Assembly: GCA_002787405.1 (NCBI GenBank)
Contig: PCWQ01000007.1
Coordinates: forward strand, 166,250-230,249
DNA length: 64,000 nt
Direction of reading: 5' to 3'
From: Candidatus Komeilibacteria bacterium CG11_big_fil_rev_8_21_14_0_20_36_20
GTDB lineage: Bacteria > Patescibacteriota > Patescibacteriia > UBA1558 > GWA2-36-10
A model generated the notes under the pieces. That model made no database searches, was not told the DNA's origin, and saw only the letters and a program-made list of their open reading frames with translations. Made by a program: the position numbers and the translations under genes. Shown here one piece after another: positions 1 to 64,000 of this stretch; within the stretch, counting starts at the first letter, position 1, and each line of letters begins with the position of its first letter.

Positions 1-1814
1 GTCATTACTTTAACCACATCTGGCCCAACCTCAGCGTCCTGTTGCAATGAGCCCATCTCGCCTGATTCCAATTCTGCTTCCATGTTTTCCAAAAAACTAT
101 GGACTGAAATATCAGTGGTTGCTTCTTCTTCCCAGTTTCTAATTTTTCTATAAAACTGATTAAGAAAATCCAACTGATCTTTATTATATTGACTTTCCTC
201 TAAAGTCAAAAATTTTAAATAATCACTATCTTCCAGCCAATGATAAATTATCTGCGAAACCGGTTTAGTTTTGGCTAATTCTGTATGCTTAGTTATATTA
301 TTTAATAACTGCTCAATAATTCTTTGATCATTAGCTGGAATATTAATATGCCCTTGATAATTTTTTAAAGCATAAAATAAACTCCAGCTTTTTTTACTAG
401 CTAAATGATTTAAATTTATAATTACATTAATATCCAGTCCGGTTACTGGCAAACTTAAAATTCTAAATAAGGCCGGTGATTCATGATAATTGTCTAACAA
501 TTTTAAATAAGCTGTAATATCCAAAACAATATCCTGCAAATACAAACCACGGGAAGCCATAAACTGATGAGGCATGCCAATTTTACGCATCATACTGACA
601 AACCCCTGAGCTTGATCATTGGCCCGAACCAAAATAGCAAAATCTGACCATTGAGTTGATGGGTCTAATTTTTTAATAGCGGCAATTTTATTTAAAACAC
701 CGTCAATTTCATCATTTTTGTCAGCAAAGGAAATTACCTCCACACTACCCTGACCTTGAGTATGACTGATTAACTCTTTATTTAAAGATTGCTTGCTTTT
801 TTTAAGTTGATATTCTAAACGATCTGGATTATTTTGCTGAATAAAATTATAAGCCGTGTCTAAAATCTTTTGACCTGAACGATAATTGTCTATTAAAAAT
901 ATTTCAGCTAGTTTTTTATTTTTACTAGCCCCATAATCTTTTTGAAAACTCAAAATATTAGAAACAGCGGCTCCCCGAAATTTATAAATAGACTGATCAT
1001 CATCGCCAACGACCATTAGATTATTCTTTGGCTCAGCCAAAATTTTAATTAATTCATACTGAGCCCAATTAGTGTCCTGAAATTCATCAACTAAAATATA
1101 TTTAAATTGATTTCTAAACTTTTTTAAAATAACTGGACGCTCTTGAAATAATTTTAAAGTATAATTTATTAAATCACCAAAATCCAAAGCATTATTTTCT
1201 AATAATAGCTGCTGATAAATATGATAGGCGTCAGCTACTTCACGGATTTTAAAAATCTCCTGCTCTATTTCTTCACGATCACCTGCCTGATCTGAATCCA
1301 AATGCAGATTTTCTGCATGTTCTAAATAATCTTCTGGATAAATAACTTCATCTTTACAACGAGAAAAATGATCAAGTAAGGCATGAATAAACCGAGTAGG
1401 GCTGCCTAGAGGTTTATAATAATCTAATTTAAATTTGTTCAGATTTTCTCTGACCAGCATCCAAGCGGCGGTTTTATCCAGAACTTTAAAATCATTAGAC
1501 AAACCAATATCTAAAGCGTAGTCTTTTAAAACTTTATCAGCAAAACCATGAAAAGTATGAATCCACAATTCTGAATAACCTAAAGGTAAAAGCTGATCAA
1601 CTCTTTCCATCATTTCAGTAGCTGCTTTTTCCGTAAAAGTAACGGCTAGAATCTCATCTGGTTGGGCTTTGCCCTGTTCAATTAAATAAGCAATTCTCTG
1701 GGTAATGACCGTGGTTTTCCCAGTGCCAGCTCCAGCAATTAAAATAACTGGTCCCTGATCATGCTGAACCGCCTTTTTCTGGGCTATATTTAAATATGAT
1801 AAATCTAGAGGCAT
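1..1814 (-). CDS. ATP-dependent DNA helicase, UvrD/PcrA family (start and N-terminal part in window; C-terminus beyond left edge)
   Basis: Manual minus-strand translation from ATG at 1814 gives MPLDLSYLNIAQKKAVQHDQGPVILIAGAGTGKTTVITQRIAYLIEQGKA... with a Walker A (GAGTGKT) and the UvrD N-terminal pattern. The frame is open to the window edge. It is absent from the ORF track because it is partial. Confidence 0.85.
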   Translation of the reverse strand, partial: MPLDLSYLNIAQKKAVQHDQGPVILIAGAGTGKTTVITQRIAYLIEQGKAQPDEILAVTFTEKAATEMMERVDQLLPLGYSELWIHTFHGFADKVLKDYALDIGLSNDFKVLDKTAAWMLVRENLNKFKLDYYKPLGSPTRFIHALLDHFSRCKDEVIYPEDYLEHAENLHLDSDQAGDREEIEQEIFKIREVADAYHIYQQLLLENNALDFGDLINYTLKLFQERPVILKKFRNQFKYILVDEFQDTNWAQYELIKILAEPKNNLMVVGDDDQSIYKFRGAAVSNILSFQKDYGASKNKKLAEIFLIDNYRSGQKILDTAYNFIQQNNPDRLEYQLKKSKQSLNKELISHTQGQGSVEVISFADKNDEIDGVLNKIAAIKKLDPSTQWSDFAILVRANDQAQGFVSMMRKIGMPHQFMASRGLYLQDIVLDITAYLKLLDNYHESPALFRILSLPVTGLDINVIINLNHLASKKSWSLFYALKNYQGHINIPANDQRIIEQLLNNITKHTELAKTKPVSQIIYHWLEDSDYLKFLTLEESQYNKDQLDFLNQFYRKIRNWEEEATTDISVHSFLENMEAELESGEMGSLQQDAEVGPDVVKVM

Positions 1815-1835
1815 GGCTTTATTTTAACTAAAAAG

Positions 1836-1866
1836 AAAATAAAAAACAATCCCGTGATGCGGGATT
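1836..1866 (-). terminator. intrinsic terminator after the 1879..2328 gene
   Basis: Hairpin ATCCCG-tgatg-CGGGAT (1849-1865) followed on the minus strand by a U-run (plus-strand A-run at 1840-1846). Confidence 0.6.
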
Positions 1867-1878
1867 GCTAGAGCAATA

Positions 1879-2328
1879 TTATTCCACAATAATATATTCC
1901 AATCCTTGTGGATGAGCCCTACTGTAAGCCATGATGATTTCTAGATCATCCGGCAATTCCTTGGCCAAAATTTCTTTGGCCCTTAGTAAATCTTTTTTAT
2001 AAGTCTCCTCCTCTTCTTCAGCTGAAGAAAAATTCTTACTACCCCCATATCCGCCACAATCCCAGTGCCAAAGAAGTAATAATTTTTCAACGCCGTGTAA
2101 ATTTTTGGAAACTGAAACTACCTTTTCAATAAAAGAGGTTTTAAAACCGTTATCGTTTAAAATCTCCTTTCCGCTACCTGGCCAGGCAAATAAATCAAAC
2201 TTATCATATCCTAATGCTTCCTCGATAAATTCCTGATCAGATTTGCGAAACCTGAAATCAATGCATTTGATCACTGCCAAAGGACAATGATGTTCGTTTA
2301 AATTGTCGTTGGGAACTATGAAACTCAT
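1879..2328 (-). CDS. hypothetical protein with beta-carbonic-anhydrase-like Cys/His motifs (KCIDFR ... HWDCGGYGG)
   Basis: 149-aa ORF. CxDxR and HxxCGG motif spacing resembles beta-class carbonic anhydrase zinc ligands. The function is only inferred. Confidence 0.45.
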   Translation of the reverse strand: MSFIVPNDNLNEHHCPLAVIKCIDFRFRKSDQEFIEEALGYDKFDLFAWPGSGKEILNDNGFKTSFIEKVVSVSKNLHGVEKLLLLWHWDCGGYGGSKNFSSAEEEEETYKKDLLRAKEILAKELPDDLEIIMAYSRAHPQGLEYIIVE

Positions 2329-2339
2329 AAAATCTCCTT

Positions 2340-2780
2340 TTAACTATTTAATCCTGTTCTTATCCCTCGCTTCTTATATTTTCTAGCCACTTTCAATCGG
2401 ACTAATTCTTTTTCTATTTGCGCAGTAAGGAAAGCAAATTCTTTAGCATCAACCACTTTGGTCTTCAATATCTCTTCAGCCCTCTGGCGGGCCTGTTCGG
2501 CTTTCTGTTCATCTATCTCTTCGGCCCTTTCAGCTGTATCAACTAGAACCACCACTTGATCTGGCAAAACTTCAACAAATCCACCGGAAATTGCCATTAG
2601 ATCTTCCTCATTACCGTTATACTTTACACTAATTTCACCAGCTGTCAACTGGCTAACTAAAGGAATATGTTGAGGCAGAATCGTAATCTGCCCAGTAGTG
2701 GTGGACAAAGACACCTGGCTTATTTTTTCGGAAAAAACTATTCTTTCAGGAGTAACAATTTTTAAATTAATTTCTTTCAT
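2340..2780 (-). CDS. atpC: F1 ATP synthase epsilon subunit
   Basis: 146 aa with an N-terminal beta-sandwich pattern (IVTPERIVFSEKISQVSLSTTTGQITILPQH). Last gene of the atp operon. Confidence 0.9.
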   Translation of the reverse strand: MKEINLKIVTPERIVFSEKISQVSLSTTTGQITILPQHIPLVSQLTAGEISVKYNGNEEDLMAISGGFVEVLPDQVVVLVDTAERAEEIDEQKAEQARQRAEEILKTKVVDAKEFAFLTAQIEKELVRLKVARKYKKRGIRTGLNS

Positions 2781-2785
2781 AAAAA

Positions 2786-4168
<1,383 letters not shown>

Positions 4169-4175
4169 TTAATTA

Positions 4176-5093
4176 TTATTGTAAAGCCGCTGTGCCAGCT
4201 GAAATTTCAGCAATCTCGGCGGTAATTCCGGCTTGCCTGGCTTGATTATAAGCTAAAGTTAATTCATCAATCATATCTCCGGCGGCATCAGAAGCATTTC
4301 TCATAGCTAGCATACGCGCGGAATGCTCTGAAGCTTCGCTTTCCAAAACCGCTTGAAAAATTTGGATCTCCACTAACCTCGGCAAAAAAGAATTAAGTAT
4401 TTCTTTTCTACTGGGCTCAAAAAGAAAATCTGAAAAATTCTCAACATTAATATTTACAATCTCTTTTTCTTTTTGATGAGTAATATAGCCCAATCTTTCA
4501 TCTATTTCCGGAACAATCGGCAAAAGCTGTCGCACATGCGGCTGCTGCTGCAAAGATGAAGCAAAATCTGTATAGGCCACAAATACTTTGTCGTATTTAC
4601 GGGCTATAAAGTCTTTAACTACCATGTGAGTAATCGGATTAATTATAGTTGAACTCTGGGTAATATCCTCTTTGGCAAAATCAGCCATAATATTTAAATG
4701 ATGACGACGAGCCTCATTCCGGCCTTTGCTACCAAAAGTAATGACATCAGTCACCCGCGTGTCTGGATGATGTAATTTAATTGAATCAACAACTTTCTGC
4801 ACTAACTGAAGATTAAAACTACCGCATAGCCCTCGATTAGTGCTAATCAAAACTATGAGGACATTGCGGACTTCTTTGCTTTCTCTAAAAAAAGGATGGC
4901 GGCTGGTGTCTAATTTTTTGACTAAATGCAAAACAGTATTCCAAGCTAAATCGGCATAGCTTCGAGTAGCCAGCACTTTAGCGACCGCCTTGCGCATTTT
5001 GGCCGCCGCCACCAATTCCATCGCTTTGGTAATCTTTTTGGTGTTTTTAACTGACTTGATTCTTCTTTGAATGTCTCTGGTTGCTTGAGGCAT
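4176..5093 (-). CDS. atpG: F1 ATP synthase gamma subunit
   Basis: 305 aa. N-terminus MPQATRDIQRRIKSVKNTKKITKAMELVAAAKMRKA is typical of gamma. Sits between alpha and beta. Confidence 0.93.
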   Translation of the reverse strand: MPQATRDIQRRIKSVKNTKKITKAMELVAAAKMRKAVAKVLATRSYADLAWNTVLHLVKKLDTSRHPFFRESKEVRNVLIVLISTNRGLCGSFNLQLVQKVVDSIKLHHPDTRVTDVITFGSKGRNEARRHHLNIMADFAKEDITQSSTIINPITHMVVKDFIARKYDKVFVAYTDFASSLQQQPHVRQLLPIVPEIDERLGYITHQKEKEIVNINVENFSDFLFEPSRKEILNSFLPRLVEIQIFQAVLESEASEHSARMLAMRNASDAAGDMIDELTLAYNQARQAGITAEIAEISAGTAALQ

Positions 5094-5137
5094 AAAATTT
5101 TAGTTAAAAGTTTAAAGTAAAAAGTATAAAGTGCTTT

Positions 5138-6667
5138 CTACTTTTTATTTTCCACTATATCTTCCAATTCAACTAACTCGTTAATAATCTTTTTTAATTT
5201 TTTTTCGTCTTTAGCCACTAACTCGCCTGTTTTTTCAATATTATCTAAAAGATCTTTGGCTTCGCTGTCTAACTTGGTGAATAATTTATCTTCAAAGGCA
5301 GCTAAATTTTCTAAAGGCACCTGATCTAAATGTCCGTTAGAGACAGCATAAATAATAGCCACCTGCTTTGGCTGAGGCAAAGGATTAAATTGCCCTTGCT
5401 TTAATATTTCAGTTACTCGAGCACCTCGATTCAACTGTTGTCGAGTATTTTCATCAAGATCAGAACCAAATTGGGCAAAGGCCTCTAGCTCCCTGAACTG
5501 GGCTAAGTCCAGTTTTAATTTACCAGCCACTTTTTTCATGGCTTTAATCTGAGCAGCTGAACCAACTCGAGAAACTGATAGTCCGGCATTTAAAGCCGGG
5601 CGAATACCTTTATAGAATAAATCTGTTTCCAAAAAAATCTGTCCGTCAGTAATCGAAATAACATTGGTAGGGATATAAGCAGAAATGTCTCCGGCTTGAG
5701 TTTCAATAATCGGCAAGGCAGTTAAAGATCCGCCTCCCAACTTATCGCTCATTCTAGCGGCTCGTTCTAACAAACGGGAATGAAGATAAAAAACATCTCC
5801 GGGATAAGCTTCCCGACCTGGTGGTCGGCGTAACAATAATGAAATCTGACGATAAGCGACAGCGTGTTTTGATAAATCATCATAAATCAACAAAACATCT
5901 TGGCCTTTGTCCATAAAATATTCTCCCATGGCCACGCCGGCATAAGGAGCAATGTATGATAGAGAAGCAGAATCGGAAGCTCCGGCCAAAACAACTGTGG
6001 TGTAATCCATTGATCCGGTTTCTTCCAGTTTGGCTACTATCCTGGCTATTTTAGATTCTTTCTGGCCAATAGCGACATAGATACAGATAACATCTTTGCC
6101 CTTTTGATTAATAATAGTGTCAATGGCTAGAGCTGTTTTACCAGTCTGGCGATCACCAATAATCAATTCTCTTTGGCCTTTGCCAATAGGAATAATAGAA
6201 TCAATTACTTTAATACCAGTTTGCAAGGGCTCGTTAACTGACTGACGGGCAATTACTCCCGGAGCAATTTTTTCTACAGGATAAAATTCCTTGGCTTCTA
6301 TTTTGCCTTTACCGTCAATCGGCTCTCCCAAAGGATTAACTACACGACCAACTAATGATTGGCCAACTGGCACTGATAAAACTCTCTTAGTACGACGAAC
6401 TTTATCGCCTTCTTTTAATGAGCCATACTCACCTAAAATAATAGCGCCAATAGAAAATTCTTCCAGATTCAAAGCCACACCATAAATTTTTTCACCAGTT
6501 GATGTTTCAAACTCAAGCATCTCTGAAGACATAGCGTCTGATAAACCAGAAACTTGAGCAATGCCATCACCAATTTCAATTACTTCGCCAATAGTTTCTT
6601 CAGCCACGGTTGACTGATAACCTTCTAGTTGTTTTTGTAGACTCTTTACTAAATAATCGTAGGACAT
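5138..6667 (-). CDS. atpA: F1 ATP synthase alpha subunit
   Basis: 509 aa with Walker A GDRQTGKT. Operon position. Confidence 0.97.
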
Positions 6668-6671
6668 ATTT

Positions 6672-7076
6672 TTAAGTATTTAATTGCTTGGTTAAACTAT
6701 TTAATTGATTTTTTAAAGACAAATCAATTATTTTATCTTTATATCTAATGATTGCTCCACCAATTAATCGATCATCTTTGCCCTGCTTAATTTTGATTTG
6801 ACTAGCAGTTTTATTTTCTATTAATTCAGAAATCTCCTTAATTTCTTTCTGAGATAAATCATATTTTGATAATATTTCAGTAGCAACAATATTATGCCCC
6901 TCAAAATATAATTGTTCTAAATGATTTAAAATATTAGGCGCTAGATTTACTAAATGCTTTTGTTTTAAATAATTCAAAAAATTTTCAACAATCTCTTCGG
7001 CTTGTTTGGCTGGCTTATCTTTTATGGAAAGATAAACGCTTTGGGCTAATATTCTGGCTTGATTCTTCTTTTTCAT
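6672..7076 (-). CDS. atpH: F1 ATP synthase delta subunit (short form)
   Basis: 134-aa ORF between atpF and atpA. Delta-like C-terminal pattern ([19 protein letters not shown]). Confidence 0.75.
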
Positions 7077-7570
7077 TACTTAATATCTTTTAAAACCTGA
7101 TCAATATATTTTTGGTCAATATCTTTGCTTAATCCTTTTGCTAAAATTTTCTGCAAAGCAGCCACTATTATCTCCACCACATCTTTTTTAACTTCAGAAA
7201 CCATAACGGTTTTTTCACTGGCAATCTGCTCTTTGGCTTTAATGATAATATTAGCTACTTCTTGCTTGGTTTTTTCAATCTCAGCTTTGCGGCTAACTTC
7301 AGAATTCTTTTTGGCAGTAGTTAAAATATCAGCTGCTTCTGTTTTGGTCTGCTGGAGTTGCTCTTTAATTTCTTTTTCTACCTGATCAAGGCGCTCAGTG
7401 GCTGTCTGGGCATCAGACAAACCTTTGGCTATCTCATTATTTCTTTCCTGCATTTTTTTAGTCAATGGCTTTAAAGCAAAAAACCAAAGCACAATAATAA
7501 CTATCGCAAAATTAATCAATTGGGCGATCATTAATTTCCAATCAATGCCGAATAAATTTAAAATTTCCAT
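7076..7570 (-). CDS. atpF: Fo ATP synthase subunit b
   Basis: 164 aa with one N-terminal TM helix then a long charged coiled coil. Operon position. Confidence 0.85.
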   Translation of the reverse strand: MEILNLFGIDWKLMIAQLINFAIVIIVLWFFALKPLTKKMQERNNEIAKGLSDAQTATERLDQVEKEIKEQLQQTKTEAADILTTAKKNSEVSRKAEIEKTKQEVANIIIKAKEQIASEKTVMVSEVKKDVVEIIVAALQKILAKGLSKDIDQKYIDQVLKDIK

Positions 7571-7634
7571 ATTTATAAAATTAATTGCTTAATTGCGCCC
7601 TGTATTTATAATACAGAACGCTAAAAACAATCGA

Positions 7635-7904
<270 letters not shown>

Positions 7905-8002
7905 CTACTCTTATTAAATTAATGATTAACTGGACAAAATAAGATTTGAGCGATTTTGAAAGAACATTTTTTCGTTGCTTGCTCAAATCCTATTTTATAA
8001 AG

Positions 8003-8878
8003 TTAATGCTCATGGGCGGTGGAAGCGATCGTAAAATAAACCAAAGTTAAAACCGCAAAAATCAAGGCCTGAATAACACCGATAATTATTTCCAAAAAGA
8101 TAAATGGCAAAGGCACACCAAAAGCAATCAGAGCGGAAATGGAAGCCAGCAAAACCTCACCGGCAAAAACATTACCGAATAACCTGAAAGACAAGGAAGC
8201 AATTTTAGCCACTTCACTGACGATTTCAATAAAGCCGACAAAAAAATGAATGGGATTAATAAAAAGAACAGTGGGATCTTTAGTCACTTTAGCCGGAATA
8301 GCCAGAATGGCCTTAAGATTAATAAACTTATTAAAATAATTCCAGCCGCCGACTACGATAACACCAAAAATATTAGCGGCGATAACGGAAAATAACCCTA
8401 AAGCCAAGGTGGTATTTAAATCAGCTGTGCCACCTCGAAACAAAGAATGGCCGTCAAAGCTGATAGAACCGACGCCCGGCAATAACCCCAGCCAATTATT
8501 AAAAAGAATAAAAATAAAAATACAAAAAATCACCGGAAAAATTCGACGACTTTTCTGGCGATCATTAGTGACTAAGTCCATCATATTCAAGGCGCCATCA
8601 ATAATCATTTCAACGACGCTCTGAAAAACCGAAGGAATTTTTTTAATTTTAAATCTAATAATTAAAGACAAAATAATAATTAAAAAAACTGCCAACCAAG
8701 AAGTGAGCAGTGAATTTGTCACCGTAAAATTACCAATGTTAAAAACCGGCTCGGCATATAAAGTATGCGCATGTTCCTCATGAGCGCTATGCTCCTGATG
8801 AGTATCTTGTCCCAGCAAGAGAACCTCTTCTGATGAAGCTGATTCGCTTTGTGAATGACTATTACTTTTTGTTTCCAT
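8003..8878 (-). CDS. atpB: Fo ATP synthase subunit a, with a His/Glu-rich N-terminal extension
   Basis: 291 aa, multi-TM. Conserved a-subunit C-terminal region (RLFGNVFAGEVLL). The N-terminus HQEHSAHEEHAHT is an unusual extension. Confidence 0.9.
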   Translation of the reverse strand: METKSNSHSQSESASSEEVLLLGQDTHQEHSAHEEHAHTLYAEPVFNIGNFTVTNSLLTSWLAVFLIIILSLIIRFKIKKIPSVFQSVVEMIIDGALNMMDLVTNDRQKSRRIFPVIFCIFIFILFNNWLGLLPGVGSISFDGHSLFRGGTADLNTTLALGLFSVIAANIFGVIVVGGWNYFNKFINLKAILAIPAKVTKDPTVLFINPIHFFVGFIEIVSEVAKIASLSFRLFGNVFAGEVLLASISALIAFGVPLPFIFLEIIIGVIQALIFAVLTLVYFTIASTAHEH

Positions 8879-9179
8879 TTGTTATCTTGTCTTCCTCTTT
8901 ATTCTTATCTAAATTTTTATTTTTATCTTCTAAATCAATTTCTTTAATATATTTTATGCCCGTCATGCCAATGCCAATACAGGAGATGATAAAAGCTAAA
9001 ATAGTTAAACTTAGAAAATACAAGGGCTTGGTCTGATATTTCTGATCCAGCCAATTGCCTAAAAATAAAGCTCCTATAACCGGCACGGCAATCCAGCCAG
9101 TGCTTTGGGCAAACATCATCAGCCCTTTTTGCCACCAATTGTCTTGCTTATTAGCGCTTTTTTTATTATCAACTGGCAT
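8862..9179 (-). CDS. AtpZ/AtpI-like small membrane protein of the atp operon
   Basis: 105 aa with 2 TM helices. First gene of the operon and overlaps atpB by 17 nt. N-terminal pattern resembles the AtpZ family. Confidence 0.6.
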   Translation of the reverse strand: MPVDNKKSANKQDNWWQKGLMMFAQSTGWIAVPVIGALFLGNWLDQKYQTKPLYFLSLTILAFIISCIGIGMTGIKYIKEIDLEDKNKNLDKNKEEDKITNGNKK

Positions 9180-9344
9180 ATTTATATTAAAAAACTGCTA
9201 AGAAAAAGCGGCTCCATTATATAACTTTGCCACTAAAAAGTCAATATATGTTAAATTATTCTAAGGATTGACATAATAGATAAAATATGATATTTTACAG
9301 CATTGCTCATTTTTCATTCAAACCATTAAATAGGAGACAAAACG

Positions 9345-10010
9345 ATGTATTGGATTATACGGCTCTTAGCGTATGTTGGAATTCTTCGCATTGTTGACTT
9401 GATGTATAACGATAAGAAAATCCGACAAGGAAAAATTCTGGGTGAGAATAAAACTCATTTTTGTATCAAGGCTATGGTGGCAATGGGTTTCTTTTATCGA
9501 TACCGCTGGGATTGGGTATCAAAATCAGACCCTGCAATTTGCAAAATTCGATGGAATCCGCAAGCCAAACTTGCCCTAACTGTAATATTATGTCTGGTAA
9601 TTATCGGTCCTTATGTCTTACTGCATCAACTGACACCTATCAATTATGGCTTCACTGAAATAGATGAAATCACAGGACTGCCCGTGGCTGGCTATATATT
9701 TTATCCGGACAAGCTGCCTGATGGCCATTACACAGTTGAAAAAGTAGTCTCAGACGGTGCTGATGCCCTTATTATCCAACATCAACCCGGTCCTTATCGT
9801 GATTTCGCCTACTATGTTCATATGAATGTAGAAGACAATGTTCCTGACAATTGTCAGGACGGTCAACGCTTTGAAATTTTTCAAGCAAAAATAGTAAACG
9901 AAAACCCACCGAGCAACGCTCGGTGGTATTTTTTATCTCTTTTCAAAAAACCCCTCTGGAGATGTTTATTTTTTGTTAAAAAATTATTCTTTAGGCACAA
10001 CCAAAATTAA
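9345..10010 (+). CDS. hypothetical membrane-anchored protein
   Basis: 221-aa ORF. RBS TAGGAGA is 7 nt before the ATG. N-terminal TM segment. An intrinsic-terminator-like hairpin lies inside its 3' end (9903-9935). Confidence 0.55.
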   Translation: MYWIIRLLAYVGILRIVDLMYNDKKIRQGKILGENKTHFCIKAMVAMGFFYRYRWDWVSKSDPAICKIRWNPQAKLALTVILCLVIIGPYVLLHQLTPINYGFTEIDEITGLPVAGYIFYPDKLPDGHYTVEKVVSDGADALIIQHQPGPYRDFAYYVHMNVEDNVPDNCQDGQRFEIFQAKIVNENPPSNARWYFLSLFKKPLWRCLFFVKKLFFRHNQN

Positions 10011-10187
10011 ATAAAAGCTAATTAATATCAAAGCCGGACCAAAATACATTAAATAGTTGGAGATAAAAAACCACGAAGTAAAATAAGAAATTAATTTAAG
10101 CACCAGACCGGCTAAACCAATTATTAATAAAATAATTCCAGATTTTTTGTAATTCATAGGCACAAATCCTGTCATGTATTTTTTCAT
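9984..10187 (-). CDS. hypothetical small membrane protein
   Basis: 67-aa ORF with 2 predicted TM helices. Convergent with the previous gene. Confidence 0.35.
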   Translation of the reverse strand: MKKYMTGFVPMNYKKSGIILLIIGLAGLVLKLISYFTSWFFISNYLMYFGPALILISFYLILVVPKE

Positions 10188-10219
10188 ATGTTTTGATATT
10201 AAATCGCACCTATCCGCTT

Positions 10220-10534
10220 TTAGTTTGTGCGTTTATAAACTACTCCTTTGTCTTTGCTAATCTCTTTAAGCCATTCTAATACCTCCGGATACGACTTATT
10301 AAAATCTTGTAAAGCGTCAGCTGGATCAATAATATTATCCGGCTTTTTGGGATCATTAAAATGGACCTCAGCTTTGGGATCTGACATATTATTACCTTGC
10401 ACAAGGTTTAAACTAGCATGACCAAATAGATTACGTAATTTGTTTAAATGTTCTAATTTTTGAAATTCAGCACTATATTTATTCTCGCCCAAAATTTGTT
10501 TTAATATTGTCTTTTTGAAACCAAATGAAGACAT
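10220..10534 (-). CDS. hypothetical protein
   Basis: 104-aa ORF with no recognisable motif. Confidence 0.5.
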   Translation of the reverse strand: MSSFGFKKTILKQILGENKYSAEFQKLEHLNKLRNLFGHASLNLVQGNNMSDPKAEVHFNDPKKPDNIIDPADALQDFNKSYPEVLEWLKEISKDKGVVYKRTN

Positions 10535-10748
10535 CTCATTATTAAGTACATCTATAACGAAGTTTTATCTACTTGTTTTAAATAATGCACCGAAATAATC
10601 ATATTAATCATTAATTCAATGCCCACAAACGCATCAATCACTTCACCTCTTCGCAAAACTATCTCTTGTTTATTCATAACTAGAATTAAAATTATTTATA
10701 TAATATATTACTTTTTTAACCCCCACTATTTGAATTAATTTGCACTCC

Positions 10749-11792
10749 CTACTCCAACCTCGGCTTGTCCACATCCTCCAACTCCAAAGCACTCTCTTTA
10801 CCACTTACTTTCAAAATATCTTTGTCTATCTTCTTAAATTCTTTATTACTAAAATTATAAGTATTAGCAACAGTACTAAGCTGGTTGCCTAATTTCTGAT
10901 GATATTCACCATAAGCAGCCAAATGCTTTTGCAATTTTTCAACATTCTGACGAATCTCTTTAGCTGACTCTTCAATCTGTAAGGCCTTCAAACCCTGCAA
11001 AACTGTTTGTAGATAAGCCGCAAAGGTAGTTGGTGAAACAATAATTACTTTCTTTTCATTAAAAGCATAATCAATCAAAGACCTAGTATTTACTTTGACG
11101 GCACCGACTTCATTTATTAATAAATCATAGTAGATTCCTTCAGCTGGAATAAACATAAAAGCAAAATCTAAAGTATCTTCATTAGGACGAATATATTTGG
11201 AGGTTTCGTCAATTCTTTTTTTTAAATCATTTTTAAATTCTTTTTCTAAAATTGCTTTTTTGTCTTTATCGTTTTCGCCTAAAATCCGACGATAATTTTC
11301 CAGAGAAAATTTAGCATCAACTGGCAAAATTTTATCTTTAATTTTAACAACCGCATCAACGGCTTCGCCATTTTTAAAATGATACTGGGTCTGATAGGAT
11401 TGAGGCGGCAGAATATTACTTAAAATCAATTCCAAACTGGCTTCACCTAATGCTCCCCTATTTTTTGAATTAGTCAAAACTTTTTCCAGATTCTGCAATT
11501 GATCTGTAAAACCGATCACCTGCTTGTTGGTTTCCTCTAACTTCAAAAGTTTCTCGGTCATGTCTTTTGAAATACGAGAAGTTTCCATAAACTGATCCTG
11601 CAGCATCTTGGAAGAATGTTGCGTAGTCTTATCAATCTTCTCTCCTAAATGTTGGGTTAAATCACCTAATTGCTGTTGCAACATTAACATTGCTTTATCA
11701 TCTTTAACTTCAGTTGGTTTTTGATTCTTTATTATCAACCAAATAATAATAGCTAGCCCAACTACGATTAAAATTGTATTTAAATATTCCAT
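10749..11792 (-). CDS. rmuC: DNA recombination protein RmuC
   Basis: 347 aa. N-terminal TM plus coiled coil. Conserved RmuC core (GEASLELIL ... FMFIPAEGIYYDL). Confidence 0.85.
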   Translation of the reverse strand: MEYLNTILIVVGLAIIIWLIIKNQKPTEVKDDKAMLMLQQQLGDLTQHLGEKIDKTTQHSSKMLQDQFMETSRISKDMTEKLLKLEETNKQVIGFTDQLQNLEKVLTNSKNRGALGEASLELILSNILPPQSYQTQYHFKNGEAVDAVVKIKDKILPVDAKFSLENYRRILGENDKDKKAILEKEFKNDLKKRIDETSKYIRPNEDTLDFAFMFIPAEGIYYDLLINEVGAVKVNTRSLIDYAFNEKKVIIVSPTTFAAYLQTVLQGLKALQIEESAKEIRQNVEKLQKHLAAYGEYHQKLGNQLSTVANTYNFSNKEFKKIDKDILKVSGKESALELEDVDKPRLE

Positions 11793-11793
11793 A

Positions 11794-12660
11794 TTATTTC
11801 AAATTAAATAACTTAATGGCATTTTGTCCAGTAATTTCAATAATTTCTTGAACTGACTTATTTTTAATTTCAGCTATTTTTTCCGCTACATATTTAACAT
11901 TAACTGGTTCATTGCGTTTACCACGGAAAGGCACCGGAGTCAGATAAGGAGCATCAGTTTCTATTAGTATTTTATCTAATGGCATCCACTTTACAATTTC
12001 CCTTAAATCCTCTGTTTTGTCAACCACCTTTTTCTTTTTAATAAGTTGATCCTCCGAAGCTTTACGCGAAGGAGGGCCAAATGTAATCACTCCAGTAAAA
12101 CCAAGATAAAATCCAGCTTGTACGAACTGCTTAGCTTCAGCCAGACTGCCACCATAACAATGAATCACACCTTTAAAATATTTATTATTCTCTAAAATAT
12201 TAAAAATATCCTGATAGACATTCTGATCATCGCCATTTCGTCCATGGACAATTAAAGCCAAATTATTATCTTTGGCCAATTGAATGTGTTCTTGAAAAAT
12301 TTGTTTTTGTTTAATTTTTATTTCTTTAATAGAAGCGGCTCCTTTTTTTAAAATTTCATTAAGATGAAAATAATCCAATCCGGTTTCGCCAATAGCGACT
12401 ACTTGCTTGGGATGCTGATCAATTAATTTTTGATAATTAATTATTTCAAACTCCTCATCATAAACATGGATAGGATGCAAGGCAATGGCCGCATAAAAAT
12501 TATTTTCCTGCTTGGCTAGTTCTATTGCTTTTTGACTAGTATCTAAAGCCGCGCCTACATTAATTATTTTCATTTCAGCTTGATGGCAGCGCTGAATAAC
12601 TTCAGCTAAATCCTGATCATAGGCCTGAAAATTCAAATGAGCATGCGTGTCAATCAACAT
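11794..12660 (-). CDS. tatD: TatD-family metal-dependent DNase/hydrolase
   Basis: 288 aa with N-terminal LIDTHAHLNF and the TatD His/Asp pattern. Confidence 0.88.
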   Translation of the reverse strand: MLIDTHAHLNFQAYDQDLAEVIQRCHQAEMKIINVGAALDTSQKAIELAKQENNFYAAIALHPIHVYDEEFEIINYQKLIDQHPKQVVAIGETGLDYFHLNEILKKGAASIKEIKIKQKQIFQEHIQLAKDNNLALIVHGRNGDDQNVYQDIFNILENNKYFKGVIHCYGGSLAEAKQFVQAGFYLGFTGVITFGPPSRKASEDQLIKKKKVVDKTEDLREIVKWMPLDKILIETDAPYLTPVPFRGKRNEPVNVKYVAEKIAEIKNKSVQEIIEITGQNAIKLFNLK

Positions 12661-12661
12661 A

Positions 12662-13168
12662 CTAGAGAATTGATTTTAATTCATTAATAGCGGCGGGAAT
12701 AAATGGCTTAACAATAACGGCTAAATCAGCTGCCCATTGAACTATAAATGACGAAATTAACCGATCATTAATGGCGTCACTAATTGGAAAAATAGATAAT
12801 AAATAAACTATAGCCACAACAGCTAAAATACCACCCAGTAGGCCAACAATCGCTCCCAATAATTTATTGACTAGATCAATAAAAGGAATAATGTGAAAAA
12901 TTCTGTTAATAACAGCAACGATGATATGAACTATAATATTTATAGCAATGAAAATACAAATAAACGCCAAAATATTAGCTAACGACTGATTATCAAAATT
13001 CAAGATATTCATAATCCACTGAGCAGCCATCCCCATATAATGCGAGCCGGCCCAAATGCCAACCACAATCCCCAAAAATTCGCCAATCGCTCCAACTAAT
13101 CCCGCTCGAAACCCCTTCCAAACAAAAAGAAGTAAGATAATTAAAAGAATGATGTCAAATAAACCCAT
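12662..13168 (-). CDS. cvpA: CvpA-family membrane protein
   Basis: 168 aa with 4 TM helices. CvpA-like N-terminus (DIILLIILLLFVWKGFRAGLV). Confidence 0.6.
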   Translation of the reverse strand: MGLFDIILLIILLLFVWKGFRAGLVGAIGEFLGIVVGIWAGSHYMGMAAQWIMNILNFDNQSLANILAFICIFIAINIIVHIIVAVINRIFHIIPFIDLVNKLLGAIVGLLGGILAVVAIVYLLSIFPISDAINDRLISSFIVQWAADLAVIVKPFIPAAINELKSIL

Positions 13169-13417
13169 AGTATTTTTTTAAAATTATTATTCTATTTCGC
13201 TTAATTTAAAATCGTTAATATACAACAAAAATAATCCAATCAACCCTGAGACTATATAACTTAATAGTTCATGATTAGGTAATAAGATATAAATCTATAA
13301 TACCCCACAACCCACGCCAAAACATAATAACTGAGAAAGCAATAAAAATTGAATACCAATTAGGATGACTTTTTTTAATTTTTTGAAAAAATGTGCTTTT
13401 AGAAAACATATATTATT

Positions 13418-14902
13418 TTAATTAATTCTGGGGAATAATGGTTTAACTGGCTTTTTAATCTGCTTGGCAGTCAAAATTTTTAAAATATGCTCCGCGGTCT
13501 GCGGCATAAACGGTTGTAGACTGACAGCAATATTATATAAGTATTTAGTCCAATCCTGCAAAAGCTTTTTTAATTTCTGCTGATCATTATTCTTGGCTAA
13601 TTCCCATGGCTTGTTTTTATCTATCTCTTCATTAACAGTAGAAATAATATTCCAAATTTTTAATAAAGCCAATTTAAAATTTAATTCTTCTATTTCTTGA
13701 TTTATATTAGATAAAAATTTACTTATATTTAAAGATTTTTCTAAATCTTTTTTTGTTAACCCAATATCTCCATCTAGATACTGCTCAATCATATTAGTTA
13801 ATCGATTAATCAAATTGCCCAAGCCATTCACCAAATCGGCATTGTATTTGGCAGGAAAGTCGTTGATTTTAATATCGCTTTCTGAACCAAAAGAAAATTG
13901 GGATAGAATTAAATATTTAGTCACTTCCGAGCCATACTGTTTTACTAAATCATTGGGACTAACGACATTACCCAAGCTCTTGCTCATTTTTTGTCCATTG
14001 ATTTTGAAAAAGCCGTGAATATATAATCCTTTAGGCAAAGGAATATCTAAGACCATTAAAATAGCTGGCCAATATAAAGCATGAAATTTTAAAATATCTA
14101 GAGCTAATAATTGAATATCAGCTGGCCAAAATTTTTGATATAATTCTTTATCAGGATATCCCAGAGCGGTAATATAATTAGACAAAGCGTCAACCCAAAC
14201 ATAAACTTTTTGTTCTTTATCCCAAGGTAAATCAATGCCCCAAGCCACAGATTTAACCGGACGGGAAATAGAAAAGTCGGGCATATTTTGCTTGTTAATT
14301 AAACCGAGCACTTCTTTTTTTCGACCTGGAGGATAAATAATCAGTTGATCTGCTTCAATGGCTTTTTTAATGGCTGGTAAAAAATCACCTAATCTAAAAA
14401 ACCAATTTTTTTCAACTAATTTTTCTGGTTTGCGCTTATGATCAGGACATTGACCGTCGACTAATTCCGCTTCGGTAATAAATTTTTCACAACCAACACA
14501 ATATAATCCCTGATAATCAGCTTCGTAGAGAACATCATTGCCCTGCGGAGTCTTGGTTTGCTTTAACTGATTTAAAATATTAACTACAATTTTCTGATGT
14601 CTATCTTCAGTTGTTCTTATAAAATCATTATATTTAATATCTAATTTTTGCCAAGCATCTTTAAATTGCTGACTAATATTGTCGGTAAATTTCTGCGGCG
14701 TAATTTTTTGTTTGGCTGCAGATTCAGCAACTTTTACTCCATGCTCATCAGTGCCGGTTAAAAAATAAACATTATCATCGCCTAGTTTCTGACGATAATA
14801 GCGAGCTAAAACATCAGCGATAACCGTAGTATAAGCATGACCAATATGCGGCTGATCATTGACGTAATATATTGGTGTGGTAATGTAGAATTTATTTTTC
14901 AT
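13418..14902 (-). CDS. metG: methionyl-tRNA synthetase (short form, no C-terminal tRNA-binding domain)
   Basis: 494 aa with HIGH motif (PHIGHAYTTV) and KMSKS (QKMSKSLGN). Zinc-knuckle cysteines present (CVGCEKF ... CPDHK). Confidence 0.95.
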   Translation of the reverse strand: MKNKFYITTPIYYVNDQPHIGHAYTTVIADVLARYYRQKLGDDNVYFLTGTDEHGVKVAESAAKQKITPQKFTDNISQQFKDAWQKLDIKYNDFIRTTEDRHQKIVVNILNQLKQTKTPQGNDVLYEADYQGLYCVGCEKFITEAELVDGQCPDHKRKPEKLVEKNWFFRLGDFLPAIKKAIEADQLIIYPPGRKKEVLGLINKQNMPDFSISRPVKSVAWGIDLPWDKEQKVYVWVDALSNYITALGYPDKELYQKFWPADIQLLALDILKFHALYWPAILMVLDIPLPKGLYIHGFFKINGQKMSKSLGNVVSPNDLVKQYGSEVTKYLILSQFSFGSESDIKINDFPAKYNADLVNGLGNLINRLTNMIEQYLDGDIGLTKKDLEKSLNISKFLSNINQEIEELNFKLALLKIWNIISTVNEEIDKNKPWELAKNNDQQKLKKLLQDWTKYLYNIAVSLQPFMPQTAEHILKILTAKQIKKPVKPLFPRIN

Positions 14903-15358
14903 TTATTTCTTAAAATTTAATCTCATACAAATACTGTACTCTTTAAAACCTATTTTTTCATAAAATGTAGTTAATTCTTTACTACAATCTAAAATTATCT
15001 TATAACAATTATTTTTCTCTGCGGTTTTAATAGCTTCTTTAAGCAAAGCTTTAGCTAAACCATTTCCTTCAAAGCCCTTACGAGTAACTACATCTTCTAT
15101 ATGTCCAGCTGCCTTGCCGCCATAAAAATATTTTGGCTCAATTAATAATTTTACAGTAGCTATAATTTGATTTTTAGAATCTTCTTCTTGCGATGCTGCT
15201 ACAAAAAAATAGGCCTCTTGCTGCTTAGCTTTCTGCCAAATTGTTTTAAGCTGATTAAAATCTAAATCGCCAACATCACTCATATTAGCCATAGTTTCTA
15301 CAAAACCGCTATTATCAGAAAAATCAGCTTCTTCTAATTGTCTAATTATAAAATTCAT
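14903..15358 (-). CDS. GNAT-family N-acetyltransferase
   Basis: 151 aa with GNAT motif A region (VTRKGFEGNGLAKALLKEA). Confidence 0.8.
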   Translation of the reverse strand: MNFIIRQLEEADFSDNSGFVETMANMSDVGDLDFNQLKTIWQKAKQQEAYFFVAASQEEDSKNQIIATVKLLIEPKYFYGGKAAGHIEDVVTRKGFEGNGLAKALLKEAIKTAEKNNCYKIILDCSKELTTFYEKIGFKEYSICMRLNFKK

Positions 15359-15367
15359 TAATTAATT

Positions 15368-16036
15368 TTATTTATCAACAACAACAACAAATTCCCCTTT
15401 CACTTGCTGTTTATCTTTTTGTAAAATCTCTAAAATCTCTTGGGCCGTACCGCGATAGACTGTTTCAAATTGTTTGGTCAATTCACGGCCAATGATTAAT
15501 TTTTTGGGACAATTTTTTAATTGCTCTAATGTTTTAATAATTCGGTGAACTGATTCAAAAAATATTACTGGCAAATCTGCTTCTGCTATTTTTTTAATCA
15601 AAGTTTGCCGACCTTTTTTATGCGGTAAAAAACCAAGAAATAAAAATTTATCCAGAGAAATTCCGGCAATACTGATCATGGCTGTTAAAGCTGAAGAGCC
15701 GGGCACGGAAATAATTTCCGTGTCCGGAAATTCTGCCAGAACCAACTCAATTAATTTTCCACCAGGATCGGAAACACCAGGAGATCCAGCATCAGTCACT
15801 AAGGCAATATCTTTATCTTCAAAAATAAAATTTTTAATTTTTCCCCAATCTTTGTCTTTACTATGCTGATGCCAGCTTGATAAAACATTTTTAATCTTAT
15901 ATCTTTCAAAAATCTTTTTAGTTACGCGGGTATCTTCAGCTAAAACAACATCTGCTTCTTTTAAAATCCGCAGAGCCCGAAAAGTCAGGTCTTCCAAATT
16001 ACCGATAGGTGTGGCGACAATATATAATTTAGACAT
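15368..16036 (-). CDS. rsmI: 16S rRNA (cytidine1402-2'-O)-methyltransferase RsmI
   Basis: 222 aa with N-terminus LYIVATPIGNLEDLTFRALRILKEADVVLAEDTR. Confidence 0.9.
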   Translation of the reverse strand: MSKLYIVATPIGNLEDLTFRALRILKEADVVLAEDTRVTKKIFERYKIKNVLSSWHQHSKDKDWGKIKNFIFEDKDIALVTDAGSPGVSDPGGKLIELVLAEFPDTEIISVPGSSALTAMISIAGISLDKFLFLGFLPHKKGRQTLIKKIAEADLPVIFFESVHRIIKTLEQLKNCPKKLIIGRELTKQFETVYRGTAQEILEILQKDKQQVKGEFVVVVDK

Positions 16037-17062
16037 TTATTTTGTTGCTTTTGATTTATTGTGTAAAGTCTCAACATAAACTGCTGCCGCCGCCGCAATC
16101 GGTACAGCAACCAAAGCGCCGACCACACCGGCAATGCGCATGCCTATCAAAATACTTAAAATAACCACTAAGGGATTAAGGCCGGTGCTTTTGCCCATTA
16201 CTTTAGGCACAATAATATTGTTTTCTATTTGTTGAACAACGATATATAGAACAATAACGGCGATGGCTTTAGCCGGGCTTTGAGCAAAAGCAAAAAATAT
16301 ACCAGGAATAGCGGCAATCAATGGACCAAGAAAAGGCACTATTTCAAAAATACCAGCTAACAAAGCTAAGATCAAAGCATATTTTATGCCTAGTAAGCTC
16401 AAACCCAAATAAATCAGCAAAAAGATAATAAACGATAAAATCAGCTGCCCCCTTAGCCAAAAACCCATCCGATGCTGTATTTTAGTAATTAAATCAGCCG
16501 CATACTTTTGGTGATGAAAAGGCACAATGCTCTGAACAAAGTTCTTTAAACTATTCTTCTCCACGGTTAAATAAAAAGTGATGACCAACAGCACAAAAAA
16601 ACTAACCACCCCGCCGAAAATTGAGGTGACTAAATTATAAATACTAGAAGAGGCCTGAGATAAACTTTTGGTCAAGTCGGACAAACTGGTGCTCAACGTT
16701 TTGGCAGCTTCTTGACTATCTACTTTTTGCAAATATTGTAACCCACTACTGATCTTGTCATAAAAGTCTGGGAAAGCGCGCGCTAAATCCTTAATTTGGA
16801 GAGTAATTGGATCAATTAAAAGATAGATCGCCCCGCCGACCACAAAGAAAAAAATTAGATAAACCCCAATAATTCCCACCCCCCGAGGAATTTTTTTCTC
16901 TTGTAACCAATCGATGAAAGGGCCAAAAGCCGAAGATAAGATAACAGCTATAAACAACAGAGCTAAAACATCCTTTATTAAATAAAGAAATCCAATCAAC
17001 AGTAAAATAACAATAATACGAACGATAGCATCGGTGGAAATGGAAATTGATTTGTGTGGCAT
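16037..17062 (-). CDS. AI-2E family transporter (PerM/UPF0118)
   Basis: 341 aa with about 8 TM helices. AI-2E-like conserved C-terminal region. Confidence 0.8.
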   Translation of the reverse strand: MPHKSISISTDAIVRIIVILLLIGFLYLIKDVLALLFIAVILSSAFGPFIDWLQEKKIPRGVGIIGVYLIFFFVVGGAIYLLIDPITLQIKDLARAFPDFYDKISSGLQYLQKVDSQEAAKTLSTSLSDLTKSLSQASSSIYNLVTSIFGGVVSFFVLLVITFYLTVEKNSLKNFVQSIVPFHHQKYAADLITKIQHRMGFWLRGQLILSFIIFLLIYLGLSLLGIKYALILALLAGIFEIVPFLGPLIAAIPGIFFAFAQSPAKAIAVIVLYIVVQQIENNIIVPKVMGKSTGLNPLVVILSILIGMRIAGVVGALVAVPIAAAAAVYVETLHNKSKATK

Positions 17063-17110
17063 AATATTATTTCCTCCTTAGAAAATTCTTAATAAATTTT
17101 CCATTAAAAA

Positions 17111-18379
17111 TTATGAATTTAATATTTTTAAAAATTTAGTTTGGTTATCAAAAGGCCCGATGATGGCTAAATTAGCCCGACGCCAATCAATAATATCTTG
17201 AGCCGAGTTGTTAACTTGCGTTAAAGTAACTTTATCCACTTCCCGCAACTTATCCTCTAGATCTTTTATTTTTTGATCAACCAACTCTTGGGAAGCTAAA
17301 AAATTTAAATAATTACTAGGATCTTCCAATTTTAAAATTAATCGTCCCCGAATATTATCTTTAGCTTTGTGCAACTCTTCTTGAGTGATGCCCTTGTCCT
17401 TTATTTTATTTAACTCTGCTTTAATGGCCTCTAGAGATTCGTAAATCTTTTCTTTATTCAACCCTGCTTGGACAGTAAAGGATCCAATGTCTTCATAACC
17501 CTGAGCAGCTGTTTTGATAAAATAACATAAACTCAATTTTTCCCTAATTTCCAAAAACAGACGCGAGCTCATTGTGCCGCCAAGAATATTTGACAATATC
17601 TTACTGATTAAAAATTTCGGATCAGGACCGGCCACATTTTTAAAGCCCAACATTAGCTGAACCTGCTCTAAAGAACGATTCATAATATAAACTCGAGGAG
17701 TCTGTTGATTTGAAAACTCCGTCTTTTGAATTTTAATCCGGGCGCGTTTTTTATCTAAAGGAAAAAGTTTGTTGACTAAATCTAAAACTTTCTTTTCCTG
17801 AAATTTACCGGCCACACCAATAACTGCATTGCCATTATAATAAAATTTGCGATAATAATTATATAAAGCCTGGCGGGAAATTGTCTGCACATTGACTCTT
17901 GGTCCGGAAATTAATTGACTCAGCGGCGCTTTATTAAACAAAAGTCTTTCAAAAACATCTTCAATGTACATCAAAGGATTGTCCTCGTACATATTAATCT
18001 CCTCCACAATCACTCCCCGCTCTCGATCAATATCAGCCGAATCAAATTTAGCGTGATACATCATGTCAGAAATAATATCAACCGCTAAAGGAAAATGGCT
18101 ATTATCAACTGTAATGTAATAACCAGTATGATCTTTACCGGTGAAAGCATTAAACTCAGCACCGACGCTATCTAATTCTCTGGAAATATGAGCCGTGCTT
18201 GGCCTCTTTTCAGTACCCTTAAACATCAGGTGTTCCACAAAGTGAGAAGCGCAATTATTAGCTTTAGTTTCCCAGCGGCTGCCGACTTTATAAAGCACTT
18301 CAAAAGTAACCGCTCTTGTATCTTTTTTGGGAACTAAAATTATAATACTGCCGTCTTTTCTGACAATTCGTTTATACAT
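17111..18379 (-). CDS. M16-family zinc peptidase (pitrilysin/insulinase-like)
   Basis: 422 aa with the inverted zinc motif HFVEH (HxxEH) then a downstream Glu. Confidence 0.85.
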   Translation of the reverse strand: MYKRIVRKDGSIIILVPKKDTRAVTFEVLYKVGSRWETKANNCASHFVEHLMFKGTEKRPSTAHISRELDSVGAEFNAFTGKDHTGYYITVDNSHFPLAVDIISDMMYHAKFDSADIDRERGVIVEEINMYEDNPLMYIEDVFERLLFNKAPLSQLISGPRVNVQTISRQALYNYYRKFYYNGNAVIGVAGKFQEKKVLDLVNKLFPLDKKRARIKIQKTEFSNQQTPRVYIMNRSLEQVQLMLGFKNVAGPDPKFLISKILSNILGGTMSSRLFLEIREKLSLCYFIKTAAQGYEDIGSFTVQAGLNKEKIYESLEAIKAELNKIKDKGITQEELHKAKDNIRGRLILKLEDPSNYLNFLASQELVDQKIKDLEDKLREVDKVTLTQVNNSAQDIIDWRRANLAIIGPFDNQTKFLKILNS

Positions 18380-18396
18380 ATGTAATTAACTTTTAA

Positions 18397-19782
18397 TTAA
18401 TCAAATTTTTCCTGAAAATAAGCTGACAATTCAGCTATGGCAATTCGCTCCTGTTTCATGCTGTCCCGATCGCGCACGGTCACTTTTTTATCTTCTAAAC
18501 TGTCAAAATCGATAGTAACACAATAGGGTGTGCCAATTTCATCTTGCCGACGATACCTTCTGCCGATGGCACTAGTCTCATCATACTGAAGACGATATTT
18601 ATTAGCTAAAGAATTATAAATTTCTTTTGCTAATTTAGCTAACTGCTCTTTTTTAGACAAAGGCAAAATAGCAATTTTAATTGGCACTAATTTAGGATGA
18701 AGTTTTAATACTGTTTCTACTTCTTTAGTGCTCTTAGTAGTAGTTGTCCGACCGCCTTCAATCTCTTGATAGGCATCCATCAAAAATGCCAACAGAGAAC
18801 GATCAGCGCCGCCGGATGTCTCTACTACAGTGGGTAGATATTCTTCACCGCTCTCATCACGCACGGTAAATTTTTCTCCGGAAAATTCCTGATGGCGGCA
18901 TAGGTCCCAAGTACCGCGATGATGAATACCTTCTAGCTCTTTGAAGGTTTCATTTTTGGAAAAATCAAACCTATATTCTATATCCACTGCTTTCTTGGCA
19001 TAGTGAGCTAGCTCGTCCTGATCATGCTCTCGAAAACGTAAATTTTCTTTTTTAACACCCAAAGATAAATACCAGTCATAGCGCCATTTTTTCCACTGAT
19101 TAAAAATCTTATCAGCTTCACTGGCCCGCACAAAATATTGCATCTCCATTTGTTCAAACTCTCTCATTCTGAAAATAAAATTACCAGGCGTAATTTCATT
19201 GCGAAAGGCCTTACCAATCTGAGCCACGCCAAACGGCATTTTGAGCCGCATGCTTTCTTTGATATTTAAAAAATTGAGATAAATTCCCTGAGCTGTTTCC
19301 GGCCGAAGATAAATTTGATTGGCCTGATCTTCCACCGGACCGAGAAAAGTCTTAAACATCAAATTAAATTGGCGGACACCGGTTAATTCACCACCGCAAT
19401 CCGGACATCTCACTTTATTATTTTTAGGCGGCTTATCTTTTAAATAATTAGGTTTTAATCCTTTTTTCTCCAAAAGATGATCGGACCGAAAACGGGCTTT
19501 GCATTTTTTGCAATCCACTAAAGGATCCGTAAAACTTTCCAGATGACCGGAGGCCTCCCATATTTTGGGATGGCTCAAAATAGCCGAATCCAAACCAACC
19601 ACATCTGGCTGAGCCAGCATAAAATCCCACCAAGCTTTTTTAATATTATTTTTCAACTCAACACCCAGCGGACCATAGTCATAAGTAGAATTAAGACCGC
19701 CATAAATTTCGGCGGACGGAAAAACAAAACCCCTGTTTTTGGCCAGATTGACTACTTTATCAAATTTACGTGTATTATCCAT
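18397..19782 (-). CDS. glyQS: glycyl-tRNA synthetase (alpha2 type)
   Basis: 461 aa with class II motifs. N-terminus NLAKNRGFVFPSAEIYGGL... matches the dimeric GlyRS pattern. Confidence 0.93.
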   Translation of the reverse strand: MDNTRKFDKVVNLAKNRGFVFPSAEIYGGLNSTYDYGPLGVELKNNIKKAWWDFMLAQPDVVGLDSAILSHPKIWEASGHLESFTDPLVDCKKCKARFRSDHLLEKKGLKPNYLKDKPPKNNKVRCPDCGGELTGVRQFNLMFKTFLGPVEDQANQIYLRPETAQGIYLNFLNIKESMRLKMPFGVAQIGKAFRNEITPGNFIFRMREFEQMEMQYFVRASEADKIFNQWKKWRYDWYLSLGVKKENLRFREHDQDELAHYAKKAVDIEYRFDFSKNETFKELEGIHHRGTWDLCRHQEFSGEKFTVRDESGEEYLPTVVETSGGADRSLLAFLMDAYQEIEGGRTTTTKSTKEVETVLKLHPKLVPIKIAILPLSKKEQLAKLAKEIYNSLANKYRLQYDETSAIGRRYRRQDEIGTPYCVTIDFDSLEDKKVTVRDRDSMKQERIAIAELSAYFQEKFD

Positions 19783-19804
19783 AAAATAAAGTTTAAGTAA
19801 TCAA

Positions 19805-19833
19805 ATTATAGCGAAAAAATGGGCTTTTAGCAA
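19805..19833 (-). promoter_or_regulatory. sigma70-like promoter of glyQS (TTGCTA-N17-TATAAT)
   Basis: Minus strand: -35 TTGCTA (19833-19828), 17-nt spacer, perfect -10 TATAAT (19810-19805), about 25 nt upstream of the glyQS ATG. Confidence 0.5.
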
Positions 19834-19859
19834 GTTAAACATCAACTGGTTGTGGAATA

Positions 19860-19920
19860 AAAAAATCAAAGACAAACAAAAAAGCTTGACAAAATCATTG
19901 CTGAAATTTTCAAGCTTTTA
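19860..19920 (-). terminator. intrinsic terminator downstream of the clpC-like gene
   Basis: 10-bp stem AAAAGCTTGA/TCAAGCTTTT (19880-19919) with a 19-nt loop, followed on the minus strand by a U-rich tract. Confidence 0.55.
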
Positions 19921-20045
19921 TGATAGGTATAGAATATCCAATTCTAAAATTATTAGGATCACCGACATCAAGTCATATATGTAAAGAACTTTATTGATTC
20001 TATATAACACCTAATGATAAACAATAAATTATCTTATGTCAAATA

Positions 20046-22733
20046 TTAATACCCTCTGGCTTTCTTGACGCTAATCTGTCCACCAACATCATAAACAATG
20101 ACATCTCGACGACCAATTTTGCCGGTGAGTAAAAAATTAGCTAAAGCATTGTCTACTCTTTCCTGAATCACTCGACGTAAAGGCCGAGCACCAAAGACCG
20201 GATCAAAACCAGCCACGGCCAATTCTTTTTGAGCTTCTGGAGTAATTTCAAAAAATATTCCTTTTTGCTCTAAGCGCTTTCTGACTTTATTTAACATTAA
20301 ACCGGCAATTTTAAATATCTCCTCCGGCGTTAAAGGACGAAAAACTACCGTGCCGTCAAAACGGTTGATAAACTCTGGCCGAAAAATATCCCGAATCTGA
20401 TTTTTAATTAAATCATCCTGAAACTCTTCAATTTGACGACCAGCATTAATTTGATCCTGAATATAGGCCGTGCCGGCGTTGGAAGTGGCAATAATAATTA
20501 AATTAGTAAAATCAACTGTTCGCCCTAAAGCATCGGTTAAACGACCATCTTCCATCACTTGTAAAAATACATTTAAAATATCAGGATGGGATTTTTCTAT
20601 CTCATCTAACAACAATAGAGCAAAGGGCTTGTGGCGAACCGCCTCAGTCAACAAACCCGGCGTTCCAGCTTGAGACGAACCAATTAAACGCGGCAGACTG
20701 GATTGGCTTTGATATTCACTCATATCCAACCGAATCATATTTTGCTCATCGCCAAAATATTTTTCCGCGACGGTCTTGGCTAGCTCGGTTTTACCAACAC
20801 CAGTTGGCCCCAGAAACAATAGATTGACAATTGGTCGATTACTATCACGTAACTCTGCCCGAGCCCGACGCAAAGCTGAAGCCACGTGTTTAACCGCTTC
20901 GTCCTGACCAACAATACGTTGATGAATTTCTTCCTCTAAATTCATCAACTTACTTGATTCTTGACTAGTAACTTCAGTTAAAGGAATACTAGTTTTGCGA
21001 CTAACTAGAGAAGCAATGTCTTCGGCTCGCACTAGTTTATCTTGCCGTCCAATTTTAGCAACCATAATGCCGGCTTCATCCATTAAATCAATCGCTTTCT
21101 TTGGTAGAGAAACGTCAGTAATATAGCGATCAGCCAAGTCATGAATTTTCTCTAAAGCATTATAAGTAAAATAAACACCGTGCTTGGCTTCCACTGCCCC
21201 CACATGAGCTTCCATAATTTTAATCGTTTGATTTTTATCCGGCTCATTAATATTGATTTTTTTCAGAGCATACCCTAAGGCCGCTCCCTCTATATATTGA
21301 ACATAATTTTGATTATCAGTAGCGGCAATAACAATAATATTGTGTTTGCGAATTTCCGAAGATAAAATTTCCGCCAAATCAACCCCTTCTGTTCCTTCAG
21401 AGGAAATACCGGCCAATTGATGAATATCATCAATAAATAAGATAATATTACTGGAAATTTCTATTTCATTTAAAAGAGTTAAAAGTCTTTCCTCCAGCTT
21501 ACCAGTGCCTGAAGCGCCAGAAACCAGTAAAGGCACGGAAATACTAACTAGTCGCTTGTCTTGAAATAAATCAGGCAATTCTTCCGCCATCATCCGATTA
21601 GCCAAGCCATCAATAATGGTATTTTTGCCAACGCCTGGAGGACCAACTAAAACTACGCTGGAAAAATCGCTTTCCATAGTAGTAATAACATCCTGAATCT
21701 CGTCTTCTCTAGCTATTGATAGTGGCAAAGCACCTTGCTTAGCCATCTTAGTCAAATCTTGAGAAAAACTATCTAAAATCGGCGTAGCAATAGCGGTATA
21801 GGAACGATTAATACCCGACTTCGGTCGAAAGACAGCTCGCGAACGAAATCTCTGATATCTCTCTACTAATTGTTTATTAATATTGATCCAAGAAATGACA
21901 TTGTCAATTTTATACTCGTCAATATCAAAATTATAGAAAAAATCTCTTACTTCTTTGCTAGCCATAACAACACCGGCTAATAAATCAACTTCCGCAATAT
22001 GATCGGTCTGACGGCTAGTCATATGAAAATAGGCATTCAAAATTAAGTCTTTGGTCTCATCAGTTAAACCGTCGCTAGACTGAGCTAGACCGACTAATTC
22101 CTCTAAATTTTTATCAATGGTTTGTTTTAAAGTCTCTGCCCCCACTCCTAAACGAGCTAGAACCAAACGAATATCTTTATCGTCTAATAAAATAAACAAG
22201 ACATGCCAGACCGACAAAGGAAAAATTTTTTTATGCCGAGCGTAAAGCCAAGCTTTGTCAATAATGCGACTAGCCTCCTGATTTAAACTGTCAGCTAGAT
22301 TATATTTGGTAAAAATTTTCTTGTTCTTTAAAAGACTAAACTTTCGTCTTTCCTGCATCCCTGGGCGAGCCAGACGATAATACAAATACATATCCAGAGC
22401 AATTAGAATAAATAAGAAAAAATTGCGGGGATCCGGCGCGGTTAAAAAAGCCCAAAGCAGTCTTGGTTCAAATTCAACCAAATCCAAAATGTTGTAAATT
22501 AAAACTAAAGTTAAAATAATACCGATTATTAACAAACCATTAATGATAATATTAATAACTTCTTGGAACTCACTAATAAAAATTCGCACGTAATCAATTT
22601 CTTTCTGCCAATAGAAAAAATTATTATTAAAAAAATAAAAACGGCGATAGCCAAAACAAGCTGAACATTTTTTACCGTTGCTCTCGCCCTGCCCCTGGCA
22701 TTCCTCACAAATTTTAAACTTTACTGCTTCCAT
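20046..22733 (-). CDS. ClpA/ClpC-family AAA+ ATPase with an N-terminal zinc ribbon and transmembrane segment
   Basis: 895 aa with two AAA+ modules (Walker A GPPGVGKN and GPTGVGKT). N-terminus has CEECQ ... CSAC and then one hydrophobic helix. Confidence 0.88.
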   Translation of the reverse strand: MEAVKFKICEECQGQGESNGKKCSACFGYRRFYFFNNNFFYWQKEIDYVRIFISEFQEVINIIINGLLIIGIILTLVLIYNILDLVEFEPRLLWAFLTAPDPRNFFLFILIALDMYLYYRLARPGMQERRKFSLLKNKKIFTKYNLADSLNQEASRIIDKAWLYARHKKIFPLSVWHVLFILLDDKDIRLVLARLGVGAETLKQTIDKNLEELVGLAQSSDGLTDETKDLILNAYFHMTSRQTDHIAEVDLLAGVVMASKEVRDFFYNFDIDEYKIDNVISWININKQLVERYQRFRSRAVFRPKSGINRSYTAIATPILDSFSQDLTKMAKQGALPLSIAREDEIQDVITTMESDFSSVVLVGPPGVGKNTIIDGLANRMMAEELPDLFQDKRLVSISVPLLVSGASGTGKLEERLLTLLNEIEISSNIILFIDDIHQLAGISSEGTEGVDLAEILSSEIRKHNIIVIAATDNQNYVQYIEGAALGYALKKININEPDKNQTIKIMEAHVGAVEAKHGVYFTYNALEKIHDLADRYITDVSLPKKAIDLMDEAGIMVAKIGRQDKLVRAEDIASLVSRKTSIPLTEVTSQESSKLMNLEEEIHQRIVGQDEAVKHVASALRRARAELRDSNRPIVNLLFLGPTGVGKTELAKTVAEKYFGDEQNMIRLDMSEYQSQSSLPRLIGSSQAGTPGLLTEAVRHKPFALLLLDEIEKSHPDILNVFLQVMEDGRLTDALGRTVDFTNLIIIATSNAGTAYIQDQINAGRQIEEFQDDLIKNQIRDIFRPEFINRFDGTVVFRPLTPEEIFKIAGLMLNKVRKRLEQKGIFFEITPEAQKELAVAGFDPVFGARPLRRVIQERVDNALANFLLTGKIGRRDVIVYDVGGQISVKKARGY

Positions 22734-23098
22734 AAACTGACATTATAAAATAACCCCCAAGCTACCACAACCGGAAGTAAAATCCAAAAAATCAACACTA
22801 ATATATTAAAAATAGTTAAAATAATAAAAACCACAAAACGACTAATCGTCAACAATATCCTCATAAAAAAACTAATTACCCTGCCCTGCCGATCATATTG
22901 GCCAAACATTGGTTTAAACAGACTTTTAAACATGATGGGCAAAGATAGATTACGGGCGGTATTTTTTATAGAACTCCAAGTATAAAGGGCGGTCCTCTTT
23001 AAGCCCTGACTGTACCACCAAATCGGAAAATACAAAATTTCTCCGATTAGATCTATAAATAGAGCTCTTAATGTTTGAATAATTATGTTTTGTGTCAT
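22721..23098 (-). CDS. hypothetical membrane protein
   Basis: 125 aa with 2-3 TM helices. Overlaps the clpC-like start by 13 nt. Confidence 0.5.
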   Translation of the reverse strand: MTQNIIIQTLRALFIDLIGEILYFPIWWYSQGLKRTALYTWSSIKNTARNLSLPIMFKSLFKPMFGQYDRQGRVISFFMRILLTISRFVVFIILTIFNILVLIFWILLPVVVAWGLFYNVSLWKQ

Positions 23099-23172
23099 CA
23101 GCTAAATTATAACATTTTTCAGTGTTTTAAAAAAGAATACACCCTCTAATCCTGTGCTAATCGCACAGAATT

Positions 23173-23223
23173 TTCTCCCCCTAAATTAGGGGGAGATGCC
23201 CCTGCCTGCCGGCAGGCAGGCAG
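23173..23223. promoter_or_regulatory. pair of GC-rich perfect palindromes in a divergent intergenic region
   Basis: TCTCCCCC-taaatta-GGGGGAGA (23173-23195) and the perfect 20-bp palindrome CCTGCCTGCCGGCAGGCAGG (23200-23219) continuing into (CAGG)n. Followed by TTGACA (23243) and a putative -10 TATGTT. Confidence 0.5.
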
Positions 23224-23325
23224 GCATAAGACAGAGGGGGTAATTGACAAAAATTAAAAAATTCCTTATGTTTATTTAGTTAAATTGAATATAGTACCTA
23301 TAACAAATGTGGAGGTTTATTTAAA

Positions 23326-23646
23326 GTGAATAAAACAATGGCATCACTGGGAGATCAACTGAAACCTGGTATAATGGGCGAAGTTGTTTTGGATGATGAT
23401 AAAAAGAAACTCTTAGATATAGTGAACAGAGAAGAAATGCTCCTTATAGCAGGACAACAGTTAATGGTCGTCGGTTCTCAATCTAAGACCACCAACGAAA
23501 GGGTGCCACAAGGTGCCTTGTGTAAAGTTACTATAGTCAACGGCCAAAAAAGACTATTTGACTCTACGACGAATGAGGAAGTGGTCTTGAAACCAGGACA
23601 ACAACTGATGGTTGTTGACGCCAAAAGCGCCGTTGTCTTAAAATAA
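23326..23646 (+). CDS. small TOBE/Mop-like protein with an internal duplicated GQQLMVV segment
   Basis: 106 aa starting at GTG 23326 (or ATG 23338), with GGAGG upstream. The two halves end in LLIAGQQLMVVGSQ and VLKPGQQLMVVDAKSAVVLK, the latter resembling a molbindin/TOBE C-terminal strand. Followed by a terminator. Confidence 0.55.
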   Translation: MNKTMASLGDQLKPGIMGEVVLDDDKKKLLDIVNREEMLLIAGQQLMVVGSQSKTTNERVPQGALCKVTIVNGQKRLFDSTTNEEVVLKPGQQLMVVDAKSAVVLK

Positions 23647-23654
23647 GACTTCCT

Positions 23655-23712
23655 CCTGCACCCTGTCGAATAAATCAACCTAAGTTTGAGGAGTTCGACG
23701 GGGTCTTTTTTT
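23655..23712 (+). terminator. intrinsic terminator
   Basis: Imperfect 11-bp stem ACCCTGTCGAA ... TTCGACGGGGT followed by an 8-nt T-run (23702-23709). Confidence 0.6.
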
Positions 23713-24056
23713 TAGATGACAATAATGATGAGATATAATATAATAAAATCAACCAACAATTAAATATATGAATGAAAACATTGAAAATAGAATTGAAAAA
23801 ATAGAAAAAAGAAATAAAAAAGTTGAATTAGATAAAGCTTGAGAAACAAGTTTAACTAGAAAACTCATTATTGCCATTATTACTTATCTTATTATTGCAC
23901 TATTTTTTGTATTTGCTGAATTACCAAAACCATTTATCAACTCTATTGTGCCAACCTTTGCTTTTGTACTCTCAACCTTATCTTTACCATACATTAAAAA
24001 AATTTGGATCAATAAGTATAAAAAAAGAATTAATAGGTAATAATTAATTTTAAAAT

Positions 24057-24743
24057 ATGAAGACAACCATCCTTATCTCAGGAGGCACCAGTGGCTTAGG
24101 CAAAACAATCGCTCAGATATTATCACCACATCAGCAGGTAATCATTTTATCACCTAGTGAAGACAAATTAAAAAAAGTAGCTGCTGAACTAAACTGTGAT
24201 TATGAGGTCTGCGACATTACTGACTATCAACAGTGCGAACGAGCTATTCAAAACACTTTAAAAAAACATCAACAAATTGGCTGCCTAATTAACAACGCCG
24301 GTATTTGGATTGAAGGGGGATTGGATCAGAATGACGCTGATCATATCCAAAAAACAATGGACATTAATGCCACCGGCGTCATCTTTTTAAGCAAAGCGGT
24401 AATCCCAACTATGAAAAAACAAAAACAGGGTTTTATTATTAATGTAATTTCTCAAGCCGGTCTATATGCTAAAGCCAAACGAAGTGTTTATGATGCTTCC
24501 AAATGGGCAGTAACCGGACTGACAAAATGTCTGGAACAGGAATTAGCTCCCTATAATATCAAAGTAACTGGATTATATCCTGGCTTTATGGAAACGCCAC
24601 TATTTGAAAAAATGGGCACTCATAAAGATTTTACCAATGCTCTCAATCCCGAGTCCGTCGCCAAAGCAATAAAATTTTTGATTGATATGGATCATGAAGT
24701 TTTGATTCCTGAATTAGGAATTAAAAAAATAAGTAACCAATAA
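24057..24743 (+). CDS. short-chain dehydrogenase/reductase (SDR)
   Basis: 228 aa with Rossmann motif SGGTSGLGKT, NNAG, and catalytic YDASK (YxxxK). Confidence 0.88.
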   Translation: MKTTILISGGTSGLGKTIAQILSPHQQVIILSPSEDKLKKVAAELNCDYEVCDITDYQQCERAIQNTLKKHQQIGCLINNAGIWIEGGLDQNDADHIQKTMDINATGVIFLSKAVIPTMKKQKQGFIINVISQAGLYAKAKRSVYDASKWAVTGLTKCLEQELAPYNIKVTGLYPGFMETPLFEKMGTHKDFTNALNPESVAKAIKFLIDMDHEVLIPELGIKKISNQ

Positions 24744-24746
24744 AAT

Positions 24747-25001
24747 ATGAAACTTATTGACCTCTTAGGATATACGGCCGGAATTTTAGTAGTTATTTCT
24801 TTACTACCGCAAACCATCAAAAGCTGGAAAACAAAATTGACTAGAGATTTGTCTTTATGGAGATATATTATTTATATTGTTAGATTGATTCTTTGGATCA
24901 CTTATGCTGCAATTATTAAAAATGGTCCTGTGGCCGTAATGAATAGTATAGGTCTAATATTAGCAAGTTCTATTCTTTATCTTAAAATAAGATATAAATA
25001 A
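24747..25001 (+). CDS. SemiSWEET (PQ-loop) sugar transporter
   Basis: 84 aa with 3 TM helices and the PQ-loop motif ISLLPQTIKSWKTKLTRDLS. Architecture is similar to characterised bacterial SemiSWEETs. Starts 4 nt after the SDR gene. Confidence 0.7.
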   Translation: MKLIDLLGYTAGILVVISLLPQTIKSWKTKLTRDLSLWRYIIYIVRLILWITYAAIIKNGPVAVMNSIGLILASSILYLKIRYK

Positions 25002-25036
25002 ATGTTATAAAAAAGCGCCCCGCTCAGCGGGGCGCT
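25001..25036 (+). terminator. GC-rich hairpin terminator
   Basis: AAGCGCCCCGC-tca-GCGGGGCGCTT (25003-25027), then TTAAATAT. Confidence 0.55.
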
Positions 25037-25184
25037 TTAAATATCTAAACCTTAAAAAAACAATGAGGAGACTATTGACAAAAACTATATTTTATACTTA
25101 AATAATAGACCGAGTTATTTAACAATGGGATAAATTAATAATCATGCCAACAGGCCAACTCCCGGACACGGGAAGGAGATTAAA

Positions 25185-25583
25185 ATGATAAATATTGAAT
25201 TATTTATTCAAGGGGCGGAAAAAATAGACCGCCAAAGAAAAATAATTACCCGGGTAATTATTTCTGTCCTTGCTCAAATTAATAAAAAGTTTGCAAAAAA
25301 CGCAGAAGCAAGAAAATCAGCAATCTTTGAAATGCCTATCAACGAGGTAATCACTCTACAGTTTAAATATATGAGTGGTTCATATGGATTTGGTGTCCAA
25401 TTTTTCTATAATAACGATTATGTAGCTTGGTGGAGTAATTATGGAGATTCCATTCCTTCCTGGGCAGTACCAATAGTCTTCAGTAAGTTAGCAGAAATCG
25501 TGGAAAAAGCCGACGCCAAATTGCCTGCAGCGGAAATCAAAAAAGCTTTCCAATTCTTTGCTAAACAGGCATTAAATCAATAA
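25185..25583 (+). CDS. hypothetical protein
   Basis: 132 aa with RBS GGAGAT upstream and its own terminator at 25612-25648. Confidence 0.55.
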   Translation: MINIELFIQGAEKIDRQRKIITRVIISVLAQINKKFAKNAEARKSAIFEMPINEVITLQFKYMSGSYGFGVQFFYNNDYVAWWSNYGDSIPSWAVPIVFSKLAEIVEKADAKLPAAEIKKAFQFFAKQALNQ

Positions 25584-25611
25584 TCAAAAAAAATTAACTC
25601 ATTAAATCGGT

Positions 25612-25648
25612 TCAGAGCGGTCTATCCCAGCCGCTCTTTTTGTTTTTA
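25612..25648 (+). terminator. intrinsic terminator
   Basis: AGAGCGG-tctatcccag-CCGCTCT followed by TTTTTGTTTTT. Confidence 0.7.
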
Positions 25649-25744
25649 TAAAAAATTAGCTCTTGTTATCTTTATCACCAGTAATCGCGCCACTAACAAA
25701 AACGACTATAATTAAAAACACCACTAAAATTATTGCTACTAATA

Positions 25745-25779
25745 TCATATGTTTAATTTACTAATCAAATTTTTTATAA
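25745..25779 (-). repeat. copy 1 of a 35-bp start-region repeat (ttataaaaaaTttgattagtaaattaaacATATG on minus)
   Basis: Near-identical (1 mismatch) to 27293-27327. Here the ATG is followed by ATA TAG, and the TM-helix frame DIVAIILVVFLIIVVFVSGAITGDKDNKS is shifted. Confidence 0.6.
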
Positions 25780-25903
25780 AATTATTATAAAATCATTAAA
25801 AGATATACTACCCAGCAAAGATGAGGAAGTTCCGGATTAAATCTAGAATGACGGTGGAATTAGTGATAACGGTGGAGAAAATTATAACTCCCCTTTTATT
25901 TCT

Positions 25904-26521
25904 TTATCTACTTCTAATATACGGCTTAATTGGCAGTAATAATAATGTGCCTAATAATGACAGTGTCGCTAAAGAAACAATTAAGAATGGAAAGCCAATA
26001 GTGCTGGCAATATAACCACCAATGGCTGCCAAGGCGGCCGAACTCACCCCAGTCATTGTAAAATAGATAGCCCATTCCGTTCCTTCTTTAGTCTTATCAA
26101 TATGTCTGGTAAAAATTGCCCTATAAGAAGGAAAGGTGAAAGCTGTAGTCAGCCCCAAACAAAATTGAATAATATAAAGATGCCAGGCCTGACTAATAAA
26201 CAAATACAACAACGGAATTAAAGCTGTCAAAATACTGAAAAAAACTAAAATATGAAAATCATCCTTTTCGCCTCTTATTTTATCTATGATATAGGCGCAG
26301 GGTATTTGAAAAACACTACGGGTAAAGAAAAAAATAGAAAAAGCAACGCCGGCCACAGCCGCATTCCCACCAATGATATATTCTGTAATATAAATGGCAA
26401 AAATTGGATTAAGAAGTTCGGCTGAACCAAGGACTATCACATCTGAAAGAATAAGAAATCTTACCACTGGATTAATGCCTTTTAATAAATAATTTTTAAA
26501 TGGGATTGCTCTTTTTGTCAT
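25904..26521 (-). CDS. 6-TM membrane protein resembling one half of an MFS transporter
   Basis: 205 aa with about 6 TM helices and an MFS motif-A-like loop (IDKIRGEKDD). Confidence 0.5.
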   Translation of the reverse strand: MTKRAIPFKNYLLKGINPVVRFLILSDVIVLGSAELLNPIFAIYITEYIIGGNAAVAGVAFSIFFFTRSVFQIPCAYIIDKIRGEKDDFHILVFFSILTALIPLLYLFISQAWHLYIIQFCLGLTTAFTFPSYRAIFTRHIDKTKEGTEWAIYFTMTGVSSAALAAIGGYIASTIGFPFLIVSLATLSLLGTLLLLPIKPYIRSR

Positions 26522-26633
26522 AAATTTATTTTTATTTTTATAATCTTCAGCTACTTGCTGATTTTATTTTTATTATTCAAATACCAACGTTTTTTCATAT
26601 AGCTAATTTACTATTTATTTAATTGGAATATTT

Positions 26634-27086
26634 TTAGTCAATAAACTTAAAGGTGGAAACCATAGTTTTTATTGGATTTTCTATATCTTTAACTCTATCT
26701 AAATTTATGCATTCTTCTTCAAATTCAGTCTCCCAGAAAGCCCCAGGGGAACCACCAGCGCATCCATTAACTTCTCTAATTATAAAATTTAAGACATAAT
26801 ATTTTTTTTGTTTCTGGGTAACATAACAATAATCATTATATAGATTACCAGCAGCGGGCTCCCTAACTATATACTCTGTATATTCAATATTATTTAATTT
26901 AATATTATTGATCACCGTTGATTCAAGTTCTAGTGGCAATTCAGGACAGCCGTTCTTTACAGGATTTTCGTTAATTGACACAACAGTAACTTTTGGTGGC
27001 CAAAAATGAGCCCCCCATACATTTGCTCCAAAACTTTCTGGATATTGAAATTCATAGCCATTAATATCATCCCTATAGGTTTTCAA
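26634..27086 (-). CDS. hypothetical Cys-containing protein (no ATG; TTG start or fused to the upstream ORF)
   Basis: 150 aa. The only in-frame start is TTG, which overlaps the TGA of ORF 27083..27295 (AATTGA) with no SD. Confidence 0.4.
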   Translation of the reverse strand: MKTYRDDINGYEFQYPESFGANVWGAHFWPPKVTVVSINENPVKNGCPELPLELESTVINNIKLNNIEYTEYIVREPAAGNLYNDYCYVTQKQKKYYVLNFIIREVNGCAGGSPGAFWETEFEEECINLDRVKDIENPIKTMVSTFKFID

Positions 27087-27295
27087 TTAGAAATGTCAAC
27101 TTGTTCTTGAATGGGACAAGTGGCAAATTCACAGTTAGGTGGGATTCTACCAACAGCACTTCCATCAGGACATATTTTTGCTTCCAGAGTACAGGCCACC
27201 GGTTGATCCGTATTTTCAATTAAGAAATAAAAACCTACGATAGCGATAATTATAATAATTATAAAACTTATTAGTTTTGGTATTTCATTTTTCAT
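27083..27295 (-). CDS. small signal-anchored Cys-rich protein
   Basis: 70 aa with an N-terminal TM/signal anchor and four Cys (CTLEAKICPDG ... CEFATC). Its start lies in the 35-bp repeat. Confidence 0.5.
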   Translation of the reverse strand: MKNEIPKLISFIIIIIIAIVGFYFLIENTDQPVACTLEAKICPDGSAVGRIPPNCEFATCPIQEQVDISN

Positions 27296-27327
27296 ATGTT
27301 TAATTTACTAATCAAGTTTTTTATAAC
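27293..27327 (-). repeat. copy 2 of the 35-bp start-region repeat
   Basis: Identical to 25745-25779 except for one A/G difference. Contains the ATG of ORF 27083..27295. Confidence 0.6.
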
Positions 27328-28421
27328 TCGCCTTTTTTAATTGCTCCTCTAATATCTCGCATCAATTGCAAATAAAAATCTAAGTTATGTAGAGTAGCTA
27401 AACGCATACCTAATATTTCTTCTGTTTTAAATAAATGATGTAAATAAGCTTTAGAATAATTTTTTAAATTAGTATTATTAATTGATGCCTGATCAGTTTT
27501 AAATTTAGAATTAATAATATTAATAGTTTTATAAAATTTGCCCTTTAAAGTTTGCTTAGTTCTAATAAATAACTTCCCATGCCTTGCCTCCCGAGTAGGA
27601 ATAACACAATCAAACATATCCATACCCCTTTTAACAGCTTCAATAATATTTTCCGGATAACCCAAGCCCATTAAATAACGAGGTTTGTTTTCTGGCAAAG
27701 CTGGACTAGTATAATCCAAGACCTGATACATTACTTTATTGGATTCACCAACCGCTAATCCGCCAATGGCAAATCCATGAAATGGCAAAGCCGTAATTTC
27801 TTTAACTGACTTTAATCTTAAATCTTTAAAATCAGCTCCTTGAATAATACCAAAAATTAATTGCTTGTTAATTTTAGCTGATTTCTGATTTAATTTGTTT
27901 TTATAATCCCAAGATATTTGAGCCCAGCGAGTAGTCCGTTCTACGGCTTTCAGAGCTTTAGCGCGAGTAGTGGGTAAAGCCACGCATTCATCAAGAACCA
28001 TCATAATATCGCTACCCATAGCTACTTGAATATCAATAACTTTCTTGGGATTTAAAATATGCTGAGAACCATCTAGATGAGATTTAAATTCTATATCATC
28101 GCCTTTTATTTTTCTTAAATCTGATAAGCTAAAAACTTGATAGCCGCCGCTGTCGGTCAGTAAAGGCAAATTAGTATCCATAAAATTATGCAAGCCGCCT
28201 ATTTTTTTAAAAACCTCAAGACCTGGCCGCAGATAATTATGGTAAGTATTTGATAAAATAATCTGGGCGCCTAAATTTTTAACCTCTTGAGTGGTGACGC
28301 TTTTGACGGCTGCTTTAGTGGCAATGGGCATAAAAAAAGGAGTATCAATGTTACCGTGGGCAGTCTTTAATACTCCTAATCTTGCTTGAGATTTCTTTGA
28401 TTGTTTTAATAGTTTGAACAT
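27321..28421 (-). CDS. tgt: queuine/preQ1 tRNA-ribosyltransferase (Tgt), zinc-site cysteines absent
   Basis: 366 aa with N-terminus LGVLKTAHGNIDTPFFMPIATKAAVK and catalytic-region pattern DCVIPTR. The region aligning to the CxCxxC zinc site reads NLKNYSKAYLHH. Confidence 0.88.
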   Translation of the reverse strand: MFKLLKQSKKSQARLGVLKTAHGNIDTPFFMPIATKAAVKSVTTQEVKNLGAQIILSNTYHNYLRPGLEVFKKIGGLHNFMDTNLPLLTDSGGYQVFSLSDLRKIKGDDIEFKSHLDGSQHILNPKKVIDIQVAMGSDIMMVLDECVALPTTRAKALKAVERTTRWAQISWDYKNKLNQKSAKINKQLIFGIIQGADFKDLRLKSVKEITALPFHGFAIGGLAVGESNKVMYQVLDYTSPALPENKPRYLMGLGYPENIIEAVKRGMDMFDCVIPTREARHGKLFIRTKQTLKGKFYKTINIINSKFKTDQASINNTNLKNYSKAYLHHLFKTEEILGMRLATLHNLDFYLQLMRDIRGAIKKGEL

Positions 28422-30208
28422 TACTGAATAATACCAATCGGCTCATTAGTGTCAGCCACGACATCAGAGGTCTTTAACATGCGAGAACGAATAATAATAT
28501 CTTCCAACCCTTGAGCTGATAAGGTGGTTGCGTTCAATAAAGTCATAGTCTGGCCGCGATATTCTTCAATCGGCACCAATTCAACCATAAATGAAGCAGT
28601 TAAAGGAAATATAATATTATTAAAATTATTTAAACTCCAAGATAAAACCCGAGTGCCGCTGTCAAAATCAAGCTCACCTTCTTGAATGTCCACTTCACTT
28701 GAAAATGAAACTTCCGGTGGTAAGGTGGTTTCAACGCTGACTGCATCAAAATTGCCGGTGGAATTATTTAAAGACCAAACCACTAAATATTCCGTTGTTT
28801 CGCCTACTCGCGGTGGCAATAATCCCGAACCAACTCGACGACCGCCTAGGTCCCAATAAGCCCCATTATTAAAAGAAACACTTTCTCCAACAGTTAATAA
28901 CAATGGTCTTTCCACCTGTTCCCAGCCGCTCAATCCTTCTAAATTAATTTTAATAATATTCTCAATAGTCCTTTCCGGCTGGACCTGATCCACTACTTTA
29001 ACCTGCCAGGTAAAAATCCTCTCCTCACCAACCGGCCACAAAGCTAAATCCTCACTCTGTTCTTTGGTCCAAACAATATTTGATTCTAGATAACTACCAA
29101 TCGTGTCCAAACTGCCCCAATCCAAAACTTGGCTGTCAATCAAAGCAGTTACTTGAACATCTGGAATATCAGTCTCGCTTTGGTTGGTAATCTTTAACTG
29201 ATAACGCAAAACATCACCCCAATTAACTGTCTGACTACCGCTCTTACCATTAATTTCTAGATTAACTGCAAACTGCGGATTAACAACTACAAATTGTTTT
29301 TCGGCTCTGGAGAAACGACGAAAGCTATCATTAGACATGCTACCAATTTCAGCGACTAACAATTGTTCCGGCTGACTGTCAGGGGCGAAAGAGCCCTTAA
29401 TTGTAATTATCTTTTCTTCTTCTGGCTCCAGATTAACTGCCCAGTAATCCCCCTCTTTAATCGGATCAACTTCCACTAGATCAAAATCATCGGGGTATAA
29501 AATATCAATATATAAATCATTCAATGTTTCATCAGTTAAATTACGATAAATAACTTTTATTTCTTGTTCGGTTGAAACTAGAGTTTTATCTACCGCTTCT
29601 ACTGACAAGTCCAATTTGTTTTCGGTAATTTTAGTTTTAACGGATTGCTTTTCTCTAAAATCCGAATGAAAATTCTCCGGCTGATAATTCAAAGTAAACA
29701 CTGCTAATAATTCTTTGTCTTTAGTGCCGACCAACTGACCAATTATTTTTAAATCCGCTGTTTCACCAGGAGCCAAATCACTCAAAAGCCAAGTGGTCGC
29801 ATTTTCATCAGTCGGCTCAACAGTGGCTCCGTCAAAATAAAAACCACTAGGCCAGTGGACATCAAGTTCTACTTGCTGGAGAGAAACTACATCTAAATTC
29901 TTATATTCTATTAAATAAACGGTTTGATCGCCAGAAATAATCTTGTCCGGACCGCTGACTGAAAATTCCAGACTTTTCTCCACTATAATCGGTGCCTGCT
30001 TACTCCAATAAAAAAATCCGGCCACAGCGGCAATAAATAAAAAAAATAACATCCATAAAAAACTTCCGCCTTTCTTTTTAGCTTTCTTTAGAGTCCGATA
30101 CTCTTGAGGGACTTCTCTTTTGCGACGAACTGAGGGAGCTTCATATGAACTCTGACGAATAGGCGCACGCTTAATAGAATCAATGCTCCTTTTTTTGATT
30201 TTAGCCAT
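28421..30208 (-). CDS. membrane-anchored protein with repeated beta-rich (DUF11-like) extracellular domains
   Basis: 595 aa with a basic N-terminus and one TM helix (FLWMLFFLFIAAVAGFFYW), then repetitive beta-strand-rich sequence. Overlaps tgt and recO. Confidence 0.6.
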   Translation of the reverse strand: MAKIKKRSIDSIKRAPIRQSSYEAPSVRRKREVPQEYRTLKKAKKKGGSFLWMLFFLFIAAVAGFFYWSKQAPIIVEKSLEFSVSGPDKIISGDQTVYLIEYKNLDVVSLQQVELDVHWPSGFYFDGATVEPTDENATTWLLSDLAPGETADLKIIGQLVGTKDKELLAVFTLNYQPENFHSDFREKQSVKTKITENKLDLSVEAVDKTLVSTEQEIKVIYRNLTDETLNDLYIDILYPDDFDLVEVDPIKEGDYWAVNLEPEEEKIITIKGSFAPDSQPEQLLVAEIGSMSNDSFRRFSRAEKQFVVVNPQFAVNLEINGKSGSQTVNWGDVLRYQLKITNQSETDIPDVQVTALIDSQVLDWGSLDTIGSYLESNIVWTKEQSEDLALWPVGEERIFTWQVKVVDQVQPERTIENIIKINLEGLSGWEQVERPLLLTVGESVSFNNGAYWDLGGRRVGSGLLPPRVGETTEYLVVWSLNNSTGNFDAVSVETTLPPEVSFSSEVDIQEGELDFDSGTRVLSWSLNNFNNIIFPLTASFMVELVPIEEYRGQTMTLLNATTLSAQGLEDIIIRSRMLKTSDVVADTNEPIGIIQ

Positions 30209-30950
30209 AAATAAATAATTTTAATGATTGTGACGGCTTATCATAAACCGTTTGATAATAAATTTGAGAAATTTTCAGCCATTCTTTATTTAAATTTTGA
30301 CTGATCGATAAGCTATCCAGCTGTCCCCAGTCAGCTCTAATAATAAATTGTAAAAACTTAATTAGCTCGCCGGAGATAGATACACTGGAAACATTTTGAT
30401 GCTCTCTGCATATTATACCCCGACCTGGCATATATTTGCCAGCCTCACCGGCAGACAGGCCAGCCGACAAATCCTTTTGACAAATCACACAACTATCCAA
30501 TTGCGGCCGCCAACCAGCTAAACTCAAATACTTCCACAAAAATATTCTAACTAAGATCAGCTTATGCTCTGTAGAAATTTCCTGATTATTTAAAAAAAAC
30601 AAAATTTCTCCTAACAACTCAAATTCTTTAATTTTTTCTGCGCCTCCATCACTAGCTAAAAAAAGTTCAATCACTGATGAAGATAGGGAGAGCAGACGAA
30701 GATCACTTCTTAAATTAGCATAATCTATAACCACACTTGCCCCGGCTAAATGATCCAAGCGACCGCGGCCAATCATTACTTTGACTCGGCTAAAAGGCAA
30801 AAGGTGTCCGGCTAGCTTATTACCTGACTTGGCTGCTGATTTAACAATCACTTCAATTAACCCCTCCTGCGGTGTAAACAAACTGTAGAGCCGATCGGCA
30901 TTTTTCCAAGGTCGGCTATGCAAAACAAAGGCTTCTGTTTTAAAAGACAT
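30201..30950 (-). CDS. recO: DNA repair protein RecO
   Basis: 249 aa with an OB-fold N-terminus (MSFKTEAFVLHSRPWKNADRLYSLFT) and C-terminal zinc-binding cysteines (CVICQ ... ICREH). Confidence 0.82.
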   Translation of the reverse strand: MSFKTEAFVLHSRPWKNADRLYSLFTPQEGLIEVIVKSAAKSGNKLAGHLLPFSRVKVMIGRGRLDHLAGASVVIDYANLRSDLRLLSLSSSVIELFLASDGGAEKIKEFELLGEILFFLNNQEISTEHKLILVRIFLWKYLSLAGWRPQLDSCVICQKDLSAGLSAGEAGKYMPGRGIICREHQNVSSVSISGELIKFLQFIIRADWGQLDSLSISQNLNKEWLKISQIYYQTVYDKPSQSLKLFIYG

Positions 30951-33841
30951 TATTTTAAACCTAAAGTAATTTTCTCGCCGTTGATATCACACTCTTTGAA
31001 AATTTTGGGATTACTAGAGGATTCTTCTAAGCTGTCTGCTGAAGTGTTAGCTATTATTTCATCTTTAAAACTATTAATTATATCTTTCAAATAATCTGAA
31101 TCTGTTTGATAAGTTTCTACTGGATTATCGCTTGGTTTTAAGCCAGCTTGTTTGCGTAAGCTATTTATAAAACGGACTATTTCTCTAACCACGCCCTTGT
31201 CTTTTAAATCAGTTGTGAGATTTGTATTTAAAGAAATCGCAAATCCAAAATCATCTACTACCCAACCTTTTTTCTCACTTACTTTATTTACTATCTCTAT
31301 ATTTTCTATATTTAATTCGCTTTTTAATATATTAATATAATCCTGCTCTAATTTAATTTTATCGCCAAGTTTTATTTCTAAACTAGCTAAAGGCTGTCTT
31401 ACTTTTATGCCTGATTTGGCTCGTAAAGCGTGCGTTCTTTCTGCTACTTGTTTAATAACATCCATTTGATTCAAAATCTTTGTATCAACTAATTTGTTAT
31501 TTAATTTTTTCCACTCTTCCAGATGCACTGATTCTGCCTGATTATCAAACTCTTGATAAATTATTTCCGCGCTCATTGGCGCAAAGGGAGCAATAATTTT
31601 TGCTAATTCTTTAAGCACAAATGCTAAAATTTCAATAGCTTGCTGATCTCCTGCTTTAAATCTATCACGAGATCTTCTGACATACCAAGTTGAAAGACTA
31701 TCAATAAAATCAAAGATGGCTCGAGTTGGTTTTACTAAATTATAAGCTTCCATTTCAGTACCTACTTCATGCTGAAGTTTAACAAGCTTACTGACAATCC
31801 ACTGATCAAGATTATGATCAATTTTCTTTGGTAATTCTCCTTTAAATTTCTTCTCGCCAGAAAATATCAAATAAAAATTCAGTACATTTTGTAGAATACC
31901 TGTGAAACGACGATAGATTGTATTAAGATCTTTTTCCACAAAAGAAAGATTTTCAGCCAGCATCACTGGCGAAGAAAGTAAATACATGCGCAAAGCATCA
32001 GCACCATATTTTTCCATTATTACATCTGGCTCTGGATAGTTTTGTAATTTCTTAGACATCTTCTTGCCATCTTCAGCCAAAACAATACCGTTGACGATCA
32101 CATTTTTGTAGGCCACTTTATTTTTTATAGCTGTAGAAATGACATGTAGATAATAAAACCAAGCTCGGGTCTGATCTGATCCTTCGGCAATAAATTCAGC
32201 GGGAAATCTCTGGTCAAAAATTTCTTTGTTTTCAAAAGGATAATGAAAAGAAGCATAGGGCATAGAGCCAGATTCAAACCAACAGTCCAAAACATCAGGA
32301 ATGCGCTTCATGGTGCCACCGCAAGAACAAACAAAGGTTATTTTATCTACCACATGTTTATGTAAATCACTCACTTTTTGATTGCTGGCTTTTTCTAAGT
32401 CAGCCACTGAACCAAAAACTTTTTTCTCTTCACACTTGTCACATTGCCAAATTGGAATAACCGAAGCCCAAAATCTTTGTCGAGAAATTGACCAATCACG
32501 AGCGCCTTCCAGCCATTTGCCAAAACGGCCTTTTTTAATATGAGCCGGCGACCAATTAATATCCTGAGCCAATTTCAAGGCCTGATCTTTAATTTTAGTT
32601 ACGTTCACAAACCAAGATGAAGTGGCATAATTTAGCAAAGGCGTATCGCAACGCCAACAATGGGGATAGCTGTGCTGATATTTTTCTTTGGAAAATAATA
32701 AATTCTTTTTAGCCAAATATTGAATAATTTTAACATCAGTGGCTTGAGTATCGCCTTTTGGTTTTACATTTAACCCTGCAAACTCACCAGCATCTTCTTT
32801 AATACTGCCATCCATCTTAACATGCTGAACAAAAGGCAATTTTTTCTCTTTACCTAAATTCATATCATCTTCACCAAAAGCCGGCGCAATATGAACAATG
32901 CCCGTGCCTTCTTTAGTAGTCACAAAATCGCCATGGTAAATCTGCCAGCCATTTGTATGATTTTCTAATTTTTTATCTTTAGAATAATAATCAAATAATG
33001 GCTGATATTTCTGACCAATTAATTTATGGCCTTTGAATTCTTCTATAATCTCATATTTCTGATCTTTAAAAATTTGTTTAACTAAATCTTTGGCTAAAAT
33101 AAAATTTTCGTTATTTAATTTTATTTTCACATAATCAATATCTTTGCCAATCGCCAAAGCAACATTACCAATCAAAGTCCAAGGCGTGGTGGTCCAAGCT
33201 AAAACATAAGTGCCTGGCTCGTCAACTAATTCGAATTTAGCGGTCAAAGACAAATCTTTAACATCCTGATAACCTTCGGTCACTTCAGACTGAGATAAAG
33301 TGGTTTCACAACGCGGACAAATATGCATGGAACGATAATCTTCATAAATTAATCCTTTATCCCAAAGCTCTTTAAAAACCCACCAGATAGATTCCATAAA
33401 ATCCAAATCCATGGTTTTGTAGGCATTATCCATATCCACCCAGCGTCCCAAGCGCCGAATAACCATTTTCCAAGCATCAGCATATTCCAAAACTTTACTG
33501 CAACATTTCTGATTAAATTTATCTATACCTAAATTTTCAATTTCTTTTTTAGTGGTATACTTTAATTCTTTTTCTACAATATTTTCAATGGGCAAACCAT
33601 GGCAGTCCCAGCCCCATCTTCTGGCTACCCGATAACCTTTCATGGTCCAAAAACGAGGCACCACATCTTTCATGATGCTGGCTACCAAATGACCGTAATG
33701 GGGTGTACCTGTAGCAAAAGGCGGACCATCATAAAAAAGATAGTCTCCTTGCGGGGCCTCCTTGTCCACTGATTTCTGAAAAATCTTTTCTTGATCCCAA
33801 AAATCCAATATTTTCTTTTCTTGATCCTTAAAATCGGGCAT
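30950..33841 (-). CDS. ileS: isoleucyl-tRNA synthetase (type 2)
   Basis: 963 aa with HIGH (PHYGHLVAS), KMSKS (KMSKKLQNYP), GWDCHGLP, and an editing domain. Confidence 0.95.
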   Translation of the reverse strand: MPDFKDQEKKILDFWDQEKIFQKSVDKEAPQGDYLFYDGPPFATGTPHYGHLVASIMKDVVPRFWTMKGYRVARRWGWDCHGLPIENIVEKELKYTTKKEIENLGIDKFNQKCCSKVLEYADAWKMVIRRLGRWVDMDNAYKTMDLDFMESIWWVFKELWDKGLIYEDYRSMHICPRCETTLSQSEVTEGYQDVKDLSLTAKFELVDEPGTYVLAWTTTPWTLIGNVALAIGKDIDYVKIKLNNENFILAKDLVKQIFKDQKYEIIEEFKGHKLIGQKYQPLFDYYSKDKKLENHTNGWQIYHGDFVTTKEGTGIVHIAPAFGEDDMNLGKEKKLPFVQHVKMDGSIKEDAGEFAGLNVKPKGDTQATDVKIIQYLAKKNLLFSKEKYQHSYPHCWRCDTPLLNYATSSWFVNVTKIKDQALKLAQDINWSPAHIKKGRFGKWLEGARDWSISRQRFWASVIPIWQCDKCEEKKVFGSVADLEKASNQKVSDLHKHVVDKITFVCSCGGTMKRIPDVLDCWFESGSMPYASFHYPFENKEIFDQRFPAEFIAEGSDQTRAWFYYLHVISTAIKNKVAYKNVIVNGIVLAEDGKKMSKKLQNYPEPDVIMEKYGADALRMYLLSSPVMLAENLSFVEKDLNTIYRRFTGILQNVLNFYLIFSGEKKFKGELPKKIDHNLDQWIVSKLVKLQHEVGTEMEAYNLVKPTRAIFDFIDSLSTWYVRRSRDRFKAGDQQAIEILAFVLKELAKIIAPFAPMSAEIIYQEFDNQAESVHLEEWKKLNNKLVDTKILNQMDVIKQVAERTHALRAKSGIKVRQPLASLEIKLGDKIKLEQDYINILKSELNIENIEIVNKVSEKKGWVVDDFGFAISLNTNLTTDLKDKGVVREIVRFINSLRKQAGLKPSDNPVETYQTDSDYLKDIINSFKDEIIANTSADSLEESSSNPKIFKECDINGEKITLGLK

Positions 33842-34130
33842 TTTGTTGACTTCAGTAATTAATAGTAAGTAAAAATTATTTTAACTTAAAAATCTCTCTT
33901 TGACAAATCCTTAATCAGACTAAAAAAATAAAGAATAAAGAATCTGCCACCAGTTTTTTTTCTTTCTTTGATCAGCTCTAGTACGACGATTCTTGTGCCA
34001 ATAACTGGGCACTATAAAAATTTTGTCTAATTTCTTCTTCATCTCGTTAGAAATTTAATATTCATTTTACTTTTGTCCTATTAGAAATTAAGTGTTGCAA
34101 TTTCTAACGGGACTCATATTTTTAAAATTT

Positions 34131-34178
34131 AAACCCTCTGGCTTCCAAGCATGATTAAAGTCAGAGGGTCTTTTTTAT
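34131..34178. terminator. bidirectional hairpin terminator overlapping the stop of the MerR-like gene
   Basis: ACCCTCTG (34133-40) pairs with CAGAGGGT (34162-69) across a 21-nt loop. Plus-strand tail is TCTTTTTTAT and minus-strand tail is TTAAATTTTAAAAAT. Confidence 0.55.
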
Positions 34179-34418
34179 CTCCTTAATAGTTAACCTTTTT
34201 TTATTTTGCAAATCATTTATCTTATTTAAAATTTTTAGGGCCTTCTGAGGATCATAAAGCCGATAGCCGCCCTGACTAAAACCATCAGCCGGCAACAAAC
34301 CTTCGCGAGTGTAAAAATTAATCGTTGACGGCAAAACCGAAAACATCCTGGCTAATTCACCAATTTTTACTAAATGGCTATCCTTTGGCTTCAATTGATA
34401 ACTACTCCTCTTTTGCAT
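34161..34418 (-). CDS. MerR-family helix-turn-helix DNA-binding protein
   Basis: 85 aa with an HTH matching the MerR N-domain (IGELARMFSVLPSTINFYTREGLL). Confidence 0.65.
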   Translation of the reverse strand: MQKRSSYQLKPKDSHLVKIGELARMFSVLPSTINFYTREGLLPADGFSQGGYRLYDPQKALKILNKINDLQNKKRLTIKEIKKTL

Positions 34419-34487
34419 AGATTGTTGTTATTATAAACCATAAACTAGAAAGTGTAAAGTAGTTATTATCACTTTATATTTAGAATA

Positions 34488-34530
34488 AATAAAAGGATTG
34501 AATTTCTGTTCAACCCTTTTATAAAGATTG
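34488..34530 (-). terminator. intrinsic terminator after the 34536..34817 gene
   Basis: Minus strand AAAAGGGTTGAA-cagaaa-TTCAATCCTTTT (one mismatch) followed by TTTTATTTATT. Confidence 0.55.
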
Positions 34531-34535
34531 TGTGA

Positions 34536-34817
34536 TTAAGTTGGTAAGGCGGCAATTTCTACCTTAAATTCTTCTATGAGACGATCCAAGATTTCTATAG
34601 GATCATCCTCATAATTAACCACAAGCATCTCATTGCCTCTCATTAAATCCGGCGCAGTTAATTTGAGAGCTTCGATAATACGCTCTCTAAAACCTGGGCT
34701 TTTATCTCTTATCGCGATTAATGTTGCTTTCACATCACTGTTTGTTGGGTCATCTTCCAAAGCTTTACGGATATCAGTACAAGCTATCTCAAATACTTTA
34801 TCGGTCAATAGCGACAT
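34536..34817 (-). CDS. hypothetical protein (start corrected to the internal ATG with a strong SD)
   Basis: 93 aa. AAGGAGGGAG sits 4 nt before ATG 34817. The track ORF began at an upstream TTG. Confidence 0.6.
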   Translation of the reverse strand: MSLLTDKVFEIACTDIRKALEDDPTNSDVKATLIAIRDKSPGFRERIIEALKLTAPDLMRGNEMLVVNYEDDPIEILDRLIEEFKVEIAALPT

Positions 34818-34897
34818 ATCTCCCTCCTTCAAGATAAATAATTTATTATTAAAATAACAGTTTAGATCTTTCTATCACTATTAATATTGTTTGTCAA

Positions 34898-34930
34898 TAA
34901 AATAAAAACTCCCCCGCGTTGTGGGGGAAT
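34898..34930 (-). terminator. intrinsic terminator after the 34948..35481 gene
   Basis: Minus strand TTCCCCCAC-aacgc-GGGGGAG followed by TTTTTATTTT. Confidence 0.75.
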
Positions 34931-34947
34931 TTTCTAAAAAATTTTAA

Positions 34948-35481
34948 TTACTGTTGACTAGCGGCCTGCTTAACCTTTTGAATCTCTTGATAAATCTCCG
35001 AATCTTGACCGATCTCATCTATAGCCACTACTTTATCTCGGTTGATCTGCAAATACCCTTGTGGCTGATGCCACTCTTGGCTGCGCGCCATCAAAACTGG
35101 CACATTAACCACCTGTGGCTCCTCGCCTTCTACTTCCGAAGGGACAGTTTGCTGTTGGGTTTGAATATAATAAACATCATCTAAATAAAGATTGAGAGAA
35201 TCTTCCTTAACTATCTTGGCGTAATAGACTTGGCCGTTATCCATATAAACGACTTTGAATTTCAATTCTTTCTGTAAACTGGTGCTCTGCATCATAAAAT
35301 AGACAATAGAAGCTAAAACAATAATCACCACAATCAAAGTGGCAAACAACCAACCCTTACCCCGATGGACCATAGGTTTTTGAGAAACAAATTGCTCAAA
35401 ATCCAATAATTCTTCTTTGGATTCTACTTTATTAACTGGCTTTTTTGACCGACTAGCCAGAGAGGTTTTTTTAATAGGCAT
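34948..35481 (-). CDS. hypothetical single-pass membrane protein
   Basis: 177 aa with a basic N-terminus and one TM helix (WLFATLIVVIIVLASIVYFMM). Confidence 0.55.
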   Translation of the reverse strand: MPIKKTSLASRSKKPVNKVESKEELLDFEQFVSQKPMVHRGKGWLFATLIVVIIVLASIVYFMMQSTSLQKELKFKVVYMDNGQVYYAKIVKEDSLNLYLDDVYYIQTQQQTVPSEVEGEEPQVVNVPVLMARSQEWHQPQGYLQINRDKVVAIDEIGQDSEIYQEIQKVKQAASQQ

Positions 35482-35655
35482 AAATCAATGATTAATTTTT
35501 ATAGTAGATCTATTTTAGCAATTATTTTAAAGTAAGTAAATAGCTATCCTCCTTACACAATTTTACAAAAAACTCTCTCTATACTATTATAATAGTCAAT
35601 AGATTATCCCGCCTTCGGACGGGACCCTTTGGCGGGGTGGTTAATTTAAAATTAT

Positions 35656-36744
35656 ATGAAAAGCGATTTAAATGAAAAACTACTTTTATTCTTTTTTTCC
35701 AAAATCAAGGGATTGGGTTCAGGCACACTCTGGTCATTGATAAAATCCTATGGCAGTTGCCAAGCTCTATACCAGGCAGCCCGAGAAAACGATCCTCTTT
35801 TAGGCAGTCGTCTGACTCAATTAATCCAGCAACCTCAGAGAAATAAAAACTTTCAAACTACAGTCAAAAAAGAATTTGATCAAATTCAGGAAAATTATCT
35901 TACTATTCTTGATGATGACTATCCACGATTATTGCAAAAAATCTATGATCCGCCTCTTTTCTTATTTTATCGAGGTCAGACAAAAATTCTTAAAAATCAA
36001 TCTCTGACTGTGGTTGGTTCTCGGAAAATCACCAACTATCATCAATCCGCTACTGAAAAAATTATCCAACAATTAAGCCCGGCTCCTCTAACCATTGCTA
36101 GTGGCCTAGCCATCGGCATTGATGCTCTTAGTCATCAAGCTGCTTTGAAAAATAACTTGCCAACTGTTGCTGTGCTTGGCTCTGGCTTATCAGAAACAGT
36201 CTTATACCCCCAAACGAATATTCAATTAGCCAGAAAAATAATTGAAAATAACGGCTTATTGCTTTCTGAACATCCCAGCCACACCAGACCGGAACTGCAT
36301 CATTTTCCCAGACGCAATCGTATTCTGGCTGGTTTATCTAAAATCACTATTGTTATTTCCGGTGCCTTAAAATCCGGCACCTTGATTACTGCTCAAGTAG
36401 CTCTGGATGAAAATCGTGAAGTTTATGCTCTGCCCGGCAACATTAATATGACTTTATCATTAGGGCCAAATTCTCTGATTGCCAATGGAGCTAATATACT
36501 TTTATCAGCCAATAGTATTTTGGAGGCCTACAATTTTAATAATAAAACATCTAGCCCTAAAATAAAATTTAACAATTTATTGGAGAAAAAAATATATGAT
36601 CTGATTCAAATTGAGCCGCTGACCTTAGAACAGCTGTCACAAAAACTTAAATTATCCCTAATGGAAATCAATATTTCTATTTCTCAACTGGAGATTCAGG
36701 GAATTTTAAAGATTAATCAATTTAATCAGATTGAAATTATATGA
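35656..36744 (+). CDS. dprA: DNA processing protein DprA (Smf)
   Basis: 362 aa with a DprA Rossmann-like core (LTVVGSRKITNYHQSATEKI ... VVISGALKSGTLITAQ). Confidence 0.88.
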   Translation: MKSDLNEKLLLFFFSKIKGLGSGTLWSLIKSYGSCQALYQAARENDPLLGSRLTQLIQQPQRNKNFQTTVKKEFDQIQENYLTILDDDYPRLLQKIYDPPLFLFYRGQTKILKNQSLTVVGSRKITNYHQSATEKIIQQLSPAPLTIASGLAIGIDALSHQAALKNNLPTVAVLGSGLSETVLYPQTNIQLARKIIENNGLLLSEHPSHTRPELHHFPRRNRILAGLSKITIVISGALKSGTLITAQVALDENREVYALPGNINMTLSLGPNSLIANGANILLSANSILEAYNFNNKTSSPKIKFNNLLEKKIYDLIQIEPLTLEQLSQKLKLSLMEINISISQLEIQGILKINQFNQIEII

Positions 36745-37376
36745 AAATAAAATTATCACAAGAGCAAAAAATAAATCTCTTACAAACGGTTTTTATTGCT
36801 TTTATTATCCTAGCCAACTTAGTAGGAGCTAAGGTGATTAATCTCGGTCCAATTGATGTCTCAGTCGCTGTCTGGCTTATGCCTGTTTTATTTTTAATTA
36901 CTGATATTTTAACAGAAATCAAAGGACCCCAATTTGTCCGCCAATTAATCTGGTCAACTTCTTTTGTTTTGATTATCAGCTTGGTTGTGATTCAAATCAT
37001 GGTCCATCTCCAACCAGCTGAACGATTTATAAATAACGAATCCTATGTTACTACTTTTCAAAACAGCAGCCGGATGATTTTAGCTTCAGTGATTGCTTTT
37101 GTTATCTCTCAAATACATGATGTTTGGGCTTTTGATTTTTGGAAAAGAAAAACTCACGGCAAGCATCTCTGGCTGCGTAATAATTTATCAACTATTGTCA
37201 GCCAATTTATTGATACGGTTATCTTTATGTTTTTGGCTTTTTATTATTTGACCCCAAAATTTGACTTTGTTTATATCTGGCAATTGATTCTGCCCTATTA
37301 TTTGCTAAAATTAATTCTGGCTCTGGGTGATACTCCTTTTGCTTATTTGGGTGTCCGCTGGCTTAGAAAAAAATAA
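36741..37376 (+). CDS. YhhQ/Vut-family queuosine-precursor transporter
   Basis: 211 aa with 6 TM helices. Conserved blocks ITDILTEIKGPQ and LSTIVSQFIDTVIFMFLAF align with YhhQ. Confidence 0.7.
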   Translation: MKIKLSQEQKINLLQTVFIAFIILANLVGAKVINLGPIDVSVAVWLMPVLFLITDILTEIKGPQFVRQLIWSTSFVLIISLVVIQIMVHLQPAERFINNESYVTTFQNSSRMILASVIAFVISQIHDVWAFDFWKRKTHGKHLWLRNNLSTIVSQFIDTVIFMFLAFYYLTPKFDFVYIWQLILPYYLLKLILALGDTPFAYLGVRWLRKK

Positions 37377-37381
37377 ATAAA

Positions 37382-38677
37382 ATGAAAACCTACCAAAAAG
37401 ATATTGCTTTTCTGGAGTCTCTGGCTAATCTACCACAAAAAAATTATTTATTGGGGCTAAAAGACCGTAGTATTTTTTTGATTCGTTTAAAAAACTTTTT
37501 AACCTTAGTTGGCAATCCCCAGAATAAATTAAAATTTATTCACATTGCCGGGACTAGTGGTAAAGGATCCACGGTTGGAATTTTACGCGAGTTGATGGCT
37601 AACGCCAGATTAAAAGTCGGCTCCTATACTTCACCTTTTGCAACAACCAGTTTGGAGAAGATACAAATTAACCAAAATTTAATTTCCCCAAAAGATTTAC
37701 ATCAAATTCTGGAACAGAAAATAAAGCCCGCTTTGAATAAATATATTTTAAAATTTCCCACTGAACCGATTTCCTATTTTGAAGCTTGGCTGGCCATTGG
37801 TCTCTTATATTATCAGCAGGCAGAATGCAACTGGGTAATTTTGGAAACCGGCCTAGGAGGCACTCATGACGCCACTAATGTCATTACTCACCCTAAAATC
37901 ACAGCTATTACTAATATTGGTCTGGATCATACTCATATCTTGGGCCATACTAAAAAGAAAATCGCCCAAGATAAGGCCGGAATTATCAAAAAAGGCAGCC
38001 GATTTTTAACCACTGAAAAATCTCCCAAACTGATTAGTATTTTCAAATCTGTGACTAAAAAAAAGAAAGCTAAATTTATTGTTTTAAAAAATTTAACCAG
38101 ACAATATGATGGAGGAACATATTTCAGTACCCCTCGGCAAAAAAATAATTTAAACTTGGCTTTAAATGTTCTGGATGTTTTAAAAATTAAACCGCGTCAA
38201 GTTCAAAAAATAATCAACAATTTTCAACTCATCTGCCGACAAGAAATTATCCAAAAAAATCCTCTGGTAATTTTAGACGGCGCCCATAATCCCGACAAAC
38301 TATCTAATCTGGTTAATTTTATAAAACAACAAAAATATAAAAAACTACACCTAATTATCGGTCTGGCTGAAAATAAAGACTGCCGCCAAGCCCTGAAAAA
38401 AATACTGCCCCTAGCTGATTATCTTTATTTAACCCGTTTTTTAGTGATCCAACGCAAAACAGCTGCTTTAAGAAAACTATACCAACAAAGCCGGCGAATT
38501 TCTAAAATCCCCTGTCAATTATTTTTAGACCCACACCAAGCTTTAGAGGCCGCTTTCGCTCAAGCTAGACAGTCGGATTTAATCTTAATAACCGGATCAT
38601 TCTTTTTAACAGGCGAGCTCCGCAAATATTGGATTACAGAAGAATATATTATTAAAAATTTAAAAACTTTTAAATAA
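37382..38677 (+). CDS. folC: folylpolyglutamate synthase/dihydrofolate synthase (Mur-ligase family)
   Basis: 431 aa with P-loop IHIAGTSGKGST and Mur-ligase middle/C domains. Confidence 0.85.
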   Translation: MKTYQKDIAFLESLANLPQKNYLLGLKDRSIFLIRLKNFLTLVGNPQNKLKFIHIAGTSGKGSTVGILRELMANARLKVGSYTSPFATTSLEKIQINQNLISPKDLHQILEQKIKPALNKYILKFPTEPISYFEAWLAIGLLYYQQAECNWVILETGLGGTHDATNVITHPKITAITNIGLDHTHILGHTKKKIAQDKAGIIKKGSRFLTTEKSPKLISIFKSVTKKKKAKFIVLKNLTRQYDGGTYFSTPRQKNNLNLALNVLDVLKIKPRQVQKIINNFQLICRQEIIQKNPLVILDGAHNPDKLSNLVNFIKQQKYKKLHLIIGLAENKDCRQALKKILPLADYLYLTRFLVIQRKTAALRKLYQQSRRISKIPCQLFLDPHQALEAAFAQARQSDLILITGSFFLTGELRKYWITEEYIIKNLKTFK

Positions 38678-38721
38678 AGATACTTGCCAAAAAATAAATT
38701 TTGTTATATAGTCCGAACTAT

Positions 38722-40920
38722 ATGTCTAAATTAGTCATTGTTGAATCACCAACTAAAGCCAAAACAATCAAGGGATTCTTAGGTAAAGAATATAAAGTAG
38801 AATCCTCTTTTGGCCACATTAGAGATCTGCCTAAAAGCAAGATTGGAGTTGATGTTGAAAATAATTTTGAACCTACTTATGTTATCCCCGCCAAAGCAAA
38901 AAAAAGAGTTAATGAGTTAAAAAAACTGGCGGAAAAAGCAGAGATGGTCTATTTTGCTACTGATGAAGATCGGGAAGGCGAAGCGATTAGCTGGCATCTT
39001 CAGAAAATTTTTCAGCTGCCCAAAGATAAGCAAAAACGAATTGCTTTTCATGAAATCACAAAAAAAGCTATTGATGCCGCCTTGGCTAATCCTCGCGATA
39101 TCAATTCTGATTTGGTAGATGCCCAACAAGCCCGTCGTATCTTGGATCGCCTGGTCGGCTATAAATTGTCACCTTTGCTTTGGAAAAAAGTAGCCAAGGG
39201 GCTTTCCGCTGGACGAGTCCAATCAGCCGCTCTACGTTTAATAGTAGAAAGGGAAGAAGAGCGTAATAAATTTAAAGCAGAAGAGTATTGGACGGTAGAA
39301 GGTTTAGCTAATAAAAATTCCCAAAAATTTAAAGTTGCTCTTTACCAAGAAAATAAAAAAACTCTGGGTAAGTTTGATTTAGATAAAAATAAAGCTCAAA
39401 CGGCCGTTAAGGATATTCAACTAGCTGAATTAATCGTCAGTAAGGTCGAGGCCAAGAAAACTAACAAAACCCCCCTCCCTCCTTTTACTACTTCTACCTT
39501 GCAGCAGGATGCTAACCGCCGTTTTGGCTATTCGGCCAAACAAACAATGATGCTGGCCCAACAGTTATATGAAGGAATCAAACTGAACGGACGAGGTACA
39601 GTTGGTTTAATCACTTATATGAGAACTGACTCTTTAAATTTATCAGATGATTTTATCGAGCAAGTCAATAATTATCTTAAAAATAACTTAGGTTCCGAAT
39701 ATACTGTCACTGGCGGCAGAAAGTTTAAGAAAAAATCAAAATTAGTTCAAGAAGCTCATGAGGCCATTCGACCGACTGATGTAGAAAATGAGCCATCGGA
39801 AATTAAATCATATTTGGACAAAAGACAATATAAAATTTACGAACTGATCTGGCAAAGAGCCGTAGCTTCGCAAATGGCTGAAGCGGTCATTGAAACTACT
39901 TCTGTGGTTATTGACGCCAAAAATACTCCTTGGAATCTTAAGGCAGTCGGCTCGGTTATGAAATTTTTGGGCTGGAAAAAAATCTACCAGAGCAACGGCG
40001 AAGACAACCAGTTGCCTGAATTAAAAAAAAACGACCAGATTAATTTAGAAAAACTTGAAGCTTTGCAACACTTTACTGTCCCCCCTGCCAGATATTCTGA
40101 AGCTGGTTTAGTCAAAGCTATGGAAAAATTAGGTATTGGTCGACCATCCACTTATGCCCCCACTATTGCTACTTTAATAACGCGTAAATATACTACTAAA
40201 GAAGAAAAACGCCTAGCACCAACTGAAATCGCCATCATCGTCAATAAACTACTAGTGGAACATTTCCCCGATGTAGTTGATTATGGCTTTACTGCGGAAA
40301 TGGAAGATGATCTTGATCATATTGCCCACGGTCAAAAAGAGTGGCAACCGATTATCGCTGAATTTTATCAACCATTCATTAAAAATTTAAATATGAAAGA
40401 AAAAGAATTAAATAAAAAAGAGATCACTGAAACTGCTACTGATGAAATTTGTGAAAAATGTGGTAGTCCAATGGTGATAAAATTAGGCCGGTTCGGAAAA
40501 TTTATGGCTTGCACTAATTATCCTGATTGTAAAAACACTAAACCTCTCAATGGCAACGGAGAAGTGGAAGAGCCAGAAAAAACTGATGAAAAATGTCCTA
40601 CCTGCGGAGCAGCGATGATTATTAAAACAGGCCGATTCGGAAAATTTATGGCTTGCCAAAATTATCCTAAATGTAAAACCACTAAAAATCTATCTAAAAG
40701 CACTGGGGCAAAATGCACCAAATGTCAAAAGGGCGAAATGGTAGAGAAATACACTAAAACAGGGAAAATATTTTACAGCTGCGACCAATATCCAGACTGC
40801 AAACATGCTGTCTGGTCAAAACCAACCGGCGAGTACTGCCCGGAATGTAAACAATTATTGCTCCATGCCGCTAAAAATACCATTAAGTGCGAAGAATGCA
40901 GCTTTGAAAAAACTGAATAA
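38722..40920 (+). CDS. topA: DNA topoisomerase I with C-terminal zinc ribbons
   Basis: About 732 aa from ATG 38722 with a TOPRIM N-terminus (LVIVESPTKAKTI), a catalytic Tyr region, and repeated CxxC...CxxC pairs at the C-terminus. Confidence 0.95.
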   Translation: MSKLVIVESPTKAKTIKGFLGKEYKVESSFGHIRDLPKSKIGVDVENNFEPTYVIPAKAKKRVNELKKLAEKAEMVYFATDEDREGEAISWHLQKIFQLPKDKQKRIAFHEITKKAIDAALANPRDINSDLVDAQQARRILDRLVGYKLSPLLWKKVAKGLSAGRVQSAALRLIVEREEERNKFKAEEYWTVEGLANKNSQKFKVALYQENKKTLGKFDLDKNKAQTAVKDIQLAELIVSKVEAKKTNKTPLPPFTTSTLQQDANRRFGYSAKQTMMLAQQLYEGIKLNGRGTVGLITYMRTDSLNLSDDFIEQVNNYLKNNLGSEYTVTGGRKFKKKSKLVQEAHEAIRPTDVENEPSEIKSYLDKRQYKIYELIWQRAVASQMAEAVIETTSVVIDAKNTPWNLKAVGSVMKFLGWKKIYQSNGEDNQLPELKKNDQINLEKLEALQHFTVPPARYSEAGLVKAMEKLGIGRPSTYAPTIATLITRKYTTKEEKRLAPTEIAIIVNKLLVEHFPDVVDYGFTAEMEDDLDHIAHGQKEWQPIIAEFYQPFIKNLNMKEKELNKKEITETATDEICEKCGSPMVIKLGRFGKFMACTNYPDCKNTKPLNGNGEVEEPEKTDEKCPTCGAAMIIKTGRFGKFMACQNYPKCKTTKNLSKSTGAKCTKCQKGEMVEKYTKTGKIFYSCDQYPDCKHAVWSKPTGEYCPECKQLLLHAAKNTIKCEECSFEKTE

Positions 40921-40940
40921 TTATTAATGACCCCTAAAAC

Positions 40941-40972
40941 AAAAATGGCCAACTTATTTGGCCATTTTTTAG
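40941..40972. terminator. bidirectional intrinsic terminator (topA and the zinc-ribbon gene)
   Basis: AATGGCCAA-cttattt-TTGGCCATT flanked by A-run and T-run. It lies between convergent genes. Confidence 0.8.
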
Positions 40973-40992
40973 GTTAAACTATTTTTGTCTCC

Positions 40993-41217
40993 TCAATTTT
41001 GAAAAGGGGCAATTAACTCTCTGCCGCAAGAACATTGAACCACTGGACCTTCGTGAGTTTCATCAATCTTTTCCCAGCACTGATCACAATACTCTTTTTG
41101 GCAGTTAGGACATTTAACCTTAATGTTTCCAATTGTACTCCCACAATTCTGGCAACCAAATTGTCTGCTAACTCTGATAATTAAAGCCTGCATCCTGTCT
41201 GATGTTCCTCTTGGCAT
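40993..41217 (-). CDS. small double zinc-ribbon protein
   Basis: 74 aa with four CxxC pairs (CQNC, CPNC, CDQC, CSC). Confidence 0.6.
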   Translation of the reverse strand: MPRGTSDRMQALIIRVSRQFGCQNCGSTIGNIKVKCPNCQKEYCDQCWEKIDETHEGPVVQCSCGRELIAPFQN

Positions 41218-41366
41218 AAATGCCTCCTTTATTAATTTAAGACCTATAAAAAGTACACCTATAAACTTACTCCATACTACAATAACTAAATAAAAAAAAC
41301 AAGTCTTAATATTATACTTGCCATTTTTAACAGTAAATACTAATATAGAGAGTATTAGATAAAAAT

Positions 41367-42803
41367 ATGATTACTTTTGAAGATTTAAAAAAGGTCTTAT
41401 CTTTAAACTATACTGATGCGGACATGAAAACCGTCATTAAAGCTTTTCATTTTGCTTCGGAAGCTCATCGCGGCCAAAAGAGAAGAACCGGCGAAGATTA
41501 TATCTATCATCCCTTGGCTGCCGCTTATTATCTAGCTAAAATGAAAATGGACATCACCAGCATCTCCGCCGCGCTGCTCCATGATGTGCCAGAGGATACT
41601 GATTTTACCTTTGAGGATATTAAACACAATTTTGGCAAAGAAATTTATTACTTGGTTCGAGGAGTAACTAAATTGGGCCATCTCAAATATCGAGGCATGG
41701 AAAGATATGCCGAAAATTTAAGAAAAATGTTTTTGGCTATGTCTAAAGACCTACGGATTATTATTATTAGATTAGCAGACCGTCGCCACAATATGGAAAC
41801 ACTTCAAGGTGTCCGTCCGGAAAAACGTCTAAGAATTGCCAAAGAAACTCTAGAAATCTATGCCCCTATTGCCAATCGTTTAGGTATGTTTAGAATGAAA
41901 ACTACTTTAGAAGATCTGGCTTTCCCCTATGTTTATCCTGATGAATATAAATGGGTAACTGATTTAATCAAAGACCGCCTCAAAAATGAGTTTAAATATA
42001 TTGAAAAAATAAAAAAGACCACCCAAAAGATTCTAGTGAAAAACAACATTGCTTATGTTCAAATACAAGGACGGGTAAAAAGTTTATTTAGTCTTTATAT
42101 AAAATTATTACGTAAGGGAAAAGATTTAAATAAAATCTATGACCTAATTGCTCTAAGAATTATTGTTAAAGAAATAGCCGACTGCTACAGTGTTCTAGGC
42201 CTACTTCATAAAAAATGGTCCCCTCTCAAAGGACGAATTAAAGATTATATTGCTCAACCAAAGCCCAACGGCTATCAGTCACTTCATACCTCTGTTTTTA
42301 CTGAATTTGGTAAAACAGCTGAATTCCAAATTAGAACCATCCAAATGGATGAAGAAGCTGAGTATGGTATCGCTGCTCATCACCGCTACAAAGAAATTGG
42401 CGTATTGGGTAAAAGAAAAAAATTACCGAGATGGCTAGAACATTTAGTTGAAATACAAAAAACCATTACTGACAACGCCGAGTTTATCAAACACATTAAA
42501 AACGACTTGTTTATAAACCAAATTTTTGTTTTTACCCCCAAAGGAGACGTCATTGAATTGCCAGACAACGCTACTCCCTTGGATTTTGCCTACTACATTC
42601 ACACTGATATTGGCAATAAATGTGTGGGTGCTAAAATAAATAATCAAATGGCCCCTCTTGATGCTATTCTAAAATCAGGTGATGTAGTAGAAATAGTGAC
42701 GGACAAAAACAGGACCGGACCAAATCCGGATTGGCTGGAAATAGTCGTTACCACTAATGCCAAAAATAAAATAAAAAGCAACTTAAAAAACCGCGAAGAA
42801 TAG
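41367..42803 (+). CDS. rel: RelA/SpoT-family (p)ppGpp synthetase/hydrolase (HD + synthetase + TGS; no ACT domain)
   Basis: 478 aa with an HD motif (HPLAAAYYLA ... LHDVPEDT), a synthetase domain (YIAQPKPNGYQSLHTSV), and a TGS domain (IFVFTPKGDVIELP). Confidence 0.9.
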   Translation: MITFEDLKKVLSLNYTDADMKTVIKAFHFASEAHRGQKRRTGEDYIYHPLAAAYYLAKMKMDITSISAALLHDVPEDTDFTFEDIKHNFGKEIYYLVRGVTKLGHLKYRGMERYAENLRKMFLAMSKDLRIIIIRLADRRHNMETLQGVRPEKRLRIAKETLEIYAPIANRLGMFRMKTTLEDLAFPYVYPDEYKWVTDLIKDRLKNEFKYIEKIKKTTQKILVKNNIAYVQIQGRVKSLFSLYIKLLRKGKDLNKIYDLIALRIIVKEIADCYSVLGLLHKKWSPLKGRIKDYIAQPKPNGYQSLHTSVFTEFGKTAEFQIRTIQMDEEAEYGIAAHHRYKEIGVLGKRKKLPRWLEHLVEIQKTITDNAEFIKHIKNDLFINQIFVFTPKGDVIELPDNATPLDFAYYIHTDIGNKCVGAKINNQMAPLDAILKSGDVVEIVTDKNRTGPNPDWLEIVVTTNAKNKIKSNLKNREE

Positions 42804-42831
42804 AAAAATCGCGGTTTTTAAAAATAATTTT

Positions 42832-43707
42832 TTAAGTCAACTTATCTAAAATATTTTTTAGCTCTTCATGGGAGAAAAACTTAATTTTAATCACTCCTTT
42901 TTCTCCTGTTTTGTCAATCTTGGCTTCCGCTCCCAGATTTTTGCTGATTTTATCTTCCCAGGAAACCAAGACCGGATCCGGCTCTTTCTCTTTAGATGAA
43001 AGTTTAGGAGACCTCTTGCCAACTATCTCGTAAAGCTGCTGAATAGTTAAATCGTTTTTTATAATTTTCTTAAAAATTTTAATCTGTTCTATCTTTGTCG
43101 GATAACTCAAGATAATTTTGGCGTGAGAAATATTAATTTTTCCTTCCCCTAGGGCCTCCTTAATCACGATCGGCAATTTTAAAAAACGAAGAGCGTTAGA
43201 AATAACAGCTACACTTTTGCCGACTTGCTCGGCAATCTCACTCTGACTCAATCCAAATTCTTCCATTAATCTCTTATAGCTGCCGGCCTCTTCTATTGGA
43301 TTGAGATCCTGCCGCTGAATATTTTCTATAATTGAAAGTTCCAGCTTGTCCCGATCAGAAACATCTTTGATAATCACTGGCGCTTCTTTAAGTTGTAAAA
43401 GCTCTAGGGCACGCCAACGCCTTTCTCCGGCAATTAATTGATAATGTCCCCCCTCTTTAGTCACAATGAGCGGCTGTAACACTCCGTGCTTTTTAATGGA
43501 TTCAGCTAATTCTTCCAGCTTATCCCGATCAAAATTAGTTCGCGGCTGCCAAGGATTAGCCACAATCACATCAAAAGGCACGTACTGAATTTTTTTGTCA
43601 GACGAATCCTCATTAGGATCCAGAGGCACCTCTGAACTAAAATTATCAGTTGGTTGTTTATTTTTGGTGGGAATGAGTGAACTCAATCCTCTGCCTAAAG
43701 CTGGCAT
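42832..43707 (-). CDS. parB: chromosome partitioning protein ParB/Spo0J
   Basis: 291 aa with the ParB box (GVLQPLIVTKEGGHYQLIAGERRWRA) and an HTH. Confidence 0.93.
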   Translation of the reverse strand: MPALGRGLSSLIPTKNKQPTDNFSSEVPLDPNEDSSDKKIQYVPFDVIVANPWQPRTNFDRDKLEELAESIKKHGVLQPLIVTKEGGHYQLIAGERRWRALELLQLKEAPVIIKDVSDRDKLELSIIENIQRQDLNPIEEAGSYKRLMEEFGLSQSEIAEQVGKSVAVISNALRFLKLPIVIKEALGEGKINISHAKIILSYPTKIEQIKIFKKIIKNDLTIQQLYEIVGKRSPKLSSKEKEPDPVLVSWEDKISKNLGAEAKIDKTGEKGVIKIKFFSHEELKNILDKLT

Positions 43708-43732
43708 ATGTTTTTATTTTTATTTATTAAAA

Positions 43733-44497
43733 CTACGAAAGTATAATCTCCTGGGCTAAACGTTTATAAGCTTTAGATCCTGGAGAATTAAAATCATATT
43801 CTCTAATCGGCTTGCCATGCGACGGAGCTTCGGCAATGCGGACATTACGAGGAATAACTGAGCGGAAAATCTTTTCCGGAAAATGCTGATACAATTCATT
43901 GAAAACAGCATTTGATAATTTGTTGCGACCATCATGCATGGTCATCACTGCTCCCAAAATTTTCAAATTTGGCTGAAGATGATCTCTAATTAAATTGATG
44001 GTATCTAAAAGCTGCGACAATCCTTCCAAAGCATAATACTCACACTGCACCGGAATCAATACCTCACGAGCCGCCACTAAACCATTAATAGTTAAAAGAC
44101 CCAGAGAAGGCGGATTATCTATTAAAATAAAATCATAAAGATCAACAATATTTTTTAAATTCTCGTCCAGCTTAAATTCACGGTTTTCATGGCCAACTAA
44201 ATCAATACCAGCTCCGGCCAAATCCGGATTGGCTGGTAAAATATGAAAATTTGGCTTATACGATTTAATGGCTTCGGTGATTTTGGTGTTTTCATCAACC
44301 AAAACATCATACATACCTTTGTTTAAATTTTTATAATCAATACCCAAACCAGCCGAAGCATTGCCCTGAGGGTCAATGTCAATCACTAAAACGCGGCGGC
44401 CAAACTCCACCAGCCAAGCCGCCAAATTGATGGTTGTGGTTGTTTTGCCAACTCCGCCTTTTTGATTAACGATAGAGATAATTCGTGTCATAGACAA
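43733..44497 (-). CDS. parA: chromosome partitioning ATPase ParA/Soj
   Basis: 254 aa with the deviant Walker A KGGVGKTT. Confidence 0.93.
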   Translation of the reverse strand: MSMTRIISIVNQKGGVGKTTTTINLAAWLVEFGRRVLVIDIDPQGNASAGLGIDYKNLNKGMYDVLVDENTKITEAIKSYKPNFHILPANPDLAGAGIDLVGHENREFKLDENLKNIVDLYDFILIDNPPSLGLLTINGLVAAREVLIPVQCEYYALEGLSQLLDTINLIRDHLQPNLKILGAVMTMHDGRNKLSNAVFNELYQHFPEKIFRSVIPRNVRIAEAPSHGKPIREYDFNSPGSKAYKRLAQEIILS

Positions 44498-44644
44498 AAA
44501 TTCAAAAAACTATCCTTATTATACAAAATTTAGCGTAAAATAACAACTGATTTAATCTATAACAGTCCTTGACACAATCTAAAATATATGATATGTTGCT
44601 TTAATTATTTTAGTTATTTAAAACTTTTTGTTTTGGAGGAATTC

Positions 44645-45010
44645 ATGAATAAGAATAACAAAGCCTCAGTGAAATTCGGATTAGCAGGATTTGGAATTAT
44701 AGTCCTCGTAATTCTCCTTATGGCTCTTATGCTTACAATTGAGAGAAACACGCCCCTATCGTCAACCAATAAATCCACCGTGCTTCCTTTGCGAAACGGC
44801 TCCTGCTATTTTACCGGAGAAATTGATACTATCGGTAACAATTTGGCTCTGGTTAAAGTAATACAGCCGAACAACGACAGCACCTGGTATCATGTTTTGG
44901 TGGGACTACCATTTACAATTCCTGCCGACAGCTTAGTCAAGATAGGAACAGTGCAATATTTCTTCACTAAAGCATCTGTTCAAGAAAACTTTGTCTTTAT
45001 CGGACTATAG
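44645..45010 (+). CDS. hypothetical secreted/membrane-anchored protein
   Basis: 121 aa from ATG 44645, with GGAGGA 4 nt upstream and an N-terminal TM segment. Confidence 0.5.
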   Translation: MNKNNKASVKFGLAGFGIIVLVILLMALMLTIERNTPLSSTNKSTVLPLRNGSCYFTGEIDTIGNNLALVKVIQPNNDSTWYHVLVGLPFTIPADSLVKIGTVQYFFTKASVQENFVFIGL

Positions 45011-45043
45011 CCAAGGTAAACACTCTTTACATTTGGAGGATAA

Positions 45044-45259
45044 ATGAAACGATTTGTAGTGAAAATCATATCTTATTTTGCAGCCATAATACTTTTAGTG
45101 GTTGCAGTGGCTTTTATGACTCGCGATGGTGGAATTGTTTTAGCAATAGAAGATAATCAGCCCATTATTGCTAGAATAATTCCGATCGACAGTTATTTGC
45201 ACCGTAGCGCCTTGAAAATTTTTCCAAACAAAAAACCGCCTCTTCGGAGGTGGTTTTAA
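45044..45259 (+). CDS. hypothetical small membrane protein
   Basis: 71 aa with GGAGGA upstream. The terminator hairpin is encoded by its last codons. Confidence 0.5.
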   Translation: MKRFVVKIISYFAAIILLVVAVAFMTRDGGIVLAIEDNQPIIARIIPIDSYLHRSALKIFPNKKPPLRRWF

Positions 45260-45262
45260 ATT
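45232..45262 (+). terminator. intrinsic terminator
   Basis: CCGCCTC-ttcg-GAGGTGG followed by TTTTAAATTTT. Confidence 0.7.
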
Positions 45263-45274
45263 TTAAAAAATATT

Positions 45275-45511
45275 TTAATCTTTGTCTGTATAAAAAAAGA
45301 TACCAACAACCCAGCCTAAAAAATAGCCAACTACTCCGGCGGAAATAATAGCCAGTTTAGACCAGTCGTGAGCGTAAAAATAACAATAAAAAATGGCCCC
45401 AAGCAAACCAATAGTCAAGCCCTTGATACGATAGGATAAAGTCCAGTTATTGCGCTGGGAGTCTTTTTTATAATTCTTTGGCTGTTGAGGTATAATTGGC
45501 TGATTACTCAT
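45275..45511 (-). CDS. hypothetical small membrane protein
   Basis: 78 aa with 2 TM helices. Confidence 0.45.
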   Translation of the reverse strand: MSNQPIIPQQPKNYKKDSQRNNWTLSYRIKGLTIGLLGAIFYCYFYAHDWSKLAIISAGVVGYFLGWVVGIFFYTDKD

Positions 45512-45515
45512 AAAT

Positions 45516-46730
45516 TTAATTTTTTAACTGTTCTTGCCATTGAATAATGCTTTGTTTGAAATTGTCTAAATTTTCCGAAGCGACTGCTTTGTCCGAAGGC
45601 AAATCAACGGTCAGTGGATTTATTTTAGTACCATATTTAACCATTTCAAAATGAAGATGTGGACCGGTAGACAACCCCGTGGAACCAACGGCGCCGATAA
45701 TTTCACCCTGCTCTACTTTTTCTCCATAACTGATATAAATCTTACTCAAATGAGCATAATTGGTAGTAAAAGTATCATTATGCCTGACGCTGACAAAATT
45801 ACCATAAGAGCCGTTCCAACCAGCATAAACCACTTGCCCATCGCCCACTACTCTGACTGGCGTACCATAGCTGGCGGCATAATCAATAGCCCGATGACCA
45901 GTGGAAATATCAAAGGCCGAAATATATCTCAAACCAGTAGTATAGCCGGAGCTAATGTATTTAAAATCAACCGGATTTTTCAAAAATATTTTTTGCAAAG
46001 AAATGCCGTCAGGATCATAATAGCCGTCAATCAATTCTCCATCTTCATCTAGTCCTTCTTCAAAATAATAACCTTCAATGACTTTGCCGTCATTGACAAA
46101 ACGAGCCGCCAGAATCTTTCCCGGCATAATATACTGACCATCCCGATAGCGCTCTTCAAAAATAAATTTATAAGTATCGCCAACCCGAATGCCCATGCCA
46201 AAATCAACGGTCCAGGCAAAAACATCCGCTAAAGCAATAATCGCCCGAATATCAACATTCTGCTCTACCGCTGACTGATATAAGGAAGAGTCAATAGTGC
46301 CGCTGATGGTTTTTAATCTGACTTCATAGTCTATTTGTTTGCATTCGGCCTGCCATAAATCTGCTCCATTTTTTTCTATAAACAATTCTTCTTCCGAATC
46401 TATCTGATAAACTAATTTTTTGAATTCCCCAGTCTGTCGATCAAAATAAAATTTGATCGGCTTACCGACTCGAACCGTCGATAAATCATATTCATCCTGC
46501 GAAGCTTCTAACAATTCATGCATTAAACTGTCCTCTAAACCAACCTGCTCGGTAATAGTGGAAAAAGTCATGCCAGATTCAATATTAACAACTTCTTCCC
46601 TATCTAAAATCTGGGCCTGGGCCTCCGGCAAAGTTACGGTCGGCTGATTATTATTAATAGAAAATTTGACTACCAGCAAAACAACCATAATCAATCCGCC
46701 TAATAAAGATAATTTTAATTTATTATTCAC
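45516..46730 (-). CDS. M23-family (LytM) peptidoglycan endopeptidase with a signal anchor
   Basis: 404 aa starting at GTG 46730, with an N-terminal TM helix. M23 motifs HRAIDYAA and HLHFEM at the C-terminus. Confidence 0.85.
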   Translation of the reverse strand: MNNKLKLSLLGGLIMVVLLVVKFSINNNQPTVTLPEAQAQILDREEVVNIESGMTFSTITEQVGLEDSLMHELLEASQDEYDLSTVRVGKPIKFYFDRQTGEFKKLVYQIDSEEELFIEKNGADLWQAECKQIDYEVRLKTISGTIDSSLYQSAVEQNVDIRAIIALADVFAWTVDFGMGIRVGDTYKFIFEERYRDGQYIMPGKILAARFVNDGKVIEGYYFEEGLDEDGELIDGYYDPDGISLQKIFLKNPVDFKYISSGYTTGLRYISAFDISTGHRAIDYAASYGTPVRVVGDGQVVYAGWNGSYGNFVSVRHNDTFTTNYAHLSKIYISYGEKVEQGEIIGAVGSTGLSTGPHLHFEMVKYGTKINPLTVDLPSDKAVASENLDNFKQSIIQWQEQLKN

Positions 46731-46744
46731 CCCGTTAGAAAATT

Positions 46745-46812
46745 ATTATACTGTCATTCCGGGCTACGACCCGGAATCTACAAGCTTCTAGATTCCCGTT
46801 TTCACGGGAATG
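46745..46812. other. two tandem look-alike hairpins between xth and the M23 peptidase gene
   Basis: ATTCCGGG-ctacga-CCCGGAAT and ATTCCCG-ttttca-CGGGAAT, sharing ATTCC-CG ... CG-GGAAT arms, with no U-tract after either. Confidence 0.4.
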
Positions 46813-46819
46813 ATGATTA

Positions 46820-47611
46820 TTAAATTTTTATTTCTAAGCCGACCGGGCAATGGTCTGAACCTTTTACTTTATCCAAAATAAAAGCCCGCTTCACTTTTTT
46901 AGCTAAACGCTGACTGACCAAAAAATAATCAATCCGCCAGCCAATATTATTAACCCGGGTATTAAATCGATAACTCCACCAACTATATTGGACTTTCTGC
47001 GGATGCAAATAACGAAAACTATCAACAAATCCGCTCTTTAATAATTTTGTCATCCAGACCCTCTCTTCATCAGTAAATCCTGGATTACCGACATTATCCT
47101 TGGGACGAGCCAGATCTATTTCCTGATGAGCCACATTAAAATCACCGGTCAAAATCAAAGGCTTTATTTTATCTAATTTTTTAATATAACTTAAAAACGC
47201 TTGATTAAATTTTAACTTATAGGGCAATCTAGTCAACTCATGGTTAGAATGGGGGAAATAAGAATTTAATAAATAAAACTGACTATAATCCAACAGCTGC
47301 ATCCTCCCCTCTTGGGATAAAATATTATTACCAAAATCAATCTTAACTTCTTTGGGCTTTAAACGGCTGTAAGTCAGCACGCCGCTGTAACCTTTTTTTT
47401 CAGTGGCACAGTTCCAAAAAGCATTATAACCTTTAAGTCTTAATATTTTTTCATCTAAAATCTCTGGATCATGAATTTTAGTTTCTTGAGCGCAAAAAAT
47501 ATCCGGCTTGGTTTTATTTAACCAAGTTAAAAGGCCTTTGCGAGTCGCCGCTCGAATTCCATTAACATTAAAAGATAAAATGGTTAATTTAGACACTTGT
47601 TTAGTTTTCAT
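46820..47611 (-). CDS. xth: exodeoxyribonuclease III
   Basis: 263 aa with the EEP fold pattern (ILSFNVNGIRA ... CAQETK ... DHCPV). Confidence 0.9.
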   Translation of the reverse strand: MKTKQVSKLTILSFNVNGIRAATRKGLLTWLNKTKPDIFCAQETKIHDPEILDEKILRLKGYNAFWNCATEKKGYSGVLTYSRLKPKEVKIDFGNNILSQEGRMQLLDYSQFYLLNSYFPHSNHELTRLPYKLKFNQAFLSYIKKLDKIKPLILTGDFNVAHQEIDLARPKDNVGNPGFTDEERVWMTKLLKSGFVDSFRYLHPQKVQYSWWSYRFNTRVNNIGWRIDYFLVSQRLAKKVKRAFILDKVKGSDHCPVGLEIKI

Positions 47612-48680
47612 CTTTGTTAACTAAAATTGTTTGCGTAGGATAAGCAAACTCAATGCTCTCTTTATCAAACTGCTGATATATTTCCAGATTTATTCTATGT
47701 CGAGTTTTAAGATAATCTTCATAGTCAGGAGATTTAATATATAAAACAACTTCAAAGATCAAACTAAAATCCCCAAATTCCACAAAATAACAACGATCAA
47801 ATCTAGCTAATTTTTCTGGCTGAATAATATTTTCTACCATTTTAGGTATAGCTACTAATTTAGTAGCGGAGGTGCCATAAATTACTCCTAAATTAAAAAC
47901 TATTCTTCTTTCTTCCATTTTTCTAAAATTCTGCACTCGAGCACTGGTTAGTTCTCTATTGGAAATAACTAATTCCTCTCCCTGTAAAGTTCTAATGCGA
48001 GTTGTTTTTAAACCAATCTTTTCTACAACACCTCCATCGGAACCGACAACAATGTAATCACCAATTTGAAATATTTTATCCATATGAATAGCAAAAGAGC
48101 TAAAAACATCAGTCAGAATATTCTGTAGAGCTAAAGCCACGGCAATACCGCCAATACCTAAACTGGCAATAACAGAATTGACATTGACTCCTAAATTGGA
48201 CAATAAAAGCATCAACCCAACTACCCATAAAATTATTCTAATAACCACCTGCAAGGTCTTCATCATTGCTTGAGAAGATTGTCTGGACTTAACATTATCT
48301 TTATTTGATTGAACTAAATAACCGCTAATAAAATAATTTAATAATTTTTCCGAAGCCCGAATTATTTCAAAAATAATAACTACCAAAAATAAAACATATA
48401 AAATTTTAAAAACAATTTCCGGCAAAGTTAAAACTTTAATGCCAAAATAAAGAGCTATCAGAAAATAAAAAGGCGGTCTGATTGTTTTAAAAATATTAAT
48501 CAGAACATCATCAAAATCCGTCTTGGTTTTCTGGGCTAATTTATATAGACGAGTGAGAATAATGACCTGAAATATTTTTAAAATAACTAACAAACCAACA
48601 AAAATAATTATTGCGAGCACATAATCATAACCAGTATTGCCCCAAATAATAAAATTCTTTAAACTATCAATAAATTCCAT
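47601..48680 (-). CDS. small-conductance mechanosensitive channel (MscS family)
   Basis: 359 aa with 3-4 TM helices and the MscS pore-helix/beta domain region. Confidence 0.85.
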   Translation of the reverse strand: MEFIDSLKNFIIWGNTGYDYVLAIIIFVGLLVILKIFQVIILTRLYKLAQKTKTDFDDVLINIFKTIRPPFYFLIALYFGIKVLTLPEIVFKILYVLFLVVIIFEIIRASEKLLNYFISGYLVQSNKDNVKSRQSSQAMMKTLQVVIRIILWVVGLMLLLSNLGVNVNSVIASLGIGGIAVALALQNILTDVFSSFAIHMDKIFQIGDYIVVGSDGGVVEKIGLKTTRIRTLQGEELVISNRELTSARVQNFRKMEERRIVFNLGVIYGTSATKLVAIPKMVENIIQPEKLARFDRCYFVEFGDFSLIFEVVLYIKSPDYEDYLKTRHRINLEIYQQFDKESIEFAYPTQTILVNKDEN

Positions 48681-48750
48681 AAAATTGTTAGATAATTCTT
48701 AATTTAATTATTTCTAATCATAGCAAAAACATCGCAAAAAAACAAACTTA

Positions 48751-48790
48751 AGCAACAGAAAAAGAGTCGGATAATTCCGACTCTTTTTAT
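48751..48790 (-). terminator. intrinsic terminator (hairpin usable on both strands)
   Basis: AGAGTCGG-ataatt-CCGACTCT followed by a T-run on both strands. Confidence 0.7.
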
Positions 48791-48793
48791 AAC

Positions 48794-49435
48794 TCAACTA
48801 AGGATAATTGGTGCCGCCCAGCCATTTTGGTAGAAATCCATACCTAAAGTCACCAGTTGAACTTCTCGACGATCATGACTCCAGATCAAAACCGGAGTAC
48901 GGGACCAATTGGCCTCATATTCAAGGCGGCATTCATAGCCAGGCAACCAAACATAAGGAACGTTGATACCATCCATAGACGTCAGCCATTCTCTGAAGTA
49001 AACAACTGCCCAAAGTATTTCCGAAGAAGGAGATAATTTTGGATATCTAATATCCTTTGGTCTGAGACCTCTCATCTTATCCCAATTGCCGGCTAAATTA
49101 AGCACTTTCCAACGCAAGCCGCGCAAATGATTCTTTTTTGGCATTAGCCGCAAATGATTAACATCAGTTTTGATAGCCGGCCAACGCCAGCTGTCGTAAA
49201 GACTACTGATGCATAACCAAGCTTCATCGAATGTTTCCTTAATGGTATTTAACCTGACATCCAAGACCGGCGTACAAAATTGACCATAAGGACAACTTGG
49301 ATTATAATCCAACATGGAAAAATCAGTTTCACTGAATCCCCAGCCGCGTAGCTTATTTAAACGGCGAATCAGTTCTACTTGTTGTGAACAAGGCACAAAC
49401 AATCCCGTCTGACTTTGAGTTAAATTCTGTAGCAT
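48794..49435 (-). CDS. hypothetical Trp/Arg-rich protein, compositionally atypical (about 42% GC)
   Basis: 213 aa with no recognisable motif. Has its own terminator and a 265-bp upstream region. GC is clearly above that of its neighbours. Confidence 0.55.
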   Translation of the reverse strand: MLQNLTQSQTGLFVPCSQQVELIRRLNKLRGWGFSETDFSMLDYNPSCPYGQFCTPVLDVRLNTIKETFDEAWLCISSLYDSWRWPAIKTDVNHLRLMPKKNHLRGLRWKVLNLAGNWDKMRGLRPKDIRYPKLSPSSEILWAVVYFREWLTSMDGINVPYVWLPGYECRLEYEANWSRTPVLIWSHDRREVQLVTLGMDFYQNGWAAPIILS

Positions 49436-49701
49436 AATCTGCCCCCCTACCTATAGGGAGCATTTTTAAAAACCAAGACATTTTGCCCCCTTGATTTAAA
49501 GTACGTGTTTTATTTTATTTGATATTATCTAATCATTTTTTATCTAGTTGGTCAAGAAATAAATATAACCCTAATGCCAAACGTTGGGGCCTGACGCAAA
49601 GGAAGATTAAGAAAGATAATCCTAATAAGATTGACATCCGCCCAATAATATAATAATCTATACTAATTAATCTTGTTCTTACTATCAATCAAGGAGGCCA
49701 C

Positions 49702-50127
49702 ATGTCAAAACAATTTAACCCCAGCCAGACAAACATTATCCTGATTATTGTTAGCTTAGTAGTCGTGTTTTTAGTGGGTCAATATTATAATCCAGAACCA
49801 GAATACAGCCGAAAAAATTTTTATCTGGTCTTTGGAGAAGAGCCGGCGGACAGTGTTGTTGCTCAAATAGCTGTAGACTATCAATTAAACAACCTAACTG
49901 AACAGATTTGCCAAATGGACTATCTGCTTCATGTTGCCCAGCTAGGCAATGATTCTTTGGAAATCATCTATCAATTAAACCTCAAAAAAATAGCCAACCA
50001 GATAAACCTGGCAAAACATTTCTGGTTTTCCGTGCCGGAAGAAGCAGAAAAGTTGACTATTGAACCACTTGGCCGTAAAAAAATAAAATACCCCGCCCTA
50101 AAATTAAGAAAGGCGGGGCTTTTTTAA
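49702..50127 (+). CDS. hypothetical membrane-anchored protein
   Basis: 141 aa with AAGGAGG 5 nt upstream and an N-terminal TM helix. Confidence 0.55.
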   Translation: MSKQFNPSQTNIILIIVSLVVVFLVGQYYNPEPEYSRKNFYLVFGEEPADSVVAQIAVDYQLNNLTEQICQMDYLLHVAQLGNDSLEIIYQLNLKKIANQINLAKHFWFSVPEEAEKLTIEPLGRKKIKYPALKLRKAGLF

Positions 50128-50128
50128 T
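50085..50128. terminator. bidirectional intrinsic terminator
   Basis: CCCCGCC-[16 nt]-GGCGGGG with T-runs on both strands, between convergent genes. Confidence 0.7.
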
Positions 50129-50143
50129 AAAAATTTCAATTAT

Positions 50144-51304
50144 TTAGCCAAACATCAGCCACTGATGTTTAAAAATTAATAGTATGCCGATAATCAGCAT
50201 AATGATTCCGCCAATCAAACTGGAATAGCGAGAATACTTAGTGCTGATACCAGTCATGTGCAGAGTAATCATAGCAATAACAAACACCAACATATCGTCC
50301 AGCATGAAAAAGAAAATATAAATAGCAATATAACCATAACGCGCTAAAGTGGACAAATCATTTAGAACTAAAACTTGCGAATAAACTGCCGGTAATCCGG
50401 CTGAACAAATAAGTTCAACCATATTGACCGCGACAGCCAATAAAATAATACCCCCAAAAGCTAAGATAAAACTGCGACGACTGACTACTTCTTTAATTCG
50501 GTCAAATATGCGGCGTCTTTTTTCATCACCAGTCACTTTACAAGCCGCTTCTTTATTTTTAAAAAATTCCCGCAGATTTAAAGCCCCGCCGCCCAAGGCC
50601 ACCAATCCGATCAAAATTCTTACCCAAACAATAAGGCCTAAAAATAAAATCAAATTTAGCCAAGCTGCCATAAATAAAAAATAAACTAAAGCTGAAGTAA
50701 TAATAAAAGAACCGCCTAAAATCCACATCCGGCACCGGTCTTTCATGCCTAAAAGCATACTGATCAAAAAAAGCAAAACCCACATGGCACAAGGATTAAA
50801 GCCGTCCAGAATTCCCAAAAATACAGTTAAAACCGGTAAAGAAAAAGTTTTTAAATTTACTTGACCAAGCAGAGGAATCTTCACGTTTTCCAACCAAGTA
50901 TTTTCTCCTGAATTTTGATTATTTTGCCCCGTTTGTTCCAGTAACGAAACTAAATAACTTTCAATAGCTGCTCCCGTAGTCTCCTCACTTAAAAAACCGG
51001 TAAAATGCTCCTCGCCAACCACCAAAAAAGGCACACCAGAAACATCAGTGTGCAGCTCTTTTCCAAATTCTACCAATAATCTGGCGTTGTCAGAATCGCG
51101 GCTGACTTCAAAGCTTTGTAAATTTATACCCTCTTTATATTTTGACTCCAGTTTATCTAAAAAAATTTCCTCTTTAGCACAATGAGGGCACCCTTCCGCC
51201 CAAAAGAAATAAATGTTGACTTTATTGTCTTCCTGAGCCAATCCAACCAAAGGAATAATTAGCACAAAAAAACAAAATAAAAAAAATGATATTTTCTTAA
51301 ACAT
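50144..51304 (-). CDS. thioredoxin-fold domain fused to a CcdA/DsbD-like transmembrane electron-transfer domain
   Basis: 386 aa with a signal peptide. Motifs WAEGCPHC (CxxC) and a multi-TM C-terminus carrying GFNPC. Confidence 0.75.
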   Translation of the reverse strand: MFKKISFFLFCFFVLIIPLVGLAQEDNKVNIYFFWAEGCPHCAKEEIFLDKLESKYKEGINLQSFEVSRDSDNARLLVEFGKELHTDVSGVPFLVVGEEHFTGFLSEETTGAAIESYLVSLLEQTGQNNQNSGENTWLENVKIPLLGQVNLKTFSLPVLTVFLGILDGFNPCAMWVLLFLISMLLGMKDRCRMWILGGSFIITSALVYFLFMAAWLNLILFLGLIVWVRILIGLVALGGGALNLREFFKNKEAACKVTGDEKRRRIFDRIKEVVSRRSFILAFGGIILLAVAVNMVELICSAGLPAVYSQVLVLNDLSTLARYGYIAIYIFFFMLDDMLVFVIAMITLHMTGISTKYSRYSSLIGGIIMLIIGILLIFKHQWLMFG

Positions 51305-51319
51305 ATATAATTAATTTAT

Positions 51320-51589
51320 CTATTTATCTTTACTTTCTTTAATAATTTTAGTTAATTCTTTCTTGGAAACTTCACCAACTAATCTTAATAATTCCTGAGC
51401 CTGTTTGTCAAGAAAAATAAAAACCGGCAGCTTGTCACCAATTTTATATTCCTTTATTTTTTCCGAATCTTGATCATAATCATAATACTTGGTTTCTAAC
51501 CAGGGATGTTCTTTTTCAATTTCAACCCAACGCGGTTTCATGACCAGACAGCCCGGACACCAAACTGCCCCGAATTTTAATACTTTCAT
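51320..51589 (-). CDS. trxA: thioredoxin
   Basis: 89 aa with the active site WCPGC. Confidence 0.85.
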   Translation of the reverse strand: MKVLKFGAVWCPGCLVMKPRWVEIEKEHPWLETKYYDYDQDSEKIKEYKIGDKLPVFIFLDKQAQELLRLVGEVSKKELTKIIKESKDK

Positions 51590-51627
51590 ATATTTATATC
51601 ATTCTAAATTAATAATGTGCAATAACT

Positions 51628-52641
51628 TTACGGTTGCAAAATATCTTCGACCCGACCGTCAACGGAAATAATAACCTCATCAACACTGGAAAATTGCTTA
51701 AGTGTTTCTGTAATCTGCGCCCTAATAGCCCCTACTCGACATGAACCGCCAACGCCAGCTTCAAGCTGGTCGTTAAAATCAACTCTGGCCACGCCATCAA
51801 TAATACTTAACTCCTGAATGGCCACATCGCTATTAATAGAAGTTATAAATCCCCCTTCCTTTTCTTTAGCTGTAGGCCCCTTGAGTAATTCCAATAAAGC
51901 AGCTAAAGCCACCGCCTTCGTTGTTTTAATCTGCCTGACAACCGGCGTAACTTCCTGGCAATCATAATCTGGCGGTCCGGCTGTCTCTGGTGTCCCAAAA
52001 TATATTTCAATTGGCATTAAATCTTTTTCAAATAAAATCGGCAGTCGAAGTTCATCAGCATTTTCCGGCAAATCAGAAGGGTTATCTTTTTCCAAAACCA
52101 ACCATCCTTTTTCTGCTAAAGGCATTTCAAACTCTAATTCAGCTTCAAAAGGCACAAAATCTTCAGTCATCCATTCTCCTTGAGCTTGGGCTATGCCGCT
52201 AACCAATAGCTTATTATTATCGTCAAATAATTTAAAGGGAAAATCTCCTTCAAAAAACCAATAGCCCCTAGCTTGCCCTTGGATAGTTAATGGACTAAAA
52301 ATAGCTTGATTAGGTCGCGGATTATCTATTTTTATCAAATCCATTTTATCTAGTTCATTGCCAATCTCTTCAGTGAATGTTTCCCCATTAGGCATTTGAC
52401 ACCGTCGAGGATATATTTCTAAAATAGGATGCCCCGCTGCCACACATTCCTCAAAGTTAGTAGCCTGTTTTTCACCACATAATTCTGTCGGTTTCAACGC
52501 ACTAGGACTGCCATGCTTAACCCACTGCCCGTTACTGCAAAGCCAAGTATCTTCTGGCCCACCGAACACAAAACGCAAAACAAAAACAGCAAAAATAGCC
52601 AGAACTAATATAAAAAATATTTTTAATACTTTGTTACTCAT
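51628..52641 (-). CDS. membrane-anchored GerMN/Gmad2-domain protein (start moved to the internal Met)
   Basis: About 337 aa from ATG 52641 (MSNKVLKIFFILVL), which avoids overlap with the fabG-like gene. C-terminal GerMN-like pattern (ALLELLKGPT ... GFITSI ... VDF). Confidence 0.6.
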   Translation of the reverse strand: MSNKVLKIFFILVLAIFAVFVLRFVFGGPEDTWLCSNGQWVKHGSPSALKPTELCGEKQATNFEECVAAGHPILEIYPRRCQMPNGETFTEEIGNELDKMDLIKIDNPRPNQAIFSPLTIQGQARGYWFFEGDFPFKLFDDNNKLLVSGIAQAQGEWMTEDFVPFEAELEFEMPLAEKGWLVLEKDNPSDLPENADELRLPILFEKDLMPIEIYFGTPETAGPPDYDCQEVTPVVRQIKTTKAVALAALLELLKGPTAKEKEGGFITSINSDVAIQELSIIDGVARVDFNDQLEAGVGGSCRVGAIRAQITETLKQFSSVDEVIISVDGRVEDILQP

Positions 52642-52660
52642 AATAAAATTATAACATTCC

Positions 52661-53401
52661 TTAGCGCAAAGTCCAACCTCCATCAACGATAATCGTCTGA
52701 CCGGTAATATAATCTGATTTTTCAGAAGCTAAGAACGTCACGGCATTAGCTATATCTTGCGGCAACCCAAATCTGGACAAAGGAATCATAGCAATGGTCT
52801 GCTGTTTGGCTTCTTCGGTCAAACTCTTGCTGGCGCCCGGTGTTTCAATGGCTCCCGGAGCAATGGCATTGACGGTGATTTTTTGAGGGGCCAATTCCAA
52901 GGCCAAAACTCTAATCATACTGTTAATTGCTCCCTTGGAAGCACAATAATGAGTGAGGCCTTCAAAACCGACAAAAGCAGCAATTGAAGAAATGTTAATT
53001 ATCCGAGAGGCCTTTGGCATTATCTTTAGGGCTGACTTAGTGCATAAAAAAATACCTTTTAAGTTAACGCTAATAACTTTGTCCCAATCAGCTTCGGTCA
53101 TTTTTTCAAAAGGCACAGCCGGATAAATCCCGGCGTTGTTGACCAAAACATCCAATTTTTTAAACTTCTGCGATATCTTAGCCATTAAATTTTCAACTTC
53201 TGTTTTCTTGGAAACATCACACTTGACGGCCAGACAATCTGCTCCAATTTTTTTTATTTCTTGAGCGACTTTCTTGCAATCTGCCATTAAAACATCGCTA
53301 ATCACTACATTATATTTTTCTTTAGCTAAAGCCAAAGCAATGCCCCGTCCTATGCCCCGAGCTGCCCCGGTGACTAGAGCTGTTTTATTTTTGATAGCCA
53401 T
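52661..53401 (-). CDS. fabG: SDR oxidoreductase, 3-oxoacyl-ACP reductase-like
   Basis: 246 aa with TGAARGIGRGIA, NNAG, and a catalytic YCASK. Confidence 0.82.
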   Translation of the reverse strand: MAIKNKTALVTGAARGIGRGIALALAKEKYNVVISDVLMADCKKVAQEIKKIGADCLAVKCDVSKKTEVENLMAKISQKFKKLDVLVNNAGIYPAVPFEKMTEADWDKVISVNLKGIFLCTKSALKIMPKASRIINISSIAAFVGFEGLTHYCASKGAINSMIRVLALELAPQKITVNAIAPGAIETPGASKSLTEEAKQQTIAMIPLSRFGLPQDIANAVTFLASEKSDYITGQTIIVDGGWTLR

Positions 53402-53530
53402 ATATTTTTGATTAGTTGATTATTCCTATAGTTAAATTATATCAAACCAAAATTCGTTGTCTATAAAATAAAATGAAAATAAAACAAGGTCGTTGAAAAC
53501 CTTGCTTTAAATTTAGATATAAATTGACTC

Positions 53531-53893
53531 TTACCGATAAGCGAAGCCATCGGCTTCTGGATTAAATCTTTTAACGGCTACTGCGATTTTTTTAGGGGTC
53601 CTCCATGCTTTAACAGTCTCCCAAAAAGCTTCCCTGATATTTACTGCCAAACGACTTCTGACAGCATTTGTCCGTTCCGGTTTATCGAAAAGTAATTCCA
53701 TAATTATATATACCGGAATGTCATTTGATGTAACCGTGGGGTCTTGAGGGAAAGAATATCCGATGTCATCTTCAGTTAATCCCAATTCTGAGACATACAG
53801 TATTTTTTTAGTGATAGCTTTTTCGATAGCACTAATTTTATCCTCATCCTTTAATTCATCTTGCGTCAAATTATAAATTACAATAAGTGGCAT
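53531..53893 (-). CDS. hypothetical protein, possibly tautomerase/MIF superfamily (N-terminal Pro after Met)
   Basis: 120 aa. MPLIVIYNL resembles the N-terminal beta-strand of MIF and tautomerases. Weak. Confidence 0.4.
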   Translation of the reverse strand: MPLIVIYNLTQDELKDEDKISAIEKAITKKILYVSELGLTEDDIGYSFPQDPTVTSNDIPVYIIMELLFDKPERTNAVRSRLAVNIREAFWETVKAWRTPKKIAVAVKRFNPEADGFAYR

Positions 53894-53981
53894 GAATGCC
53901 TCCTTTAATAAGTTTACAAGAACAATTAATCAGAGTAGATTATCATGCTTTAATAATATTGTCAATGATGCTCATCCTATC

Positions 53982-54056
53982 TGGCTCCGGGGGAGGGATT
54001 CGAACCCACGACCAATTGATTAACAGTCAACTGCTCTACCACTGAGCTACCCCGGA
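53982..54056 (-). tRNA. tRNA-Asn (GTT)
   Basis: 75-nt manual cloverleaf. Acceptor TCCGGGG/CCCCGGA, D-arm GCTC/GAGC, anticodon arm GTTGA-CTGTTAA-TCAAT (U33, GTT, A37), T-loop TTCGAAT. CCA is encoded. Confidence 0.85.
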
Positions 54057-54310
54057 ATGTATTTAAAATTTTTTATCAGTTTTTCTTTTTGTATCTTGCT
54101 CCAACTTTTTACCTGCACTTCTCTTTGCATGGCTTTTTTTCTAGTATTAAAAATTTCAAAATAAATTATTTTAATGGGCCTTCTATATTTGGTATATTTT
54201 GCTCCTCGTCCAATATTATGTCGCTGCTCCCTTCTTTTTATATTATTAGTATATCCAGAATATAATGTATTATCATTACAACGTGCTAAATAAAAATAAT
54301 ATTTTTGCAT
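54047..54310 (-). CDS. GIY-YIG nuclease-domain protein (UPF0213-like)
   Basis: 87 aa with YYFYLARCNDNTLYSGYTNNIKRREQRHN ... GAKYT. Its 3' end overlaps the tRNA-Asn 5' end by 10 nt. Confidence 0.75.
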   Translation of the reverse strand: MQKYYFYLARCNDNTLYSGYTNNIKRREQRHNIGRGAKYTKYRRPIKIIYFEIFNTRKKAMQREVQVKSWSKIQKEKLIKNFKYIPG

Positions 54311-54428
54311 ATCGCTTTCTTTAAGAAAATGTCCCTCGACTTTTATACAGAATCGAATGGTTGAAGCTCTGAATGAAATGAAGAACTGAAACCACGAGCG
54401 AGGAGGAACAAAGTGACGACGAGTCGAG

Positions 54429-54504
54429 TGGTAGCGGGGGCCGGACTCGAACCGGCGACCTCCAGGTTATGGGCCTGGCGAGCTGCCAACTGCTCTACCC
54501 CGCG
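54429..54504 (-). tRNA. tRNA with CAT anticodon (Met/fMet/Ile2 class), atypical
   Basis: 76 nt. D-arm GAGC/GCTC, anticodon arm CCAGG-CCCATAA-CCTGG (C at position 33), T-arm GCCGG-TTCGAGT-CCGGC. Acceptor has a C1xU72 mismatch. CCA is encoded. Confidence 0.7.
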
Positions 54505-54596
54505 TCGTTGAAAAATATTTGCTTATTGATTTTTATTTTTCTTCTTTTCCATGCTATCTAACAAAGCGTCAACCGCCGAAGTATATTGCCGCGGTG

Positions 54597-55430
54597 TTAA
54601 ATACCAAGCATTATGCGTGTCAGCGATCTCTCCGGTTTTTTCACATCTCCTACGGAGAGAAAACCATCCACCATGTCTTTTTTGACCATGCGTTGCATTC
54701 TATCCATGGGGAAAGCTTTATCGCCAACGGGATGAATAATCACAATGCCTACTCCATGACGTTTCAATTCTTATAAATTATTCTGCAACTGCATTTCCGC
54801 TATCGCCTTCACTTCTTCCACCGATTTTTTTGGTCCTTGAGCCAATACTTTTAATGCTTCCTTGAATGCTGTATTTATTTTTGAGGTACGCTGAGGACTT
54901 TTCTGACGATCTTGATATTGCTGAAGCATATCCGAACTAAATCGTGCTGTTAAATTCCAAAACTTATCATCCCCAATCAAACCGGCCGGCGCAAAATAAA
55001 TGATATTTCTAAATTTTTCCGGATTCTGTAAAGCGGCGATAGTGGTGAACAAAGCACCTTCTGAATGAGTAACCACATCCGTCTGGTCTAAACCTTTTTC
55101 TGCTATCACTCTCGTCACTGCCATGACCTTTCTCAATTCTGCAAGGGGAAATTCTCCCGGATCTTTTGTCTCCAATCCATGAGGGGTGCTAATGGTAATG
55201 CTCCTGCGAGCACATTCTCCCGATATGATTAAAGCGTTCTCTTTATGAACTTCAGCAGTAGCAGACCAGCCGGGAATAATCATGACCGGCGTATCTGTTT
55301 TTTTATCCGGAGGATCAATATCAACCACTTCTACTTTGCCTTTAGGAAATTATGCAAATTCCAACATTTCGGGATGTTTAAACGGCTCCTCTAAAAATGA
55401 TTCTGAATATGGTAATTTTCTTTCAAACAT
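54597..55430 (-). pseudogene. alpha/beta-hydrolase gene interrupted by two in-frame TAA codons
   Basis: One continuous frame on the minus strand: MFERKLPYSESFLEEPFKHPEMLEFA-TAA-FPKGKVEVVDID ... HSEGA (nucleophile elbow) ... LQNNL-TAA-ELKRHGVGIVIIHPVGDKAFPMDR ... IMLGI. The track shows only the middle piece (54771..55328). Confidence 0.65.
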
Positions 55431-55454
55431 CAATGATCCCACTAAACAATTAAT

Positions 55455-55573
55455 TGGTCGGGGTGATCCCGCATAGCGGGACAACCTCATGCACCCCATG
55501 CATATCTTTACCCGCCAAAGCAATAGCGACGGCGGACTATGCGTACGCGCTAGACCAACTGCGCCACACCCCG
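55455..55573 (-). other. aberrant 119-nt tRNA-like element with an oversized central region
   Basis: Canonical acceptor (CGGGGTG/CACCCCG + A + CCA) and D-arm (GCGC-AGTTGGTCTA-GCGC), but about 63 nt between the D-arm and a non-canonical T-like hairpin (GTCCC-GCTATGC-GGGAT). Internal hairpin ATGCA-TGGGG-TGCAT. No canonical anticodon arm was found. Confidence 0.45.
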
Positions 55574-55585
55574 CAAATTATCAAA

Positions 55586-55614
55586 AGTATAAAGGATAAT
55601 AGCTTAATTGGCAA
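55586..55614 (-). promoter_or_regulatory. sigma70-like promoter (TTGCCA-N17-TATACT) driving the tRNA-like element
   Basis: -35 at 55614-55609 and -10 at 55591-55586 on the minus strand, 12 nt upstream of the element's 5' end. Confidence 0.5.
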
Positions 55615-55687
55615 GATTTGGTAATATGGTGCCCTTCGATTCGCTACGCTCACTCAGGGCATTCGACTTCCTACTATATATAATCTA

Positions 55688-55742
55688 ATAGTGAGTGGTC
55701 AAAGACCATGAGCGGAGACGAGCTAGGCTCGTCGGAGTCGAA
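55688..55742 (-). repeat. tRNA 3'-trailer repeat, copy A (after tRNA-Ala)
   Basis: Minus strand TTCGACTCC-GACGAGC-cta-GCTCGTC-TCCGCTCATGGTCTTTGACCACTCACT directly abutting the CCA. Near-identical to copy B. Confidence 0.6.
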
Positions 55743-55819
55743 TGGTGGACTGTACAGGACTTGAACCTGCGACCTCTTCCATGCCATGGAAGCGCTCTAG
55801 CCAACTGAGCTAACAGCCC
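55743..55819 (-). tRNA. tRNA-Ala (GGC)
   Basis: 77 nt. Acceptor GGGCTGT/ACAGTCC with the G3-U70 Ala identity pair. Anticodon arm CTTCC-ATGGCAT-GGAAG (GGC). T-arm GCAGG-TTCAAGT-CCTGT. CCA is encoded. Confidence 0.9.
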
Positions 55820-55940
55820 TCAATTAGTAAATGCCCTTCGGCTTCCTGCCTGCTCATTCAAGTCTGAGCCTGAGGGCTCATCCCTCAGAGTCGAAGACCG
55901 GTAGGCAGGCACTCAGGACACTCGAGTTCTTACCATATAT

Positions 55941-55997
55941 ATAGTGAGTGGTCGAAGACCATGAGCGGAGACGAGCTTAACTCGTCGGAGTCGAATG
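55941..55997 (-). repeat. tRNA 3'-trailer repeat, copy B (after the second CAT tRNA)
   Basis: Same element as 55688-55742 with hairpin loop TTAA instead of CTA and TTCGACC in place of TTTGACC. A diverged third copy follows the first CAT tRNA at 54380-54428. Confidence 0.6.
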
Positions 55998-56072
55998 GTA
56001 GCAGGGGCGGGAATCGAACCCACGACCTCAGGCTTATGAGTCCTGCGCTCTAACCAACTGAGCTACCCTGCC
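55996..56072 (-). tRNA. tRNA with CAT anticodon (elongator Met or Ile2/lysidine type)
   Basis: 77 nt. Acceptor GGCAGGG/CCCTGCT (G1-U72 wobble). D-arm GCTC/GAGC. Anticodon loop CTCATAA (U33, CAT, A37). T-arm GTGGG-TTCGATT-CCCGC. CCA is encoded. Confidence 0.8.
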
Positions 56073-56177
56073 GCGTAAAGTTGCTACGCAACCACGCGGT
56101 TTGCCTAGTTACATAGCTTTTATTTTTATTTACAATAAGTGGCGATGCCACGTAATCCCGCAAAGCGGAATTTTACG

Positions 56178-56262
56178 TGGTACCGAAGGAGGGACTCGAA
56201 CCCTCATGGCTTGCGCCACACGATTTTGAGTCGTGCGTGTCTACCAGTTCCACCACTTCGGC
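56178..56262 (-). tRNA. tRNA-Leu (CAA), class II
   Basis: 85 nt. Acceptor GCCGAAG/CTTCGGT. Anticodon arm CACGA-CTCAAAA-TCGTG (CAA). 13-nt variable arm. T-arm GAGGG-TTCGAGT-CCCTC. CCA is encoded. Confidence 0.85.
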
Positions 56263-56278
56263 CTAACAAACAAAGCTG

Positions 56279-56307
56279 ATTTTACAATAAAACTAAGTTT
56301 AAGTCAA
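56279..56307 (-). promoter_or_regulatory. sigma70-like promoter (TTGACT-N17-TAAAAT) for tRNA-Leu
   Basis: -35 at 56307-56302 and -10 at 56284-56279, about 16 nt upstream of the tRNA 5' end. Overlaps the end of the glycosyltransferase gene. Confidence 0.5.
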
Positions 56308-56309
56308 CC

Positions 56310-57968
56310 TTAATTAACTAGCTTTAAACGACCCTGATCAAAGGTCAACCAATATACTTCTTGATTAATAATTTTATCTTTTAATTCTTCTTTTGGTATT
56401 AACCGAATGACATTAGCTGTATAATTTTGATAGTTATAATTCCACAATTCAAAATAAACCTCATTAAAGACAATGGAAGTTTGACCGGTGACCACATAAC
56501 CGCCATTAATACTTTCGGCAAACCAACCTAAAGCATCCTGACGCCACTTGAGCAAAGAGGTGTTTATATTGTCTAAAGAAAGTTGAGTATAAACCGGCAA
56601 AGGTTTGATCTGCGGATGATTGGCAGGATAATAAAATTCTAGGGCTTGCTGAAGATTATTGCGAAAAACCTCAGCGCCGGATAAATTGTCAGGCAAGCCG
56701 ACTGAAATCAACTCTTGACCGGCGGACAAATTTAAATCAGCGTAACTTTCCACTATTTGTTGGCTCAAACGACTGCTCTCTTGCCAGATACTAATCTTTT
56801 GCTGAATAATAATAAAACAACTAAAAAAGATAATGGCCATCAAAGCTAATTTTAATTTATCAGCCAACTTAATTCTAGCTAGCAGAAAAATCAGCCATAG
56901 AACAAAAAATACGGCTGGTAGATACAAATAACGTTCCCCGGAAAAAGTAAAACGGTGCAACATCAAAGCCATAACTGGACCTAAACTAAAAAAAAGACTG
57001 ACCAGAAGAGTAAATTGAAACCATTTAAACTTGGTAAATAAATAGAAAAAATACAAAGACAAAATTGTCAAAAACATTATAACTACGGAATCCAAATAAT
57101 AATACTCCAGTTTGAAGAATAGTCCCCGCCAATGTCCAACGCTCACCAATTCATTGATATAACCGGCCAAATTACCGATCCACCCAATAATTGATAATTC
57201 AAAATGAGCTTGAGCGTAATAGCCAAATAATAAACCAGTTGACTGGTAACGCCCGATCATAAAAAATAATAAAATTAGGAGATAAAAGAGAAAAAATTTC
57301 GGTTTTTTCTTGTCGCTCACCTGATTTCTTTGGGCCACAGAAAAAAAATAAATTTCCCAAATCAAAATAACCAACGGCAAGCTGATAGCTACTTCTTTAA
57401 TGAGTAGAGCTATTATAAAAAATAATATTGATAAAACCAAAATCGGCCAGCGACGCATTTGATGAAAATAAAAATAAACCGTTAAAGAGCAAAGATAGAA
57501 TAAAGTCATCCATAAATGAGGCCAAGCCGAAACCCAAGCCACAGACTCCACTTGAGTGGGCCAAATTAAAAATAAAAAACCGGCCAAAAAAGACCAATTC
57601 TTAAACTGCTTTAATTCAAAACTATGGAACAATTGACGAGCTAAAACATAAACTAAAAAAGCATTAGTGGCCTGTAAAACAATACTGGCCAGATGATAAC
57701 AAAAATATTTCAAACCAAAACCAGCATAAAATATTTTAAAAATAACCAAGAGCAAAGGATTATAAGACCCGCCGAGATTACCTCCTTCATAATTAGTCAG
57801 AAAAAACCGCCAGCTCCATTGAGTCTCTTGAGACAACTGTAGCCAATGAAAATCATCCGACACAAAAAAATTTCCTAAAATTCGACCAAAAAAAATAAAA
57901 GCCACGGTTAAAAATATCAACCAGATAAAAATTAGCTGGTATTTAATTTTAGACTTTAAAAAAATCAT
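56310..57968 (-). CDS. GT-C-fold membrane glycosyltransferase (PMT/ArnT-like family)
   Basis: 552 aa with about 11 N-terminal TM helices, an early DD motif (FVSDDFHW), and a soluble C-terminal domain. Confidence 0.6.
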   Translation of the reverse strand: MIFLKSKIKYQLIFIWLIFLTVAFIFFGRILGNFFVSDDFHWLQLSQETQWSWRFFLTNYEGGNLGGSYNPLLLVIFKIFYAGFGLKYFCYHLASIVLQATNAFLVYVLARQLFHSFELKQFKNWSFLAGFLFLIWPTQVESVAWVSAWPHLWMTLFYLCSLTVYFYFHQMRRWPILVLSILFFIIALLIKEVAISLPLVILIWEIYFFSVAQRNQVSDKKKPKFFLFYLLILLFFMIGRYQSTGLLFGYYAQAHFELSIIGWIGNLAGYINELVSVGHWRGLFFKLEYYYLDSVVIMFLTILSLYFFYLFTKFKWFQFTLLVSLFFSLGPVMALMLHRFTFSGERYLYLPAVFFVLWLIFLLARIKLADKLKLALMAIIFFSCFIIIQQKISIWQESSRLSQQIVESYADLNLSAGQELISVGLPDNLSGAEVFRNNLQQALEFYYPANHPQIKPLPVYTQLSLDNINTSLLKWRQDALGWFAESINGGYVVTGQTSIVFNEVYFELWNYNYQNYTANVIRLIPKEELKDKIINQEVYWLTFDQGRLKLVN

Positions 57969-58429
57969 TAATTAAAAACTGTTTTAATCATCGCTAAAGT
58001 AACCACTATTTGAAAAGGAACACCATAAACAAATGAATAACGAAATTTAATTATATTATGAATGCGTTGATGAAAAGTTAAATACCATGAAGAAAAATTA
58101 AACTTCAGTTGTTCCAAACTAATCCACAACATATCAGGTAACCAGGCGCCACTGACCGCACCAAGCAGAACGCTCTCCTTAAAATAAGGATATCGAGAGA
58201 TAAAAAAATAAAGCAATGAAGATGCTAAAAGAAGATCAACGATGCTTATTCGTAATAGATAGAATAATTTTCCTCTTTTTGTTTTTTGATGTCTAGCAAA
58301 ATCTTCATCTCCATGAGGGATAAAATCTAAAACAAAATGAGAAATTACACCTAAAACAAAAGCTAATAAAGGATTAGTTACTTTAGTAGTTATTAATAAA
58401 GCTAATGAAGTGTGGGGCGTTAAAAACAT
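57968..58429 (-). CDS. hypothetical membrane protein (possibly DUF457/YdjM-like metal-dependent hydrolase)
   Basis: 153 aa with about 4 TM helices. Has SHFVLDFIPHGDED. Confidence 0.45.
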   Translation of the reverse strand: MFLTPHTSLALLITTKVTNPLLAFVLGVISHFVLDFIPHGDEDFARHQKTKRGKLFYLLRISIVDLLLASSLLYFFISRYPYFKESVLLGAVSGAWLPDMLWISLEQLKFNFSSWYLTFHQRIHNIIKFRYSFVYGVPFQIVVTLAMIKTVFN

Positions 58430-58496
58430 ATTTCAAATTATCAGCCTATCGCCTAAAAGGCGCCCACCCCGTGAGTGGTATGTTCATAGTATCACA

Positions 58497-58540
58497 AAAA
58501 AACAACAAAAAAAAGGTAGTTTTAAATATTAAAACTACCC
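58497..58540 (-). terminator. intrinsic terminator of rpoD
   Basis: Minus strand GGGTAGTTTTAA-tatt-TAAAACTACC followed by TTTTTTTTGTTGTTTTTTTG. Confidence 0.8.
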
Positions 58541-58562
58541 TTAATAAAAATAATAAATCAAT

Positions 58563-59897
58563 TTAATAATCCCTTAATTTCCGCATGTCCTCATGTTTTT
58601 TAATTCTTTCCAAAGCTTTAGCTTCAATCTGACGAATACGCTCACGAGTGACCCCGAATTCCTGCCCTACTTCTTCTAAAGTATGAGCCACACCGTCAGC
58701 TAGACCAAAACGCATTTCTAATATTTTCTGCTCGCGGGGAGTTAAGTCGCTAATCACCTTTTTGACATGATCTTCTAATAATTTTAAAGAAGCTACTCTG
58801 TCTGGGCTGATATTTTTTTCATCTTCAATAAAATCACCCAAAGTACTATCTTCATCATCATCGCCGACCGATGCCTCCAAAGAAACTGTTTCCTGCGAAA
58901 TTTTAATAATCTGCCTAATTTTGTCAATGTCTTCACCCATTTCGGCGGCAATTTCCTCAGGCAAGGGATCACGACCCAGCTCCTGTACCAAACGACGCTC
59001 TACTTGATTAAAACGATTAATTGTCTCCACCATATGCACGGGAATTCTAATAGTGCGAGATTGATCGGCTAAAGCTCGAGTAATGGCCTGACGAATCCAC
59101 CAAGTGGCGTAAGTGGAAAACTTATAACCCCGACGATAATCAAATTTTTCCACTGCTCTAAATAAGCCAATATTGCCCTCCTGAATTAAATCTAATAAAG
59201 TCAGAGATCGACCGGTATATTTTTTGGCAATGGAAACAACTAAACGCAAATTTGATTCAATCAACTTTTTCTTGGCCTCAACATCATTTTTTTCTTTGCG
59301 CTTAGCATACATTACTTCTTCTTCCGAAGTCAGCAACGGCACCTTACCTATTTCTCTTAAATACATCTGAATAGAGTCAGCAGCAATATCAGTTAAATCA
59401 CCACGCTTATCATCTCCTTTTAATCCTGAGGTGGATAAAATATCGCTGGTTTCAAGATATCTATCTAAAATACTTCCCTCGGTGGCGATCACTTGAACAC
59501 CTAAATCAACTAACTTATCTAAGAAATTCTCCAAATCATAAATATAGTCTTCCAAACTAATAAAAACCCTTAAAATTTCATCTTCCGTAACAAAACAGCG
59601 AAAATGAGTTTTCTTCACTAAGTCATCTACTGCTCCCTTATCTAATTTAATTTTGGGCTCTCTGCTTTGGGTTTGCTTCTGAATAGCTTTCTTACGAGTG
59701 GCCACTTTGTTTCTAACAACTTTCTTAGTGGCTCTAATCTTTTTTCTCGTTATTAATTGCTTTCTACTCTGCTTTGGTTTTTTATTTTTATTTGTTCTGG
59801 TGTTGGTAGGACTTTTTTTCTTTTTATTCAATTTTCTAACGACTTTCTTCGAGTTAGACTTCCGACTAACAGTCGTTTTTTTCTTTTTAACAGGCAT
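58563..59897 (-). CDS. rpoD: RNA polymerase primary sigma factor (sigma70) with a Lys-rich N-terminal extension
   Basis: 444 aa with region 2 ([37 protein letters not shown]) and regions 3-4. Confidence 0.95.
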
Positions 59898-59900
59898 AAT

Positions 59901-61688
59901 TTATCGCTGTAATTTATGAACCTCTTTATTTAATAGATTAATTTTATGAATTAAAACATCTTGTTGGGCAGTGTCCCTACTTAACTCAGCTTGGCGCAAT
60001 TGCTGAATTAATTTTTGTCTCTCTTGACCCAAAAATCTATTTTTTATATTAAAAATAATATTTAGAAAATCAGTCTCCAGCTCGCGATCACTAGAATTGC
60101 TGTAATTACTCTCGCCGGACAATGATAACTTAATCCAATCCGACCTCTCTTCATCATTCAATTCAGGATAATCTATAAAATGAGTTAAATGCTGATGCTT
60201 AGTATAATAAATTATAACCTTACTGTAAAGGGGCTGCAAGCTAGGAGAAATTATTTCTGGCTCAATTTCAGCAATGGCTTTGATTAAATAAACTGGCGAA
60301 TAAAAAATAAGGGCTAATAAATGTTCGCTAGCCAAACACAGAGGATCCTTCTTTTCTTCGGTGGTTTTAATGAATTCAGATTCTCGGTTATCTAAAAACG
60401 ATTTTGCCCCTATCAAGTCCTGTTGTAAAATCTCCAAAGGAAGTTGTAATTTGTCAGCCAATAATTTCAAATAATGCGCTTGCTCTACCTTGCTTTTTAA
60501 AAATTTGATAATGGGCAATAATTTTCTGACCGCAATTTTCTTATGGTCAGAGCGTGATAGGTCTACCCCAAACATAATTCGACGAAAATAATAATCCATG
60601 ACCGGAATTGAATTTTTAATGGCCTCTCGCCAACTTGGCTGGTCTTCTTTAATTATATCAGCCGGATCTTTACCTTTGGGTAAAACTAAAATCTTTAAAT
60701 TTAAATCTTCTTTCCAACCAAGAGCAATACTTCTAAAAACAGCCTGGGAACCAGCTGCATCGCCGTCAAAGGCCAAAATGACATTTTCAGTATATCGCTT
60801 AATCAATTTAACGTGCTGACTGGTTAAAGCTGTTCCGGAAACAGCCACCACATTTTTGGTGCCAGCTTGAAAAGCGGCGATAGCGTCCATGTTGCCTTCC
60901 ACAATAATCAAATATTTTTTCTGCCGAATGGCTGTTCTAGCTAAATGCCAGCCATAAAGAACTTTGCTCTTATCATAAATAACCGTCTGCGGACTATTGA
61001 TATACTTACCGCCAAAATCCTCCTCGTCATAAGCAATGCCGGTCAGAGTGCGGGAAGTAAAAGCCACTATTCGCCCCTGTAAATCACCAATAGGGAACAT
61101 CAGTCGCTTACGAAAACGATCAATATAACCGGAACCCTCCTTCTTTTTCAAAATTAAACCGGCCTGAAAAATTTCTTCATCTTTAAACCCTTGCTTAAGT
61201 AAATAATGATACAACTCGTCCCAACCCTCTCCGGAAAGACCAAGCTGCCAAATATTAATGCTCTCGGCAATAATTTTTCTCTTACTTAAATAATCAAAAA
61301 CTTTGCGAGTCACTTCATTCTTTTGCTGCAACTTGTTTTGATAAAACTGAACAGCCGCTTTATTAACTTCATACAAACGGCTGTAATCTTCCCTGGGTGA
61401 AGATTGATAACCACTCAAAGTAACATTAGCTTTTGAAGCCAGCAATCTCAAAGTTTCCGCAAAACTGATACCCTCATGCTCTTGTACAAAACTAATTAAA
61501 TCCCCTCCCTTACTGCAACCAAAACAATGCCAAATCTGCTTTTCCCGAGAAACCATAAAGCTGGGTGTTTTTTCATTATGAAAAGGGCAGCGAGCTTTAA
61601 AATTTCCCCCTGTTTGTTTTAACGGCAGATAACCAGAAATAACATCCACGATATCTAATTTACTTTTGATTTCCTCAATGTTATCCAT
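59901..61688 (-). CDS. dnaG: DNA primase
   Basis: 595 aa with a zinc-binding N-terminus (CPFHNEKTPSF ... CFGC) and TOPRIM (VIVEGNMDAIA). Classical dnaG-rpoD operon. Confidence 0.93.
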   Translation of the reverse strand: MDNIEEIKSKLDIVDVISGYLPLKQTGGNFKARCPFHNEKTPSFMVSREKQIWHCFGCSKGGDLISFVQEHEGISFAETLRLLASKANVTLSGYQSSPREDYSRLYEVNKAAVQFYQNKLQQKNEVTRKVFDYLSKRKIIAESINIWQLGLSGEGWDELYHYLLKQGFKDEEIFQAGLILKKKEGSGYIDRFRKRLMFPIGDLQGRIVAFTSRTLTGIAYDEEDFGGKYINSPQTVIYDKSKVLYGWHLARTAIRQKKYLIIVEGNMDAIAAFQAGTKNVVAVSGTALTSQHVKLIKRYTENVILAFDGDAAGSQAVFRSIALGWKEDLNLKILVLPKGKDPADIIKEDQPSWREAIKNSIPVMDYYFRRIMFGVDLSRSDHKKIAVRKLLPIIKFLKSKVEQAHYLKLLADKLQLPLEILQQDLIGAKSFLDNRESEFIKTTEEKKDPLCLASEHLLALIFYSPVYLIKAIAEIEPEIISPSLQPLYSKVIIYYTKHQHLTHFIDYPELNDEERSDWIKLSLSGESNYSNSSDRELETDFLNIIFNIKNRFLGQERQKLIQQLRQAELSRDTAQQDVLIHKINLLNKEVHKLQR

Positions 61689-61721
61689 GTAGATATCTTA
61701 AGTTAAATTTGCTTATTAGTC

Positions 61722-61790
61722 AAAAAGAAAAACCCCGCTAGTTTTTCTCTAAATAACATTGCTGTTATAAGATTAAACTTACGCGGGGTA
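61722..61790 (-). terminator. intrinsic terminator of the ncRNA unit
   Basis: Minus strand CCCCGC ... GCGGGG stem with a long loop, followed by TTTTTCTTTTTG. Preceded by the perfect hairpin GGTTGTTG-acaa-CAACAACC (61797-61816). Confidence 0.6.
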
Positions 61791-61825
61791 TAGATTGTGG
61801 TTGTTGTCAACAACCTAAATTAGAT

Positions 61826-62062
61826 GAGCTATTTAGAGAGGCCCGGGTTGAGATAGGAATTTCCTTTTTTCGTGGGAAAGCACTACCCGTAAATTAAACC
61901 CTGCGGGAAGGATTGTTGTTCTATGCGCATAGAACAACCCTGATTGTTAAGCACAATCAAACTGTTATTAAGTATCCGCACTCAATCCTCTGATTTTCGC
62001 TATGCCGATTCGCTACTCATAAGAAAAGATTCTACCCGTTACCTTCGGACTCTAAATAGCTC
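61826..62062 (-). ncRNA. structured non-coding RNA core of unknown family (RNase P-sized transcription unit)
   Basis: Perfect 13-bp terminal helix GAGCTATTTAGAG (61827-39) / CTCTAAATAGCTC (62050-62). Internal perfect hairpins TTGTTCTATGCGCATAGAACAA and GATTGTTAAGCACAATC. Helix GAGGATTG/CAATCCTT. No ORF, and a local GC rise. Flanked by a promoter and a terminator. Confidence 0.55.
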
Positions 62063-62093
62063 AAAATTTTATTATAAAGATCAACGTTTACAC

Positions 62094-62122
62094 ATCTTAT
62101 TATACTTTTAAAATTCTGTCAA
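62094..62122 (-). promoter_or_regulatory. sigma70-like promoter (TTGACA-N17-TAAGAT; alternative TATAAT at N12) for the ncRNA
   Basis: Minus strand has a perfect -35 TTGACA (62122-62117), -10 TAAGAT (62099-62094), and an overlapping perfect TATAAT (62104-62099). Confidence 0.5.
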
Positions 62123-62133
62123 TAGAATAAAAA

Positions 62134-62604
62134 TTAGCTAATATTAGCTAATTTTCTTTCATGCTCTATTAACCACTTTTTTCTCCACAGGCCACCAGCA
62201 TAACCAATTAACTGACCATTACTACCAATAACCCGATGGCAAGGGATAATAATGGGCAGTTTATTTTTATTTACTGCTTGACCAACTGCCCGACCGGCCT
62301 TGAATTGGCCAATGGCTGTAGCTAAATCCTGATAAGCCATGATACTACTATAAGGCACTCTTAATAAGTTCTGCCAGACTTTTTGCTGAAAGTTTGTGCC
62401 TTGAATTTGAAAATTAATATTAAACTTCTGACGCCGGCCTTGAAAATACTCCGTCAATTGCTGGCAACATTTTTTAAGTAAAGAATTAACTCTGACCGCC
62501 GCCTTCTTCTGCTTAACAAAATTAATAGCTATAATATTTTTATCTATAGCTATAATTTCCAACCAACCAATTGGTGATTGGTAATATATTTTGTAATTTG
62601 GCAT
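62134..62604 (-). CDS. ogt: methylated-DNA--protein-cysteine methyltransferase
   Basis: 156 aa with the active-site motif IIIPCHRVIG. Confidence 0.88.
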   Translation of the reverse strand: MPNYKIYYQSPIGWLEIIAIDKNIIAINFVKQKKAAVRVNSLLKKCCQQLTEYFQGRRQKFNINFQIQGTNFQQKVWQNLLRVPYSSIMAYQDLATAIGQFKAGRAVGQAVNKNKLPIIIPCHRVIGSNGQLIGYAGGLWRKKWLIEHERKLANIS

Positions 62605-62608
62605 TGGC

Positions 62609-62812
62609 TTATAAAAATCCCAACAATTTATAAACCAAAATGGCTGGCCAGACTATGGCTTTTAAGACGCCTAAAACTCCCACCCAAAAACTATCAGCGT
62701 GCTGAATGTAGTAAACTACTGCCCCAATAAAACCAAAGCCATAAACTGCTCCTCCGGTAGCGTTATTGCACTTTTTACTCATCTGTTTTGTTTTAATTAA
62801 ATTATATTCCAA
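62609..62812 (-). CDS. hypothetical small membrane protein
   Basis: 67 aa (possibly shorter from the internal Met) with 2 TM helices. Confidence 0.4.
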   Translation of the reverse strand: MEYNLIKTKQMSKKCNNATGGAVYGFGFIGAVVYYIQHADSFWVGVLGVLKAIVWPAILVYKLLGFL

Positions 62813-64000
62813 CTATGTAGTTTATCCCTTTCTTCAAACCAACGATCTCCAATATCTTTACGATAATACATGTTAGGAATTAAAATATTTTGTATTCTGG
62901 AATAGACCTGCTTCTGCGCCTCACTCATTGTCAGTCCTGTCCCTACTATAATTAAAGCCACTCCAGCTGAACCGGTGACCACCCATTCTCCATGAAGTAT
63001 TTTTACATCTTCAATATGCACTCCCTCCAAATTATTCAATGTTTTAAAGACAATGGTCGCCCCTTTTGAATAAGAATTAAATGTCTTTTTATCACGGAAC
63101 GGATAAGGTGGAACAACGATTCGCACCCCTACTTGAAATCCTTTTTTCACTCTCAAAGGAGAATCCATGCCATTAGCTAAAGCATAAAAAAATTCGCTAA
63201 TTGGAGTAATCATGCCGTCTTTCTGCACACTGATAGTCGGATAACCAAAACGAGCGGTAAATTCCAAAGGGTAAATTCCTTGCCCATTAACAATACAATT
63301 AATATCAATGTAGCCGACATATTTCTCTCTAGCTAAAGTGGACTCCATTTTCTGCAGAGTCTCATTAAATAATTTATTTGGCCCTGACCAAAACATACTC
63401 GTCCCCATTTCACCAGTGGCCGGACCAAGATTGCCAGGAAATAATTTTTTATGCTCAAAATTAATATTAATAGGATAAATAAAATTATGCCCATTAAAAA
63501 AAGCACCGACCGCTACTTCTACACCATTAACTCTTTTTTGTAGTTGAAAAACTTTGACTTCATCACTCCAGACTCTTTTATAAGAAGTGAGTACTCTAAT
63601 AACATCACTGCCATCTTTTTCCATACCCACAAATAAAAGCCGCTTGATGTTTTGAGCTTCGCCGCTCGGCTTAATAACATATTCGTCTGGATGCTCCCTA
63701 ACAAAAGCAATCGCTTTGTCAAAGTCAGAAAATTCCCAAAAAGGAATTATTTTTACACCATGAGTTTTTAGTTCATATTGTCCAAAAGAACGATCGTCTT
63801 CTAAACGGTCCGTGTAAGGAGTCCCCCCAATAACTTTTTTCCCTTGTTGGCGCAATTGATGAGCAATTGTGCCCTGACCTAAAACATCATCAAAAACAAT
63901 GACATCCGCCCAATCAACTTCTTGACGCCAGTCTTTCGTTTTAGAAATAAAACCATTAGCAATATCATCTTCGTTTTTGTCTTCTATACAAAATTTAACT
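62797..64000 (-). CDS. PurD-like ATP-grasp enzyme (phosphoribosylamine--glycine ligase family); N-terminus beyond the window edge
   Basis: The frame is open from 62797 to 64000. The track start at 63855 is a TTG inside the protein. ATP-grasp motif GYIDINCIVNGQGIYPLEFTARFGYPT resembles PurD EFNCRFGDPE. An N-domain-like segment (ADVIVFDDVLGQGTIAHQLRQQGKKVIGG) lies upstream. Confidence 0.6.
   Translation of the reverse strand, partial: VKFCIEDKNEDDIANGFISKTKDWRQEVDWADVIVFDDVLGQGTIAHQLRQQGKKVIGGTPYTDRLEDDRSFGQYELKTHGVKIIPFWEFSDFDKAIAFVREHPDEYVIKPSGEAQNIKRLLFVGMEKDGSDVIRVLTSYKRVWSDEVKVFQLQKRVNGVEVAVGAFFNGHNFIYPININFEHKKLFPGNLGPATGEMGTSMFWSGPNKLFNETLQKMESTLAREKYVGYIDINCIVNGQGIYPLEFTARFGYPTISVQKDGMITPISEFFYALANGMDSPLRVKKGFQVGVRIVVPPYPFRDKKTFNSYSKGATIVFKTLNNLEGVHIEDVKILHGEWVVTGSAGVALIIVGTGLTMSEAQKQVYSRIQNILIPNMYYRKDIGDRWFEERDKLHSWNII

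Follow-up and report, generated by a model that had tools for sequence, protein, structure and literature searches.

Several systems have been described in which a tRNA gene or a tRNA departs from the standard form. Patescibacteria possess tRNA introns that annotation tools miss; these interrupt the anticodon loop at 35/36 and are self-splicing ribozymes of group I (PMC13011429). Bacillus cereus has tRNA-Other, a pseudo-tRNA that lies beside a genomic island and acts within a larger regulatory RNA (PMC3399842). tRNAPyl and mitochondrial tRNAs have been reviewed as non-canonical tRNAs without the interaction between T-loop and D-loop (PMC7609411). Here these systems are compared with a tRNA-like element in a 64,000-nt stretch of DNA (the window) from Candidatus Komeilibacteria bacterium CG11_big_fil_rev_8_21_14_0_20_36_20. 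The element most likely is a dead or repurposed tRNA gene and not a new RNA class. The leading explanation is a pseudo-tRNA left by mobile-element recombination that is still transcribed.

The original prediction described a minus-strand element of 119 nt with a promoter of its own, a tRNA acceptor stem, discriminator, encoded CCA and D-arm, and all of these were found on reading the sequence (Table 1). The promoter agrees with the consensus at 10 of 12 positions and ends 12 nt before C1. The acceptor stem consists of 7 Watson-Crick pairs, the D-arm reads GCGC-AGUUGGUCUA-GCGC and includes G18 and G19, and 21 of the 21 cloverleaf pairs are standard. The interval of about 63 nt preceding the T-position hairpin was found to be 63 nt when counted from G26 on, made up of a 41-nt insertion, a 17-nt anticodon arm and a 5-nt variable loop (AGGUU). 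The supposed lack of a canonical anticodon proved incorrect. Element positions 70-86 form a perfect anticodon arm of 5 bp with a 7-nt loop, containing U33, the anticodon GGG (55497-55495) and G37. A standard class II tRNA fold does not fit the element; it was this anticodon arm, and hence the Pro(GGG) identity, that had been overlooked. The junction between D-arm and anticodon arm holds the 41-nt insertion instead of the single nucleotide 26. The insertion begins with TACGCAT (55545-55539), 7 nt that nearly repeat positions 27-33, TATGCAT (55504-55498), so that the insertion point may lie anywhere between 26/27 and 33/34. In 10 contigs (ENA, JGI and NCBI assemblies, from several samples) the 119 nt are present unchanged, and the sequence is therefore real and not an assembly artefact; the base-calling error that had been considered is likewise contradicted by these identical contigs. 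The population is clonal across this region.

Table 1 Features of the interrupted tRNA gene and its surroundings (window positions)
Feature	Position	Strand	Basis and details
Whole interrupted tRNA-Pro(GGG) derivative, C1 to encoded CCA	55573..55455	minus	119 nt; read from sequence, orthology by synteny
Intact 5' part	55546..55573	minus	Acceptor 5' strand 55573-55567, U8 G9, D-arm 55564-55547, G26 55546
Insertion, 41 nt, UACGCAUAGUCCGCCGUCGCUAUUGCUUUGGCGGGUAAAGA	55505..55545	minus	Lone gap in MAFFT alignment
Extra hairpin within insertion, UCCGCCG...UGGCGGG	55511..55536	minus	Predicted folds
Anticodon arm UAUGC-AUGGGGU-GCAUG	55488..55504	minus	Sequence reading; covariance model aligns the arm as anticodon arm
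T-position hairpin GUCCC-GCUAUGC-GGGAU	55466..55482	minus	Sequence reading, predicted folds
Acceptor 3' strand CACCCCG (pairs with CGGGGUG), discriminator A73, CCA	55455..55465	minus	Same as L212 sequence
Alpha/beta-hydrolase pseudogene	54523..55430	minus	In-frame TAA 55352-55350 and 54770-54768; frameshift at A-run 54641-54636
Sigma-70-type promoter	55586..55614	minus	TTGCCA (55614-55609), 17 nt, TATACT (55591-55586)
tRNA-Ala(GGC), upstream neighbour anchoring synteny	55743..55819	minus	Same order in L092, L212

Related loci were obtained via orthologues (45-53% identical) of a neighbouring 552-aa GT39-like protein; the nearest sampled relatives of the window species are distant. A scan of genome contigs with generic rpoD patterns gave best matches of just 50-67% identity, without synteny. 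Two of the loci, L092 (GCA_018819405.1) and L212, match the window in their arrangement of dnaG, rpoD, a 152-aa gene, the GT39-like gene and clustered tRNA genes. Directly after tRNA-Ala(GGC), both have a normal tRNA-Pro(GGG) of 77 nt (8433-8509 in L092 and 7697-7773 in L212), before which the -35 (CTTG..AA) and the -10 (TATACTTT) are kept. Judged by synteny, the element is an orthologue of tRNA-Pro(GGG), because in the relatives the normal gene occupies this position, with tRNA-Ala(GGC) before it and with the same promoter. It carries two lineage-specific lesions, the insertion and a collapsed T-arm. An alignment with tRNA genes of relatives had been proposed as a check for an insertion of about 40 nt, and one was found: in a MAFFT alignment, the element and three normal tRNA-Pro(GGG) genes are colinear apart from one gap of 41 nt. 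Such colinearity speaks against a chance resemblance to tRNA, as does the agreement between independent assemblies against an assembly or base-calling artefact, and the probability of either explanation is negligible.

The 5' part of the element is the same as that of tRNA-Pro(GGG) in L212 and L092 apart from one additional D-loop base, and the upstream repeat copy equals positions 27-33 of the L212 gene. The anticodon loop, AUGGGGU, has the same sequence in the normal tRNA-Pro(GGG) of the relatives. Outside the T-arm, element and L212 differ at 4 of 61 aligned positions; functional neighbouring tRNAs differ from their L212 counterparts at 0-14 positions, and the non-T part of the element is thus within their range. 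The pair 29-41 is U-A in the element versus C-G in both relatives. This U-A pair fits the downstream repeat copy only and looks like compensation after the insertion. The tRNA cluster of another relative, L214, contains Leu, fMet, Met and Asn only, without Ala(GGC) or Pro(GGG), and this absence suggests that tRNA-Pro(GGG) is dispensable. L214 (cluster at 6424-6804) has a GC content of 26% and almost never uses NNC codons. Codon usage was also considered as an indicator of tRNA loss and gave no signal: CCC and CCU make up 48% of the proline codons, as in relatives with a normal gene, without a sign of depletion.

Several other features of these tRNA clusters were observed. The spacer between tRNA-Ala and tRNA-Pro (window 55631-55660, minus) contains a hairpin, GCCCUGAGUGAGCGUAGCGAAUCGAAGGGC, that is kept in L212 as GUCCUGAGCGUAGCCGAAGGAC with one compensatory change of C-G to U-A. 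A second promoter-like site is present at 55702-55673, and the motif TCGACTC is repeated just past several tRNA 3' ends. An ORF for an 87-aa GIY-YIG nuclease (54047-54310, minus) ends 10 nt inside tRNA-Asn (53982-54056), an arrangement also seen in L092, where it is duplicated. In L092 (8985-9030) and L212 (7625-7675, minus), the GC-rich palindromes TCCGCCAGCTGGCGGA and CCTGCCTGCCGGCAGGCAGG break up 5' fragments of tRNA-Asn and tRNA-fMet that lie beside the intact genes; the L092 fragment sits between two tandem GIY-YIG genes. ORFs of ~950 aa that resemble major vault protein (Pfam Vault_3, MVP_shoulder) adjoin the GT39-like gene in two Patescibacteria relatives (L093, 6480-9323, and a JGI 3300072015 contig).

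The second lesion concerns the T-arm. As the original prediction had stated, the loop in the T position is GCTATGC and not TTCRANY. The hairpin lacks T54, psi55, C56, A58 and the G53-C61 pair, with C53-G61 in place of the latter, and is predicted to fold into a 7-bp stem with a UAU loop. Compared with the L212 T-arm (GCCCG-TTCAAGT-CGGGT), 13 of 19 aligned positions agree and the core, CCCG/CGGG, is retained. The two arms are separated by about 6 events over 17 nt, the loop having shrunk and a U-A pair having been added at the base; the length of the arm is exactly 17 nt and its stem is perfect. The element was not called by ARAGORN, a check that had been suggested, in any mode, including the tmRNA mode, nor was it called after removal of the insert in silico. 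In a covariance model of tRNA-Pro (R1), built from the three normal Pro(GGG) genes, the orthologues scored 103-105 bits and other tRNAs 26-84 bits; the element was split into two local matches of 30.3 and 13.1 bits. Rfam gave no match of the element to RF00005, tmRNA or another tRNA-like family, a negative of little weight since the same scan also missed the normal tRNA-Pro(GGG) of L212. This apparently perfect gene (7697-7773, minus) was not reported at the gathering threshold or at E <= 10; it was found by ARAGORN and by model R1 (103.5 bits).

Folding predictions for the 119 nt gave the cloverleaf with a fifth hairpin (55536-55511) as the minimum free energy (MFE) structure, at -49.4 kcal/mol, which is not unusually stable relative to shuffled sequence (z = -1.08). 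Excision in silico of exactly element positions 29-69 yielded the cloverleaf as the predicted MFE fold. Long-range pairing between GCAUAG of the insert and CUAUGC of the T-loop, or between the two repeats, was rejected, as these structures reached -28.5 to -28.7 kcal/mol versus -41 to -49 kcal/mol for the cloverleaf. Among the explanations first proposed was a tRNA interrupted by an insertion or an intron-like element of ~40 nt. The anatomy agrees with this, with an insertion of exactly 41 nt; the intron-like character does not, as neither an Rfam intron match nor a bulge-helix-bulge motif was found. A group I intron was rejected, the insert being far too short at 41 nt and giving no Rfam match at E <= 10, and so was an archaeal-type intron, since inspection of the MFE and alternative folds revealed no bulge-helix-bulge motif.

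These data bear on the possibility that the element still is a working, though unusual, tRNA-Pro(GGG), either with five arms and without the canonical elbow, or with the 41 nt removed by a pathway other than that of group I introns, in which case the product would be a tRNA of 78 nt whose anticodon stem is perfect. The identity set for prolyl-tRNA synthetase (ProRS), which we take to be C1-G72, A73, G35 and G36, is present in the element, and because these acceptor and anticodon identity elements are intact, ProRS could still charge the RNA. U33, G37 and CCA are also in place, the acceptor, D and anticodon stems are perfect, and the predicted cloverleaf after removal of positions 29-69, the apparently compensated 29-41 pair, the conserved promoter and the undiminished use of CCY codons are all in line with a functional gene. 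The tRNA introns of Patescibacteria that tools overlook would offer a precedent (PMC13011429). However, with T54, psi55, C56, A58 and G53-C61 gone while G18 and G19 are kept, the usual elbow would be impossible, and it is for tRNAPyl and mitochondrial tRNAs that a lack of the elbow interaction has been reviewed (PMC7609411). The size and the folds of the insert argue against the known types of intron, the insert is related to mobile-element DNA (see below), and no second example came to light in a metagenome collection. That a working tRNA is made from this gene is therefore considered very unlikely. A further proposal is that the RNA is made and used, as a five-armed tRNA-Pro derivative without a T-loop that ProRS could charge and that would act outside normal elongation or with adapted machinery, or after removal of the insert by a bacterial route that is neither of the group I nor of the endonuclease type; this is likewise unlikely.

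The metagenome collection was scanned with a structural pattern consisting of a D-arm, 30-60 nt and then CAUGGGGUG. Among the 115 matches no other interrupted tRNA-Pro(GGG) was present. One of them, L200, has the same sequence as the window element. Another, in an unrelated organism (L184, minus, match offset 1605), is a 27-nt 5' fragment of tRNA-Pro(GGG), which a complete tRNA-Pro(GGG) follows after 27 nt; partial duplications of this type are typical of integration scars. The remaining matches were due to chance, in GC-rich DNA, or to adjacent tRNAs.

A sequence related to the insert was found in the same species. Contig L006, from another sample or strain, departs from the window directly after the CCA of tRNA-Asn (window 53982). 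There, at L006 10726-12230, the 3' end of tRNA-Asn is the exact integration site of an element that varies between strains, 1.5 kb from the interrupted tRNA-Pro locus. This element encodes a large serine recombinase of 472 aa (Pfam Resolvase, Recombinase and Zn_ribbon_recom) that is flanked by inverted repeats of ~90 nt, which are 95% identical and carry two perfect GC-rich hairpins. L006 breaks off within the right-hand repeat. The core of the insert, CGCCGTC[GCTATT]GCTTTGGCGGG-AAA, aligned to the inverted repeat at L006 10819-10839 with a score of 29, compared to 17.3 +/- 2.3 for shuffles (p ~3e-4). L006 reads ATGTTTGAAAGAAAC 38 nt beyond this insert-like match, and the first 14 nt of the hydrolase ORF downstream of the window element, ATGTTTGAAAGAAA, equal L006 10875-10888 (conditional p ~1e-4). 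When tRNA positions 27-76 are taken out of the window sequence in silico, the remainder aligns colinearly with L006 10819-10891. These alignments relate the insert, and also the DNA next to the hydrolase gene, to a mobile element that this species carries. The similarity does not extend to the T-position hairpin, for which an origin from the L006 element was not significant (p = 0.28).

Other sources of the insert were considered and rejected. An internal duplication of the T-arm region showed no significant similarity (p = 0.30-0.38). A multi-copy repeat or MITE does not apply, as the insert is single-copy and the hairpin word TCCGCC..GGCGGR does not define a family; no further copies were found, with a single occurrence in the window and in ~100 kb of the same species. 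A phage or plasmid origin was dismissed after three exact-pattern scans of viral contigs came up empty and the structural pattern gave one chance match. Among these viral contigs no relative of the L006 recombinase was detected either.

Downstream of the element lies the hydrolase gene, the pseudogene status of which was confirmed; the distance from the element to its ATG is 24 nt, where 25 nt had been given. Its conceptual protein is 72% identical over the full length to the intact 301-aa protein P0121, and with three disabling lesions the gene is, as read from the DNA, a true pseudogene. A role of the element as suppressor tRNA for the two TAA codons was rejected, since a UUA anticodon context is absent and the gene moreover has a frameshift. 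The closest intact orthologue (72% identical; L215, 1-98) starts 26 nt past tRNA-Arg(UCU). This suggests that the hydrolase gene is carried along by DNA which inserts at the 3' ends of tRNA genes.

Another reading is that a tRNA-derived RNA or DNA site has been recruited to a new role, for example as a stable tRNA-like leader of the transcript downstream or a signal for its processing, as regulatory pseudo-tRNA, as decoy or as hybrid attachment site of a serine recombinase. tRNA-Other of B. cereus provides a precedent for such a role (PMC3399842). The promoter is strong, the stems are intact, and no terminator-like site was found in the 24-nt spacer between element and hydrolase ORF. The position of the L215 orthologue just past a tRNA gene is similar, and the insert has a part in common with the recombinase-flanking repeat. 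However, the gene that would be led is dead, the fold is no more stable than that of shuffled sequence, the element is confined to one species, and the window has no recombinase gene at this locus. A recruited role is accordingly regarded as unlikely.

The data are best explained by a pseudo-tRNA that originated from recombination. Of the explanations offered in the original prediction, a decayed tRNA that perhaps had been an integration target has thus received most support, from the relation of the insert to a serine-recombinase repeat and from the pseudogene downstream. Comparison with the relatives and with L006 shows, at the level of sequence, that the stretch from the conserved promoter through position 33 is the resident gene. 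Next come 34 nt that are related to the inverted repeat at the ends of a large-serine-recombinase element, and then a second copy of positions 27-33 with the remaining tRNA, the T-arm of which keeps a hairpin and not the universal T-loop. The chromosomal tRNA-Pro(GGG) gene would have been damaged by recombination with mobile-element DNA, possibly through illegitimate integration followed by deletion, or through import of a 3' tRNA fragment carried by the element. Transcription from the intact promoter presumably continues, and the RNA may fold into a five-armed cloverleaf. Lacking the elbow of T-loop and D-loop, and with a hairpin wedged at the hinge of D-arm and anticodon arm, it would not work as an elongator tRNA, and CCY codons would be read by another tRNA-Pro. 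The neighbouring hydrolase gene would have arrived with the mobile element and died afterwards.

The pseudo-tRNA reading is preferred because of the loss of the T-loop, the hairpin at the hinge, the insert of mobile-element origin, the dead neighbouring gene and the absence of tRNA-Pro(GGG) from the L214 cluster. Against a scar speak the lack of decay outside the two lesions, the 29-41 pair that fits the downstream repeat copy only, the intact promoter, the perfect stem of the T-position hairpin and the undepleted CCY codons. These points do not decide on function, since a recent event or an imported 3' part would fit equally well. As a scar, the element would be a clear case of damage by mobile elements to the tRNA genes of a reduced CPR genome; it would imply that tRNA-Pro(GGG) is expendable in such a genome and would be a warning that the tRNA inventories of such genomes may be miscounted. 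If instead the RNA is processed or charged, it would represent a bacterial tRNA architecture or an intron type so far undescribed.

Among known systems, the element can be compared with the normal bacterial tRNA-Pro(GGG) of L092 and L212, with which it shares genomic position, promoter, the acceptor stem with C1-G72, A73, CCA, the D-arm, the AUGGGGU loop and a variable loop of 5 nt. It differs from these genes by the 41 nt inserted between D-arm and anticodon loop, by GCUAUGC in place of the T-loop UUCAAGU and by the inverted G53-C61 pair. As in tRNA-Other of B. cereus (PMC3399842) and in the L184 copy, a tRNA gene has been altered where foreign DNA joined the chromosome. Like the tRNA copies at integration scars, the element has part of the gene duplicated and mobile-element sequence adjoining it; unlike these copies, its halves are in one transcription unit, its full acceptor stem can pair, and no intact copy is present at the site. 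With the intron-bearing tRNAs of Patescibacteria it shares the phylum and an interrupted tRNA gene that standard tools overlook. However, those introns are of group I, while the insert of the element measures 41 nt, has no ribozyme fold and is located at 26/27-33/34. The T54-psi55-C56 motif is absent from the element as it is from tRNAPyl and mitochondrial tRNAs. These tRNAs also lack G18 and G19 of the D-loop, whereas the element has a canonical D-loop and has lost the T-loop alone, a combination that fits damage better than a co-adapted design.

Follow-up and report, generated by a model that had tools for sequence, protein, structure and literature searches.

In the window, that is, the whole 64,000-nt stretch of DNA that was analyzed, the minus strand carries ogt (62604-62134), a spacer of approximately 445-446 nt, dnaG (61688-59901), and then rpoD. 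The question raised by this locus is whether the spacer encodes a structured RNA and, if so, of which kind. The preliminary description, made from the letters alone, had offered two answers, namely, an extremely reduced RNase P RNA and an undescribed structured RNA. The spacer was found to hold a unit of approximately 360 nt with its own promoter-like site, a strongly folding core, and a terminator-like end. The observation of this unit is real and non-random. The first answer was rejected, while the second may survive as an orphan, represented by one sequence and its single-sequence folding. Accordingly, the unit is tentatively read, with somewhat less than an even chance, as a lineage-specific, independently transcribed, structured small RNA gene that belongs to no known family and occurs in one Komeilibacteria-like species.

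Layout and transcription signals

The ogt product was confirmed to contain both Ogt domains, and the GC content of the whole ogt-dnaG spacer was 35%. The upstream edge of the insertion was marked by an AT-rich perfect palindrome of 26 bp (62130-62155), which spans the ogt stop codon. On the minus strand, the consensus -35 TTGACA and the -10 TAAGAT that had been claimed previously were present at 62122-62094 with a spacing of 17 nt, and a T/A-rich tract precedes them. The overlapping TATAAT reported with them is also present, but it lies only 12 nt from the -35 and thus is not a usable -10. When both strands of the window were counted, the strict TTGACA-type promoter pattern occurred only eight times, and most of these sites precede a gene or a tRNA. 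Transcription from this promoter-like site would be predicted to start near 62087, with a short AU-rich 5' leader (approximately 25 nt, 62087-62063) before the closing helix of the core. Because the promoter lies outside the core bounded by inverted repeats, the insert of approximately 338 nt cannot be an inverted-repeat element alone.

The tract upstream of the unit promoter resembled the promoter at 34908-34842. This minus-strand segment (34842-34908), the promoter region of a 98-aa ORF, was 75% identical over 69 nt to the promoter region of the unit (TTTTTATT-TATTGACA...), and the two may thus have in common a strong-promoter design in which a T/A tract lies upstream.

At the other end of the unit, a hairpin and a CCCCGC...GCGGGG terminator with a U-run had been placed approximately 35 nt before the dnaG ATG. 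Such a hairpin was found at 61789-61732 with a TTTTTCTTTTT run. The whole feature, an extended terminator-like hairpin ACCCCGC...GCGGGGU (57 nt) and then UUUUUCUUUUU, extends over 61789-61722 on the minus strand and folds at -22.8 kcal/mol (z -4.98). The U-run stops at 61722, 33 nt before the ATG at 61688. Owing to its long loop, this hairpin was not flagged by a simple terminator scan; in relatives, the same position is occupied by a GC hairpin and a T-run. Within the terminator, 10 nt of the 5' arm of the closing helix are repeated (UAUUUAGAGA, 61755-61746).

The 33 nt between the U-run and dnaG are not empty, as they hold a conserved dnaG promoter (TTGACT-17-TAAGAT, 61723-61695, minus strand) that flanks the unit from outside. 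Its -35 overlaps the end of the U-run, its -10 (TAAGAT) lies approximately 6-7 nt before the ATG, and there is no Shine-Dalgarno sequence. Since the -10 is so close to the ATG, the dnaG mRNA is apparently leaderless. The same module, TTGACTAAA-N13-(C)TAAGAT/TAATAT, directly precedes dnaG in relatives too. As dnaG has its own conserved promoter and an apparently leaderless start after the terminator, the unit would not be needed as a dnaG leader. The leaderless-type promoter was also recognized at the loci L008, L009, L011, L014, L016, L018, L019, and L098, and in most cases it is fused with the T-run of the terminator before it.

Predicted fold and coding potential

The 237-nt core (61826-62062, minus strand) was confirmed to be closed by the perfect 13-bp long-range helix described earlier, which becomes 14 bp when a flanking U-A pair is counted. 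The arms of this perfect inverted repeat (61825-61838 and 62050-62063) are 211 nt apart and pair with a probability of approximately 1.0. The terminal-repeat ends of the core are TGAGCTATTTAGAG; the arms of the 13-bp helix are GAGCUAUUUAGAG on the 5' side (62050-62062, pair probability 0.97-1.0) and CUCUAAAUAGCUC on the 3' side (61826-61838). The helix is predicted to continue as a rod, in which the 5' strands AGGU and CGGGU (62034-62044, where the first copy of ACGGGUAG lies) pair with the 3' strands ACCCG-G-GCCU (61839-61848) at probabilities of 0.93-0.99. The perfect hairpins named in the preliminary description were recovered at 61941-61959 (7 bp, UGAUUGU-GCUUA-ACAAUCA, pair probability 0.95-0.98), at 61915-61938 (a 24-nt palindrome, GUUGUUCUAUGC/GCAUAGAACAAC, approximately 0.85), and at 61799-61815, between the core and the terminator (GGUUGUUG-A-CAACAACC, which is GGUUGUUGACAACAACC). 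In the case of the 8-bp helix GAGGAUUG/CAAUCCUU, the strands exist, but they include a G-U pair and reach a pair probability of merely 0.14-0.31. Similarly, the duplicated ACGGGTAG does occur in two copies, but at least two copies were also obtained in 9 of 100 shuffles of the window. The firm part of the modeled fold would thus be an interrupted 22-bp terminal rod (13 + 4 + 5 bp) with two hairpins; the interior was branched in both the MFE and the centroid structure of the core, and this branched remainder is uncertain.

Nearly all helices of the unit are perfectly Watson-Crick paired, and its palindromes are perfect, two of them having no loop. Two GTTGTT..AACAAC palindromes, one of which is 61915-61938, lie within 140 nt of each other in the unit, while 0.11 would be expected in 64 kb.

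On the minus strand, the 401-nt stretch folded at -111.8 kcal/mol (z -5.73 against shuffles) and the core at -73.5 kcal/mol (z -3.91), and no shuffle was as stable in either case. The plus strand of the same stretch reached -104.1 kcal/mol (z -4.94). The advantage of the minus strand comes from a few G-U-dependent pairs, and a U-run follows the last hairpin on this strand only. The stability of the core exceeded that of 240-nt windows from the same genome, matched for GC content, by only approximately 2 sd. A raised local GC over a background of roughly 33% had also been claimed; the GC content of the core (42.6%) is indeed higher, but that of the window is 35.9%, not 33%. Gene-free spacers elsewhere in the window had GC contents of 23-36%.

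The claim that no ORF exceeds 40 aa did not hold, as a 55-aa ORF with a TTG start was found on the plus strand (61944-62111); this ORF had no Pfam domain and no homologue. The six-frame translation of the region gave no match at E<=10 against 5.8 billion proteins (searched as clusters), and the region is therefore not a gene remnant. A pseudogene test of the spacer against the ORFs of relatives also found nothing. No hydrophobic small ORF was present in the region, that is, no ORF of at least 15 aa had a 15-residue hydropathy window above 1.2, and a type I toxin mRNA or a small membrane-protein gene was rejected on this ground. A retron non-coding RNA was rejected because no reverse transcriptase occurs within 12 kb, the neighbors being ogt and dnaG.

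Comparison with known RNA families

The Rfam searches covered 64 kb and, on both strands, 651 nt and 261 nt, at the gathering threshold and at E<=10, the latter corresponding to approximately 11-15 bits. Over the 64 kb, five tRNAs elsewhere in the window passed the gathering thresholds, and the remaining matches were at chance level. In the unit, no family was matched at E<=10, including the RNase P, 6S, tmRNA, SRP, and riboswitch models that the preliminary description had singled out; searches of the unit for SRP RNA, tmRNA (ARAGORN), riboswitches, and ribozymes likewise gave no match.

The reading as an extremely reduced RNase P RNA had drawn on two strings, AGUCCG toward the 5' end and AACCCGG toward the 3' end, which loosely recall P4 beside a P1-like helix. 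The terminal helix of the unit also joins its ends as in bacterial RNase P RNA (RF00010/RF00011), and diverged forms are known in CPR bacteria, in the phylum of the host (PMC8172020). Such diverged CPR RNase P RNAs are detectable with RF00010 at lowered thresholds and keep many conserved features (PMC8172020, Lui et al.), and the unit shows neither property. No RNase P model of any type was matched at E<=10 on the 261 nt. With E. coli M1 RNA as the source of the reference strings, the best matches to CR-I to CR-V in the unit had 3-7 mismatches of 13-15 positions, including 4-6 mismatches for CR-I and CR-V and 6 of 14 for CR-II and CR-III. CR-I (GGAAAGUCCGGGC-like) and CR-V (ACAGAACCCGGCUUA-like) are taken here to form P4 of RNase P with one bulged U. 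In the unit, AGUCCG and AACCCGG cannot build a continuous P4, as 4 additional nt (GCCU), which also stand between these strands and the closing helix, would lie opposite the bulged U. The AACCCGG block belongs to the 3' strands of the rod extension (61839-61848), and the supposed P4 strands are predicted to pair otherwise, as AGGU/GCCU and CGGGU/ACCCG in the terminal rod, with probabilities of 0.93-0.99. P2 and P3 are absent, as there is no sequence between the closing helix and the P4-like string, no specificity domain was found in the unit, and the core of 237 nt is shorter than bacterial RNase P RNA. Moreover, an essential RNA would be neither restricted to one species nor inserted in a variable spacer. 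Because the unit obtained no covariance-model score and lacks the conserved blocks, RNase P RNA was rejected, and its probability is considered to be close to nil.

Distribution of the unit in relatives

Judging from its DnaG, the window belongs to a Komeilibacteria-like population of Patescibacteria that was sampled at Crystal Geyser-type sites (GCA_002773245.1 and GCA_002788435.1, together with several metagenome contigs). Using blastn and nhmmer with the 446-nt spacer against 87 loci of relatives, the spacer was recovered at 100% identity in seven contigs, and nothing beyond these identical copies was found. When the DnaG 90% cluster was searched for strain variants, only a variant with two SNPs in dnaG was obtained, and its element was identical over the shared 161 nt. 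All recovered copies of the unit are thus identical, with no sequence variation in which compensatory changes could appear. In the two independent assemblies of the variant strain (L091 and L092), the contigs start at the same base inside the element, window position 61849 (AACCCGGG); this break may be due to low coverage or to a repeat or palindrome that disrupts the assembly graph.

The DnaG identity of the closest relatives is just 58-67%, and the next-closest DnaG among approximately 15 billion proteins is 67% identical. The gap between ogt and dnaG was 20-90 nt in L095/L096 (20 nt), L008, L013, L015, L020, L021, L024, and L025, and these short gaps contain no more than the TTGACTAAA...TAAGAT promoter and a GC hairpin followed by a T-run. 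Other lineages have unrelated inserts at this spacer. The spacers of L014 (2656-3000) and L098 (3784-4000) contain genes for single-helix membrane peptides of 55 and 38 aa, respectively, each with a good ribosome-binding site, and that of L012 (2475-2912) contains a 145-aa ORF without Pfam domains. Since the gaps are short in relatives and other inserts occur elsewhere, the approximately 338 nt comprising the promoter, the core, and the hairpin are judged from these comparisons to be a species-specific insertion in a variable spacer.

The preliminary description had held that absence from close relatives would speak against the element. The unit was absent from the same locus in the locus sequences of 84 relatives, that is, from every relative examined. 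A covariance model of the core was searched against 637 kb and four closer loci (approximately 670 kb of relatives), and only short hairpins matching the closing helix were obtained. The best match (23 bits) was a 76-nt perfect-stem hairpin before dnaG in the Falkowbacteria contig L078 (2851-2926), which is built of repeated TTAACGGG units and has the strings UAUUUAG and UAACGGGU in common with the rod of the unit. It was unique to its contig and, judged coincidental, was rejected as a homologue. Nothing relevant was returned by blastn against phage and plasmid collections, and four exact-pattern scans of viral contigs found nothing. When metagenome contigs were scanned for the terminal-repeat pair, the source locus was not recovered, so that this collection lacks the source genome; the three matches obtained were unrelated and due to chance, and the scan is thus uninformative on copy number. 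Within the 64-kb window, no second copy of the terminal repeat was found, even when two mismatches were allowed. TAACGGG was rejected as a shared dnaG operator, as it precedes dnaG in only 4 of 80 loci.

A separate family of elements was recognized by terminal inverted repeats of 12-13 nt, CCCGTTAGAAAT(T)...(A)ATTTCTAACGGG, around an AT-rich interior. Its sites are 34043-34111 of the window (minus strand), L010 356-434, L012 817-919, L017 2885-2988, L019 2886-2988, and L026 6759-6795, and their genomic locations differ among the several Komeilibacteria-like genomes that have them. The element separates the dnaG promoter from the ATG of dnaG in L010, L017, and L019, and an ATG usually follows the 3' arm within the next 0-15 nt. 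This family may be MITE-like or a conserved 5'-UTR hairpin.

Proposed small RNA gene and alternative readings

If the unit is a small RNA gene, its RNA would start near 62087 from the sigma-70-type promoter at 62122-62094. The 5' and 3' ends of the core would zip into the 22-bp interrupted rod around an interior that is branched and includes two or more perfect hairpins, and transcription would stop at the extended hairpin and U-run (61789-61722). The same terminator could shield the leaderless dnaG promoter behind it from read-through. The rod may protect the ends or serve as an RNase III-type processing stalk that yields a stable core of approximately 240 nt. This core would act in trans; a role as a scaffold or in binding proteins is the most plausible, more so than cis regulation of dnaG. 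Transcription, processing, and any trans function are what we infer from the layout and the modeled fold.

Several features argue for this reading. The promoter combines a perfect -35 with a 17-nt spacing, in a pattern that is rare in the window and otherwise stands before genes and a tRNA, and it lies outside the repeats. The unit reached a z value of -5.7 and the core one of -3.9, and pair probabilities were 0.85-1.0 in the rod and in two hairpins. The GC content of the core was 42.6% versus 23-36% in the other gene-free spacers, and the minus strand, which alone has the U-run, folds better than the plus strand (-111.8 versus -104.1 kcal/mol). In addition, dnaG is served by a conserved promoter of its own after the terminator and apparently starts without a leader, no frame looks coding or gave a Pfam hit, and no Rfam family was matched. 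However, no homologue was obtained in the searches, and consequently neither covariation nor any other sign that the structure is under selection was seen. All copies are identical, both strands fold well, and the core is only approximately 2 sd more stable than GC-matched windows of the same genome. The near-perfect Watson-Crick palindromes also count against it, as old structured RNAs are less typically all-perfect palindromes than young or DNA-level palindromes are. The claim of an undescribed structured RNA stands in part: the promoter, the terminator, the GC-rich core, and the fold are in agreement with it, but the unit does not pass the test of conservation set in the preliminary description, as it was absent from every relative examined. 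A narrower version would make the unit the first sampled member of an undescribed RNA class, a stable RNA of approximately 240 nt that is catalytic or binds proteins. One Komeilibacteria lineage would have acquired it as a self-contained promoter-RNA-terminator cassette, with relatives unseen only for want of this genome and its close kin in the searched collections; this version is considered unlikely.

The main rival to the small RNA gene is a selfish or decaying palindromic insertion, MITE-like or REP/BIME-like, with 14-bp terminal inverted repeats, incidental transcription, and no RNA function; it is held to be possible, though doubtful. Like MITE/REP/BIME elements, the unit is intergenic, folds strongly, measures approximately 240 bp, has perfect 14-bp terminal repeats 211 nt apart, contains several perfect internal palindromes, and is restricted to one lineage, in a spacer that is variable and has received other inserts in L014, L098, and L012. 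An inverted-repeat family, CCCGTTAGAAAT, is dispersed in the clade, including before dnaG in L010, L017, and L019, and the two variant-strain assemblies break inside the unit at 61849. Unlike such elements, the unit shows no target-site duplication, its flanks AAAATTT and TCTAATT being without an adjacent direct repeat; a 9-nt repeat (D3) is not adjacent to the unit ends and is at chance level. Neither the 64-kb window nor the loci of the 84 relatives held a second copy, no transposase gene is nearby, and the core is GC-enriched rather than AT-rich. Moreover, approximately 100 nt of the insert, including the strong promoter and a hairpin, lie outside the repeats. The perfect palindromes, two of them without a loop, together with the two GTTGTT..AACAAC copies within 140 nt versus 0.11 expected in 64 kb, would also agree with a DNA-level protein-binding region of operators or recombination sites. 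This is regarded as very unlikely, as no regulator or recombinase gene is adjacent, the GTTGTT..AACAAC motif was not found before dnaG in relatives, and the helix spaced by 211 nt within a promoter-terminator frame is better explained by RNA.

Two further readings would keep the unit as an RNA and connect it to the downstream genes. As a cis-acting leader or attenuator, an aptamer-like domain in transcripts that come from the unit promoter or from ogt would tune dnaG-rpoD by regulated read-through of the terminator. The arrangement of a promoter, a P1-closed domain, and a terminator just before the operon is riboswitch-like, and the UAUUUAGAGA copy at 61755-61746 could take the place of the 5' arm in pairing with the 3' arm of the closing helix. 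However, repeats of 9-10 nt such as UAUUUAGAGA are expected by chance in 450 nt, and the terminator stem could form alongside the alternative pairing, so that there is no mutual exclusion. The dnaG promoter follows the terminator, with the start 7 nt past its -10, and as dnaG has no Shine-Dalgarno sequence and its own leaderless promoter, read-through transcripts would be translated poorly. A riboswitch was rejected, as no riboswitch or leader family was matched in Rfam at E<=10 and the domain is absent in all examined relatives with the same operon; a cis leader in general is judged quite unlikely. In the other reading, the unit would be a 6S-like RNA and would sequester the sigma-70 holoenzyme by imitating promoter DNA, which would fit the proximity of rpoD, two genes downstream. 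The long closing stem, the own promoter, and a predicted stable RNA of approximately 240 nt are consistent with it. 6S RNA itself was rejected, since no Rfam 6S model was matched at E<=10 and the predicted interior is branched with hairpins and is not a rod with a large central bubble. Further, 6S RNA is normally conserved across related genomes, whereas the unit was not found at the locus in any relative. A 6S-like role is thus accorded a very small probability.

Relation to known small RNA genes

The preferred reading, a lineage-specific small RNA gene, resembles orphan bacterial small RNA genes in that the unit lies in a long spacer, exceeds neighboring spacers in GC content, has a promoter and a terminator, folds stably, and has no coding signal and no known family. 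The unit differs from them in being the single representative, without even a recurring motif, and in the unusual perfection of its helices. At approximately 360 nt, it is also longer than most base-pairing sRNAs. Surveys of GC-rich intergenic regions leave low-ranking small RNA candidates unnamed (PMC6429828, PMC8632094). The case for a function of the unit comes from single-sequence folding alone, which ranks it below candidates with comparative support.

The main value of the result is negative and practical, namely, that the reading as a minimal RNase P is wrong and that the unit has no detectable relatives. Should the unit prove to be a working RNA, it would mean that a bacterium whose genome is very small had acquired and retained a large cassette for a structured RNA, at a variable site beside core replication and transcription genes, and the unit would be a starting point for finding CPR-specific RNAs.

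Other structured spacers in the window

The spacer at 23136-23242 was more structured than the core of the unit and is the strongest-folding segment of the window (z -7.0 on the plus strand and -7.8 on the minus strand). It has three GC-rich perfect hairpins inside a CCCUCU/AGAGGG helix, lies between divergently oriented genes, and gave no Rfam match. At 24984-25074 (minus strand), sub-threshold Rfam matches to the rimP leader (33.9 bits) and ncS54 (28.3 bits) were obtained. They cover a perfect 13-bp GC hairpin, AAAGCGCCCCGCT/AGCGGGGCGCTTT, which is most likely a plain intrinsic terminator.
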